DNA of 64,000 bases, taken from NCBI GenBank assembly GCA_001662655.1, contig KV460232.1, one strand, 5' to 3'. A program made the translations under genes and the position numbers. The stretch is from Pseudogymnoascus verrucosus (Eukaryota). Under the pieces are notes generated by a model, which was not told the origin of the DNA, searched no databases, and was given only the letters and a program-made list of their open reading frames with translations. This document shows, piece after piece, positions 1-64,000 of this stretch (positions are counted from its first letter, which is position 1; every line of letters starts with the position of its first letter).

Positions 1-531
1 TGGGCCAGATATGTCGACTGGCTCCTCACGACTCCTTTGATACTTCTCAGCCTTGCACTCCTTGCTGGACTTAATGGCGCCGATATCCTTGTCACTCTCG
101 TGGCAGATGCCGCCATGATCCTCACCGGCCTTTTCGCAGCTCTCGGCGAGACTAAGGGGCAGCGTTGGGGGTTCTACACCATTGCGTGGCTGGCGTACCT
201 CATTGTGGTCTATCAACTTGTCGTTGGGGGCCGACGTAACGCATCCCGGAGAGGAACTGGAACCGCCAGGCTTTTCGGTGCCGTTGGAGGATTCATTCTT
301 ATCTTGTGGACAATCTACCCAATTATCTGGGCTCTCGGGGCTGGAAAGGGCAAATTGTCAGTTGACTGCGAGATCATTTGGTACGTTGTACTGGATGTGC
401 TGGCCAAGCCGGTATTTGCTATTTGGCTCTTGTCCACTCATGCTCGAACGGCTCCGACCATTGAGGGATTCTGGAGCCATGGCCTGAACAATGAGGGCGC
501 TCTGCGTCTTGATGATGACGAGGCTGCTTAA
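1..531 (+). CDS. Microbial (type I) rhodopsin/opsin, 3' part (5' end outside window)
   Basis: Frame from base 1 reads WARYVDWLLTTPLILLSL (helix C), WTIYPIIWAL (helix F) and LDVLAKPVF (helix G with the Schiff-base Lys); acidic C-terminal tail typical of fungal opsins. Confidence 0.92.
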   Translation, partial: WARYVDWLLTTPLILLSLALLAGLNGADILVTLVADAAMILTGLFAALGETKGQRWGFYTIAWLAYLIVVYQLVVGGRRNASRRGTGTARLFGAVGGFILILWTIYPIIWALGAGKGKLSVDCEIIWYVVLDVLAKPVFAIWLLSTHARTAPTIEGFWSHGLNNEGALRLDDDEAA

Positions 532-824
532 ATGGAATGCCTCGAGAAACAAAATATTAATAATTTGAAAATTATTGGCCGGCGGATAGGAGGTGGAGAT
601 GAGGAAGCATGAACGTTTGGCGCAGTTGCTTGGTTCTCTTTAGCAAACCACTGCCTCAAAGGGATTTTTTTTAACGAAAACTAGCAGTTTTATATGAACA
701 AATGCATATTTTTCTACTGGAACTTTTCATGATATACTGTGAATCGAATTTCATTCTCCAAACGCTAGTCTCCTGTCTGATGGTGCATATATTACCTTGG
801 CGTTTCGGCCAGGGAAGCATACTC

Positions 825-1610
825 CTAGTGGACCAAGGCAGGAATATTCATTCCACGGAGGAGGAATAGAGCTGCTGAGAAATCCGGTTCGACTTCCAAC
901 AAGTCGGGAAGGAATGGGTGATATAACATGTAGACCAGATGGTCCGGAACAATGATTGGCGAGTAGCTCTTTAAAATAAGTCTAGTCAGCCATTTGGACT
1001 CGCGAGCTGGCAGTCGCTGGTACAATCTGCCAAGTGACGCTGTCCGAGCACCGCACGTCCCATCAAGCGCCAATGGTCTCGCGGGTGGTGGTGAAAGGGG
1101 AGTCTGGCTAGCAAAGGATACCAACACTTGCTCGATATCTTCGATAGTAACTCCGCTTGCTCGTGACTGCACGGCAGTTTCCTGGGAGTCATAGTTAGCA
1201 ACAAGAATTGTAGTTGCAGTTCTTCGATTCTGGTAACTGACCTCTTTTACATCTTGATTCACCACCCGTTCTACACATGCACCTAAATCGCCCACTCCCG
1301 CTCCAGGCTCCCTCCAGCGCGACAGGTCAGTAACTCGTGAAGATGGCAGCGACAACGCCCGGCAAATTATTTTCTCCAAATTTTTGCTGTCCAACTCGTG
1401 CACTCTCTGGGTTCTCTCAGGGAACAGCGTCGATAGCAAAGCTAAGCCATTTGCATCGTGTCTGATCTTTTGCCCATGCTTCTTGAACCAATATAGAACA
1501 GCGTCCCGTGACTTCTGTGTAGCATCCTTTGGGAGATATGGTGGATATCGCGAATAAACCTGGTCTAACCGTTCAAGGAGATCGCAGATGTGCGCGAATC
1601 GAAAAGGCAT
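825..1610 (-). pseudogene. N-terminal portion of a fungal ATP-dependent DNA ligase-like protein, apparently truncated
   Basis: MPFRFAHICDLLERL, ALLSTLFPER, GDLGACVERV and ESKWLTRLILK resemble the N-terminal region of fungal ligase-like proteins (recognised from memory). In-frame 60-nt intron 1241-1182 (GTCAGT..GCTAAC..CAG). Stops at TAG 825 with no adenylation domain. Confidence 0.55.
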
Positions 1611-2122
1611 GAACGCAACTAGACATCTCAAACCTAAGGGCTCAAAATATGGGCCAAATAGAATGAGGTTACAGTATTCGCTCCAGTTGGTGGTGGGTTT
1701 AGTTCAACATTGCCGCAATAGTAATTTGGAACGGGAATGAATACTGGGGTTAAGAGATGACAAGTCAATGCGGTTGCAGTTTTCGCGAGGATAACGCGAG
1801 TGCACGTGACCATATGGCACTTTCTTCGAGTCAGTAGCGGCACCCTACTAATTTAACCTACGACATGGATCGGTGTTTACTCGTACGTACAGGGCTGCAT
1901 TTGGTAAGGAGGCCAGCCAAACATCAGACCGCCACTCAACAGTCTTTCCAATGACATATCCTCCGAAACGAAACACATTCGCTCTTTACAAAATATTACA
2001 CTGATTCGCATACACATACACACTCGTGCCTGGAAGCGCCACAACATGATATCTCATTGAACAAGCTACACTCATTAAGCCGTGACGACATCTCCCTCGC
2101 GGCGCCACCCCCCCGAGACACG

Positions 2123-3739
2123 ATGGATACGACGAAGCAACAGCAGGCTTCTAGCTCGAAGTTAGCTGCATCCCCTACGATACTGAGTGCGAACGATATG
2201 CCTCCCGCAATTCCGGAGGCCACACCAGCGCCAGGAGAGGAGTCGTCAATGTTGCCCCCTCCTGTACCTGAGCCGAGGAGCAGGCCACTATCATTAGTAT
2301 CAAAGAAGAACAATCGGTTATCAATTAGCTTTCCAGTGCAACCATCCGAGACAATGTCCCCTGGGAGACAGACACCAACTCAAAACTCCGCATTTCCATC
2401 ACCCCTCGTTGCCAATCAATCGGCATTACCGTCACCGCAAGATTCAGCAGGCTTTATGCAAGCTTTAGCTGGACAAGAGCGAAAGGTCTTCGAGCTTCGA
2501 GAAGAACTGAACCGGGCGGAAGTGGAGCTTAAGAAGCTTAAAACACAATGGGCAATTCACGAAGCAGATAAGAAGAGGGCAGAAATTAGACTGGTGCGGA
2601 GGCTGGAGCCGATGCAACTAGAGGACACAATCCAGGGCCAAGCCACTCCATTAGGCGATGAAGATATTGCTAGAAGGAGTGCTGAACTTGATCGCCGAAA
2701 GGCAATTCTTGCGGCAAACGTCACCAAAGTGTCGCGGAGGAAAATAATCACGGGTGGCCATACTCGTGCGCTATCGTTATTATCTCCAGACAGGTCTCCG
2801 AATGGACAGTACCCAAGTTTCGATACCGTGGAGAGGAGTAGGGATAGTTTTGACGTTGGCCCCGGTCTTCCTGCGATACCCAGGAAGTTGACGATGCCGG
2901 ATACCAGCCAAGGCCTTTCTAGGGTCACTTCAGATAGAGCAAGGCATTCTTACCAGGGCAGTACGACTATTGGCGTTAAGCAAATTGCGGAGGATCTAAA
3001 GGCAGGTTTATGGACGTTTATGGAGGACTTGAGACAGGCAACTGTCGGCGAAGATGCCCTCGAGCGATCTCCCATAGGTGATGCAGAGGATCCTAGAACA
3101 GTCGCAGGTACCGGGGGAACGAAAAAGGCCAACCATGGTCTGATAACAAAGAAGTCCACCAGCAGAGACCGTGGGACAGCCTCAACATCGAAGTCAGTTC
3201 CAGTATCGAGGGCAAAGAATACTGGCCAGCAGTCACTATTACAGACGCAACCTGCCCAGCCGTCGACTCCGCCGCCGAATAAAACGACCATGTCTACCTC
3301 GACAGTCGACGATGATTGGTCAAATTGGGACTCCCCTTCTTCAAAGGACGCTTCACCTCGGTGGAGCAATAGTACCATGCCATCGTCGGATGACGCTAGC
3401 GAGGCAGGGAAACCATGGTGAGAAGAACTTAAACGCTCCAACGACCTATTGTGAGATTTTTACTTACATGTTTCAAGCGCCGAGTCTAGTGAGCTAAAAC
3501 AATCTCTGATAACCGACACGCCTCCTGTGGAAGAAGAATCTCCGTGGGCGGCATTTAATAATTTTACTCCTGTGAATTTGAAGCGCACAGCATCGAATTT
3601 TATTAGAGAGTTTGAAAATAGTCTTACGCCTCCGCCACAGTCACCAAGCAACGGCCGTGATAACTCCGAGATGCAGTTGTCGAAGGACAAAATCATCTCT
3701 GACAACGAGGCACGACTCCTACTGAACAACCTGCCTTAA
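2123..3739 (+). CDS. Conserved fungal coiled-coil protein, DUF4048-like
   Basis: Long ORF with coiled coil (QERKVFELREELNRAEVELKKLKTQW) and motif DLKAGLWTFMEDLRQATVG. Intron 3418-3477 joins in frame to the 3527-3739 ORF. Confidence 0.75.
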
Positions 3740-4394
3740 ATGGCTAGATGTATATAATGCGCTTTACGAACTTATTGATGCTGGATGCGGACGCTTATTG
3801 ACGCTGGGTCTGTACGATTACTGATACTGGATATCGACGATTTTTGATGGTAGAAGCTTATTTAGATTCTATACTCGTGCTTCTTAAATCTCTTGAAGAG
3901 TGGCAGTGCGTACGAGAATATCAATTTTGGATATAGATCCGTTTGTTCTATGTTGGTGTCATATGTTATGAACCCCTACATGCATTGCAGAGGTGCTATC
4001 AGCGCTCCCACAAATACCCTTCTACACTTCTCACAGCCACAAGCACTGTAGTTCATCCCCTTTATGCTTTGCCACTCGAGCCGGAGAAGGCAACAAAATT
4101 AGTTGATTTTCACGTGCTCATTTAAAACCCTCTGATTCTCGAATAATTATATCTTCAAATAAGAAGCCATAATCAATACCATAGATATATATATTATACG
4201 TTATCAAGTTCATCAAAGTGAAGAGTTAAGTTGGGAGTGAGTGGAGAGTTCAGCCATGTCCCGAGGTGGCCCAGAAAAGCTTAGCTAAGCGGAGTTATAT
4301 GGCAGAATTTATATTTCTTATGCCAACCTGGAGGGACACCAGTACGACCGCAACACTCAAAGGCCAGCCACAGCGCCGACATCCAGATATCGAA

Positions 4395-5091
4395 ATGAAC
4401 GGGCCTATGTTTGGCGGGTTTGGTGGCGGTGGCCAGCAGATTAATGGAGGTGATGCGGACGCTATGGCTGCGGTGAAAAATGTTGGTCCAACCCCAGATA
4501 CAGATCCCTAAAACGGGACCGACCGGACAGGGAGATGCGCAATGCCAGTTGGCGCCTTATCACTTGTTACTGACTTTGATAGATGCAAATGATTATGGAG
4601 TCGTGTCCTGCAAAGACCGTTTTGTCTGGAACGATGGGATTTGCTTTGGGTGGCGCGTTCGGTCTCTTCATGGCATCTGTAAGTTGACCAACCCCTCGGA
4701 TGATAGCCGCGCATTCGATCCACCACTCATATCAGTTTCTAACTTGCTGCTACAGATGTCGTACGATACTCCTCTGACCCCAGAAGGCCGAGCCATGGGC
4801 AACCTTCCCCTTAAAGAACAGCTACGAAAGGGATTCAAGGACATGGGCCAGCGCTCTCTTTCGTCCGCGAAGAACTTCGGCAAAGTCGGCGCCATTTTCG
4901 CTGGCACGGAGTGCTGTATAGAAGGTTATAGGGCAAAGAATGTCCTCTCGAATGGTATTATCGCTGGGTGCATTACTGGAGGCGTGCTTGCTGCGCCGGC
5001 TGGTCCGCAGGCGGCTGCTCTTGGATGTGGCGGCTTTGCGCTATTCAGTGCGGCCATCGATTCCTATATGAGGCAACCGAAAGAGGACTGA
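4395..5091 (+). CDS. TIM22: Mitochondrial inner membrane translocase subunit Tim22
   Basis: Spliced reading [28 protein letters not shown]...[27 protein letters not shown]; two introns (~4482-4582, ~4679-4756). Confidence 0.93.
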
Positions 5092-5609
5092 TTGTGGAAG
5101 TTGCGGTATCATGGGTTAGGGGGGATATGTTCCAGTGGCGTTAATGGAGAAACTCTCCGGTCCGGTTGTAAGATTATGTATGTGTATGGCTTGTACAAAG
5201 AGGTGGAAATGGAATATGCATGAGCGGCATGGCGTTTGGAAAGCGGACTTTATAGACTTGGAAGATATCAAGTCTTTGATAGTTGGCTGCTATGGAATGA
5301 ATTCACAGCAATTCTCGGCGAGAGCTACTGAAGGGTAATGTTGTATTACATGTAAATACATACACGAATTATATTTGATTCAAGACATCAAGCCTTTGGG
5401 ATGTATTTCTATATATTACGTGGACCACGACAGTGGCACTTTCGTATTTTGTACACCAGGGAGACCCCGCGCTCCTTCCGCTAACCCTCTCTCCATGCCA
5501 TAATGCTACATGCCTTCGAATCCAAATGGCGCCTCCCATTGTAATATTAGCTGCTGGAAAAAACCGTAATCTCCTTTCCCAATTTGAATCCCACAAAGTT
5601 CCCCAATGC

Positions 5610-7457
5610 TCATGCTTCATCGTCATCGTCCATCCTCGCGCGCTTTGACGCCCGTGGCTCGTCAGCTTGGATACCGTATCTCTTTCCACTTCCGCCCTTC
5701 TCCACCTCTGAAATCAGCTCCGCGACGTTGAAAGGGTCTTCGCCGGTATCTTTCTCGAACTGAACAGGTCCTTCACGTTCCTGCAGAATATTGTTAGTCA
5801 CATTGTTCAATTTGTGCTGGGATATATGATCGCTTACCTCCGCATCCTCTGCACCCTTGAAGCCACCGCGGCCAAGCACTTCAAAGCGACTGGATTTTTG
5901 TATCCTCGACATCTCGTTACCTGCAGCTTCTTCATCCTCCCCATCATCCATGTTTTGCCGCGGCCTGTATATGCTGCTAATGGCGTCTTGTGCTGCGAAT
6001 AACGGCTTGTCATATGCCTGATCTTCGTTGAACCCGGTATCAAATCCACTCGTCTGGTTGAAGAGCCTAGAGTCCCACATGCTTTCTGTTGACTGAGTAG
6101 GTTTGGCAAGACCGAGTGCCACCTTTTCGGATATGTCACGGTTTTGCTCCCTTGCCATCATCTGGACACGCCTTTCTGCTCCCATTCTTGACTGCCTGAG
6201 TTTACGTTCTTCCTCCCGATGCCTCTCCTGCCGTGCCTTCTCACGCTCCCGTACCTCCTGATCCTCGTCACTACCGGAGTAATCCGATTCCGAGCCCGAA
6301 TAGCTTCTAGACCTTGATCTCGAGTCGCGTGACCCTCTTCGGCCAGCCCCGGCATTTGTTCGCTCTTCGCGCGCCTTCTGTGCAAGCATGCGAAGGTGGT
6401 CCTCCTTTTGCTCCTTCTCCTTCTCTGCCAGCCTCTGTTGCATAATTGCGCGCTGCTTGACTTCTTCTCTTGCATGTCGATCAGCCGTGAACAAAGCTTC
6501 GGCAAATTGCGCAAACTTGTCGTTGATCGTCACGTCTTGTAGGCCGCGCCCATCTGCTGCCAGGCGCTTATCCAGCGGAACAGTATAACCCTTTGGATTC
6601 TTCCAGTTAGATACCGGAGGAGGGATCTTCCAGGCCTCTTGGTCCTCTGCTGTCAATTTTCGGGGTGGCGAATGCATAACAGGAGGTGGTGGACTGGGTG
6701 GGCCTCTTGGGATCTTCTTGTGCTTAAACTTCGGTGGCTCCATCGGATCTTGTTGGCGCTCCACGATTTTCATTATGCGGTCATTCTTCCTTGTATTATC
6801 GCCCATCTGGTTCGCTGGTGTATACCGCACATATGTCGGGTCCTTCCTCGCCCCTACATTAACGTTCTTGGGTTTTTGTGCAGCGACCGCACCGCTGACT
6901 AGTACTGCCAGGGCATTCTTCGTCTTTTCTGTCGAGGCCGCCACTTCTTCTTCGCTCGGGCGACTTAGGTTTATGTCTCCAGCATCAGCGCGCTGTCGCA
7001 GAGGAATCAGGTCCTTAAAGGAAGCGTGAACGATTCGGTTGTCGCTGTGACCACGGCGGGCAATAGCATCGTATTTCACTTTCCCTTCGGCGTCTACCTG
7101 GACAGCAAGTGCGTTGCTGGTTGCTTGCCCCTTCCTGCCCATGTCCATCGGATATTGTGCTACTGGGATTTCAGGAAAGGCTCCCCCATCGCCGAAGTCG
7201 TCTGCGCCTCGAGGCCGCCATCCTGCTCTCCGTCCATAGGGTGGTGGACCGGATTTCTGCGCGGTCAAGTCAGAACGATTATACCGGAGCATACTGGATT
7301 GGGTTGTTACCTTTAATACTATCTGGGATTCGTTCAAAGCCTCAGCACCAACGATGCGCGGACCTCGTTGCTGGGCGTGCTGTGATATCGTCTCTTCTTC
7401 GCCAGTATATTTGGGGAGAGGCAAAGCCTTAAATAACGAGGATGATAAGGACGCCAT
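5610..7457 (-). CDS. PRP45: Pre-mRNA splicing factor Prp45/SKIP (SNW domain)
   Basis: DFGDGGAFPEIPVAQYP, DPMEPPKFKHKK, PPVSNWKNPKGYTVPLDKRLAADGRGL; small in-frame intron near 5782-5838. Confidence 0.96.
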   Translation of the reverse strand: MASLSSSLFKALPLPKYTGEEETISQHAQQRGPRIVGAEALNESQIVLKVTTQSSMLRYNRSDLTAQKSGPPPYGRRAGWRPRGADDFGDGGAFPEIPVAQYPMDMGRKGQATSNALAVQVDAEGKVKYDAIARRGHSDNRIVHASFKDLIPLRQRADAGDINLSRPSEEEVAASTEKTKNALAVLVSGAVAAQKPKNVNVGARKDPTYVRYTPANQMGDNTRKNDRIMKIVERQQDPMEPPKFKHKKIPRGPPSPPPPVMHSPPRKLTAEDQEAWKIPPPVSNWKNPKGYTVPLDKRLAADGRGLQDVTINDKFAQFAEALFTADRHAREEVKQRAIMQQRLAEKEKEQKEDHLRMLAQKAREERTNAGAGRRGSRDSRSRSRSYSGSESDYSGSDEDQEVREREKARQERHREEERKLRQSRMGAERRVQMMAREQNRDISEKVALGLAKPTQSTESMWDSRLFNQTSGFDTGFNEDQAYDKPLFAAQDAISSIYRPRQNMDDGEDEEAAGNEMSRIQKSSRFEVLGRGGFKGAEDAEVSDHISQHKLNNVTNNILQEREGPVQFEKDTGEDPFNVAELISEVEKGGSGKRYGIQADEPRASKRARMDDDDEA

Positions 7458-7932
7458 CGCGCGTTGCTGCAATGTCGGGCAGGTGAGTTTACTTTTGAGA
7501 TTCTGGAATCATGGCCAAGTAAAGAGGATGGATTATGCTGCCATGGGGCGAGCTAAGCTAAACTGGTATTAGCGTGTGCGATAAGCGCGTCGCGCTACAA
7601 ACTGCCACGGTACAACAAGATATGTGAACCTATAGCCGCCGCAGGATAACTTCCCATTTCCAGGGTGAGCAAGAAATATCGACGACTCATCAGGCCGTGT
7701 CACGATTAACGTGAAAGTGGTTAATTGTGCTTAGGAGTCAGAACCCAGGAAACGCGCTTCAGTTGGGGTCATGTGATTTTATATTGTACTCTACTAAGGT
7801 TGCCACGGTCTCCAAAAACAATGTGCTCCTTCGTGCCAGGCATGCTTGCCCTCCCTGTTCGTTCCAATCGTGTTGCCACATAAAAGTCCAGGAATCCCGT
7901 AACGCCATGCAGTTAACTCTCCCAACATCTCT

Positions 7933-8742
7933 TCATACATAGCCCTTTCTGGCGCCCTGGGGTGACAGCATGAGCTTCTTGACTGACTGGTAGTCCACCG
8001 TGGAGCTTACCTGGAAAAAGAAGCGAACGATGAAAACTTGCAACGCAGCCATGGCAATCATCATCAAGCTTTCTATTATGCTGAGGTTGAAGATCCTCCG
8101 CTCTGTGCTCCTGACGGTGCTGAAGTTACGGTTCTCGCGCGTGCGGAAGTATTTCTGGTTGCGGGTGATTGTTGAGAGCTGGCCGGAGAGCTTGAAGATG
8201 GACTCCTCCAGGGCGGAGGTTTGCTCGGGCGAAGTGCCTTGCTTGGAGGGCAAGCTCGTGCGCTCTTCATTCTCGACCTGGAGGGGTATACAGTCAGCGG
8301 TTGGTTTAGGAGCAATTCGTCGCACGTGTCCAACTCACAGTTATCTCGAAATCCACAAACTTCTCGGCGAAGGTGCTCATCTCATTGTTGAAACAGAACC
8401 TGTACTCTCCAACCTCAGTAGCCGTGAAGACGAAGTCTCCCTGTCGCTCCTTCTGGCCGTCCATCATGATCTTCTCGTTAGGGCCGACAACCTCATAATC
8501 GACATCGAATGAGCCTCCTGCTTGGACCTGGGCGCAATTGAATGTTAGCAACTCGTAGATGCAGTAACAACCAATGTAACAGTTCTTACAGCAAAGTAAA
8601 ACGCAATCTTGGCGCCCGAATGCTCAACGGAGCTGAAAAAACAGGCCTTCTCGTTGGCGTTCAACTTATATGTGAGGGCGGTCGCAGAGACGATGGGCGT
8701 TAACGACGCCAGGACGCCGCAGGCCCATACCAAAAGTCTCAT
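7933..8742 (-). CDS. p24/EMP24-GP25L family GOLD-domain cargo receptor (gamma/Erp-type)
   Basis: Signal peptide, LTYKLNANEKACFF, GEYRFCFNNEMSTF, YFRTRENRNFSTVRSTE, C-terminal TM helix and FF...GARKGYV tail; three introns. Confidence 0.92.
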
Positions 8743-9198
8743 GGTGTTATTGTTGAGTTTCCTCGCCTGAAGTTTGTGGGAGGAGTTTGGTTTGCTGTTC
8801 AGAGAGCTCTAATGTCAAGAGTCGCGAGATGGTCGATGGTGATGACAGAATGCCCCTTGGCTAAAGTGGATGCGCCAGGCACGGAAGTTGCCGCCACACA
8901 AGATAATAACCGTACTGTACATACAATCACTTTGGAAAATGAACAACCACAGAACATTCCCAAGTGTCTTCAAACTATGCACATTGTTGTTACTACTATG
9001 GTTTGTTGTTGTACAGTTTGTATAAATCCATCGAACTGTTTTAACCGCTGCGCTGCGCCATGCAGTTTTCTACCACTTCCCCTTAAAGCTCCTATGAATA
9101 GTTTACCACAACCCATCGTGTGCCAATCCCAATATCTTTATTTCCAGTCATGACAGGCGTGACAAATCATCGCATAGCTCTTTCAGAGTCTCATAAAC

Positions 9199-12100
9199 CT
9201 ACTTGAGGAACAGATCAACTGCGCCATTGCGTGCTAATCTCGTCCGGTCAACATGGTCAAGGCCAAGAAGGTCGTCATCGTTAGTAGCAACGTCCCATAA
9301 TATATCATCTGATGACAAGTTAGTCTATTGCACAAGAAGAGTAGGACAGGAGTAGTTGTACCATCTTCTAGGTATGTTGGCTTTGAATAAGAGCTACGCT
9401 TAACAACGGCAAATTTGATCTTGTCAAAATTCTTGCCTTTGATGCCTGTCCGCTTCTCGAGGCGTTTCCTGGTCTCAGAAAATTTCTCATCCTTCGACTC
9501 GTTAGTAAAGTATACCAGCAAATAGGGGGACTTTCTATTTTGACTTACACGCTGAATAGAGAATTTGAAAGGGAATCCATGGGGTTTGTTAGGTTCGCCT
9601 TGGAAATGGAAGGCTTGGATAAAATGGCCAGGATCAACATTGACGTCCTCTTCAGGAATGCGCTCCGCAACAAGTGTGATGTATTCGGAGATGCTCGCAA
9701 CGCTGTATTCAGGACTCATCTCCTTATACACCTTATTGTTGTGGATCCCATAGACTCGGATGGGACCTGCAGTCTCCTCGTCATCTAACTTGGCCTTCTT
9801 GATGAGGCCTGATATGAGATCGGTGACATTTCCGCTCTTGGGGACAAGTACATCAAAAGTTTCCTATAACATTGATTAACTGGCTGTAATCAGGCACAAA
9901 CAAGGGATACTCACGTCTTTTGTTATCCCTTCGCTGAGCCATATTATCCTGAGGCTTTTCTTGGTGTCAAGCTCAGACAGACTCATTTCAAGAACTTCGA
10001 AATATAGCTCATCCACTCTCTGGTTGTTATTTCCAAACGTTGTATACGGCGGAGTGAGAATAGTGTGTAGAGTATGGTTCAAGCTTCGCTTTATTGGTGC
10101 TTTTGGTGCTCCGGTTGTGGCATTGACCGTATGGAACCGCAGGTGGGTAGGGTCGACGTTGATCTTCTCGCCTACCTTTGCCGCAATTTGGTCATACGAG
10201 TATTTCGAGCTCAGCTCAATGTCCAGGACCTCTTGCCTGTCGACAGCTGTTTTAGAATATGGTAGGAAGTGAACTATTTTTCTGTACAAAAGATAATCAT
10301 AGAACTGCTGCGCATCCTCGATCAAATCTGACGGACGAGGTGCAGAGGGATGTGAAGGTGAGCGGTTAGCATTACTTAAGAAGTCGACACTGGATGAGAG
10401 GCTAGTGAGACTCCTGTTATTTTTGGCACTGCATAACATTAGCTACATCACTTCAACGAATAGCAGAGTATAAACTCACTCTTTTTCAAGCTCGTGGGCA
10501 GCTTTGGCGCCCAACGCTTTTTGGAAGCAAATAATATCCCCATCTTGCAATTCCGCTGCTTTCAGGGTTTGCTTTCCCTTCATGGGGTCGATCATTTGTG
10601 GCTTGATCTCCTGTAACAATCGTTAGAAAATACGGCAAACAGACATGAAGAGGAAACGTACCTCGTAGAGTTTGAGCTGGGTTCGATCGCCACTTGGTAA
10701 TTTATCCGGCCATCCCATTTTGTGGAGAATTAACGGGACAAGATCTTCAACCTTGCGCTCTTTGCCAATGTAAACATGGCCAATGCACCTCAGGGCCTGG
10801 CTGTCAATGTCAAACCATTTCAAGAAAAGCAGTATGCTGTCACTCTTTTGCGAGCCATTGGCCTGCGGACTGGGAAGTCCAGGCCAAATTGGTTCGCCAG
10901 CCGCGTCAACTTCTTCAGCTTCTTCTGCCCATAACCTGATTTCTTGTGTCTTTGTCCCAGATAGCTTTTGGTGTGCCTGTTCAACTGTTTGGTTGACATC
11001 GGTAATTGGCTGGTCTGGCCTAACAGTCTTGTTCTGTCTGTTGACCATGAACCAGAATCGAATCCGACGCGGATCTTGACCGATATCTGCACCAACCCGG
11101 GTTGCCAGATCTTTAATGGTTGAGCTCCTCAGAACGCGGAAGCTCTTCGCACAACCCGGTTCCCTTTCATTGACATCGAACGTCGTGAGATCTGTGCTAG
11201 AATGTTCTTTGAAAGTTCGATCAGTCATCACCCGTGCATTTAGATACAAGTGCTGCTCTTCTCGCTCCTTTCGCCGAGCTTCCCTCAGAGCATTTTCTTC
11301 GTCTAACTTCTTTTCTTTATGGATGTCAGCTAAAGCTCATTTTTATATTGGCCAAACTTACGGAGATGTTCAGGGGTGTCCTCTTTCGTGACCGGCAACA
11401 AAACTTGATCCAACCGGGAGCGGCGGATGTAGACAAGCATGTATGCACTGTTCTGTCGAATTACTGGAGGCTTTTGGAAGGCTGGCTTTACTTGACCATT
11501 CACATAGTCGACTTCGCCGCCAAAGTTGTCTTCTAGCACCTCTCGCATGGTCGCTCTTATTACCTTGTCGTCGTCACATCTGTAGAAGCATCCATCCTTG
11601 GTTGGCTTGATAAATGCATAATAGTGGCCAGCATTCAGATCTCCGCTGTGAACCAAGACACTGTGGAGTTGGTATATATATGGCTCAGATTTATCAGCAT
11701 CTTCTGCCAAGTAGGGTGATGCGTCGAATGTCTCTGGGAACTCGTAACGGTCGTTTGTCTTCATCGTCGCATCCCGTTCCATGTCATACTCAAAGCGCTT
11801 CAGTTGTAAATGTAGGACTTCCGGGAAGCTTTGGAAGATAACCCCTTTGTTGGCATCCTGTAATTTGAACACCTCCCCTGCGAAATATTGATTCTCGCCG
11901 TCCATCTTTTCAACCCCGATGTAGTCTTTGAAACTTTCCTCAATGTCTTTATTTCCAATGACATTCAATTGGATATCCCAGAAGTCTTCCACGCGGCTGG
12001 ATTCGTAGTCGACGTTAATGCATGAAATGTATGTCTTCACTTTCATGCAAAAGAGCCTTGGAAGAACATTCTCGGCTTCGGTGCCCTTCATCTTCTCCTC

Positions 12101-13368
12101 CATTCGCTCCATAAGTTTGCGTGAAAGCTCCTGGACATCCTGCTGCTCGAAAATATGCCTGGTCTCCCACCCGAACGACTTGGTTAATTCGTTCGTGCTG
12201 ACGGCAGTAGGCGACGTTTGCAGTTGGTAAAAAAGGCGTTGAAGGGTATAAGCACTGTTAGCAAGATTCTCTTCGTCCTCTGTCGGTATTTGATACACCG
12301 CCTAAGAAAGTTAGCTTGTCATAGTTGTCCCCGCGAATAAACATTCTAACCTTTCGGAATGCGTTGGTAAAGTATAGAGACTGGAGTAACGAGTTCAAGT
12401 AACACGTGGCTCCTTGATTTTTCAATCCGACGTAGCCAGTTTCCTTCTTGGAGTCGTAGTTGTTGAATGTGTGCCATAGAACTCCAGTCTCGTCCTTCAC
12501 CACGCGGACATATGCCGTCATGTTTGCCGCTTCATTTTCGACCAGGGGCCTGCCAGATGAGTCCCACTCAACATTGAAGAGCTTTCGCAGCTCTACAAAT
12601 CTTGTGAACCCCCAGTCTCCTTCTTCCTTTGTGAAGCGGTGATGAGCCGTATGGGATGTGTACAGCGAAGGGTCGTTCGGATTCCACAGAACCAAACTGA
12701 ACTGTGCACAGCAGTACCAGTCATCAGGCACTTTACCTTCCTCGAACCCTTGTTCCAGATAAAACGAGCAATGTTCAACATTGTTTCCAGAAGGAAACAT
12801 AAGAACGCGCCTATCAAACGTCAGCATCTGGACGACATATTGGTCGGCAACTGGGCGCACCATGGGTTGCCCCCAGCCTCAAAAACAGGGCCATGTTCTT
12901 TCCTCCCAAGTTCCGTCCACCGCTCTATATTCCAGGTATGTACAGCATCCGCCAAAATTTCGGGATCTTCAATTAAGCGTGGCAGAACCACGGCCTTCAT
13001 CGCCTCATCTGAAGAGAATAGTTCAGTATCGCCACCCAATTTCTTTGGGAGTATTGAAGACATACAGTTATCAGCCGTTGGCAAAGCAGCAGTCTGCTCT
13101 CCGTCCTCGTCTGTGTTTATTATGGCGACATCGTCCGGCTCGCCCTCCTGAGGCTCAACAACGTATTCGTCGCCGTCCACTTGCATGCCAGTTGGAGACA
13201 GAGTCTCTCCATCGAGTGCCTGATCGCGGTCGCAAGAGTAAGCTATTGAACATTCTGAAGACGATGACATGTCGCCTCGCACATTCAAGGGCAGATATGG
13301 AGTGGTAGGTGGGGTTGAAGTAGGGTGAGAGTGAAGTAAGAATAATGTTTGTACAGTACCTGGTTCAT
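9199..13368 (-). CDS. UBP15: Ubiquitin C-terminal hydrolase USP7/Ubp15 (MATH + USP + UBL domains)
   Basis: MATH domain ([16 protein letters not shown]), Cys box [16 protein letters not shown], His box [15 protein letters not shown]; multi-exon; start and end approximate. Confidence 0.94.
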
Positions 13369-14398
13369 GATGATACAGAGCGCAGCAGCGTCACAAATGG
13401 GACTGCCGGACTTTCTGATTGCGCCTTCCCAAAAGGAATGATGGGAGCTACGACAGCAATGGTTGCCCTTGAAGCACGTATCTCGCGCGCAGAGGTTGTG
13501 GCCAGGTCGATTTTGAGGCGGAAGGAAGTCGTAATGTGGATGCTTTTGCTCAGGTTCGGGCTTGGATCGCTTGACTGCCGACAATGACGTCCAGCCTAGA
13601 TATGTTGTATGTACTCGGTAGAGAAAGCTGACGGACGCGGTTGATAAAGACAACTTTTATTACTCCAAAATGCGCGTCAAATGTTCACTTTTGTCTCATA
13701 CCGTGAATCAGCTACTGCAGATTGAATTATTGTATTATAATGCCTGGAGAGAGCAAACTGGAGCATGGATTCACAGAGCTACACTGTACTATATGGAGGC
13801 CTGGCGGCGCAGTGGGTGGGGTTAACCATAAATCTCTATTGGCGTCTGGATTGATTGCTGTTGTGTTCTCAAAGCCATAATTCGCCCGCAAGATACGAAG
13901 CGTGCTCTACTGCATATCTGGCATCAAACATATCCATTTTATAAGACTTCATACTATTATTCTTTTGTGGTATATCAACATTAACTTTGGCACGGTACAT
14001 ACATGCTACTTTGATTCTCGATTACGAGCTCAATCAACTTATCCGCCACGGCTGAGTCAGCAGGACCCCAAATGGTCCCTCCATTAGCACGTGAGAACGC
14101 GAGGGCGAACGCCACTGATAGCTAAGAGTACCAAGATGACTACTACGTCGTCCTTCACTTTCTCAGTTGCTGCTTCGCCCAACCAACTTTAACAGATAAA
14201 GGCTGGCACAATATGAAATTCTTACACTGACATCCTGAACTATCGTAGCTCTACTGTATGTCATCCCCGACAGTATAATCTCTCTCTCTCTGTGGAAACT
14301 CCCCCGCTATCGGCACTTTGCCGCTTCTGGACCTGACTGAGAGTAGGCATCTAATTTGATATACCCCTTTTCTGACTGTCTCGCATGGAATCGCCGGA

Positions 14399-15935
14399 AT
14401 GTTGCGCTCATGTACGCGCCATGGCGGAAAGACATCGTGGTTGATGAGGTCGTTGGCCAGACATCAAGGTTCCCGCGAGCTTCCTGCCGGCGCTAGGTTG
14501 GCCGCAGCTACGCTCGTTTGCTCAAAACAAGGATACACACATGCAGCTCCTCCATGGAGGCCAGCATCTGTGCTGGACGAGTGAGCCTACCCAGTTACCG
14601 TACCCCTTGTGTCCCCTTCTAACCCGAGCTCAGATGGGTTGCAAAAGAGGCAAGGCCTATCAGTCTACGACAGCTCATGGTTTTCGGGAGGTCATTATCA
14701 GAAGCTCGTTTGCTAAGCTCAGCAAATTATGTTCGAACAGAATTGCCAGTCAGGTATTCTATTTTGAACTCTCTCGCAGATAGCGTCAGCTGACCGCCAC
14801 CGCAGGCTTGCCCACAGGATACGAGACATGCAGACGTTGCCATACGTCGTCGTATCAAACCACCACATCAGTGAAGTGTATGAATTATATTACCAGGCGT
14901 TCGAGAACCTTCGCCGCATTCCAGAGATAAAAACGCTCGAAGAGAATGAGCGGTTCTGCAAGACTATCAATCAGACATTGCAAGAACATCTGATTGTCAT
15001 TCCAAAGCTTGCAATGGGAATTTTAGAATGCCGAGACCTCATGAAGCCCGAGGACATGGATAAGTTCATGAACACCATACTTCGCGCAGTATTACTCCCT
15101 ACCCAATAATGTCTAGGTTCATTGCTAAAATTATTGCCAGCGAATCTCGCGGCGTGTCATAGCAGAACAACACCTGGCGTTGACTGAGACGTATAATTCG
15201 CCTTGGCACTTTCCGGATGCTGCCAAAAATACCACCGATTCGGAGTTCATTGGCGAGGTTTTTCTCAAGTGCAACGCCAAGGAAGTTGTGGAACGCTGTG
15301 GTAAAGAGGTGCAAAAACTTGCAAGGAGTGCATATGGGCCTGATGTTATATTGCCAGATATCAAGATAGCTGGGCATCAGGATGTCACGTTCCCTTATAT
15401 CTTAAGCCACCTCGAATATATTATCGGGGAGCTCCTGAGGAATTCGATTCAGGCGGTTGTTGAACACCAAGGCCAAACCCCTGGAGGGGCCAAACCCCCT
15501 CCCATTGAGGTCACAATATCTGAGGCTCCTCAGCACGTGTTCATACGAGTCTCGGACCAAGGTGGTGGCATAGTCCGAGAAATCCTCCCGTACCTGTGGT
15601 CATTCTCCAAAGGACCCCGTAGCGAGGCCCGACTAGAGAACCTCCACCACGTGCCGAAAATGGCGGCTACGCTCCAGGAGTTGAGAGACCCGGGCGATCC
15701 GTCCAGGCCAATACAGGCAAGCCATAATAACTCACTATCATCTCTGTCTAGCAGGCCACCAAATCTGCGGCTGGGAATGGGCCTGCCCCTGTCTCGGATA
15801 TATGCCGAATATTGGGCTGGGACTTTGGAGATACAATCTCTCCACGGCTATGGCGTTGACGCGCTTTTGCAGATATCGAAGCTAGGGAATAAGAACGAGC
15901 AGCTTACTACACGAGCAAGCATGGATGCTGTTTAA
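14399..15935 (+). CDS. Mitochondrial PDK/BCKDK-family protein kinase (Pkp2-like)
   Basis: RIRDMQTLPYVVVSN, GELLRNSIQA, IRVSDQGGGI, LGMGLPLSRIYAEYWAG, HGYGVD; basic N-terminal presequence; three introns. Confidence 0.9.
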
Positions 15936-16603
15936 AGGGCCTTGGCTACATAGTTTCAATTATAAATATTACAAATAAGCAAACAAAATAATAATATTTT
16001 GGCATATCAGTTGATTATTTATCCATCAACTTTAATTTAAACTAGCTAATAGTACGCAAGAAACCTTTATATATTATATTGCTCGAAAAGCAGTATAATA
16101 GTAGTAAATATTAATTTATATAACCCTAGCTATAATATTTATATTGTATTCATATAATTAAAAAATGTAGTAGGTACTCAAGCTGCTCAAAAATCCGAAG
16201 AGGAGCGGGACATAAAAGTAGCGATTACAGCAACTATAATTCAACTAAAGGCATTCAAGCGCTATCAGCTTGAATGAGGCAATGTTGCATTTGGAAGTAA
16301 TGTTCAAAATGTGTCCTCACGGCATCTCAGTGGAAAAAGCATATTGAATACATTTAATCATTAAAACACATCGAATTACATCCGTTGTTGGCTAGCTAGA
16401 GAACGCACAGGCAGAGCATCTCTCATCGGGAAGTATTACCGCCTCAAGAACAGTGACTAGCAAAAGAGAAAAAAGAAATATTACGCTGCCATTGACTCGC
16501 TTGGAACGCTCGAGACAATACCGCGCTTTTGGATATCGTTTCCCACCCACTCCCTGAACTCTCACCCCAAGTAAAAATCAACAAGTGTCGAATCAATTGT
16601 GCC

Positions 16604-17921
16604 TTAACGGCGGCCGTGGCTCCGTACGGCGCTGCCCTGCATCTGCTCAAGGTCTTGCTCGAGCGACTTGATGGCAGCATGCGTACTCTCGAGATCCTTG
16701 TTGAGACGGTCACGCTCGCTGATGAGCTTGGCCTCCCATTGACGGAAACGGTGCTCCTCAATCTTGACCTGCTCGGTGAATCTCTTCCTCAGGCTCTCCT
16801 CCTCCTCCTTGAACTTCGGGTTGTCAAGCTTTCTTGGTCTGGCCTCGCCGAACTTGCGAGTCTCCATTTGTTGAGCCCTGTAGGCCTCGTAGTGTGCCTC
16901 CTCCGTCGTGTGGATAAGATCCAGCATGTGGGTGCGGATCAAGATAGAGCGGAGCTTCTTGAAGTCGCAGTGGTCCTCATTCTCGACCTCGGCCACACCC
17001 CACGAGTATTGGCGCCCCTTAACGATGCGTCCATCACCAGTCTTAACATCTTTCTCGGAGCCGATGACAGCGAACGGCATGGCAGCCATAAGGCTCCTCG
17101 CGTGCTGAGCAGCAGGCTCATCATCCTCCTCGATAGGTGGGGTATAGATCTTAATGCCCTGGGCTTCGATAACGGCACGAATCTATCACAAATTAGAATG
17201 GGCCCCTTATATATACGTATATGAAGAATCGCATACCCTTTGCTTGAAGCGCGCCAAATCAGCAGGGCTGAGAGTATCCGCCTTGGCGACCACGGGGATC
17301 AGGTTGACTCTGGAGCTCAGTCTCTTCATCACCTCAATATCAAGCGGCTTCAGGGTGTGGCCAGTTGGGCGGATGAAGTACAGACATGCGTGCACGCGCA
17401 AGTCGATCTTGTCCACTCGGCGTGGCTGTTGCTCTTGCAACATGTAAGACTCATGCTGATCATCCAAAAACTCGATAATAGGCATCCAGGAGTCGCGGTT
17501 GTTGACATAGTCGCCGAAACCTGGGGTATCGATAACCGTTAAGCGGACTATATCAATGTCAGCTACAATTGCGATTCAGGCTCAAAATATTAATTACCCT
17601 TGAAGAACTTCTCCTCGAGCTCGGCCTTTGTGATCTCAATCTCCACGGTCTTGTCAACCTGCTTCGCGTGTCGGCGCTTGTGGTCTGCGTAGTTCTTGAT
17701 CGTTGTAGAGAAGAGGGTGTTGATGAATGTCGTCTTTCCAAGTCCTGACTCGCCAGCAACCTGCAGAAGCTTGTATTAGCAGTCGATCAAAGAGTATCGC
17801 GGCCTCATTTGTATAGTACCATAATAGTGAAGGCAGCTCCACGCTTGGCGACAATCTTGTGTCGCTGATTCGGAAGATTGGCAATGCCAATCGGCGACGC
17901 GCTCTCAACAGCTGGGGCCAT
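16604..17921 (-). CDS. CDC12: Septin Cdc12/AspC
   Basis: PIGIANLPNQRHKIVAKRG, GESGLGKTTFINTLF, AKAD motif, GRQYSWGVAEVENEDHCDF, C-terminal coiled coil. Confidence 0.94.
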
Positions 17922-18237
17922 GATGATTATTTGTTCGAGGGATCTCTAATATCAATTGCAAGTGGGAGATAATATTGGCCTCGGTGGTTGTAAGCGGGAT
18001 TTGGAGATAGGAGGAGAAGTTTAGACCCTTATGTTCAGGGGATGAAGCGGTAGATTTCTAGGCGCGGCTGCCCCTTTCGCAAGTTGCTGGGGTTATGTGG
18101 GTCTAGTACGGAAACGGGTAGTGTTGTCGGGCCGGATTATCAGGTTTTCCGACTTATCGGAAAAAGTTGAACATTTGACGATAGGTCCACCGCAGATAGT
18201 AAATATCAGATCTGCGCATAACGATGCAGAGGTGACA

Positions 18238-21017
18238 ATGAAGACGGAGTTCAAGGTAAGCACTGATCCATATGTGAGACTGATATAAATACTGACATTT
18301 CAGTTCTCAAATCTCCTCGGGACTGTTTACAGCCAGGGAAATTTACTATTTAGTCCGGATGGAACTTGCCTGCTCTCACCTGTAGGAAATCGAGTTACAG
18401 TCTTCGACCTTGTGAAGTATGCTGCCTTTCCTGTCGTTCAAGGCGTCTACTAACATTTTACAGCAATAAATCTCATACACTTCCCTTCGCCCACCGAAAA
18501 AATATCTCTCGCCTCGGATTGAACCCGCGGGGTAATCTCCTCCTCTCCGTTGACGAAGATGGCCATGCGATCCTAACAAACCTGCCTCGACGAATTGCTC
18601 TCCACCACTTCTCTTTTAAATCACCCGTGTCCGCGCTCGAATTCGCACCTTCAGGGAGGCATTTTGCTGTTGGAGTAGGGCGACACATCGAAGTATGGCA
18701 CACACCCTCGACACCTGATTCGAACAGTAGCGGCGAGTTAGAATTTGCACCATTTGTGCGCCACAGAGTTTACACAGGTCACTATGATACCGTTCAGAAT
18801 ATAAAATGGTCTAGCGACTCTCGGTTCTTCCTGAGTTCAGCAAAAGACCTTACGGCGCGGATATGGAGTTTAGACCCAGAGGTTGGTTTCCAGCCCACCA
18901 CCTTGGCGGGACATAGGGAAACTGTCTGCGGCGCATGGTTTTCAAAGGACCAGGAAATTATATACACAATCAGCAAAGATGGAGCGGTGTTCCAATGGGA
19001 ATATATGCGAAATCCAAATGCGCCAGAGTCTGAGGCGGTTGACGAAGACGGGAATGAAATCATTGATGCCAACTCAATGCAGTGGCGCATTGCGCAAAGA
19101 CATTATTTCATGCAAAACAATGCAAAGGTCAACTGCGTCGAGTATCACCCGGAATCGAATCTCCTCGTGGCGGGTTTCTCGAACGGTGTCTTTGGTCTTT
19201 ACGAAATGCCCGATTTCAACATGATTCACACCCTCAGCATTTCTCAGAACGATATCGATTTTGTTACGATTAATAAGACTGGCGAGTGGTTGGCTTTTGG
19301 AGCATCAAAGCTTGGGCAATTACTTGTGTGGGAGTGGCAATCGGAGTCATATATTCTCAAGCAGCAGGGTCATTTCGATTCTATGAATGACCTAGTTTAC
19401 TCACCAGATGGGCAAAAAGTCATTACTACAGCAGACGATGGCAAGATCAAGGTGTGGGATGTTAATACCGGCTTCTGTATCGTGACTTTCACGGAACACA
19501 CAAGTGGAGTCACAGCGTGCGAGTTTTCAAAACGAGGCAATGTCCTCTTCACATCAAGCCTTGACGGCTCTATACGAGCCTGGGATTTGATTAGATACCG
19601 CAATTTCCGAACATTCACAGCACCGACCCGACTTTCCTTCTCCTGTCTGGCTGTCGACCCCAGCGGTGAAGTTGTCTGTGCCGGCTCTATGGACTCATTT
19701 GATATCCATATCTGGTCGGTCCAGACCGGCCAACTGCTCGACCAGCTCTCCGGACACGAAGGCCCCGTATCATCCCTGGCCTTTGCTCCCAACGGCGGCG
19801 TCGTAGTCAGCGGAAGTTGGGATCACACGGTGCGTATCTGGTCTGTCTTCAACCGGACTCAAACGAGCGAGCCTCTTCAACTACAAGCCGATGTCTTAGA
19901 TGTCGCATTTAGGCCCGATTCGCTACAGTTGGCCGTTTCCACACTCGATGGGCAACTTACGTTCTGGTCGGTCTCCGAGGCTGAACAGCAAGCAGGCGTT
20001 GATGGGCGCAGAGATGTTTCAGGAGGTCGCAAGATCACCGATCGCCGCACCGCAGCTAACGCGGCAGGCAACAAAAGCTTCAATACCATCAAGTATAGCG
20101 CGGACGGCTCGTGTGTCCTGGCAGGAGGAAACAGCAAGTATATCTGCTTATACTCCGTATCATCTCTGGTTCTCCTCAAGCGCTTCACTGTCAGCGTCAA
20201 CCTGTCCTTGTCAGGAACCCAAGAATTCCTCAACAGCAAGCTGATGACCGAAGCTGGGCCACTTGGCCTAATCGACGACCAAGGCGAGGCATCAGACTTG
20301 GAAGACCGCATCGACCGCAGCATGCCCGGTTCAACACGCGGAGGCGACACCGCCTCGCGCAAGAAGAACCCCGAAGTCCGCGTCACAGGTGTAGCCTTCT
20401 CACCAACAGGCCGCTCATTCTGCGCCGCCTCCACCGAGGGGCTGCTCATCTACAGTCTCGACACCACGCCGCTTTTCGACCCCTTTGATCTCGACATCAG
20501 CGTTACCCCCGCCTCGACTCTCCATGTCCTGAACAAGGAGAAGGACTACCTCAAGGCCCTCGTCATGGCATTCCGCCTGAACGAAGCGCCGCTCATTCGC
20601 CAGGTCTACCAGGGAATCCCGCACTCCAACATCGCCTTAACGGTTGCGGAGTTGCCAGCTGTGTATATCCCCCGTCTGATCCGCTTCGTGGCTCTCCAGA
20701 CCGAGGAATCGCCGCATCTCGAATTCTGTCTGCTCTGGATCAAGGCGATTCTCGATTGCCACGGACAGTGGGTGAGTGATAACCGTGGGTCTGTGGAGGC
20801 GGAGATGAGGACAGTGAGTCGTGCCGTGGGAAGGATAAGGGATGAGTTGAGGAAGCTGGCGGATGAGAATGTGTATGCGTTGGATTATTTACTGAGCCAG
20901 CCGGTTGTGAGCTCGGGTGGGGATAAAGGCGCTTTGGAAGGGCAGAAGGTCATTGGGGATGGGGATGAGGATATGGAAGAGGATGACGATGATGCGGAGT
21001 GGATTGGTCTAGATTAA
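18238..21017 (+). CDS. PWP2: Periodic tryptophan protein 2 (UTP1), WD40 SSU processome component
   Basis: MKTEFK|FSNLLGTVY start across an intron; GQLLVWEWQSESYILKQQGH; WDLIRYRNFRTF. Confidence 0.96.
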
Positions 21018-24000
21018 TTTTTAGAAACGGATATGTTATTTTATGGGTTTAAACGTGTATTTTTTGCACACCACTTATTCATCTGTAATCGGCCTGAGAT
21101 ATGTGTAGTTGTTCTCCTGAGACTATATTCCATAAACCTAAAGCTGGGGCATGGCTTTCTACCCAAGATCTGAAGCCCCTCCAGACGTGTTACGAGAATG
21201 AAACCTCCCTAGCCAGCATCAAATAGATCTGCTCATCGATAGGCCACACAGAGTCTGCAAACACCTGCAGCTTCGCCCGCATGGTTGTCGCAAATCCAGT
21301 ATTCAACGCCCCCAACCGGAGAACATCCTAACTTTGATAGTAACCCCGACAATCTGCTCACCGACATTCCCAAATGAAAGCAAACAAACTTACGATCACT
21401 CACAACCCAACATTGAACACAAATACCGCCTCCAGAATGAAAGACGCACACAACACAGCAATCCAACAAAAACCAACATCAAATTCCCCGGACCCCTATC
21501 CAAAAGGAGATATTCAACCGGGCCGCCACCCCTTTCGTGGGGAATTTGTGGCACCTCCAACAAGCTACATCACGGTACCAGCAGCACCCCAAAAGAGACA
21601 TCGACCTCGAAAAGAAGACACTTCGGCGAGAACCGAAAGAGGAAAAAAAGCCAACTTACCAAGATTTGAGAGAGGTTGAAATCGCAGCACCGACACCGCC
21701 GCGACAACAGTGCCTGCCTACCACCCCCCTCAAGGCTGCAGACTCACCTACGCACCCAGGAGAAGAGGCGCTGAAGGATCCCCTGGGCGGTGTAACACAG
21801 AATCCCCCCCCTCGCGGCGTACGCACGAATCGGCAAAAAGAGCCAGTCCAGGCGCAACCAACACGGACGAACCTACTCTAAGTAGAGTGCGCCGTGCGAC
21901 CAACTCACCTCGTGCGGACTGCTTAAAAATAGTCCTACAGACAACCCACAACCTATATTGCACCGCTTGGCAGCTCATCGTTCTATGGGGCGAGGAATGT
22001 TCCATGGACCGGCGGGGGGGGGGATGTTTGTGTGGTGTGTGGTTGTGACGCCGGGGGATGGCGCATCGGCGCGCGTCAGTTTGGGGGCCGCGCCCGCTTA
22101 AATTGATTGAGGCGGATGGGGAGGGGGCGGGGGTGGTGCCTCCATGTCTCCGTTCAAAGAGGGCCGTTTGCCGGGCAGAAGGAGGGGGTTATGGCAACAT
22201 ACTGATGATTTGCGGCGGCTTGATGGAGTCTCTGGATTTGATCAGCGAGCTGTATGGTGGGAAGGGAGGATTCGCGAGGGGCGGGAGAGGCGGCGCAGTA
22301 ACGGTGCTTCTGGGGGCCGATCAGAGCGACGGAGGAGCAGCGGTGGGAGATGGGGGATCCTCTTTTGGGACATCGTCACACCGTTGGTTGCTCCGGAGGC
22401 ATTTCATCCTAGCAAGCGGAGACAGAGAAACATGTATGTCGTCCATAAAAGTTACACCGCACCGTGAGGCTGATGGGTGGCCCACGACTCATGTGAAAGG
22501 GACTGGCTGGGCCCTTCCGGCACCTTGTTGGCTGGTGCGCAGCGGAGCTTCTCCAGGCGCACCGGTATTTCGTCCCTTCAAGCCGATACGGCACGTGCGT
22601 TTCAACTATCTATCCACCCACCGGAATGTGCGTGCGCTCTGCCCTCTTTCGAGTTATCCGTCTTATATAATTTATGCCTGTGCTGAACAGTGAGACGAAC
22701 ACACTAACATGCCTTCTGGCTCTCCTTACCTCATCGCCCTTGCTCGGGCCCGACATGTGTGTGGTGCTTCTTCTAATATGCTTTGGTGCAGGTACTGTGG
22801 GGAGGCGCAAGAGATATTGGACAAGGAATTATAGCACCAACGCCTGTTGTGCCTATCAAAACTACCTATCTAGGAGATATGAAGTCTGTGCTCCTGTACC
22901 CTCTCGACCAGGGCACTCGCTCCATTCCAGTAAGGCGCCATCGTCTAGCGGGGCGAGCCTCTCGTAATGCTCACATCTCTCTTCTGGGCATCTACAATAT
23001 GCGTATCTTCGCAAGCATATATCGCTCAAGTCATGAATGAAGGGGGAGTAAGTAAGTCGCCAAGTCTCACGAAGAACGGGCCGTAAACGAACGGAGAAAT
23101 GGAGGAAAGGGCCGATATGCGTCGCTTGCTCGCTGACAACGGCTGGAACAGGGGGGGTGCTTTGGACTCAACTCAGGCGCGCGCCAGCGATGGCAAGCTG
23201 TGGCGGTCGGTGGCTGCTGATGCTAGACAGGGCAGCTAGGCTTCGAGGTCGAGCTTGACTGGGTGCGAGGCGTCTATCAGGGGGTGTGATACCGGCGCGG
23301 GTGAATGGAAGACAGCAGCACTGGCTACGCCACCGCTTAGGGTTGCTCTTTTGGACCTCCTCTCCCTGGGAGCTTTGTTGGCTGTGCTGTGCTTGGTATC
23401 ATCATCAGTCTGTACTCGCGAGTACTTGCAGCGAGAGCAAGGGATGCACGGCACGGGTGATACGGAAGTCGAGATTGTCGTCGCCGTGACATCGCCGAGG
23501 GGCGCGTTGTGGGTCGTGGCACGCAGCTTCGAAGGATTCACGATCCATGGCGGTGGGAATCTTGGCTGTTAGGATAAGTGCACTATCGCATGTAGATCCG
23601 TAAAGAACTGCCTTTTGGGCGTGATGGAAATCCGGGTTGCAGATGCTGTATGGGCGCGTTAGCCCTTCGGCGATACATCAGTCGACTAGCCCAAGTGACC
23701 TCCAGCTTGGGACCATGTACGCGCTACTACGTTTCCTCCATGCTCCAAGTCTCGTGCCAAGTAACTGTACTCGAGTATATCGCTCAGAGATGATGCGGTT
23801 ATGTTGACTTTGTGTCTGCTGCTCTCCACAAGTTTGTGGACTTCCATGACGACGCCGCCGCCGGACCCCCTACGCCTCGTCTGAATATCCCTTCCCTCCG
23901 AATGTTGGAACATTCCACTTCTCATCCTTTACCCGACCAATCCAGAGCAGCGAGAGCTCTCCCTGGAATCGCTTCAACCAGGATGCGTCCCCAAACCCGC

Positions 24001-27000
24001 GAAGCTTGTAGCGAACAAACGCCCCCGATCCCCAACGGAATATAGAATGCCGGCTCCTGTTGATTTCTCCACGACTGGCATGGAGCACTAACACACACCT
24101 AGCAATCATCCAAAGAAGCCACCTGCAGCTACCAGGGTGACACGACACATTGGCAGCAAACAGCAGTGCGTGCACCTCATTCCACCCTTTGGACCCAAGG
24201 GCACCTCCCCAGGCGTTGCCCTGGCCATCTTCGTATTCGACACAAGGTGTGACAGACGCACCCCTGCGGACGAATCGCAACGCTTCCTCGCCGAAGCCAG
24301 CGTGGTCGGCATCAGACCATGATGCTTGTTTCCCGCGAGGTCGCGACTGGCGCTATCCTCCGCTCCCCCAATCTTCCATTCAGAGAAGGTGAATAGAGTC
24401 TGGGGGCCAAACGGGGTAGCGAGAGAGGAGCCAGCTGATTCCACGTCCCGCTGTCTGATGCCACCATCGTCCCTGCGTCGCAATGCGACGTGGAGTCCTC
24501 TCATCCTATCTTCGGCATATTAGTGAGTGGACAGAAAAGGTCTCGGCACATGGTCGCTTGGGCGGGATACGACGACCTGAAGCGACGTGAAGCCCAAGCC
24601 ACGCGAACGACTCCCCTTCCTCCTTCGAGCATGCAGCTCGCTCGTACCGTCCCATCATCGCCCCCCGTCCCAATTCCGCCGCGTCATGGTGAGCAAGGGG
24701 GTCATTCAATAGTGCCATTCCAGAAGAGGGCGAGCGTTGGTGCCAAGCGCAGCAGGATTCCCCACCCAGGACAATCTAACGGCGCCAACAAGGACCCCCA
24801 TCGTGCCGGGGTGCCCCCACCGGGCTCCCTGGCCCTGGTCCGGTCTGCCATTCCTTCGAGAAAAAGAAGAGCCGAGATTAAGCTGGTGATATACCGGTGT
24901 TATGCATCTCGAGCGCTTTGTGTGTGACGCAAGCACAAATACCCCGGGCCGGCATGCCTGCCACATGGACGCCCCGTTATCTGAGCGGCTTATTGACAGG
25001 AGAGGTGCGTGGAGAAGGGGTGAGTGAGATCTTAGTTAGTTAGTTAACCTGGCTTGGGAGTGGTTGGACTTGGACCTGGTGAGGGCCGGGAGGGAAGGGG
25101 ACCATGGACCTTAGACGTTTGTGGTCCCTTTGCGATAATGAACCCTTACGCCGCAATGCGGTACTACGACGCTACAGGGATAAGTTATCTCATTTTGTCT
25201 CGGGAAACCTTCGCCGTTCTCTGAATATGTCCGGCCGATTCTCCGGCAGGCGCAGCAGCTGCCAACAACAGTACAGAATGTAACTACGCCGTACCTGCCG
25301 TAACGGTACCTACCCCATCCACCTCCTACCACAGTACGAACAAGTATGGTACGATTACCATCTCATATTCTCCATAATGATCACATCGCACAGCAGAGTA
25401 GCACCGTCGTTAGCCACGACGAAACCCCTCGCACAACCACAGCAAGGGGTTCGGCCACACAAAATAGTCCCGGTATGGTACTCACTCTACTCTAGTTTCC
25501 TCGACCCGACCGACCTACCTCTAGTCCTCCCTCGTATCAAGCTGATCACCACATGAACGACACATGGCTTACCCCTTGCATCCCGCCCAACGGCACATCC
25601 CCCCATCCCGCCTTCCCTACTCGTCGCATCGGACAGGAAGAGGAAGGAGAGGCGGGCGGCGTGCACGTAATCAGGACCAAGAATCCCCCCCTCGCACATC
25701 CCGAAACTCCTAACCCTCTCCCATGGTCGCGTAGAAGCAAAATCAGTTCTCGTTTACATACCAATACCATCAACAACGTCGTTTAAAGGTACATGCCCAC
25801 CTCCCTCGAAGCGGCACTTCCTACCTCCCCCACCCCTGCGCAGCTCACTAGACACCTCCCCAAGCTCCCCTAGCTCCCCCCCATCCGCCGCCCTCCCCAT
25901 CTTGGCACGCCCATCACCTCCCTCAGCACATCCTCCAATCCCATCCCACCACCCTCTACACACCCACGCACCTCCCCAGCCTCGCCACGTGGGATCCTAC
26001 CTCAGCGCTTGCGGGATCGCCGAAGAAAAATGGAATGCTGTGGCTGCATCTTCCGTCTGTGGGAGAAGGAAGCAAGTTCGCGGCGTGCGGTGGTGCGTGC
26101 GACGAGTCATCTCACTCACTCACTCTTGGGTAAAGTCATACAGTACGTGCATGATGCGGGCTGCTCGGGTGCTGGGACGAGGGAAGGCACGTGGTGAGGT
26201 GGTATTGTGTAGTAGCTTAGCAGCTTCCATTTAGGCGGTGGTGGGCGTGGTCGGGTTCCGTGGTATGGGAGGGGCAGGGGTGAGGGGGGGAGAGGGTGAT
26301 GCGCGAGAGTCCGGCAGAGGGATGGCAGTTTGAGGTACTGTAAGGTGGGATGGGGAGGAGAGGTTACCAGAGAAGAGGGAGGGGAGAGCGCATTGGGAGT
26401 GCCTCACTGGACTTGATGAGAATGCTGTGTAGGTGTACTGTAGGTGAAGGTGTATGTCAACGTGGTGTCTATGTATGGAACCTACTACATGACATCCTCC
26501 CATCCGCTTCCTCTCAAGGAACCGAACGGATCTCGCAATTGCGTGTTACTGGCTGCAAGGGAGGAATTTAGAACGACCAACGACCAACGACCCCTTAGTA
26601 GACACCTTTTCTTTTTGCCTCCCTCCAGGGCTACTAGACATGGGATGGTAGTGAAGCTGTAAACAGCTATGCTAAGCGGGCTTATTGCACTGACCTTTCG
26701 TCTTGTAAGCGATGATAAAGTACATACATACAGTACGAGTACGGCAGAGCAGATACCGCGGCACAGGTGTCGTCCCTCACCCTCACTACCGGCATCGCCT
26801 CCAAAACTCCCCGCGTATCCAGTCCGTGAGATAGAGATAGGGATAGTACAGTATCGACATTCGTCCGAGCGCCCTTCCCGCCGCCCTCTCTCCTGTGCTC
26901 TGGCTGGTCCCATTCTAACATTCCAAGGGTCGTCGAGATGGGGATGGCGAAAAGGAAACGCCACGGCAAAATGCAACGTTAGTAGCTACATACCACCTAG

Positions 27001-30000
27001 GCCCAATTCTCCACCTATCGGGTCGACTAACGGCGGGACGTTTCGTGCGAACTTCCGATTGCACTGCTGCGCCCTGCGATGCTACGGTGAGGATGGGGAT
27101 GGGATGGGGATAGGGTGGTAGTAGGCGAGTGGTAGTAGGTGGTTCGTCAGTCAGGGCACAATTACAGATCCTGCGGTGTAGTAAGGGGGGGCCGGAGCGG
27201 AGCGGCGAGTGTGGTCGCACCGCGCGATCCCGCAATAACTCAGTTGGGCAAAGCAATCCACCAAGCGTGCGCTCCCTGCCTGTCCCCTGCGGAAAATCAC
27301 CCCCAAAAAAATCCTAGCAAGCAAAAAGAAGAAAGAGTGCCCATAGCGGAAGACATCCGGCCACCACACAAACAGCGGGAGGCGCAAGCAAGTCCCGATG
27401 TCCGATCCGGAGATGATGAGCACAACTCCCCGATCAGATACGTGCGTGCCCTCGTACGGTGATGTGGAGTTGCTACTTGCTAGGCGAGGGTCCGACACGG
27501 GTCTAAATAAGGGGTCCCTCCCTTCCTGATCGAGGAGGGGGCGGTCGGCACTGGGGGGGTAGTTGAGTTGACGGCGCTGGTGGGCGCGATGGGGGGAGGG
27601 GGGGAGGATACTAGAGGGAGGGTGGTTGCATGTATGTACAGTGCCGAAGGCGGAGGAGGACGGACGGCATCGAGGAGTGGCAGTGGGAGTGGTAGTGGGA
27701 GTGGGAGAGGTGGGATAGCTCGGTCGGAGGACTGTCTTCCCCGGCCGGCAGCGAGCGATTGCGATGGAGTTCGTTCGCGTCTCGGCCCACTCGCTGGAAC
27801 TCGGCGAGGCTTGAACGACCAATAGCTGATTTGGAATACCTCACTCGCATCTTAGTGATGCGTGACAAAGACGGAGACAAAAGCAAACAAACGGCAATAG
27901 AAACAACGGCAGTAGAAAACAACGGCAATAGGAACGACGGATCACACACCACACTCCACTCCATAATCTCCATACACCATACCATACCACCATACCATAC
28001 GTCCGTAAGCCGCAAAAACAAAACTCCAGTCCAGTCCACCACTACACGAAACGAACGTGCACATGCACCATTCGCAAAAACCCGACTCCACGGTCGACAT
28101 GCTATATCTCACCCCCCCCCACCATCCCCTAGCTCCACCACACAGCACAGCAAAACCAACACCATCCCAATGCAGCAAGCTGTTTGCTTATCGGTCCTTC
28201 GCTCCGGATCGATGGAGTCTGAGCGAGTGAGTGAGGTGTCGAGGGATTTGACTCGCGAAACGAGCGAACGGACGCGCTGGGACGTGGTCGGGTCCGCACG
28301 CACGCACGCACGTACGTTGGATGGAGCTTCCCGCCCCCATTGAGCAGGTGCGCTGCGGGAGGTACAGTTGAGAGGGAAGGTAGGTAGGTAATAGTAGGGT
28401 AGGTACTTGCTTTTTTACTTACTTCCTTACGGAACCTTCCTTGCTTCCTTCTGCGAGGATTGCGTGCGTAGAAATGCGTGGATTTGCGCGTGTTTGCCCC
28501 CCGTCACAAGCAAACACAGCCTCTACATTGTTGTTGGGCTTTCTTCTTCCAAAAAGGCGTTGTACGACGGGTGGGTGTTGGACCCCTCGCCTTCCAACAC
28601 GCCGGAAGATCACATCCCATCCCTCCCGCTTTGTTCTCAATCAATATACCGTACCCTCACGGATAAAAAGAATAGCGGGCGATCCCCAACTACCGCGTCC
28701 GGCCCCTCGTTAGTAAGGCAGTTTACCTCGTTCTCCCCGTCCACTCCGTCTGTCTAGAGGACAGATCGGCCGCAAACGAGCCGTGGTATAGTACAGTAGT
28801 ACACAGTACACCCAGCTTCCGCACTGGGCTGATTGGCTCACTTGTGGGGAGAGAGGGTCTACCGTTTCGCTAGATTCTGGTCAAAATACACGACTCGACG
28901 GCAACCACTGCTGCACGCACCGGCATACAGCGAGGAGCGCGACGGACGCGAGATGGGAATACCGAGGGTGGCAGGGGTACCAGGCGGGGATCTGCCGGCG
29001 TCGTGCGGCCTGGGTGTGGGAACTTTTGGTCTGGGAGGGGGGGCGGGTGGAGAGAGACAGGCAGGCTAGGGTAACCACGTCGTGGGGAGAGGGGTAATGG
29101 TGCGCTGATGATGCACAAGGGATGGGAGGGAGGGTTGGCGAGGATGGGTGCAGTAGTAATGTAATCTGGATGTACAGGTATTATAGTAGGGTGCATGCTC
29201 CTCCATGCTGGTGCTGTCAAAAATAAACCGAGGTACCTAACACCCCTGGCTGGGCGGGTTTGGGTTGATTGTTTGTGGTAATAATATCGAGGGTTGGTGA
29301 GGCGCATGCTGGTGATATATATTAATTGGCATATGGCATTGGCGCTGGAGGTGGTCGGTACCTTCCGTTTGCTTCGTGGGCTGTGCGATGGGGAGGAGGA
29401 CGGGAGGGAGCACTATACGTGCTGTCATCTACTGCCGCTTCATCTCTCACCTGACCTGGTAGTGGTGGTCCGTTCTCGGATGGAATAGCGCGTGGAAGAC
29501 TGATGGAAGACTTCGAATATAGTGTTTCCCGTCAGTGCCATAGTGCCGTGCGCAAAGTAAGGCGCCGTTACAGACATATCATATAGCAACCGCCGCTTCG
29601 GCAGATGATCGCAGCCACGTGAGAATGTCAGACTGACCTGCGAGACTACTGTTGTTGTAGCGTAGTATGGTGTGGATGGAGTAGTGTGGTTGGTTCGTCT
29701 GATGTTAACCGCCCACTAATCTAAGAGATGAGATCTCACTCACACACACAAGATGAAGTAGACTTTCTGAGGGACAGACAGCGAGATGCCGCACGCACGC
29801 ACGTTGACACGTTGGGGTCTGTGAGATGGTCTGGACTTCAGGACTTTCTGGCTGGCATGTGTGTGTGTGTGAGTGCATGTACTGTATGCACGTATGTACT
29901 GGGCAGATTGGAGTTTGTTGGAAGTGAAAGCATAATCTCCCGGCTAGAACGAAACGGGTCAGATTAATCGCCGAAGGGGGCGTTGCGTTGGATGTTGGAA

Positions 30001-32529
30001 ATGATGGGTAGGTATGGAGTGGCAGCACAAACGGAGATTATAAAAAAAGGAAGTACAATCGATTCAATTGACAAACAGATGAGGCCGATCCAGTCTCGGT
30101 GGTAAAAGCAAACATTCGGAATGGGGATAATGCGAGGGCAGGGTTGGCGGGTTTGAGAGATGTGTCCGTGGGGCTGCCTGGCTGTCCTGGCTGGGTGCTA
30201 TTGCTGTTGCCTTGGTGGTGGGTGCAGTCCTGGGTCCTGGTTTTTATGGCCTGAGGTCTGAGGCCTGGATGGGGCTTCTTTGTCGGTTTTGCTCGCTTGG
30301 CGAAAGGACTGAGCGGGACTGAGCGGGCACACGCGGGATACGGGTAGAGAAGTTCCGGGGAGAGTTCCGGGGGGGACTGGGATGGATTGGATGGGTTATG
30401 GGTTGGATGGATGGATGGGTACTTTGGTAGGAGTGGGAGTAGGTGTTGTGTTATTGGGGGAATGTAATTACGAGTCGTACTCGTTAGTAGGGAAGGAGGG
30501 AAGGGGTAAGGTCGGCTTTACGGAGGAAGTGGAAAGGGGAATCGGAGGAAAGAGAAGGAAGGGGAAAGAGGATGGATTGATAGACAGGGCAGGCATGGTT
30601 TACACGCAAAAAACCAATATCATAGTAATCTACGACCACTACCTACAATTTGTAGTACTGTACTCTATCAACTCTACTCTACTCTCCAACTCGCAGGCGC
30701 GGAATGCCCCGGTCGCCGGTGCCGAGCCGACTCTCCATACACTCTAGTATCCAGTATTGCGTGGTCCATGCATCCATCCACATCCACTCCAACCCTCGAC
30801 TGCAGTTACCTTCGCATATACGTACATCCACACCGAACCGCATGTACTCCCCGTCCTGTGGTTGGTTATTATCTGGCAATTTGGCGTTATGGGCGTAAAT
30901 CATAAACCGTACTTTTCTCCCTAAATAAACCCGCACACACAGAGAGAAAAAAACAAACACGTTTGTTTGTCTCTGTCCTTGTCACATGCCGTTACCCGGA
31001 CCGGAGAAACCGATAAACGTTTTTCGAAACCGCCACCATCTTTTACACACAGCTAACCAACCAACCACCCACCCTTTCCCCCCCTTCCCAAAAGAAGGTG
31101 TAAAGTTACATGGTGCAAAGAAGGAAATAAAAAAGAACAAAAGAATTTCCCAACCAACGCAGTAGGGAAATTTGAAATAGCAGGGGCGCTGGGAGGGGGA
31201 ATGATGCAAGCCACATGTCTCACCCTCACACTTTACTTTCCCCTGTGACAATCCCATCACGTCTATACACTGCCACTCACACAATCGCCATCCCCAACGT
31301 GATTGCCGTACCTGATCAGCCCGTAGCCGTGATCACCCACTACCACTCAAAAAATAACGGTATTCCCCATTCCCCCCCATACCCAAGGGGGGGCCGAATT
31401 CATAATCATCCACCCCCTCTCCTCTAACCATCTGTTACCACTTACCACTTACCACTCTTTTACTACCTCTACATACCGCGTCCACTAACCTCCGCTACAT
31501 GCCCTCACTTACCACACCTTCGCGTCTACTGGCTTTATCCAGAGGGTGTGGGGACGGGTGGTACACAGAATCTCCAGATGGACAAGTCCTCGGCCCGCGT
31601 CTAAAGTATTGGACCGGGTTGTTGAGGGGTGGGGGAGGAGAGGCCGAGAGGGGAGGAGGGGCGGGGGTGGAATGGGGCGGAGGGTAGCAGCAGTTTATAG
31701 GACGAACACGGCACATCTGGTGAAACGAGGACCAGGTTTATGAGGGGATGTTGAATGTAACTGAGGATCCATTCTCTCTTGCCGCGATGTTATGCACTGT
31801 CTGTCTGTGGGTGTCCTTATTATAACAAATTATAGACGGCATAGGCAAGGACGGTGCGCAGAGTTTTTAGCAGGCCATTTATTTTCAGATCTCGCTCTTG
31901 TGATTACACCGAGGAGACGAGGGTTCGATTGTCAGCATGCCATTCTCATTATACTCTCTAGTGAAGTGATTCATGCAGAGATTTTACATGCTATACGTAG
32001 TACTACTAGGAAATCAGTAGAGTAGTAGAGGAGTAGAGGCACCTACAGATAGGATGACGGGGATAGTGGGGAATAATGGCCTAGTAGGTAGTCTGTTCCT
32101 TCCGCTCGCGTGGATACGGACTTACCTCGCACTTGTTCGGGCCTGTTCGCACTTGTTTTTTTCCCTTGCGCGCTACTGCTGCTACTGCCATTTACTTGCC
32201 ACTTACTACTTCTTCCCTTGAATCTACTAGATCGACTATGGAGTAGTAGAATACTAGACTACTATAGTGCTTTTTACTACTATGGCTGGCAGTACTCCTA
32301 CCTTCACTTTTCATAATTAACCCGTAGACGCGAGATCCCATTCCCCGCCTTTATAGAGAGTCCCGCTCTTTTTTCTTGTGATCCTCACTTTATGGAGTTA
32401 ATCGAGGCATTCCCTACCGAGAGAGCCCACTTTCTCAAACTCTCCAAAGATACTTCCACCTACCTGGCTCTTGAAATAACTTACCAAGCCAGAGTAGTAA
32501 CGAAAAACTCGGCTCTTCTTGCTTCAGTA

Positions 32530-32625
32530 ACTACTTTTACTATCTACTACTTTACTACTACTTTACTACTACTCTACTACTACTAAACTATTATTGTGCA
32601 TACCATCCTATCCTATCCTATACAT
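32530..32625. repeat. Degenerate (CTA)n and (CCTAT)n microsatellite
   Basis: Visible tactactact... run followed by ccatcctatcctatcctat. Confidence 0.8.
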
Positions 32626-33954
32626 ACGCACGTACGAGTCGTTCCAGCGGATCCAGGAGATTATTCTCGCCTTCAGAACACTCAATCGCCTTCCTGTTTA
32701 ATATACGTTGCAGTCCAGTGCCTTGCCTAGCTGTTTTTTCCCGCATCGACCCCACAGCTATAATCCCTGAGATCGAGACGAGCCGGCAGCATCGTGCACG
32801 CCCTGCTCTGTCTATTATCTGAACCATCCTATCCTACTTCGTCCTCGTACATACCTGTACTCTCCTGCCCTGCCCCTCGCCGCCCACTCTCCAGGAACCC
32901 TGGAAAGGACCAACAAGCATCCTTCCTTCTTCCTTGGCAAAGAGAAACCACCACCAAGCGACCTTGTCAGCAACGCTCTCAGAAAGACACAGGCATCTCT
33001 TCTCCCCGGAACCCTACTCAGCTCGCCCTTTTGGGGAATTCTTCTCGAATCAACTTAATCTTCTTCCATCTTCATTTATTCCCCGTCAAACAAGAAGGCT
33101 CGGACACTACCGCAAACTCCCAAGCCACCTCACCTCGCCTACCTTTCACATTCTCCCCTTCCCTTACATTCCTTCCTTCTTACCTGCATTTCACCTGCAG
33201 TTTTCTATGCACCTCGAGTAAGTAGCAAGGACAGGGCTCCCCCGACCCATAACCTGGTTGTCTGCATTGGCGAACGCTCTAAAGAGTCCGCTCCAAGGCC
33301 CGCAAGGGACCCTCCCAAAGGACCCTCTGAGGATCCCCCCAAGACCAAGACGCTTAATATAAACCGTCCCTGATCAGTCCACCCGAAACTACCAACCCGG
33401 CTGGACGAGGGGAAACCGCTCCCATCTAAGGTCCTTTGGGGTTGCATGTATTGTTTCTTCACAGTCGCGACCTGACTCTTGGCTTGGTACTGTACTTTCT
33501 GCTACAAACGAGTCTACCAGGGAGACAAGGTCCCTCCTCCCAAGTACCGGTGACCATAAAGACCGCCCCCAGAAATCGAGCGGAAGGGAATACCCACATC
33601 GGCCCTCTTTTGAGAAGAGCAGACGCCCCCCCCAAGACTTCACCTGGTCCGTTATCCTTGATAGCCACTAGGCCTTCCTCTATCGTTTATTGCTCTCGTC
33701 AACGAAGCACGCACTCGCCATCCCGCCACTCCATTACAACAAAACGGCGTCGCTTCCCTACAAGAACCTCCCCCAATCCTTGATCTACGCCTCCGCATGT
33801 TAGATCTCCACCGGTTGATCTATTGACATTTCCAGCTCCCAGAAGGATCAGAGCATCCGTGCGGCGCTTGTGTATGGGCCTGGGATAAGCTGGATGACCT
33901 TCTGAGCAGCCCCGCGAAACTTCAACCCCATTCTCAAAGTAAACTCAGGACCAA

Positions 33955-36900
33955 ATGTCGCAGATGTACGCGCAACCGCCCGCTATCACTTCCATATTTG
34001 AGCGGTCCTACGCCCATGACCAGATCAAAATCAACTCCCTTAAGCTTGGAGAGTTGAACAGTGGTCGTATGTATCCCACCTCGTTACCTGAACAGCGCGA
34101 AGATCGCAGTAGTTGGAATGCACCACGCCCCGAGCCACTCTCGTTATCAGAACAGCACAAGCGCGGACCATACACCATCCCGCCGCCAGACAGAGCTTTG
34201 GGCGATGAGTCTGCTCGCCCGGAAATAAGTCCGAGGACTACAAATGGAGAGCGACTACCGTCGTTGAGCAGCCTGTTCAGCTCAGCGCAGGCTCCGTTGC
34301 CTGCTCGATCCCCGTACTCTAACCCGAGCCCAACATTCAAGCCAAGGTCTCCGGAATCTGCAGCGAGGAAGGCAAGTGCGAACCATTTGGATCAACTATG
34401 GGATCCGTCATATCGTCGCCCTCGGTCTGAGCCGTCTGGCCAATATCCTTACAACCAATCTCCCCATTCAGTCTCGTCGGATCGCCTACCACCTCCTCCG
34501 CGATCTGTTCTGGACCACAGGAAACCAGAGTCCCCAGGATACGATGCAGTGTCAGAATATAGGGAAGCACAGTATGGCCGATCATCGGCGTCGTCAGTAC
34601 GGTTCTCACCTGGATCAGAGGCGTCGTATCGTGGATATTTCCCTCCAATGCCCAAAGATGCAACCTCGCCCTACGGACACCCCAGGGACCAGAAAGCTTC
34701 TCCGCATATCCAGCTGCACGAGCCGGATATGAGACATTCATACGCGGGATCCCCTCAATCACATGCCATGAGGAACCCATACCACCAGACCCCTCCCAAC
34801 GCATTATCATCTGGCCCAACATCTCCCAAGGACACGCTTGGACCTAAGATTTGGACTGGCACTCATTTCCTTCCTCGATTTGTCCGTCAAGCTGAAGTCC
34901 CTGGCGAGGGAATCTGCTACTTCTACGACGATGGGACGCATTGCAAGACTGTTATTGATGGCGAGCCGGTCAATGCACATTGGGGTGTTACGAAGGCGGG
35001 CAAGCCGCGGAAGAGGCTCGCCATTGCTTGCATTACCTGCCGCGAGAAGAAGATAAAGTGCGACCCTGATTATCCGAGATGTGTCCAATGCGACAAATTT
35101 GGACGGGTCTGCAAGTTCAAGAATGCGTGAGTTGACTCCTTTTGCTCTTCTAGAATGAAAACTGACATTGTGATAGCCCAAGAGGTGGTCAAGGCTCACC
35201 CGAAACTCCACCAGCGGATCCAGAAGACGCCGTGACGCGCTCGGTATCCCAATTATCAGAGCTTGATGGAAATAAAGCTGAGAAGCGTGACCTTCATTAT
35301 GCGCCATACCAGCAAGGACAACGTAGCCCGGGATCGGAAATCGATGAGAACGCACCGAAACGGCACAGAAGCGCGTATGACGCGTATATGCCCGTGAAGG
35401 CCGATAGAGCAGAGGGGCATTTCAACCCAGTGTATTCGCATCAACAACCCTCTCCGAGCTTGAACTACCGGTCTTTGGACTGGTGCACGAGACAGGCGAC
35501 CGAGAACCCGTTTGAGACGAATGAGGCACTCTCGTTTGATCTCCTAGACAATTTGTTCCTTAACACCTCATGCACTACTTACCGCTTTTTGCCTGAGCCA
35601 CACTTCCGAGCATGGGTCGCCGATCGCAGCATAAGGAAGAGCCCCCAGGATATCATGCTTTTATATGGTCTACTTGCGCTTGCGACGGTGTTTTCAACTG
35701 CAGAGGGCGCCAAGCAGCGAGGAGAAGAGTTTGCGGCTGTCTGCCGATCTGCTGCTGAGGGAAGCGAGTTCAACCTGCATCTTGTGCAGAGCAGGCTGCT
35801 CCTTTCGCTATACTACGTGGCTATCAACAAGTACCGCGAGTCGTTGGATTTCTGCGGCTCGGCCGTTCGTGCGGCGACGTGGTTGGGCTTGAACGTGGAG
35901 TTGGGCGAGTCTGAGAAGGGCTCGAATACGACTATCTTCAACCTCGACCGTGTTGCCTATGCGGAGTGCCGTCGCCGAACGTTCTGGTCGTGTTATATTA
36001 TGGACCATTTCAGTACTTTCTGCAACGGCCACCTCAACACTATTAACCCGAATAACATCTTTTTGCGCTACCCAACTACGACAAAGAACTGCGAAGCTCT
36101 GACTGACGCCAGCGCGCCGTTTTTCGTTCCGTCTGGAGCATTGGCCCAGAGCAGCCTCAAGGATGTTGGTATTACGGCCTACATGATCAACATCTTGGCT
36201 ATCTGGGGAGATATACGTGATTACAACTATCGTGCTTCCAAGTCGCCCAATGTTGCAGTTACAGAGCCATTCTCGGCATTCTACGCCACGACCATTGCGC
36301 GACTTGAGGGATGGCGTGCATCCCTGCTACCATCCGCCGAGAACACCTTGGAGAATCTAGATGCCGCGGTAAAAGACGGCAGTGTTGGAAGCTTTGTGAG
36401 CCTGCACTCTCTCTACCTCGTCTCATATGCAAACCTCCACCGCTATGGACGATTCGATTCCGCAACAACCCCCACTCTCAAAACCAGCCTACGGATCACC
36501 TTCGAGCACGCAAACGCCATCCTCGACCTGGCGCAGAACATGGCTAGCCGCACAGTCCGTCTTCCGACCACTCCCGCTGCTTCGACGAAGTTCTCGAGTC
36601 CGTATTTTGGTTTCATAATCGTAAACGCCATGGACATCCTGTCTGCGAAGGGACGATTAGCTGATATCACGACATTCCACGCCCGCATCGAGGGGCCGAG
36701 CAAGATCGTCGATGAGCTGGCTAGCTTCTGGCACAGCGCGCGCCTACAGCAGGATCAGGTCAAGGCGCGGCTCGAAGCGCTCTTGTCCCTGCCGCTGCTC
36801 ACGAATGGATGGAATGCGGCGAACTCGTCGGCGGCGGATGCTGGTGTGAGGGGCGTGGGCGAGGCGGTTGTGGATGCCGAGAGGGGGGTTTTTGAGATGA

Positions 36901-36992
36901 GACGCTCGATCAATTCGCTGGAGGGGAGGGGGGCGAGGGATAATGTTTATGCGGCTACGTTTGAGGTGTGGGAGGATGCGGTGAAGCTGTGA
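33955..36992 (+). CDS. Zn2Cys6 transcription factor with fungal-specific TF middle domain
   Basis: RKRLAIACITCREKKIKCDPDYPRCVQCDKFGRVC; intron 35127-35176; ECRRRTFWSCYIMD motif. Confidence 0.92.
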
Positions 36993-38112
36993 GAATGGAT
37001 GATGTGAGAAGTGAGAGGAGGGTTTGGGATAGGGATTGGAAAGTCCCCGGATGGATGGATGGGCTGGGTCTTTGGGTTTTAACTGGAGTTTTTGCTTTTC
37101 CATTTGCAGGCGGCTGTTTCTATATATATGCATCATGTAACAAAAGTTTCTGGGATTGGGATTGTCATCATCTAGGAGGATAGATGGGAGCGAGGGGGGT
37201 GGATTTTTGAGCAACGAGGGTTTTTGCGAAGTGGAGGGACAATAGGGGATACATGATGGAGGGGTGTTTGTATAGGAGAGAGTGATAGAGATGAATGAGC
37301 AGAGAAGAGGGGGTCTAGATCAAACGACATGGATATATAATCTTAGTATAGTAATCTACCTTCATCAACAACAGCTTCTCATTCAAATCCATGAAATCGC
37401 TCAAATCCCCAAAGTCCCAAAAGTCCCTAAACTCCCACATCCTCACAATCCATCCCCATCTCCCCAAACATCCCACCAATTCCACCCCTCTCACAAACCC
37501 CACAAACCAAGCCAAAACAAACAACACAAGACATGTAGTCAGAATAAAGCCCACGCCATCCCATCCCATCCCCCCATCCCATCATCCATGACACACCCAC
37601 TAGTAAACGCACCACCCCTCCCTCCCCCGATCGATCGGATCGCCCCCCCCATCCCATCCCTCATGAAGGCTCTATGCCCGCGCTCCTCTCTGGGCCAGAG
37701 AGAGCCGGTTGGCTGAAGCGTCGGCGGTGTTGCTCGATTCGGGTTGTGACGGCGAAGTGGGTGCGTGTAGGGTGTAGGGTGCTTGGGGGCGGGTAAGTGA
37801 TTTGCCGGGGCGGTGAGGGAGACGCGGCGGCTGGGCGAAGGGTGGTGGTGGGTTGGGTGGAGGTGGAGGCGGGTGGTCTAAGCGCGAGGCTGTGGGTTTT
37901 TGTGGATGGGATGGGATTGAGGCTGGGTGAGGGTAGAGATGGAGGGATTGGATTTTGACGACGACGACGCTGCTGTGTATTTACTTTCCGGACGGGTTCG
38001 ATACTTGACGACGGGGATTACTCGCAATGCACCAACCCATCTAACCACCTACCTCCACACCTCATTTTCGACCACACCATCCCCACCACCAATCCACCAA
38101 CATAAACCCAAA

Positions 38113-39216
38113 ATGACGACGACCACGCCCTTCCCATCCACCCCCATCGCCTCGCTCCCCGGAACCCCCTACCCCATCCACGCGCTCGCCTACTCCGCTG
38201 CCCCGGCGGCATACATACTCACTGGCTCGGGGGATAGGGCGATAAGGCTGTATAACCCGTTTCCGGCCAGCGGCGGGCCGAGGGGCGCGGTGCAGCCGGG
38301 GAAATTGGTGCAGACGTTTGAGGCGCATGGGTATGAGGTTTTGGATTTGTGTGTTGCTAGGTACGTCCCCTTTTTCTTTTCGCTGGTGGTGGAGACAGAA
38401 GAGCAGAGGCTAATGCGATTGTCCTGTAGTGATAATGCGAGATTTGCATCTTGTGGAGGGGATCGAGGGGTGTTCCTCTGGGACGTAGCGACAGCGAAAA
38501 CGACTCGACGGTTCGGCGGCCAGCACGGCCATACAGCTAGGATCAACACCGTAGCCTTCGCGGGCGTGGATGAGAGTGTCCTCGTCTCCGGTTCCTTCGA
38601 CGCCAGCGTGCGATTATGGGACGCGAAAGCCTCGTCGATGAAGCCGATACAGGTATTGAGTGAAGCGCGGGATGCGGTACAAGTTGTCCTCGTCTCACCT
38701 GCGCGGCCGGCAGAGGTGCTAGCGGGGAGCGTGGACGGAAGGGTCAGGTGCTATGATATCCGCATGGGGCGGTGCGTGACGGATGTTATCGGGGAGCCTG
38801 TGACTAGCCTCTGCGCGACGGGCGACGGGGAGGGAGTCCTCGTCGGGTCTCTCGGGGGGGTGAGACTGATGGATCGCGGGAACGGAGGGTGTTTGATGAA
38901 GTATGAGGGGGCGGTGGGTGGGGAGTTTAGGGTGAGGAGTTGTTTTGGGGGGAGGGGGGAGAGGTGGGTGGTTAGTGGGAGTGAGGCGGATGGGGAGGTG
39001 GTGGCGTGGGATACGATGACTGGGGGGGAGGTGGCGAGGGTGAAGGTCCCGAAGGGGGTGGAGAGCGGGAAGAAGAGGCTGGATGCGTTTGGGAAGGAGA
39101 GGGAGAGGAGGAATGTGGTTAGTTGTGTGGCGTGGAGGAGTTGGAAGGGGAGGAATCAGTGGTGTTGTGCTGGGACGGATGGGGCGGTGACGGTGTTTGG
39201 TGATGCTGAGAGCTGA
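38113..39216 (+). CDS. WD40 protein, WDR83/MORG1-like
   Basis: YILTGSGDRAIRLYNP, HGYEVLD, FASCGGDRGVFLWDV, SGSFDASVRLWD; in-frame 69-nt intron 38361-38429. Confidence 0.85.
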   Translation: MTTTTPFPSTPIASLPGTPYPIHALAYSAAPAAYILTGSGDRAIRLYNPFPASGGPRGAVQPGKLVQTFEAHGYEVLDLCVARYVPFFFSLVVETEEQRLMRLSCSDNARFASCGGDRGVFLWDVATAKTTRRFGGQHGHTARINTVAFAGVDESVLVSGSFDASVRLWDAKASSMKPIQVLSEARDAVQVVLVSPARPAEVLAGSVDGRVRCYDIRMGRCVTDVIGEPVTSLCATGDGEGVLVGSLGGVRLMDRGNGGCLMKYEGAVGGEFRVRSCFGGRGERWVVSGSEADGEVVAWDTMTGGEVARVKVPKGVESGKKRLDAFGKERERRNVVSCVAWRSWKGRNQWCCAGTDGAVTVFGDAES

Positions 39217-39737
39217 GATGTGGGGGTGTGAGCGGAAGGCATCTCGGAATCGAGGAGGCAGGTGATTGATACCAGATCGGCTTCGGGTTGGAGATATGAT
39301 CTCAGAATATGCGACAGGGCCACCGGATTGTTGAAATGACTGGCCTTTGATAATCAAACTATGTCTGGGATTCTTCTGGTATTCGCCGTTCGAATAGAAG
39401 TGTGTCTGGAATGAAGCGGGAGCTGGTGTTAATGAGACCAGTGCTGGAAGAAAAGCTGAGAGTCCTGAAAGCTTCATGGATCCGACCTGTTTGATGCGGA
39501 TGAGCTGGAATAGAATACTCAGGACAGAATGATAAAGCCTGGAAGCATGCCCTGTGCTTGCAACGAGAGCGTTCAAATCTTATCGAAACAAAGAAATCTA
39601 GCGTGGTGATATGCGAAAGGGGGCGAACAACGTCAACAAAAGCTTCAAACAATGAACGCCCAAACAACCCCCGCATTCGACCTCCCTCACAGCCTCCAAA
39701 AGCAGGCCCCAGAAATATAAAAAAAAGCCAAAAAGAA

Positions 39738-39871
39738 TGGTCTGATCCAGGATCGAACTGGAGTCTCCACTGATTCTCATCCGCAAGCCCGCAAGTATCC
39801 AAGGAGCTTGAGTGCCATAGGCCCAAAATCGGAAGTTGAGAGGCGGTGTCTTACCATTAGACCATCGGACC
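39738..39871 (-). tRNA. Intron-containing tRNA or tRNA-like gene; best register anticodon TCA
   Basis: Acceptor GGTCCGA/TCAGACC+A73; D arm GTCT-AATGGTA-AGAC (A box); T arm TCCAG-TTCGATC-CTGGA (B box); 63-nt intron 39835-39773; T-run Pol III terminator directly downstream. tRNA fold is strong; anticodon identity is less certain. Confidence 0.85.
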
Positions 39872-40254
39872 TTTGGAATTAAAGGGTTGCCGCTTGGGCT
39901 GATGAGTATAGTTGCCCCGGATGCTTATCGAAGCTGGAGCCTCAGGAACCAGGTCTCCCTCCTCCTCCCACTCCTCAGGCAAGCGGAAGCCAGCTCAGCG
40001 GCTGTACCTTGCCTAGGGGGGACCTGGTTCCTGAGCTCGGCCGGAGACGCTCCCCGCTGGTTGGCAAGACGAGCATTTTCATACGCCTTGGCCCTACTAT
40101 TCGTTCAATCAAGAGAGCCGTGCAATACACAAACTATAAGGTCTTCTTATAACAGTCTAAACAAAGCTTTTTATATTCCTGATCCAACCCTACTCTATGT
40201 GTTATTATGATACTATTTGTCTGAAGACGGCAATTCTAGAATCCCCTTTGCGAT

Positions 40255-42092
40255 CTAAACCTCACCATCTAACTCCGCCCTCTCCTTCTCCTCAATATGG
40301 AGCAACGCCCCAGCTTCCTTCAACAATGCCGCATTCTGCAACCTACCCGCCTTGTCTGCCAACCCAAGAGGAGTATTCCCCGCCGCATTCCTCTCATGCA
40401 CGCTAGCACCCCTTCTCAACAGCTCTCTCACAACTTCAACTTCTCCACTGACAGCTGCAAGATGCAGCGCAGTATTCTCTGCATAATCCCTCGCAAGCAG
40501 CAATACATGCGACTCTGAATCTAGCATCGACTTGATCTTATCCAACTCTCCCGCCGCAATCGCGTATCCCAACTCCGTGAACCTGACCTGCTCAGTCGAC
40601 AGGGACGCACCAAGATCAAGGAGTGGGAGATGTGCGAACTGGTGCTTGGATGGGAGTGCCGTCATCTCACCACGCAGCGGGATGGACATCTGGCGCACGA
40701 TCTCGTCGTATGAAAGACCAGGCAGCGCGAGGAGGAAGAAGAGCTTCGTCAGCGCAGCCTCGGTGGTCAAGTCGTGTCCGAAGACGACACCGGCATTACC
40801 TAGGATGGTGGCGGGTTCGTATAGAGGCGAAACGGTACCAGAGCGGCACTGCGAGACGCTGACGATAACGATACCACGCCCAATAGCTGCCTTGATGACG
40901 TCGATGAACGCGCCATCTGGTCCCGAGGGTGCGTTGCCTGCACCGAATGTCTCGAGGATCAAGCCGTGCAGACCTGGGACTTTGAGAACGGAGTCAAGCA
41001 GCGCAGGGGTGATACCAGGGAAGATGCGCAGACAGGCCACGTGAGCGGTGTCGAGGGCGAATTGAACGTTGAAGCGCTTTAGAGCAGTGGCGCGGTGGAT
41101 GAGCGCCCAGTTCACATCGATTCCAATACCAGTGACGCGGGCGAGAGCCTCGCAGTTCGGGGAGCCGAAGGCATCGAAAGCAGTGGCGGAGATCTTAGTA
41201 GTGCGGTTACCGCGGTAGAGGGTGCGATGGAAGAAGAGGCAGACTTCTGGAATGAGGAAGGTACCTGCTATGATGAGGGCGCCGAGGAGGTTATCGACGG
41301 CGTCGGATTGGAGAGCGAAGATTGAGGCTTGGGAGCCTGTTAGGATGACGGGTTTGCCGAGGGCGGAGATCATGAATGAGAGTGCTGAAGCGGTGTAGGC
41401 GAGACTGTCTGTGCCGTGGAGGATTACGAAGCCGTCGTAGAGGGCGTAGTTGCTTTGGATGCAGGAGGCGATTTGGGACCAGCCGGCGGAGGAGATGGAG
41501 GAGGAGTCGAGAAGGACGGGGAATTCGTAGAGGGCGTAGCGGACGTGGCGGGAGTACTTGGAGATTGGGGTTCGGAGGGATGGGCGGTACTCGGTGGTTT
41601 TGTCATTGATGATTACTGGTAGTGGTTCTGGGTCTGTTAGACGGGGAACTTAGGGCAGACCGCAGATTATGAGAAATGATGCAAAATCACTGGGGATTGA
41701 ATTGAAGTATGGAAAAGTAGGAGGTAAATTGGTTGCTCAATTGCGTTTCTAGACGTCACATTACTCTTGCACTAGCAAGAGGTGTGAGCATCTCAAGGAT
41801 TCGACTATTTGTTGGATATTGCATCCTGCATATCTGTATGCGGCCACTCTCTATCTCTCTCTTATTCGCCCCCTTTTTATTTCTCTTGTCTCGCATTCGC
41901 TAAGTATAATAAACTGAATGGAAAGTTAGGCGTACCGCATATGCTCCCATCATTAAAGCTCGGCCTTGGCCTCATCGCCTCATCCATAAACCCCGTCGCA
42001 GGAACTAAACCCTGCGGACTCTCCTTCATACATATCGTGCCTCCGGTCATAATAATCAGCACCCTGCTCTCCGGGTGCTGTATCGCCGCCAT
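40255..42092 (-). CDS. L-asparaginase type I / 60-kDa lysophospholipase with C-terminal ankyrin repeats
   Basis: IIMTGGTICM, LLDSSS, LHGTDSLAYTASALSF, KPVILTGSQ, NTALHLAAVSG; ~300-nt intron ~41935-41634. Confidence 0.92.
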
Positions 42093-43077
42093 TTTGCTGT
42101 CTAGATTTTGTTGGGGTTGATCTGGTGCCACGCTTGGAGAAGAAATTTTGGGCAGAGAAGTGACGACGTGAAAGAGTCAATGCGATGAGACAATCAAATA
42201 GATTCCATCAGCATCCCTTTAACATCGGTGACAGGTCCTGTATCGGACAGAGTCCGGCCTCCCGTCGTTGAAATCTGCGATGACCTTCCCCATCCAGCCC
42301 CGCCTTACCCCGCCACCCGCGAAATTTAACGGTCACCACGTGCCCCACAACGGATGACTTGAGGGATATTTACGTAAATCGTTCTAGAACGTTTTCGTTG
42401 CGAATTACAAAGATCTACAAGAAGAAATATGCGGGATATAGCAATAAATGATAAATAAAAACTTCGTATTGGCACGGTCTTTTGATGGGTGGGCGGTGTG
42501 GTATTCTTGTGGATAGGTTCTGTAAAGACGTCATTTTGTGTTAATAAAATTCAAAATAAAATCCAAAATGTCAAGACCATACGACTGTTTAAATTCCAAA
42601 ACCAGTCTTATTCGTGCTGCCTAAGAGACTGAGAAGGACCTATGAGAAGTCTAGAGTCGGTCTCTTTAGTCAAAGCTAATAAACTCTGCATAGATTGATT
42701 TCTGAGTGACGGGCTCATTAAAATACCGTAATATGATAGATATAATTGCAGTGACTAAGACGCATCATTCTATTTATAGTTGCTATAGACAATCACACTA
42801 ACGAATCTAACATTTATTCCTAGTTTCTTAGTAACTGTTATGCGTGGTAGCCTCTTTAGGATATTTCAGGCGGCACGAGTGCCGTTGACGGACGTTTCAA
42901 AAATGAGCACAGGCATTATAGATCAAAATTTAAAGGGTAGAGACAGTCCATTTGACATAGCTACATATTTTTTCAATTCAGCGAAGGCTAATCCCTATGC
43001 GTTGAGACCTAGGGATACAGTCGGCACCGTTGAAGATTTGCCGCTTTGCCCGCCCTCGATTTTCACACCGGCGAGCT

Positions 43078-44193
<1,116 letters not shown>

Positions 44194-44241
44194 TCACGAG
44201 CTAATGGGGGATTAGCACCATCGTTGGGAAGGGGGAGGAAG

Positions 44242-44398
44242 GCATGATCCTTTCGCTGGTATTATCCAGATCAAGTTCATTTAACCGTATAATCTCAGAA
44301 CGAACTCCGCGGACTTCCAGGCACTACCATATCTCCTACGGATGTAGGAGGTGGATGGTAGCGTGTGGAGGGGCTAGAGAACGGACACCGGTTCATGC
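44242..44398 (-). promoter_or_regulatory. TPP riboswitch in THI4 5'-UTR intron
   Basis: Minus strand: P1 GCATGA...TCATGC; ACCGGTGT...CTGAGATTATACGGT; GAACTTGATCTGGATAATACCAGCGAAAGGA matches the fungal TPP aptamer core; branch GCTAAT and acceptor at 44201. Confidence 0.96.
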
Positions 44399-45364
44399 TC
44401 AGAGCTCTTCTCTGTATGTGATACCTTGATAATTTCGGGATAACGCCATGCTAGCAGATGGCATGACTTCCATCATATTGATGGTAAGTACTTGGTTTCT
44501 GAAGAAATATCCTAGACCTGTGAGTTAGCATTCATTAGGATGCTGGCAGCATATCCGGAGTTACTTTAAGTATTTTAGGAAGCTTGAAAGGCGAATATAA
44601 TATCTGAGGCGATTGCTGTAATGTTGATGAGAGGAAAGAAAGAAGAGGAGGAGGGTGGGCTTCGATGAAGAATAAGTAATAGAGGAAGCCGATAGCGGGG
44701 TAGATTATGACTGATGTAATATAAGGTGCAGCTCGGAAAGGAGCGGATGAACCCCTCATCCCCTACACCCACCCCCACTATCCTCCACAAGATAAACAAA
44801 TATTATATAACATCCAATAAAACGAGGATAAATCCAACCACAAAGGTTGTCGCCCTGTCAGTTTACTCCTTCCAATAGGCCAAAGACGTTGATATGCGCT
44901 TAGTCACAGAGAAACCCCCACTATATGCCCCCAACGGATTCGGAGACGCGTCAATTGAGTCGATCAAGAAAATATCAATTCAAGGGTATTTGGGATTAGA
45001 GTGGACAAGTTTGAAATTGTGCGGCCGGCGGAAAGTCAGGGCTCACACAAATCAGGGGAGAAAGTAATGCGAAGAGAATATATACAATATATTAAATAGA
45101 TAATGTGCGAATTTGATATCCAAGCCTCTCATCCAAGCTCCTACTACCATATCAAAGACAATTCGGGATCCATCGTGCTGGCGCAAAAAGAATCTATCCT
45201 CTCCACATGCGTAATAATTCAGACATCCGTCCTCCTCTTCCATACCTCCTCACCACGTGAAAAACGCCAAATCGATACTCGGTTTCCTACCAACTCCAGG
45301 CGTAGACTGAACTCCTTGCTACAAACTTTCGACGAAATCCTCCTGAGCAAGCAAATCCCGGGTG

Positions 45365-48324
45365 TTAGATGCTCATCCTCTTTTTTATCGGTCTTGCAGA
45401 TCCGTGTTCTCGGCGGGTCGGCTGGGGAACATGTGTGTTGCTCCTTGTAACAGGTTCAACTATACTTGCTCCATCCCCTCCCCCATCCCCACCGCCGCCG
45501 CCGCCACCGCCGTTGCCGTTGCCGCTTCCTGCTCTCCATCCTCCCGTAGAGCTTTCTCTCTTAGTCATCGGCGGACGATGATGTCTTGGTACCATACTCG
45601 GGCCCGGATGTAACATGCTGCTCAAGAAATTGCTCCCCTGCCTGGCTCTCCCTCTGAAGCCCTTGGGGTCCTCGTCTCTACCGGAAGCATTTGTGGTCGC
45701 AGTATCTAACTCCTCGCCTCCTCCAACAGTCGTGCCGAAACTGGAGCGGCGATGGCGTGCCGTCGCGTCTTCCATCTCGCGCTGGTGAAGCGATTCCGAA
45801 GGTAGCAGGATGGCGCGGTCGAGTTCGTATGGAAGGCCACGGTGCCGGCCACGGACCTGCATAGCGATGATAACCAATTTTCCTACGACATTGAATTGCC
45901 CGGAGAAAGATGCGTTTGTACCGGGATACCCCAAACTGAGCCCGACGGTACCGTATGCACTAATAATCTCGAACAGGCAGCTGAAGAGATTGAATGCGGG
46001 CTGGAGCGGGTCTTGAATGCGGTGGGCTTCTGCAATGGCCATGATGAACCACCCTAGTGTCACGAACCAGAGATCGAAAGACAACTGTCGACGGATATGG
46101 GACCCAACGTATGAAGGTTCCGCACTTTTGCTCTCAGCATCGTCCGTACCGCCACCCCAGATGCCAAGCGACTGTTCTTCATAGACGTTTGTACGACGAA
46201 CCGAAATGGCGATAGGGAATACGGAAATGTACATCATGATCATGTACGAAATTTGAATCGCAGGATGTAAGTCGGCGATTGACACAACAGCAAACCCGGC
46301 CGTGCGTGTGGCTGTAGCTTGGAACCAACCGTCGAGAACCCGGATGTTAGGAGGAAGGTCCGTTACCACTGGATTACCGAACTAATATAAATGTCAGCAT
46401 CTTCATACTCATTAGAATCAAATATGGAAGAGGGCTTACATCAAGAATGATGAAGAATATAAGATCGATACCGTTCAAGAGAACGAGGACCCAGAAAAGC
46501 CACCAGGTTGCAGTAGACGGGAACAACAGCGTAAAGCATCTCCTGGGATGATCAAGCAGGAACCTTAGTTCTTCCCATATCCCACTCGTCTTAGGCACCA
46601 GCTTGGAAGTACAATAGATGATGAACCTCAGTAGCACTGGAAACCCGGTATTGCCAAAAATAATCATGAAGGACATGACAAACAGAGGCCAAATGGCAGT
46701 CTGGAACGAGACCATACTGTCAGGAACGAGAGAGAATCCCAAATCGTTGAAACTTGACATCGCAGTGAAGAAACCCCACCAAGTGCGACTCATACCAGCG
46801 GCATCGACGATTGGACCATAACGGGCGTTATTAACAATCCAAGGAACGAGAGATATGGTAGTAAAGATGGTTCCAAACCAGAAATAGGACACAAGGACAA
46901 TCGCAAGGGTTTTCAAGGAGCGGTATTCGATCCCACCCAATTCCTCCCTTTCAGCCTCAGAAAGATCAACGAATGCTGAATTACGCCCTATGGTCGGTTG
47001 GAAACTGATGTAAGGCATAGGATCCGATTGCTCTTTGTCTTTCGTGAAGTGGCTTTTCAACCTTGTCAAGGACATGGCTCTTGATCTCGACCTTTCCGTC
47101 TTTTCATGTTCGCCATGAACCTTGTCACCACTCAACAATCTCGGCTTTCGGAATCTTAATACACCCAAACTGTGTGCAGCGGCGCGTGTTGACTCAGAGG
47201 CATGCTCGGTTATACTCGTATATTCCCTCGGACCATAATCAGCTGTTTCAGGGCGGTTCTCACTGGCGCTACTGCGATCAGAAGTACCTGAATCTGTGGT
47301 AGGGCTCTGTGACGATTCGGGCTCCGCATTTGGTCCATTGAGTCCCTGGGGCAAAGGCTCGACATCAGAATCACTCCGAACCATGCCTCCTGACATAATA
47401 TGCGCTTCGTCAATCGTCTCTGGTGCTACACCTCTATCGGCATCCCTAGGACCCGGGATCCGCAAGGCGCCTCCAGTAAGCCTCCGTTGGCGCTCCAAAA
47501 ACTCAATGTGTGTTTCTGGCTCCCTCGTGCTGGGCACTCGCAAGTATTCACTGTCAACGCCATCGCTTCGTTTAACCTGGTCTGCGAACTTGATCGTTGG
47601 TGCGGTTTTCAATGGTGGCGCCTCATGCTTTGGGCTCAATGATATACTGTCAGACTCCGACTTGTCAAACGTGATGGCGTAATCGTCTAGGTTTGGTGCG
47701 TCTGGTGCCCTTGATGCATTTGCGTTTGTATTTTCAGCGGTATCCTCTTCGGTCGCCGGATGGCCAGCTGTGCCCATACGTGTGGTGTCATGGATAACTC
47801 TTATCGTCCGCCCATTCACACCATGTTCTATTCCCGCTGTGTCTCGCTCTCCCTTCATCTGCGATCTCGTTTTCGACATACTCCTCCTCGCACGCTTCGC
47901 CTCCTTGGCGATGTGCTGGAACCGCTTCTCAAACCAATATAGTCGTAAAAATACAACAAAGGTATTATTCGTGATTGGATTGGTCATCATGGGCAGGAGA
48001 TATAGAACGATCTGTTGGAAGGTGTTGAGGTTGTTGAAGTCGATCGGATTCAGGCCGCTCTGAGTGCATGAGCCGGTTGAGAAGAATAGTGCATCGATAT
48101 AATCAATCTTTCCTCCTGCAATGACGAGGAAAGAGCCTAGGAAGGCCATACCGACGATCCAGAAGTCTACGACTGTGTCAATATTGCAGGGTACAGGAGG
48201 ACCCCAACGGCTGGGCTGACTTACAATGGACAGTAATGAAGTTAAAATGGGGTTTCCGGCTCAAGAATGATGGCTTCATGGCCTTGACTTGATGCCAGAC
48301 ATTGACAAAGGGTTGAAACACCAT
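45365..48324 (-). CDS. TRK1: Trk-family potassium transporter
   Basis: IDALFFSTGSCTQSGLN, LGGIEYRSLK, FLLDHPRRCFTLLF, TRTAGF, SAYGTVGLSLG, RGRHRGLP; two introns. Confidence 0.94.
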
Positions 48325-48945
48325 TTTGACGGCTGGTGAAAGAAACGCAGACAGGGAAGGTAGTGGTCCAAGGCTGGACGGAAGATTGGCAGAGTATGGC
48401 GCGGCACGAGATTATCAGGAGCGGTTCCCAAGGACAACAACCACGACAGTATGTCGTGATATCCTGCCCGAGATGTAGTGTTATGAGGAGGTGCTTGTGT
48501 TGTGATTGCGACCTGTGAGAAGCGGCATTGCGTTTGAATGAAGGTCGAAAGTGGCGATTGAGAGGGGTAACAAGTGGGCAGCGTGTTATAACTGGATCGA
48601 TAGATGTGTTGAAGAGAATTTAAACATGTCTGAAGCCAGATGGGTATATATGTAGTATACAAATGCTCAGTTGGCGGATAGGAGATGCAAAATCATTGTG
48701 CCGTCGTCCTGGCTGGATTGCGCCGAGGCGAAGGTGGGGATTCGCAAATCCACGGGTTGAGTCTAGCCCGTCCCCGGGAGTGCAGTGCCAAGAAATTTTT
48801 ATCGTAGTCCGCGTCCTCGATTTTGTGGGTTGAAGCTGCCAGTTACCCACTGGAAAATGGAAAACCACAGCTGAGCTGAGCTGTATTGCCCTTGTTCCAC
48901 AACGAAAGAGGGTCCTACGATCAGCCAACGATCCACTGCCTCAGA

Positions 48946-48990
48946 CCTGCATACAACTCTGCATACGACTCTCCATACTACTCTACATAC
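48946..48990. repeat. Degenerate 11-12 nt tandem repeat (CATACnACTCTn), about 4 copies
   Basis: ctgcatacaactct gcatacgactct ccatactactct acatac. Confidence 0.75.
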
Positions 48991-49751
48991 TTTTTTCTTG
49001 ACCAACATTGACTGTGCACTACATGAAAATACATGAAAATTATCAAGGATAGACATTTTACCATCCACCCAAAGTCCAACCCAGTCACACGTGGATGGAA
49101 TCTACCGTGTTTATGTTGTACGAGTAAGCACAGAATATTCTCTGTACTCATCCGGCACGGTACTCACCAACCCGAAGCCGCCCGGTATGCATTATCTCTA
49201 CCTACATATCAAAGTGTGCGGTGAGGCAGTGCAGGAAAGAGCTGCGTAGGATAAGGTCAACGGCCAACAGAATCAGACGGAACAGGATATTATCCTAGGG
49301 CATCCCTTCCTGTCAATTTCTGGTAGAATATTTTTATATGAGGGGTTTATTTTAACCTGGGGTAGGTATAACATCAAGCTTTCTTGAAGGGAGCGCTGGA
49401 AGCATGCACTGCCACATATTCACTTTGGATACTGACAAGAGCACCCTTTTCAGCTTGGCAAGTGAGTTTCCCATACGCATATTCCATATCACACTGCTCG
49501 CCATGATGTTACTGTTTCACCGCTATTCTACTTGGCCACAATCTCTACCATCACATTCAGCACGAGCCAGTGCTTGGATCTGACGCAATCTGTTATTATA
49601 TTGTATTGTTGGTGACGCCGTGCTCGAGATTACTATGCATTCTGTCTCGGCAAACAATTTTTCGCTGTCCCTTATGCCCAATGCCATTGATCAGCGCTCC
49701 CTCATATCTATGCCCATACGCCCTAGTACAATTTTATATATCCTATACATC

Positions 49752-52306
49752 CTAAATGCCAAGCTTCCGCTTCTGCGCGTCCCTCTGCAGCTTCTTGAAG
49801 AACGGGTTGCTCGGCTTCTTATCCTTCTTCAGCTCCTTATTCTTGCTGCGGTTCTGTTCAATGTAGGCCATATCTTGCCCTCCAGAGAGCTCAGCCAATG
49901 TGCCGGCCGTCCGACGAACTCCCTTCTTCCTGAACGCGGCGTTACGGTTGCCACCTGCACCAGCCACACTGAAGAGATCATCGGCGATTTTCTCCGAGTC
50001 AAAAGCACCTTCGTTCTGAATCATCACGTTTTGCAGCAATTCGCGACGTTCTGCTGGTGTTGAGAATGCCAAGCCCGGCAGATTCTCGATTCCCTGCAAG
50101 TGGGTGATGACCTTGAAGGCGTATCCCTGATCAACAAGGAAGGCCTGTCGCTTCGATGAGTAGTACATCTCTTGCGTGTCTTTAGACACAAGAGAGTAAA
50201 AGAAGGCGTTAAAACCTTCATCATTACGTCGCTTTGCTCTGAGAATTCTCCCAAGCCGCTGAGCTTCTTGGCGACGCGAACCGTAATGGGACGAAATCTG
50301 AATAAGGCAGGTGGCTTCGGGAAGATCCAGCGACGTGTCTCCAATTTTGGAGAGAAACAGCGTGTTGATGTTCTCATTATGCTGGAAATTATCCAGAATA
50401 CGCATGCGCTCAGCTTGAGGAGTTTCTCCGTAAATGTATGCCCTTCCCAGCTTTTCAGCATACATTTTTAGAGCGTAGACGTTGTCAGAGAAGACGATAA
50501 TTTTGTCGCCGCGCTTCTCGTGGTAGTCGATCAAAAACTGGCAGGCCTGGAATTTCCTTGGGTTCATAATGTATAAAAGGCCGCGTTTCCGATGGGTTTC
50601 GCGCAGGTACTCCGAGTAGAATTCTGTAGTCATCGGGCACCAGACTTCGGCACATTGAACCTTGGCGATGTGCCCTTGTTCTGCAAGCTCCATCCAGTTG
50701 GCTTCGTAGAGCTTGGGACCAATCAGGAAGTTAAGATCATTAATCTTGTCATCTTCACGAAGAAGAGTGGCTGTGAGACCAAGCTTTGAGTGTGTCTTGA
50801 TAGAAGATGTGACTTTTCTGAAGATGTTCGCGGGCACAACGTGTACCTCGTCCAGAATCATAAGACCCCATTCTCGGTTTTGTAAAAATTCCATCATCTT
50901 ACCAGCATCGTATGAACGCTGCCGCGTCTGAGTGACCATGGAATATGTGGACACGATAATACCAGTATTCCGCGTAAACTTCTCCTTGTGATCAGAGGTG
51001 AAAATAGCGATATCATTCGGGTTGATGTTCGACCACTTGAGGAATTCTTGCCGCCATTGAACCACAGACATGGAAGAGGTGCATAGAATGATGACTCCCT
51101 TTCTGATGGTGCAAGCAGCAGTGATACCAACAAGTGTTTTCCCCGCTCCACAGGGTAAAACGATAATCCCACTCTTTGCTCTGCCGTTTCCGAACATCTT
51201 ACTCAAGCTCTTTTCTTGGTAACTTCGAATTTGTGCACTCGGTTTCAAATCAATCTCAAGATTCGCATTTGCTTGATCGTTTCTGAAGTCGTACTCTTCG
51301 AGGATGGGTAGAGCAAGCTCCAAGCACCGCTTTTGCACCGTTTCAACTGAATTATCCTGAATCTCAAACGAATGAACAGCCTCTGCATCGTCATCATCAT
51401 CGTCATCTTCGTTCAGCGTAGCATATATGTCGTCTTGCTTCGGAGGTTCTTCGCCTTCTCTCAGTGCCACTTGCTGAGTCCCCGCTTGTTGCACCCCAGC
51501 CGCATTCTTCGTTCCTGGGATGACCAGGCCTTGCATGGTGGGCGCTGACGATTTCGTGATATCCCCAGAGCCTTGAACGCGAAGAGGCCCGATAACCTCA
51601 TCTTTCAGCAGCCGCTGTAACATCTCAGGGTCCGAACTCTCGACGAAACGCTTTGTATTCTTCAAGACCAGCTTGACTTTTCCAAAACTCTGCGTACAAC
51701 TTGTGATGTATTCTCGAATGTTGTCAGGTATTGGAATCTTAGAGAGACGGTCTAGCGTAGATATAATATCATTTGGATCGAGACCAACAGACACAGCTGC
51801 ATACAGACTGTGTGGCGTCAAGGCATATTCGTGGAGGTATTCGGGTCGAGACAGGGGTTCAGCAATAGTTGTCAGGAAGTCCTGGGCTTGGGCAGCGAGA
51901 GGCGAAAAGCTCTCTAATATGATGCGAGCCTTATGGGGATCTATCCAAAGAGGGCGATTATCGTGATCAGGTTTAAGTGACAGGTAGGAGAAGTCATTGT
52001 TGCCAAAGTGATGGCTTGCTGAATCCCTCTGTGCTGGACGAACTTGTTTCTTAGTCTTGTAACTCTCCGCTGAGAACTTATTTACGGCATTATCAATATT
52101 CTCCTCTTCGGTCTCACTGGCTTCTTCGCCCGAGAAGTTGTCATCGCTGCTGTCTATACTCCTTGGAGTGGCGGGACCAGGCGTAGACGTCGCCGAGTCT
52201 CGTCCTGTTTTTGGCGGTCCACGGACACCTGGTTATGTTAGTGACGCACATTACAGTATAGCAAAAGGTATGCCATACTAGAGGATGCCTTTCTCTTGGG
52301 AGGCAT
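49752..52306 (-). CDS. SSL2: TFIIH helicase XPB
   Basis: [45 protein letters not shown]; start MPPKRK before a short intron. Confidence 0.97.
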
Positions 52307-52552
52307 CTTCGGATCTGTAGATGCAACCCTTGAGGTTGTTGTGAGCAAGAACAGTTTCTGGAGGGCCTGGACGATCTTGAATATCGTAAGGCTGAGGCCC
52401 ACCTGAGTCATCAAATGCGCTAATCTGAAATAGTCCGAACGCGCCCCGCGTTCCTGCCTTTGCGCCTGTGAATATCCGTAGTGGGTGAGATCTGAGTACG
52501 AAACGTCCCCTTCAGCGAATTTATTCTTTGACTATCCATTTATTGCGTCAAC

Positions 52553-53098
52553 ATGTGGTGAGAACATTCTAGACCTTTGGAATATCCAGGCTTTCTAACG
52601 GTCCACAGCAAACACGTTCTCAACGCCCAAGTTTCCATCCGTTCACCATGCTGTATGGCTACCCCAATACCAGACTAGCCCAGTCAACGAGGCAGCTTCT
52701 TAACTACTCAACAGGCCGAAAATGGTTTGATTGCGCCGAGTGCCATCACGAGACCGAAGACCATGAGTTACTCCAGAAGATGGACATGGTAAGACCCCCA
52801 TTATCCCAATCCGCAGCAACCCTGAGCAAGCCTAACACACCCCGCCCGCCAGACCTTCGCCTGCAAAAAGTGCAAAAAGGCCTTCCGAAAGGATGCCGCA
52901 GTGTTCGAAGAAAGTGACGAGTACTGCCCGCACTGCGATAACCATTTTGTGCTGGAAGCCAAGACACCAAAGCCGATGCTGAAATTTGAGGGCGAAGATG
53001 CTCGAGTCGATAACAGGATGTTGATCGACCACAGAACGCGGCAAGAGGAAGCCCGGACCATATTCGACGTCAAGGACGCCCCTAATAAGCTGGGTTGA
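52553..53098 (+). CDS. Small CHY-type zinc-finger protein
   Basis: Spliced reading MC|KHVLNAQVSIRSPC|CRKWFDCAECH...FACKKCKKAF...YCPHCDNHF; three introns. Confidence 0.85.
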
Positions 53099-53332
53099 GT
53101 ACAAATCGAGTGGGGGAAAGGGGGGAGCTCAGGGGAAGGGGAAGCCAAGGGAGCGGGCAAGGACTGTCAAATATCCACATTAGCGGCATGAGTTACGAGC
53201 GCGGGTCTGTTAGTTTCACAGGCGAATATATCAGAGGGAACTTAGAAAGTTTCGCTCATTTGCTATAGTATACAGTGTCTAAAGAGGATATCGTGGCGCC
53301 GTTGGACAAGATGAGGGGTAACATAGAGTTAT

Positions 53333-54354
53333 CTATTTATCCGCGTCATCTGGACCTTTCGTCAAGATGGCTGCCTGTCCAGTACCAGGAGTACGCCCAG
53401 TCTTCTTCTTAGCTGCCTCCTCCTGCTTCTCCGTCTCAATGTTCTTGACGTAGCTCTCAATGTCCTCCACTGGCAGCATCTCCACCGTCTTCCCAGGTGC
53501 CATGATGGCAATCTCAATGTTCTTAGCCCCGGTCTGCACAACCTCGAGGAGCGACTTGATCGTCAGCCTGATTGTCTCCTCACGGTCCATATCATCCTTG
53601 TGATTCCGCTCCAAAAATTCGCGAACTGTCTTGCTCGATCTACCGATGGCGTTCGCCTTCCTATTTGAGTTGTAAGTATATAGCCATGGATGTAAATAAA
53701 GAATAATTGGGGGACCTACCATGCCGAGTAGATTCCAGATGGCTCCGTCTGGTAGAGTCTGGGTGTTGAGTCGTTGGGGTCGAATCCAACAATCAAGGTG
53801 CTGATGCCAAACGGTCTCACACCTCCACTCTGCGTGTATCTCTGCTGAACACCAGCCACATACTTCGTGATGTATTCGATCGAAACCGCATCCTCAACAG
53901 TCAGGCGATGTGATTGTGCCTCTAACCTCGCCTTGTCGACCAGGATTCTGGCATCTGCGTTCAGGCCCGCGAAAGCAAGGCATACATGTGTATCGACCAG
54001 TCCGATCTTCGAGGGCGTAATGCGGGTGTCCTGTAACTTCATCGCCGAGCGCTTCTCGCATCCCAAAACCACGATATCCTTTCCCTTCACACCGACCGCG
54101 CAGGTTCCTGGGTAGAGGTCAGTATGTATGGTTGCGTCGATAGGGACGGGCTACGCACCTCTCTTCACGGCCTCCAGTGCATATTCGACCTGGAAAACGT
54201 GTCCATCAGGACTTCACAGCTGTTAGAAAGGCGAAGGCAACATGGCACGTATGGAATTACCTGAATACTATGGAGCTATTAGCTTGGTCCCCAACGGACG
54301 GATACAGTAATGGAGCTGATGCTTACCGGAGAGAGCTCTGTCGTATCCTGACAT
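53333..54354 (-). CDS. PRE6: 20S proteasome subunit alpha-4 (PSMA7)
   Basis: [46 protein letters not shown]; multi-exon. Confidence 0.96.
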
Positions 54355-54659
54355 CTTGAATTATGACCTTTATGCGTTTTATACCCAGGAATCGATATGG
54401 ATCCAGGTTACTGTAATGAATTGCAGCTTGTAATAAGGTCGTTGAGTTGCTTGTCAGTGGTCTGGTCTGGACTTAGGCTACGAGAGCATACGCATGGAGA
54501 GCTACGCGACGGGAGCTACACAGTTACTGTTGCCTCGTATGTCAGGCAAACACGACAAGGCTGAGGAATTGCGAAATCGGCGGGCTTGGCATCGGCGGCT
54601 TGGGTCTGGGGTTTACTTCAAGGGTGCTCAATCCGTACATTTAGAGCATCAAACTAAAA

Positions 54660-56344
54660 ATGGCTTGTCGGTCGAGGATTGTGCCTACGCTGAAGCGTAC
54701 CAGGCTTTCCCCACGGTACGCCGTGAGCGCCCAACAGCTCAGGGCGCCCCTCCAATGCCGATGGCAGACCACCGCAGCTCCAGATGCGAAAGCCCAAGAG
54801 GGCACGAAAATTATCAAATTCACCACCGACTCATACCCAGAGATCAAGCGTGACAGCCGCTTTGCTGAAATCACTCCTGAGCATGTCGAGTATTTCAAGG
54901 GCATTCTTGGCAAGGAATCTGCGCTCATCGACGGCGTCACCAAGGATGCTACCGACGATATGGAGCCGTTCAATGCGGATTGGATGCGCAAATACCGCGG
55001 GCACACGAAGCTAGTTCTCAAGCCGGGCTCGACGGAAGAAGTCAGCAAGATCCTGAAATACTGCAACGATAATATGCTGGCCGTAGTGCCGCAGGGAGGG
55101 AACACGGGATTGGTCGGCGGATCGGTTCCAGTCTTTGACGAGATTGTTATTCAAATGGGCCGCATGAATGCGATTAGGTCGTTTGACGAGGTGTCCGGAA
55201 CATTAGTTGCGGATGCTGGATGCATTCTCGAGACCACCGACCGCTATCTTGCAGACCGTGGACATATCTTCCCCCTGGACCTCGGCGCGAAAGGCTCCTG
55301 CCATATCGGCGGCAACCTCGCGACCAATGCCGGTGGATTACGGCTCCTGAGATACGGCAGCTTGCACGGCACGGTTCTTGGTGTTGAGGCTGTCCTCCCA
55401 GATGGGACAATCGTGGACGAGCTCTCCAAGCTACGCAAGAACAACACCGGTTACGACCTCAAGCAGCTCTTCATCGGCGCAGAGGGCACAATCGGTATCA
55501 TAACCGGCGTCGCCATCCAATGCCCCCAACGCTCCAAAGCCGTCAACGTAGCATTTTTCGGCCTCGAGAGCTTCGAGAAGGTGCAAAAAGCCTTCATCGA
55601 AGCCAAGGGCCAACTAGGCGAGATCCTCTCCGCCTTCGAGCTCATGGACCGCAACTCCCAGCGCATGGTCAAGGAGTACACCAACAACAAATCCCCGCTC
55701 GAAGACGAGCACCCCTTCTACTGCCTCATCGAGACCAGCGGCTCCAACTCAGAGCACGACACCGAGAAGCTGGAGAAGTTCCTCGAGGACGTGATGGAGA
55801 AGGAGATTGTCCTCGACGGCGTCGTCGCGCAGGACGAGACGCAGATTAAGGCGCTCTGGAGCTGGAGAGAGGGTGTCCCGGAGGCGATTGGTGGGTTCGG
55901 CGGTGCGTATAAATACGACGTCTCCATCCCGCTGGCGGAGATGTATACCCTGGTCGAGGACACGCGGGTGCGTATGGAGGAGGCGGGGTTGATTGGCGAC
56001 AGCGACAGCCATCCGGTTAAGGACGTTGTTGGGTATGGACACATGGGTGATTCGAATTTGCACCTTAATGTCTCGGTTAGGAGATACGATAAAGCGGTTG
56101 AGAAGGCGCTGGAGCCTTGGGTGTATGAGTGGATTGAGAAGAGGTCGGGGAGTATTAGTGCAGAGCATGGGTTGGGGCTGGCGAAGAAGAAGTATATTGG
56201 GTATAGTAGGAGTGAGACTATGATTGGGCTGATGAAGCAAGTTAAGAATCTGTATGATCCGGTAAGTCTATGTTTTCCCCGAGGCTTGATGAGATTGCTA
56301 ACGGGGAGTAGAATGGGATTATGAACCCGTATAAGTATATATAA
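54660..56344 (+). CDS. DLD2: Mitochondrial D-2-hydroxyglutarate/D-lactate dehydrogenase (FAD-linked)
   Basis: PQGGNTGLVGGSVP, GAKGSCHIGGN, GHMGDSNLHLN, SAEHGLG; intron 56262-56311, last exon NGIMNPYKYI. Confidence 0.93.
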
Positions 56345-56584
56345 GCACCTAAGTTCGCCTCGACTCAATGAGAGCACGCGGCTGTATATACCCCTTAGCA
56401 TCTGTTGTAAAACCAAAAGTATTTGGCTTGCTGATAGTTAGAATATTACTATTAAATCGGTGCAAATTAAGGCGGTGCAAAATCATGAATACAATCTAGA
56501 TCTAACTCCGATATCCTTCTATCCAATAGCCAATCTATAACCAACTATTGGTATTTTACCAATCCACATCTATCTCTCCGCCCT

Positions 56585-57853
56585 CTAAATCTTCGTCTCC
56601 CCCCCCAAGAACCCCCCCAAAACAACAGCCTGCAACAACTGATTCGCAATCGCCGTATGCCCCGGCAACCTCAAATCGCCCTCCTTCCTCCCCTCTCCCG
56701 GCGCCTCATCCAACCCACTTGTCCCCGTCTTCAGCGCCACCCTCACCGTCTCGAAATCGAACCACTTCGCCTGCTCCAACTCAGGATCATGCTCGAGATT
56801 AATCTCCTCCCCCCCCTTCACCGCCTGCCCAATCGCGCCAATCATCAAGTTCGCCGGATACGGCCACGGCTGTGAACTATGCACCACCACTCTCCCAACC
56901 CTCACCCCGCTCTCTTCCCACACCTCCCTCCGTACCGCCTCCTCCACGCTCTCCGCTGGCTCGCAGAAGCCGGCAAGAGTACTATACCAGTCGGTAGGCC
57001 AGCGTTTTTGGCGGCCTAAGAGCACTTTCGTGCCGTCGTGGGAGATCACTGCCATGATGACTGTGGGGTCGGTGCGGGGAAAGGAGAGGTTAGAGACTAC
57101 GCCGCGGGTGGCGCAGGGGCCGCGGGCGGAGGCGCCAGGGGCGAGGTCGGCGGTGGGACAGACGCGCTTGGTGCCTGCGTGGACGGAAAGGGTGGGCTGG
57201 CCGCAGCCGGAGCAGAAGGGGTTGCGGGCGTTCCAGTCGAGAAGGGCGCGGGCTTGGGCGAAGATGGCGGCTGGGGGGTATTAGTGAGGTCTGTGGGGGA
57301 TGGGAGAGGGGGTGGTACCATCTGAAGCGTTGAGTGTCATGGCGCTTCGGCCTTGGAGGAAGATCAAATTCTTCGCCTTTAGGGTTTCAATGACCCCCTT
57401 TGCGGCCTCCTCATGCGAGCCCTTCGGTGTGATATCCACCGCGAAGTAAGGAACTCCCTTATATGCCTTATACTCAAACCCCTCATGTCTCTTATCATTG
57501 ATACCCAAGAACAAGATCAACGGCGAAGCCACCTTACTATTATACGCCTCAATCATCTCCGCCTCCGTCTTCGCAAACGGGTTCTCCCCAATCACCGCAC
57601 TGAGATCAGCATGGCTCACATACGCGAGGTTCGCGGCATCGCGGGCAGCCGGGGCGAGGTCGTCGACGGCCACAAAGGCGGTGCTGTGGTGCGTGAGGGC
57701 GGCGGCCAGGAAGGCGTGGTCGGTGCGGAGGAAGGAGAGGCGGTTGAGGGGGGAGCCGGAGAAGTAGTTTTGGACCTCGGGCCCGAATTTGCGGGTTAGC
57801 ATTGAGTCGAGGAGTTCGGGGGCGGCGAGGGGTAGGTCGGGTTGGGCCGGCAT
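56585..57853 (-). CDS. NPY1: NADH pyrophosphatase (Nudix, NudC family)
   Basis: FSGSPLNRLSFLR, Nudix box GFCEPAESVEEAVRREVWEESG, SQPWPYPANLM; one intron near 57272-57318. Confidence 0.93.
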
Positions 57854-58551
57854 TGAGGGATTGGGGGGAGGCGATGAGGTCGAGGGGTGGGTTTGAAGGA
57901 GATACTGGGGATGGAGATATATATGAATCTGAACTGGGCAAGGATAGAAGAAGGTTTGCCGATAAGGAGAATAGATAGAGTTGCGTCGGGCCAAGTGTTG
58001 GCGAAAGTGTGGGGTAAGGCAGCCCCGCGTTCTATTTCTTAAGTTGACCCTCGGCGCGATTTGTAATCAAAGACGTGCTGGCAGTGCAGCATGGAATGAT
58101 AGCAAGGTTTGGGATCTTGAGGGGGGAAGTGCAATATAGCAAAGCAATCAACCTCGATACATTTTTAAAATAAAGAAATACTCGAATACCTTCTAAGATA
58201 CGACAAAGGAAACAAATCTGATAGCTCTTCGAACCCTGGAGGGATTGACAAGCGCTTTCGGGGCGATAAGATCCACTATCAGCATGTGACCTTACTTGTG
58301 GAACCATCCTCACTGGGACGAGCGAGACAGTGTCGGTTACCGCCACATATTTAAGCCTTTCTTTGCCCTTCATTCCATCCTATCAACTCCAATAGCTGGG
58401 GAAACACCAGATTTCTCTTGTCCAGCTTCATTCTGGTTATTTCTATGCGGAGGGAATACGCAGTCCCTACATTACCCCAGCATAGGTGCCACGACAGACC
58501 GCACGCGAGACTCGGAAATGCCCACGTGACTCATCATCGAACGACAACACC

Positions 58552-59638
58552 ATGGTCCCACCGTCTCAAAGCCTCAATCTAGACGCAGAGGCTATCAGTG
58601 GTATCCTGGGGTCGATATCTATTGCATGTTGGGTCACGTAAGCCGTATCATCCTCCGTCACCCTCGCAGTCACTAACACATGCCAGTGTTTTCACACCCC
58701 AGATCCTCGAGAACTTCCGCCGTGCAAGCGCCGAGTCTCTATCCCTGGAATTCATAGTCATATGGAGTCTAGGTGACCTCTTCAATGTCTTCGGCGGCAT
58801 CCTACAAGGCGTTCTGCCTACGATGCTCATCCTGGCCGTATATTACGTCCTAGCTGACGTCGTCCTCATCTGGCAATGTCTGTACTACCGCGGCGTTCCC
58901 TCGCAGGAAGACTCCCCCACGCCGCCCTCCGAGAGTCAGCCGCAAGCTGAACCCAATGGGCGCCGTCCCAGCGGTCCCTCGCGCCGATCCAGCGTAGTGG
59001 ACGCAACGCACCTCTCCCCGGCCACCCCGTTGGCAGAGCCCACCAAGCCCAGCAGGCGACGCTCGACACCCCTGCAGACAGCCCTGCTGAACCTGCTCGC
59101 AGTCTTCATGGTTGCGGGCGCTGGGGTGTTCGGGTGGTGGGTGAGCACCGGGTCTCAGCGTGGGCCACAGAACCACGACCATGGGCACGGCCCGGCGCCA
59201 CCGCACCGTGAAAAGGGGGAGCTGCCTTTGGATCCCCTGGGCCAGGCGTTCGGCTACGGCTGCATGGTGATGTATCTCGGGTCGCGAGTGCCGCAGCTAA
59301 TACTGAACTGGCGGCGGCAGTCGACGGATGGCCTGTCGGGGATGTTCTTCCTGTTTGCGTGTCTGGGAAATGTGACGTATTTCCTGTCGATTTTGGCGTA
59401 TGAGCCGGCCTGTGTGAGGGAGGAGGCGGGGTGTGAGGAGGGCGAGGCGAGCAGGGTTTATGGGAGGTATCTGCTGGTTAACCTGTCATGGTTGATAGGG
59501 AGCATTGGGTGCTTGGTATTTGATTTTGGGATCTTATTGCAGTTCATTCGATACAGCGAGGCCAATGAGCTGGTCACTGCGAGTGAGGGGGAGAGGAGGC
59601 CGTTACTGGACGGGACTGATCCAAGGGAAGAGCGATGA
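58552..59638 (+). CDS. PQ-loop vacuolar basic amino-acid transporter (Ypq/PQLC2 family)
   Basis: SGILGSISIACW|VFTPQILENFRR and YLGSRVPQLILNWRRQS (two PQ loops); one intron. Confidence 0.92.
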
Positions 59639-61430
59639 TGAGAGATGTGTGTCTCTCCTTGCTGCGGAAACACGGGATATTTCTAGACATCCAACTTCAG
59701 AGATGCTGGCTGGATCCACGAGAACTGATTTGTCTGATAATGAATATGTATCATATACCGGGCGAGTTATTGCGATGTGTCTGACAATGCATCGGTGATA
59801 ATCGCCGTCTGACTGACACGGGCGATTTCATGCACAGCCCCATGAATCAGGCACCCGGTTTTTTTGAGACCTGCTGGTAGCGATCGAGTCGAGTTACCTC
59901 AGCGATAGTTACCTCCCCTCCTTCCTTGGCTCTCATGTAGTACCTACGACACGGCATCGGACGAGCAGCAGTATCGGGAAACGAGTAAAGTGTTCGGGGT
60001 GCGCAGACATGCATAAGCGTCTTGTGTACTATCCTGTGTACTATGGGTAGAGCAATGTGCGGTCGTGGGGTGTTTCGGGGTCGCCGAAGTCATGTGAGGA
60101 ACGACGCGAGTTGGTTGGCGGGCGCGTATCTTGATACGGTTCTAGAATAGAAGGGGATATCATATTGCTGCCTGGAGGGGAAAGTGGGATAATACAAGCC
60201 CGATTTTTGCAAAGTATACTTTTTCGTATTCTTGGCTTGTGAAACAGAAACAGAACCTGTTATTTCTGATGTGGTGGTGGTGGTGGTGATGAACGGAATG
60301 AGCCAGAGCAAGAATTCAGGTAATCGGCTGGTGCTCTCCTATAAGGCGTAAAAGACAGCTATAGTGGTGGACAGAGGGTGGTCAGAGTGCTGGTGGGTGG
60401 CAGACTTGGCAGCTAATTTAGGGGACGTGGGGAGGGGATGATGGTGCAATTAGAGCCAGTAACAGAGTTATCCCGCCGGCGCATCGGCCGCATGCTGTCT
60501 GTACCACCCGTAGATTACCGCCATCTGGTGTGTATCTAGTGGAATCTAGTGTATCTCTCAAGTACCAAGCCCCGTAAGGCTGAGCAAGCTGGACACCTAA
60601 AACTGCTGATCAGCGGTGTTGATCAGCGTACAAATAGTCGCCATAAAAGCCCTGAGAGGAAAAGAAAAACACGGCGACATTGAAAACCCGCCCCGCCGCC
60701 AATAGGACAAGCGGCCCAGATATCTGGTGTGGTACCTGGAAGCTACAAACTTCAAAAAACTTGGTCCCCATAATGCGGTATAATGCGGTGGCCTTGCGCC
60801 CTTCCGCCCCTCTTCCCACCCCTTCCCAACCCTTCCCAACACCCTTCCAACCCTTCAAAATACTCGTTAAACGGCCATCCCGGCGCTAGAGTCCTGCACC
60901 TCTTGCACCTCCTGCACCTCTCCTCCCCCAAAACCTCACCACCACCCACCTACCCACCTCCCCCAATCTCAAATATGCAGCCCTACGGACCAAAACGGAC
61001 ATTCATAGGTTAGGGATGACGAAGGGGGGGCCATCTTACCCGTTGCCTCCTAGTCCTAGTCACTGCGAGTTAGGAGTACTTCGGCGGGTTTATATCCTGC
61101 CAGTACCTACCTCGGAGCCAGCAGCAAGCACCCTTGGTCGTTATTTAACATTACAATTACACTACATTACACATCATCCCCGGCATTCCTCACAGAAACC
61201 AAATATTTTTTCTCTGATATATCTGTCGTTGCTGGTCGATCACCGCCAGCAGCTGTCCTAATCTTTATCCCGGACGTCGTATCTCATCATCTTTTCATTC
61301 ATATTCCTCGTCCTATCTACTACATCATCGTTGTTTTGTGTTCACCGTGTGCCCGGTTCCGTGAGATAACTACCCAAGCCCCCCTATCCCCCCGCCGTCC
61401 ACAACTGGTTGGCAAATACAGGCATGTATC

Positions 61431-63816
61431 ATGGTGTATGTCCTCTATCAGCCCTCATTCTTCACAACCAAGCTCTGTATTAACCAGCCCATGCAGTGGC
61501 GTTCCCGGCAAATTCAAAGGTTGCAACACCTGCCGCACTCGCCGAGTCAAGGTTGGATTCCCTTTTCCAACTTCTGTATCGTCAACAGTATGCTAACAAT
61601 GCACAGTGTGACAATGCTCGGCCAAAATGCCAGAAGTGCGTCGCTTCTGGCAGGGAGTGTGGAGGTTATGAGAGGCAGATGATATTCATCGTTGGCACGA
61701 CCAACGAGCGCGGTCGGTGTATGTTGAGCTCCCCCGCTATCCCGCTAGCCGTCCTGACTTCTAGAAAGGCAGCAGTCACCCGCACCGCTCTATCCTGACA
61801 GCGAAGCAGAAGATGGAGAAAGAGAAGGAAAGGGAGAGGGAAAGGGAAAGAGAGCTGTCAAGGCCGCAGGTTGATTGGCAGAGCCATAGTGAGGGAGAAC
61901 ATTCTTCAACGCTTCCTCCGACGCCGACGCCTATCAATGGCACTCCAACCCCTGAGATCTCGTGTGCTTTCTTACACTCGCCGTCTCTATCTCTCAATCC
62001 GTCTTTCGAAGCTGAAGGAGAGGCATTTTCTTTGCCAGGGCTCACTCACTCTCTGCCCGAGTTTAGTGACCCGGATTCGACTCGCGAGTTCTCTCTGCAT
62101 GCTTACTCATTCGTACGAGAGCCGGAGGCAACGCATCGGTCACGCCCAGCCGATGGAGATGTTAATCCACGAGCGAGAAAGAAGGCCCATCTAGAAGTTG
62201 ACACATACTCGACATCAAGAAATGGCCACGCCGAGCCTGTAACGACCCTCCTCTTTGTCTATAACGTAAATTAACCACCCAGCTTCTCCTGAACCATCTA
62301 ACACATCCACAGTCAACAGGAGCACCCGCTGGAGAGGCCGGTCCTTTCCACTGCCTCCACGGTGGCACCTCATCCGAGATAAAATCCCGCGACCCCTCAT
62401 CCTTCCAAAAATTCCCCGCCCACCAATTCTTCGCAAACCTCTACAGACCCTTCGCCGTACGTCCCGTCCCGTCCCCATATCCCAGCCCACCACCCCCCCC
62501 ACTAACCAACCCAGTGCTTCGACGCAATGTCCCGCCGCCAAGCCACCTTCCTCGCCCGCCCCGAATGGTGCGCCGCGCCCTGGGAAGACATCCCCAAAAC
62601 CGCCATGGACCGCCTCCTCGACATCCAAGTCATGCTCCCCGGCATCTTCGAGCGCGCTAGACGCACAGAGGCGTTCCCTCCCTCCGCTTACAGGAGGTTA
62701 AAAGCTAAAGACCTGCTTGACAACTGCACCCGCCTCGATAAGAGTTTCGAGGAGTGGTACAGCGATTTAAAATCCCAGTCCGACGGCCCACTCTACTGGA
62801 CCGTCGACGCCGCACACTCCTTCAACCCGAAACACCGCAACGAGCTCAACGCCCTCTTCCCCACCGCCCTCGAGTTCATCGACATCAACACCGCCCTCCT
62901 CCACCTTAACTACTGGGCCGCCCTCTGCCTCTTCTACCAAACCATCCAGCAAGTCCAGCAGAACTGCATGGAAGTCGCCCCCTCCCCCCCCGCACGCTCA
63001 TCCTACACCCCTCCCGTGCCCGCACACTCTACCTACTCCCCGCCCAGCACGCGTGCGTTCGCGGAGGCGGGGGGGTACATGGGGTCTAGCCCTTCGTACT
63101 CTACGCCCTCCCCGCACGCATCCGTTTCCCCGGCGGCGGATTTGTATAACCCCGCGCCGTATGAACAGAGTACCTATGCTGCTCAACAGGCCTACCCGAC
63201 TTACCAGCGAAACGGCGCGTATCAGGCAGCGCAGACATACACGACTACTTCATCACTCTCATCCACCTACCCCGCGACCGCGCACCCGAATCTGGGGTAT
63301 ACACTCCCCACGCCAACACCGCTTTACCCAACGAATCCCTACGACCTCTCTGAGCCCTTCCTCTTCACCACCACCCCGCCTGACGTGTATCAAAACCCGT
63401 CCTCCCTCGCGTCGCTTAACCCGTCGGTGGCGGCGGGTTCATTCCCTTTCTACCTCGCCCCTCACTCCCTGTCCTCCCCGCAACAACACCCACCACACCA
63501 GACACACCAACGCGTGCCCTCACCCACCCCACCACCACTAGACCAGAAATTCTCGGCCCAAGCAACAGGGGAGCTAGCGAGGAGGATTGGGATGGGAATT
63601 CTTTATGTGCTACGCAGGGGGGGCGCGGGGGAAGGGGTGGCCTGGCCGCTGAGGTGTGTGGGGGAGGTGTTTGGGGGGGAGGGGTGGGTTGAGGGGGTGC
63701 GGTGGTGTGGGGAGGTTGGGAGGGTTGTTAGGGGGATGGGGTTGGAGAGGGGGGTGGGTGGGTTGGAGAGGGAGAGGTGGAGGGTTGTTGGGGGGGAGGA
63801 GGAGGGGGAGGAGTAG
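61431..63816 (+). CDS. Zn2Cys6 transcription factor, multi-exon
   Basis: Spliced MV|GVPGKFKGCNTCRTRRVK|CDNARPKCQKCVASGRECGGY; RRQATFLARPEWCAAPW motif; several short introns, internal structure approximate. Confidence 0.85.
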
Positions 63817-64000
63817 TGTGGGGTGTGGGGGAGGGGTAGGTGGGGGTTGAGGGAAAGAATGGGGGTGTACGATATATCATAATTTTGGTGGGAGTTTAGG
63901 GGGGTGGAGAGGGGAATGGAGAGGGGGGTCTAAGCATAGCTTGGTCGCGTTGAGCGCGAATGCAAAAATGAAAATGAAATCATCTGATATAATACAACAA

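What the first reader, a model, noticed from the sequence alone, without database searches (positions are those of the whole stretch)
39738..39871. tRNA gene with apparent UCA anticodon (opal-reading) that is not tRNA-Sec
Seen: counting from the D stem gives C27-C31, then U32 C33 U34 C35 A36 A37, an intron, C38, and A39-G43. The intron's TGAGA (39779-39775) pairs perfectly with positions 32-36 and is followed by a 3-nt bulge (A,T,C38). This is the canonical anticodon-intron geometry and favours the UCA register over CUC or CAA. The variable loop is 4 nt. Oddities are C33 in place of the near-invariant U33, a C31-A39 mismatch and a C5-A68 mismatch. The A box, B box and T-run terminator are intact. 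Known: tRNA-Sec has a long variable arm, and ascomycetes lack Sec machinery. Inference: this is a dedicated UGA-readthrough tRNA, a tRNA needing editing, or a repurposed tRNA-like Pol III RNA. The acceptor end (G1,G2,U3:A70,A73) looks Val-like.
Basis: partly seen in the sequence, partly recalled or inferred. Interest (0 to 1): 0.85.

Follow-up and report, generated by a model that had tools for sequence, protein, structure and literature searches.

The report
Intron-bearing tRNA gene with UCA anticodon
This is a real fungal tRNA gene whose spliced product would carry an anticodon matching the stop codon UGA, but this copy is structurally damaged and is most likely a weak or dying member of a small young gene family, not a dedicated stop-codon reader.

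Summary
Window 39871-39738 (minus strand) is a 134-nt tRNA gene: Rfam tRNA 37.9 bits against a cut-off of 29. It has a 63-nt intron at the canonical 37/38 site. ARAGORN calls the spliced 71-nt form UCA. It is not tRNA-Sec.

Contigs of four related organisms cover the gene. Among the 40 rows shown, none falls in the anticodon loop, but 45 rows were hidden. So the loop is probably not a private error.

Relatives differ at three exon positions (U5, G15, C41). Each of these makes a better tRNA: ARAGORN scores 111.4 with them and 101.9 for this copy. The window copy also has a weaker upstream TATA-like element.

TGA ends 14 of 32 long ORFs in the window, so there is no sign of a code change. Gene finders routinely call UCA tRNAs in fungi (PMC5330540).

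One compensatory pair in the intron and one in the anticodon stem of a glimpsed paralogue hint at past selection on structure.

Best reading (about 0.5): a lineage-restricted, suppressor-type tRNA gene family, with this copy weak or decaying. A working Trp-type opal suppressor remains possible (about 0.15). Expression, splicing and charging are untested.

The parts
39738..39871 (-). whole tRNA gene (134 nt pre-tRNA, G1 at 39871, discriminator A73 at 39738)
   Evidence: Rfam RF00005 at 37.9 bits, model positions 1-71. ARAGORN with introns allowed reports the same span.
39836..39871 (-). 5' exon, positions 1-37. Holds the acceptor 5' strand with C5, the D arm, and the A-box-like TGGTCTAATGG at 39864-39854.
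   Evidence: Sequence and script indexing. The A-box assignment is by eye against the recalled consensus.
39837..39839 (-). anticodon U34 C35 A36 in the canonical register. The loop U32-C38 spans 39841-39835, or 39841-39836 plus 39772.
   Evidence: ARAGORN on the spliced form gives tca at position 33 of 71.
39773..39835 (-). 63-nt intron at 37/38 (boundaries may slide by one C). It contains a hairpin pairing pre-tRNA positions 62-69 with 80-88.
   Evidence: G65-C85 is replaced by A65-U85, and U67·G83 by C67-G83, in contigs of three relatives (rows 39807, 39787, 39805, mapped).
39775..39779 (-). intron TGAGA, which pairs with loop positions 32-36 (anticodon-intron helix). The 3' splice-site bulge follows it.
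   Evidence: Minimum-energy and constrained folds.
39738..39772 (-). 3' exon: C38, AGTGG (39-43), variable AGAC, T arm with B-box-like GTTCGATCC, acceptor 3' strand, A73
39719..39734 (-). Pol III terminator-like T5 (39734-39730) and T8 (39726-39719)
   Evidence: Sequence.
39904..39910 (-). upstream TATA-like TATACTC, about -39 to -33. All four relatives read TATATG here.
   Evidence: and rows 39905 and 39906 (full depth in all four runs). Its role as a promoter element is inferred.

Best explanation
This is a genuine RNA polymerase III tRNA gene of a small family that looks restricted to a narrow group of Pseudogymnoascus-like Leotiomycetes. The expected pathway is inferred from the anatomy, not shown. 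Pol III would transcribe from the internal A and B boxes to the T runs. The precursor would fold into the cloverleaf plus an anticodon-intron helix. The tRNA splicing endonuclease and ligase would remove 63 nt at 37/38. The 71-nt product would carry the loop U32 C33 U34 C35 A36 A37 C38, giving anticodon UCA. It is not tRNA-Sec. The UCA/C33 loop appears to be a family trait and not an error in this copy. This copy, however, carries extra damage on top of the family-wide C33 and C31·A39: C5·A68, A15 opposite C48, G29·U41, and a weakened upstream TATA-like element. I therefore read it as a suppressor-type tRNA gene that is weakly active at best. It would be a decaying member of a young tRNA-derived family, of the kind gene finders label SeC or Sup in fungi, and not a dedicated UGA-readthrough device. 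If any of it is charged, the recalled identity set (G1-C72, A73, C35, A36) best fits tryptophanyl-tRNA synthetase, so it would insert Trp at UGA at a low level.
For: Gene and register. Rfam tRNA scores 37.9 bits against a cut-off of 29. The spliced form is called tca. The anticodon-intron helix and 3' bulge appear in the folds. Of 2860 single-deletion variants, 33 gave any ARAGORN hit. None of these is a 71-76 nt tRNA with U33. The 13 UCA variants include the canonical splice.

Family trait. Contigs of four related organisms cover the gene. The differences shared by all four are shown (39769, 39857, 39867). No shown row lies in 39835-39841.

Damage in this copy. Relatives read U5 (restoring the pair with A68), G15 and C41. 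With these three states the ARAGORN score rises from 101.9 to 111.4. Relatives also read TATATG where the window has TATACT.

Multi-copy family. Two or three contigs per relative span the intron, and exon depth is several-fold above flank depth.

Narrow range. Exon patterns gave 0 hits in metagenome, prokaryote-genome and viral contigs. The 284-gene A. niger tRNA list has no homologue.

No code change. TGA ends 14 of 32 ORFs of 200 aa or more.

Background. tRNAscan-SE and ARAGORN give 0.8 and 1.7 UCA ('Sec') calls per genome in 42 Sec-less fungi (PMC5330540 Table 1, passage seen).
Against: There are signs of selection on structure. The intron pair G65-C85 becomes A65-U85, and U67·G83 becomes C67-G83, in three relatives. 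A more distant paralogue glimpsed in one relative keeps the loop CCUCAA(C) on an anticodon stem that differs by a C-G to U-A double change. I worked this out by hand from two loose ends, and it is not certain that both ends come from one gene.

The gene has been kept, with boxes and terminator intact, in at least five organisms. C5 is also present in one contig each of two relatives, so the mismatch is not brand new.

The relatives are close (roughly 90-95% in the flanks), so neither decay nor conservation is well resolved.

Forty-five difference rows were hidden, so copy-specific loop changes cannot be excluded. No expression data could be had.
Confidence: 0.5

Rival explanations
1. It is a working natural opal suppressor. 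The family yields a charged tRNA(UCA), most plausibly charged with Trp, that reads UGA at a low, tolerated level and supports programmed readthrough.
For: UCA sits in the canonical register. Pol III signals are intact and the splice geometry is canonical. Several copies are kept in each of four relatives. There are compensatory changes in the intron helix and in a paralogue's anticodon stem. C31·A39 leaves an effectively 4-bp anticodon stem, a feature reported to favour UGA decoding by tRNATrp in trypanosomatids and ciliates (PMC13092985, abstract seen in the listing). G1-C72, A73, C35 and A36 fit TrpRS identity, but that is recalled, not tested.
Against: C33 replaces the near-universal U33. 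This copy has three further destabilising states. TGA is the commonest terminator of long ORFs here, so an efficient suppressor would be costly. No relative was found outside a narrow clade. There is no expression, charging or readthrough evidence at all.
Confidence: 0.15
2. It is a sense tRNA read in another register. Either it is Glu(CUC) as ARAGORN first called it (51-nt intron plus a long extra arm), or the C31·A39 mismatch opens a 9-nt loop in which C-U-CUC-A acts as 32-37.
For: ARAGORN with introns allowed reports tRNA-Glu(ctc) at 83 bases. Shifting by one base gives a textbook Y32-U33-NNN-A37 pattern. C31·A39 is unpaired in the folds. Partial-intron deletions with a long extra arm score up to 107.4, above the 101.9 of the canonical splice.
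Against: The long-arm model puts its 3' splice site inside a predicted helix and needs a type-II arm that no Glu tRNA has. Rfam aligns UGG+AGAC as the stem and variable loop. The shifted register leaves no nucleotide 26 and a 3-nt variable loop. The glimpsed paralogue has C, not U, before CUC, so the apparent U33 is not conserved (loose ends, by hand). The acceptor and D arm do not resemble the two A. niger Glu genes seen.
Confidence: 0.08
3. It is a tRNA-shaped Pol III RNA with a role outside decoding, or one in which the structured intron is the useful product.
For: The loop breaks the U33 rule. The intron hairpin shows one compensatory pair. The family seems clade-restricted.
Against: No Rfam family other than tRNA matches: only 2 hits at E up to 10, and the second is a chance lncRNA match. 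I saw no C/D-box-like pair in the intron by eye. Nothing positive points to a specific alternative role.
Confidence: 0.1
4. It is a sense tRNA that needs base editing, for example in the loop, or a sequencing or assembly error.
For: C33 and UCA are each one or two transitions away from ordinary loops.
Against: A difference from the window shared by all relatives would rank with the shown rows 39769, 39857 and 39867, and none lies in the loop. Two separate runs hold 0.99-1.00 of the words of the 3.8-kb stretch, though both may be the source of this DNA. I know of no C33 editing in fungi, which is recall and not a search.
Confidence: 0.04

Closest known systems
UCA ('SeC' or possible suppressor) tRNA predictions in Sec-less fungal genomes
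   Same: Gene finders report a tRNA with anticodon UCA in an ascomycete. PMC5330540 Table 1 gives 0.8 (tRNAscan-SE) and 1.7 (ARAGORN) such calls per genome over 42 fungi. The A. niger NRRL3 list has three 'tRNASeC' entries.
   Different: By eye, the three A. niger entries are tRNA-Asn(GTT) genes interrupted in the D loop by a GTAAG...AG insert, so their UCA is an artefact. Here the D arm is uninterrupted, the intron sits at 37/38, and no alternative deletion gives a better tRNA.
Eukaryotic tRNA-Sec (Rfam RF01852)
   Same: Anticodon UCA.
   Different: This gene has a 7/5 acceptor/T fold, a 4-bp D stem, a 4-nt variable loop and a length of 71 nt. RF01852 did not match at E up to 10. Passages of PMC5330540 describe tRNA-Sec as 90-101 nt with a non-7/5 fold.
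tRNATrp-type UGA decoders, including tRNATrp(CCA) with a 4-bp anticodon stem in Blastocrithidia and some ciliates
   Same: It would read UGA. The bottom pair of the anticodon stem is broken (C31·A39), leaving 4 bp. A73, G1-C72, C35 and A36 match the recalled TrpRS identity set.
   Different: The anticodon is UCA, not CCA, and position 33 is C. The host shows no UGA reassignment. Descent from tRNA-Trp is not shown. Source: PMC13092985, abstract only.
Ordinary intron-containing fungal nuclear tRNA genes (37/38 intron with anticodon-intron pairing)
   Same: Intron position, anticodon-intron helix, 3-nt bulge at the 3' splice site, internal promoter boxes and T-run terminator.
   Different: The intron is long (63 nt). 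In the A. niger table most canonical introns seen were 8-23 nt. The loop lacks U33, and the anticodon matches a stop codon.

Membership tests
Nuclear type-I tRNA gene with canonical intron | Cloverleaf recognised by a covariance model at or above its curated cut-off | tested here: met
   RF00005 at 37.9 bits against 29, model positions 1-71. It was missed by the whole-window scan with default filters.
Nuclear type-I tRNA gene with canonical intron | Intron between 37 and 38, with position 32 paired to the intron and a bulged 3' splice site | tested here: met
   Folds: positions 32-36 pair with intron UGAGA, followed by unpaired A, U, C (and A39).
Nuclear type-I tRNA gene with canonical intron | U33 and purine 37 in a 7-nt loop | tested here: not met
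   Position 33 is C; position 37 is A. Only a one-base shifted register gives U33, and that register breaks other rules.
Nuclear type-I tRNA gene with canonical intron | Internal A and B boxes and an oligo-T terminator | tested here: met
   By eye: TGGTCTAATGG, GTTCGATCC, T5 and T8. The consensus motifs are recalled.
Nuclear type-I tRNA gene with canonical intron | Transcribed, spliced and CCA-tailed | not testable with these tools
tRNA-Sec | Long variable arm, 9/4 or 8/5 fold, 6-bp D stem, about 90 nt | tested here: not met
   4-nt variable loop, 7/5 fold, 71 nt. No RF01852 match at E up to 10.
Functional opal suppressor tRNA | Anticodon UCA in the mature tRNA | tested here: met
   Met on the predicted spliced form only.
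Functional opal suppressor tRNA | Aminoacylation and UGA readthrough in vivo | not testable with these tools
   The only indirect evidence is that TGA ends 14 of 32 ORFs of 200 aa or more in the window. This argues against reassignment but not against weak suppression.
tRNA pseudogene or decaying copy | Loss of conserved pairs or tertiary contacts relative to sister copies | tested here: met
   C5·A68, A15 (relatives have G15, opposite C48) and G29·U41 in the window, against U5-A68, G15 and G29-C41 in relatives. ARAGORN scores 101.9 against 111.4.
tRNA pseudogene or decaying copy | Exons evolving as fast as flanks or intron | tested here: inconclusive
   Only some of the differences are visible. 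For the single contig of run X8, 10 of 19 differences were shown: 3 in the exons, 1 in the intron, 6 in the upstream flank.
tRNA-derived SINE | tRNA-like head followed by an unrelated body and tail | tested here: not met
   The acceptor 3' strand is complete and the terminator follows within 3 nt. The window holds no other copy.
tRNA genes with a GT...AG insert in the D-loop region (as in the A. niger list) | Removing a GT...AG insert restores a complete, better tRNA | tested here: not met
   2860 deletion variants gave 33 ARAGORN hits, and none is a canonical-length tRNA with U33. The GTAAGA at D-loop positions 17-22 is part of an intact D arm.

The most novel reading that the evidence does not exclude
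A genus-wide family of intron-containing nuclear tRNA(UCA) genes exists in a Leotiomycete fungus. The family is built with C33 and a broken 31-39 pair so that it is deliberately inefficient. It is charged with Trp and acts as a tuned natural opal suppressor that sets the level of programmed UGA readthrough in an organism that still uses UGA as its main stop codon.
Probability: 0.12. Interest if true: 0.8.

Novelty: new member of a known kind. Interest (0 to 1): 0.36.

Why it matters
If the family proved active, it would be a rare nuclear-encoded cognate UGA decoder in a fungus with a standard genetic code. It would give a handle on how readthrough levels are set and how stop-codon reassignment begins. 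As the evidence stands, the main value is cautionary. It is a well-formed example of the 'SeC/suppressor' tRNA calls that fungal genome annotations carry. Here the call is not a software artefact, yet the gene copy shows decay. It also shows that default ARAGORN and a whole-window Rfam scan can miss long-intron tRNA genes.

Tried and rejected
- Collection scans with exon patterns gave 0 loci. Metagenome contigs were scanned with the 5' and the 3' pattern, and prokaryote genome contigs and viral contigs with the 5' pattern. No orthologue or paralogue DNA could therefore be fetched. These collections hold few fungi, so the blank is weak evidence about range.
- The look-up of sequencing runs listed no RNA holder, so expression could not be addressed. 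Reads were laid on four DNA-type runs (X6, X7, X8, X15 of the 24 listed).
- I rejected ARAGORN's Glu(ctc) model with a 51-nt intron and a long extra arm. Reasons: the splice site falls inside a helix, the arm is type-II-like, and the Rfam alignment disagrees.
- I considered a spliceosomal-type insert starting at the GTAAGA of the D loop, prompted by the A. niger table, and rejected it.
- The window holds no second copy or local repeat of the locus, and there is no RIP-like composition around it.
- Literature searches found no paper describing a UCA tRNA family in Pezizomycotina or Pseudogymnoascus. This is limited to the held open-access library.
- The main text and supplements of PMC5315462 (one of its 13 files not searched) gave no per-anticodon tRNA table for P. 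destructans.
- The ORFs overlapping the gene (39359-39850 minus, 39821-40210 plus) have no Pfam match.

Full report
**1. What is there**

On the minus strand, 39871-39738 reads as a complete cloverleaf interrupted by an insert. The segments are: acceptor GGTCCGA; U8 G9; D stem GTCT/AGAC with loop AATGGTA; A26; anticodon stem CCGCC/AGTGG; loop TCTCAA...C; variable loop AGAC; T arm TCCAG/TTCGATC/CTGGA; acceptor 3' strand TCAGACC; A73. T5 and T8 runs follow (39734-39730 and 39726-39719).

- Rfam's tRNA model matches the whole span at 37.9 bits (cut-off 29; E 1e-06 for the 301 bases searched). It aligns ..UGG AGAC.. as the end of the anticodon stem plus the variable loop.
- tRNA-Sec (RF01852) did not appear even at E up to 10. 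That search returned 2 matches in all, the second a chance lncRNA hit.
- The gene is easy to miss. Default ARAGORN found 0 genes in the window, and the whole-window Rfam scan at gathering thresholds found 0.
- The precursor as a whole is not unusually stable: z 0.43, with 133 of 200 shuffles folding at least as well.

**2. Which anticodon**

With introns allowed, ARAGORN calls Glu(ctc), using a 51-nt intron and a long extra arm built from intron sequence. I reject that model for three reasons:
- Its 3' splice site lies inside a helix of the predicted fold.
- It needs a type-II-like arm.
- It contradicts the Rfam alignment.

Splicing at the canonical 37/38 site removes 63 nt and gives a 71-nt RNA. 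ARAGORN calls this tca, which it labels SeC, at score 101.9. In the minimum-energy fold, and in a fold constrained to the cloverleaf, loop positions 32-36 pair with intron UGAGA (39779-39775). Unpaired A, U, C follow, which is the standard anticodon-intron geometry.

As an unbiased check I deleted every stretch of 30-94 nt starting at positions 8-109 and ending by position 112, giving 2860 variants, and ran ARAGORN on all of them.
- 33 variants gave a hit.
- 13 of the 33 are UCA.
- The highest scores (107.4) belong to 91-nt forms with a long extra arm.
- No 71-76 nt form has U33.

A one-base shift would give a textbook C-U-CUC-A pattern. That shift leaves no nucleotide 26 and only a 3-nt variable loop.

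**3. Relatives**

No genome is held. Exon patterns found nothing in metagenome, prokaryote-genome or viral contigs.

Public runs do hold the locus. I laid contigs of four related organisms (X6, X7, X8, X15, of 24 runs listed) on 39560-40060 at 80% likeness. All four cover the gene, several with syntenic flanks.

The differences shown within the gene are these (positions are on the plus strand; the tRNA changes are given in parentheses):

| Window position | tRNA change | Effect | Where seen |
|---|---|---|---|
| 39867 G>A | C5 to U5 | Restores a pair with A68 | All contigs of X6 and X8; one of two in X7; 185.3 of 702.5 depth in X15 |
| 39857 T>C | A15 to G15 | G15 with C48 is the usual tertiary pair (recalled) | All of X6 and X8; one of two in X7; 921.1 of 1108.6 in X15 |
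| 39769 A>G | U41 to C41 | G29·U41 becomes G29-C41 | All of X6, X8 and X15; one of two in X7 |
| 39787, 39805, 39807, 39817 | four intron sites | see below | subsets of contigs |

Some copies also carry one extra base in the variable loop (the insertion behind 39763).

No shown row lies in the loop (39835-39841). A difference shared by all relatives would have ranked with the rows that are shown. However, 45 rows were hidden, so copy-specific loop changes cannot be excluded.

One contig of X7 matches the window at all three exon sites. C5 is therefore older than this genome.

With U5, G15 and C41 the spliced form scores 111.4 in ARAGORN, against 101.9 for the window's own form. Upstream, the window reads TATACTC at 39910-39904, while all four relatives read TATATG (rows 39905 and 39906, full depth). 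Taken together, this copy is the worst-formed of those seen.

**4. Signs of constraint**

- Mapped onto the fold, intron positions 65 and 85 are partners. They change together from G-C to A-U in contigs of three relatives, and U67·G83 becomes C67-G83. The fourth intron difference lies in a hairpin loop.
- Two loose ends in X15 (at 39848 and 39768) read, after reverse-complementing by hand, as the two halves of a more distant paralogue. Its anticodon stem differs from ours at four positions, including a C-G to U-A double change. Its 31-39 pair is C-G. Its loop reads CCUCAA(C), again with C33 and UCA, and again faces a complementary intron segment.
- That the two ends belong to one gene is inferred from their complementarity.
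- These hints favour a family that has been under structural selection. At this level of divergence, keeping 6 of 7 loop bases is not significant by itself.
- Depth over the exons is several-fold above the flanks (for example about 1360 against 173-195 in X15). Overlapping unitigs inflate that figure. Two to three intron-sharing copies per relative is the safer estimate.

**5. Host and context**

- The neighbouring asparaginase/ankyrin protein is 95% identical to a protein named from a Pseudogymnoascus species. The next hits, at about 65-73%, are other Leotiomycetes. The protein atlas says Ascomycota.
- The gene lies between the 3' ends of a WD40 gene (ORF 37921-39216, plus strand) and that asparaginase gene (ORF 40255-41649, minus strand).
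- ORFs overlapping the tRNA have no Pfam match.
- TGA terminates 14 of 32 ORFs of at least 200 aa (TAG 11, TAA 7). Nothing suggests UGA is read as sense.
- There is no second copy or RIP-like composition locally.

**6. What is known**

- PMC5330540 (passages read) states that tRNAscan-SE and ARAGORN give many false tRNA-Sec calls in fungi. Table 1 gives 0.8 and 1.7 per genome over 42 fungi.
- The A. niger NRRL3 tRNA list (PMC6108506, passages and S1 Table rows) reports three 'selenocysteine' tRNAs. By eye these are tRNA-Asn(GTT) genes interrupted in the D loop by an insert with GTAAG...AG ends. Their UCA is therefore an artefact.
- That table contains nothing resembling our gene. Five of the six motifs searched and all six were absent. 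The sixth motif (GGTCTAGTGGTA, 32 occurrences) matched only unrelated Gly, His and Pro genes and two mis-called Pro genes.
- Our case differs from both kinds of artefact. The cloverleaf is intact and the intron is canonical.
- A tRNATrp(CCA) with a 4-bp anticodon stem reads UGA in some protists (PMC13092985, abstract only). Our C31·A39 likewise leaves 4 bp, but here the anticodon itself is cognate.

**7. Verdict**

Shown:
- It is a real tRNA gene with a canonical-position intron.
- The predicted mature form carries UCA.
- It is not tRNA-Sec.
- It belongs to a small multi-copy family in close relatives.
- This copy is structurally inferior to its relatives' copies.
- The window shows no UGA reassignment.

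Inferred:
- Pol III transcription and splicing.
- The loop is a family trait.
- TrpRS is the likeliest charging enzyme, from recalled identity rules.
- Activity is low or absent.

I put about 0.5 on a weak or decaying suppressor-type gene of a young family. I put about 0.15 on a genuinely working opal suppressor. The rest is split among a shifted-register sense tRNA, a non-decoding RNA, and editing or error. Expression, splicing, charging and the base-level loop sequence in relatives remain open.

Noticed in passing
outside the window: PMC6108506 S1 Table, rows 57, 196, 218-226: In the published A. niger tRNA list, the entries called SeC(TCA), several 'Pseudo', 'Asp6(ATC)' and 'Phe3(AAA)' look by eye like normal tRNA-Asn(GTT), tRNA-Trp(CCA) and tRNA-Pro(TGG) genes. 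Each is interrupted in or next to the D loop by a 56-64 nt insert that starts GTAAG, carries CTAAC or TACTAAT near its end, and ends AG. That is the pattern of a spliceosomal-type intron. A search of the held papers found no description of this.
   Followed up: partly
window 39904-39910 (minus strand): There is a TATA-like TATACTC about 35 nt upstream of the tRNA start. All four related organisms read TATATG there (rows 39905 and 39906). The window copy may therefore have a weakened upstream promoter element.
   Followed up: partly
window 39763-39764: Some copies in relatives (X7, X15, and a loose end in X6) carry one extra base in the variable loop, making it 5 nt instead of 4 (table 4 and loose end at 39763).
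   Followed up: partly
window 39941-39959 and 40017-40035: A 19-nt inverted repeat (18 of 19 matching) lies in the upstream intergenic region. Its meaning is unknown.
   Followed up: no
window 35166-36992 (+), 37921-39216 (+), 40255-41649 (-): The neighbouring ORFs encode a fungal-specific transcription factor domain protein, a WD40 beta-propeller protein, and an asparaginase with C-terminal ankyrin repeats. The first two ORFs end in TGA.
   Followed up: partly
window 39738-39871: Method note: this long-intron tRNA gene is invisible to ARAGORN without -i and to a 64-kb Rfam scan at gathering thresholds. It scores above the cut-off when 301 bases are searched alone.
   Followed up: yes
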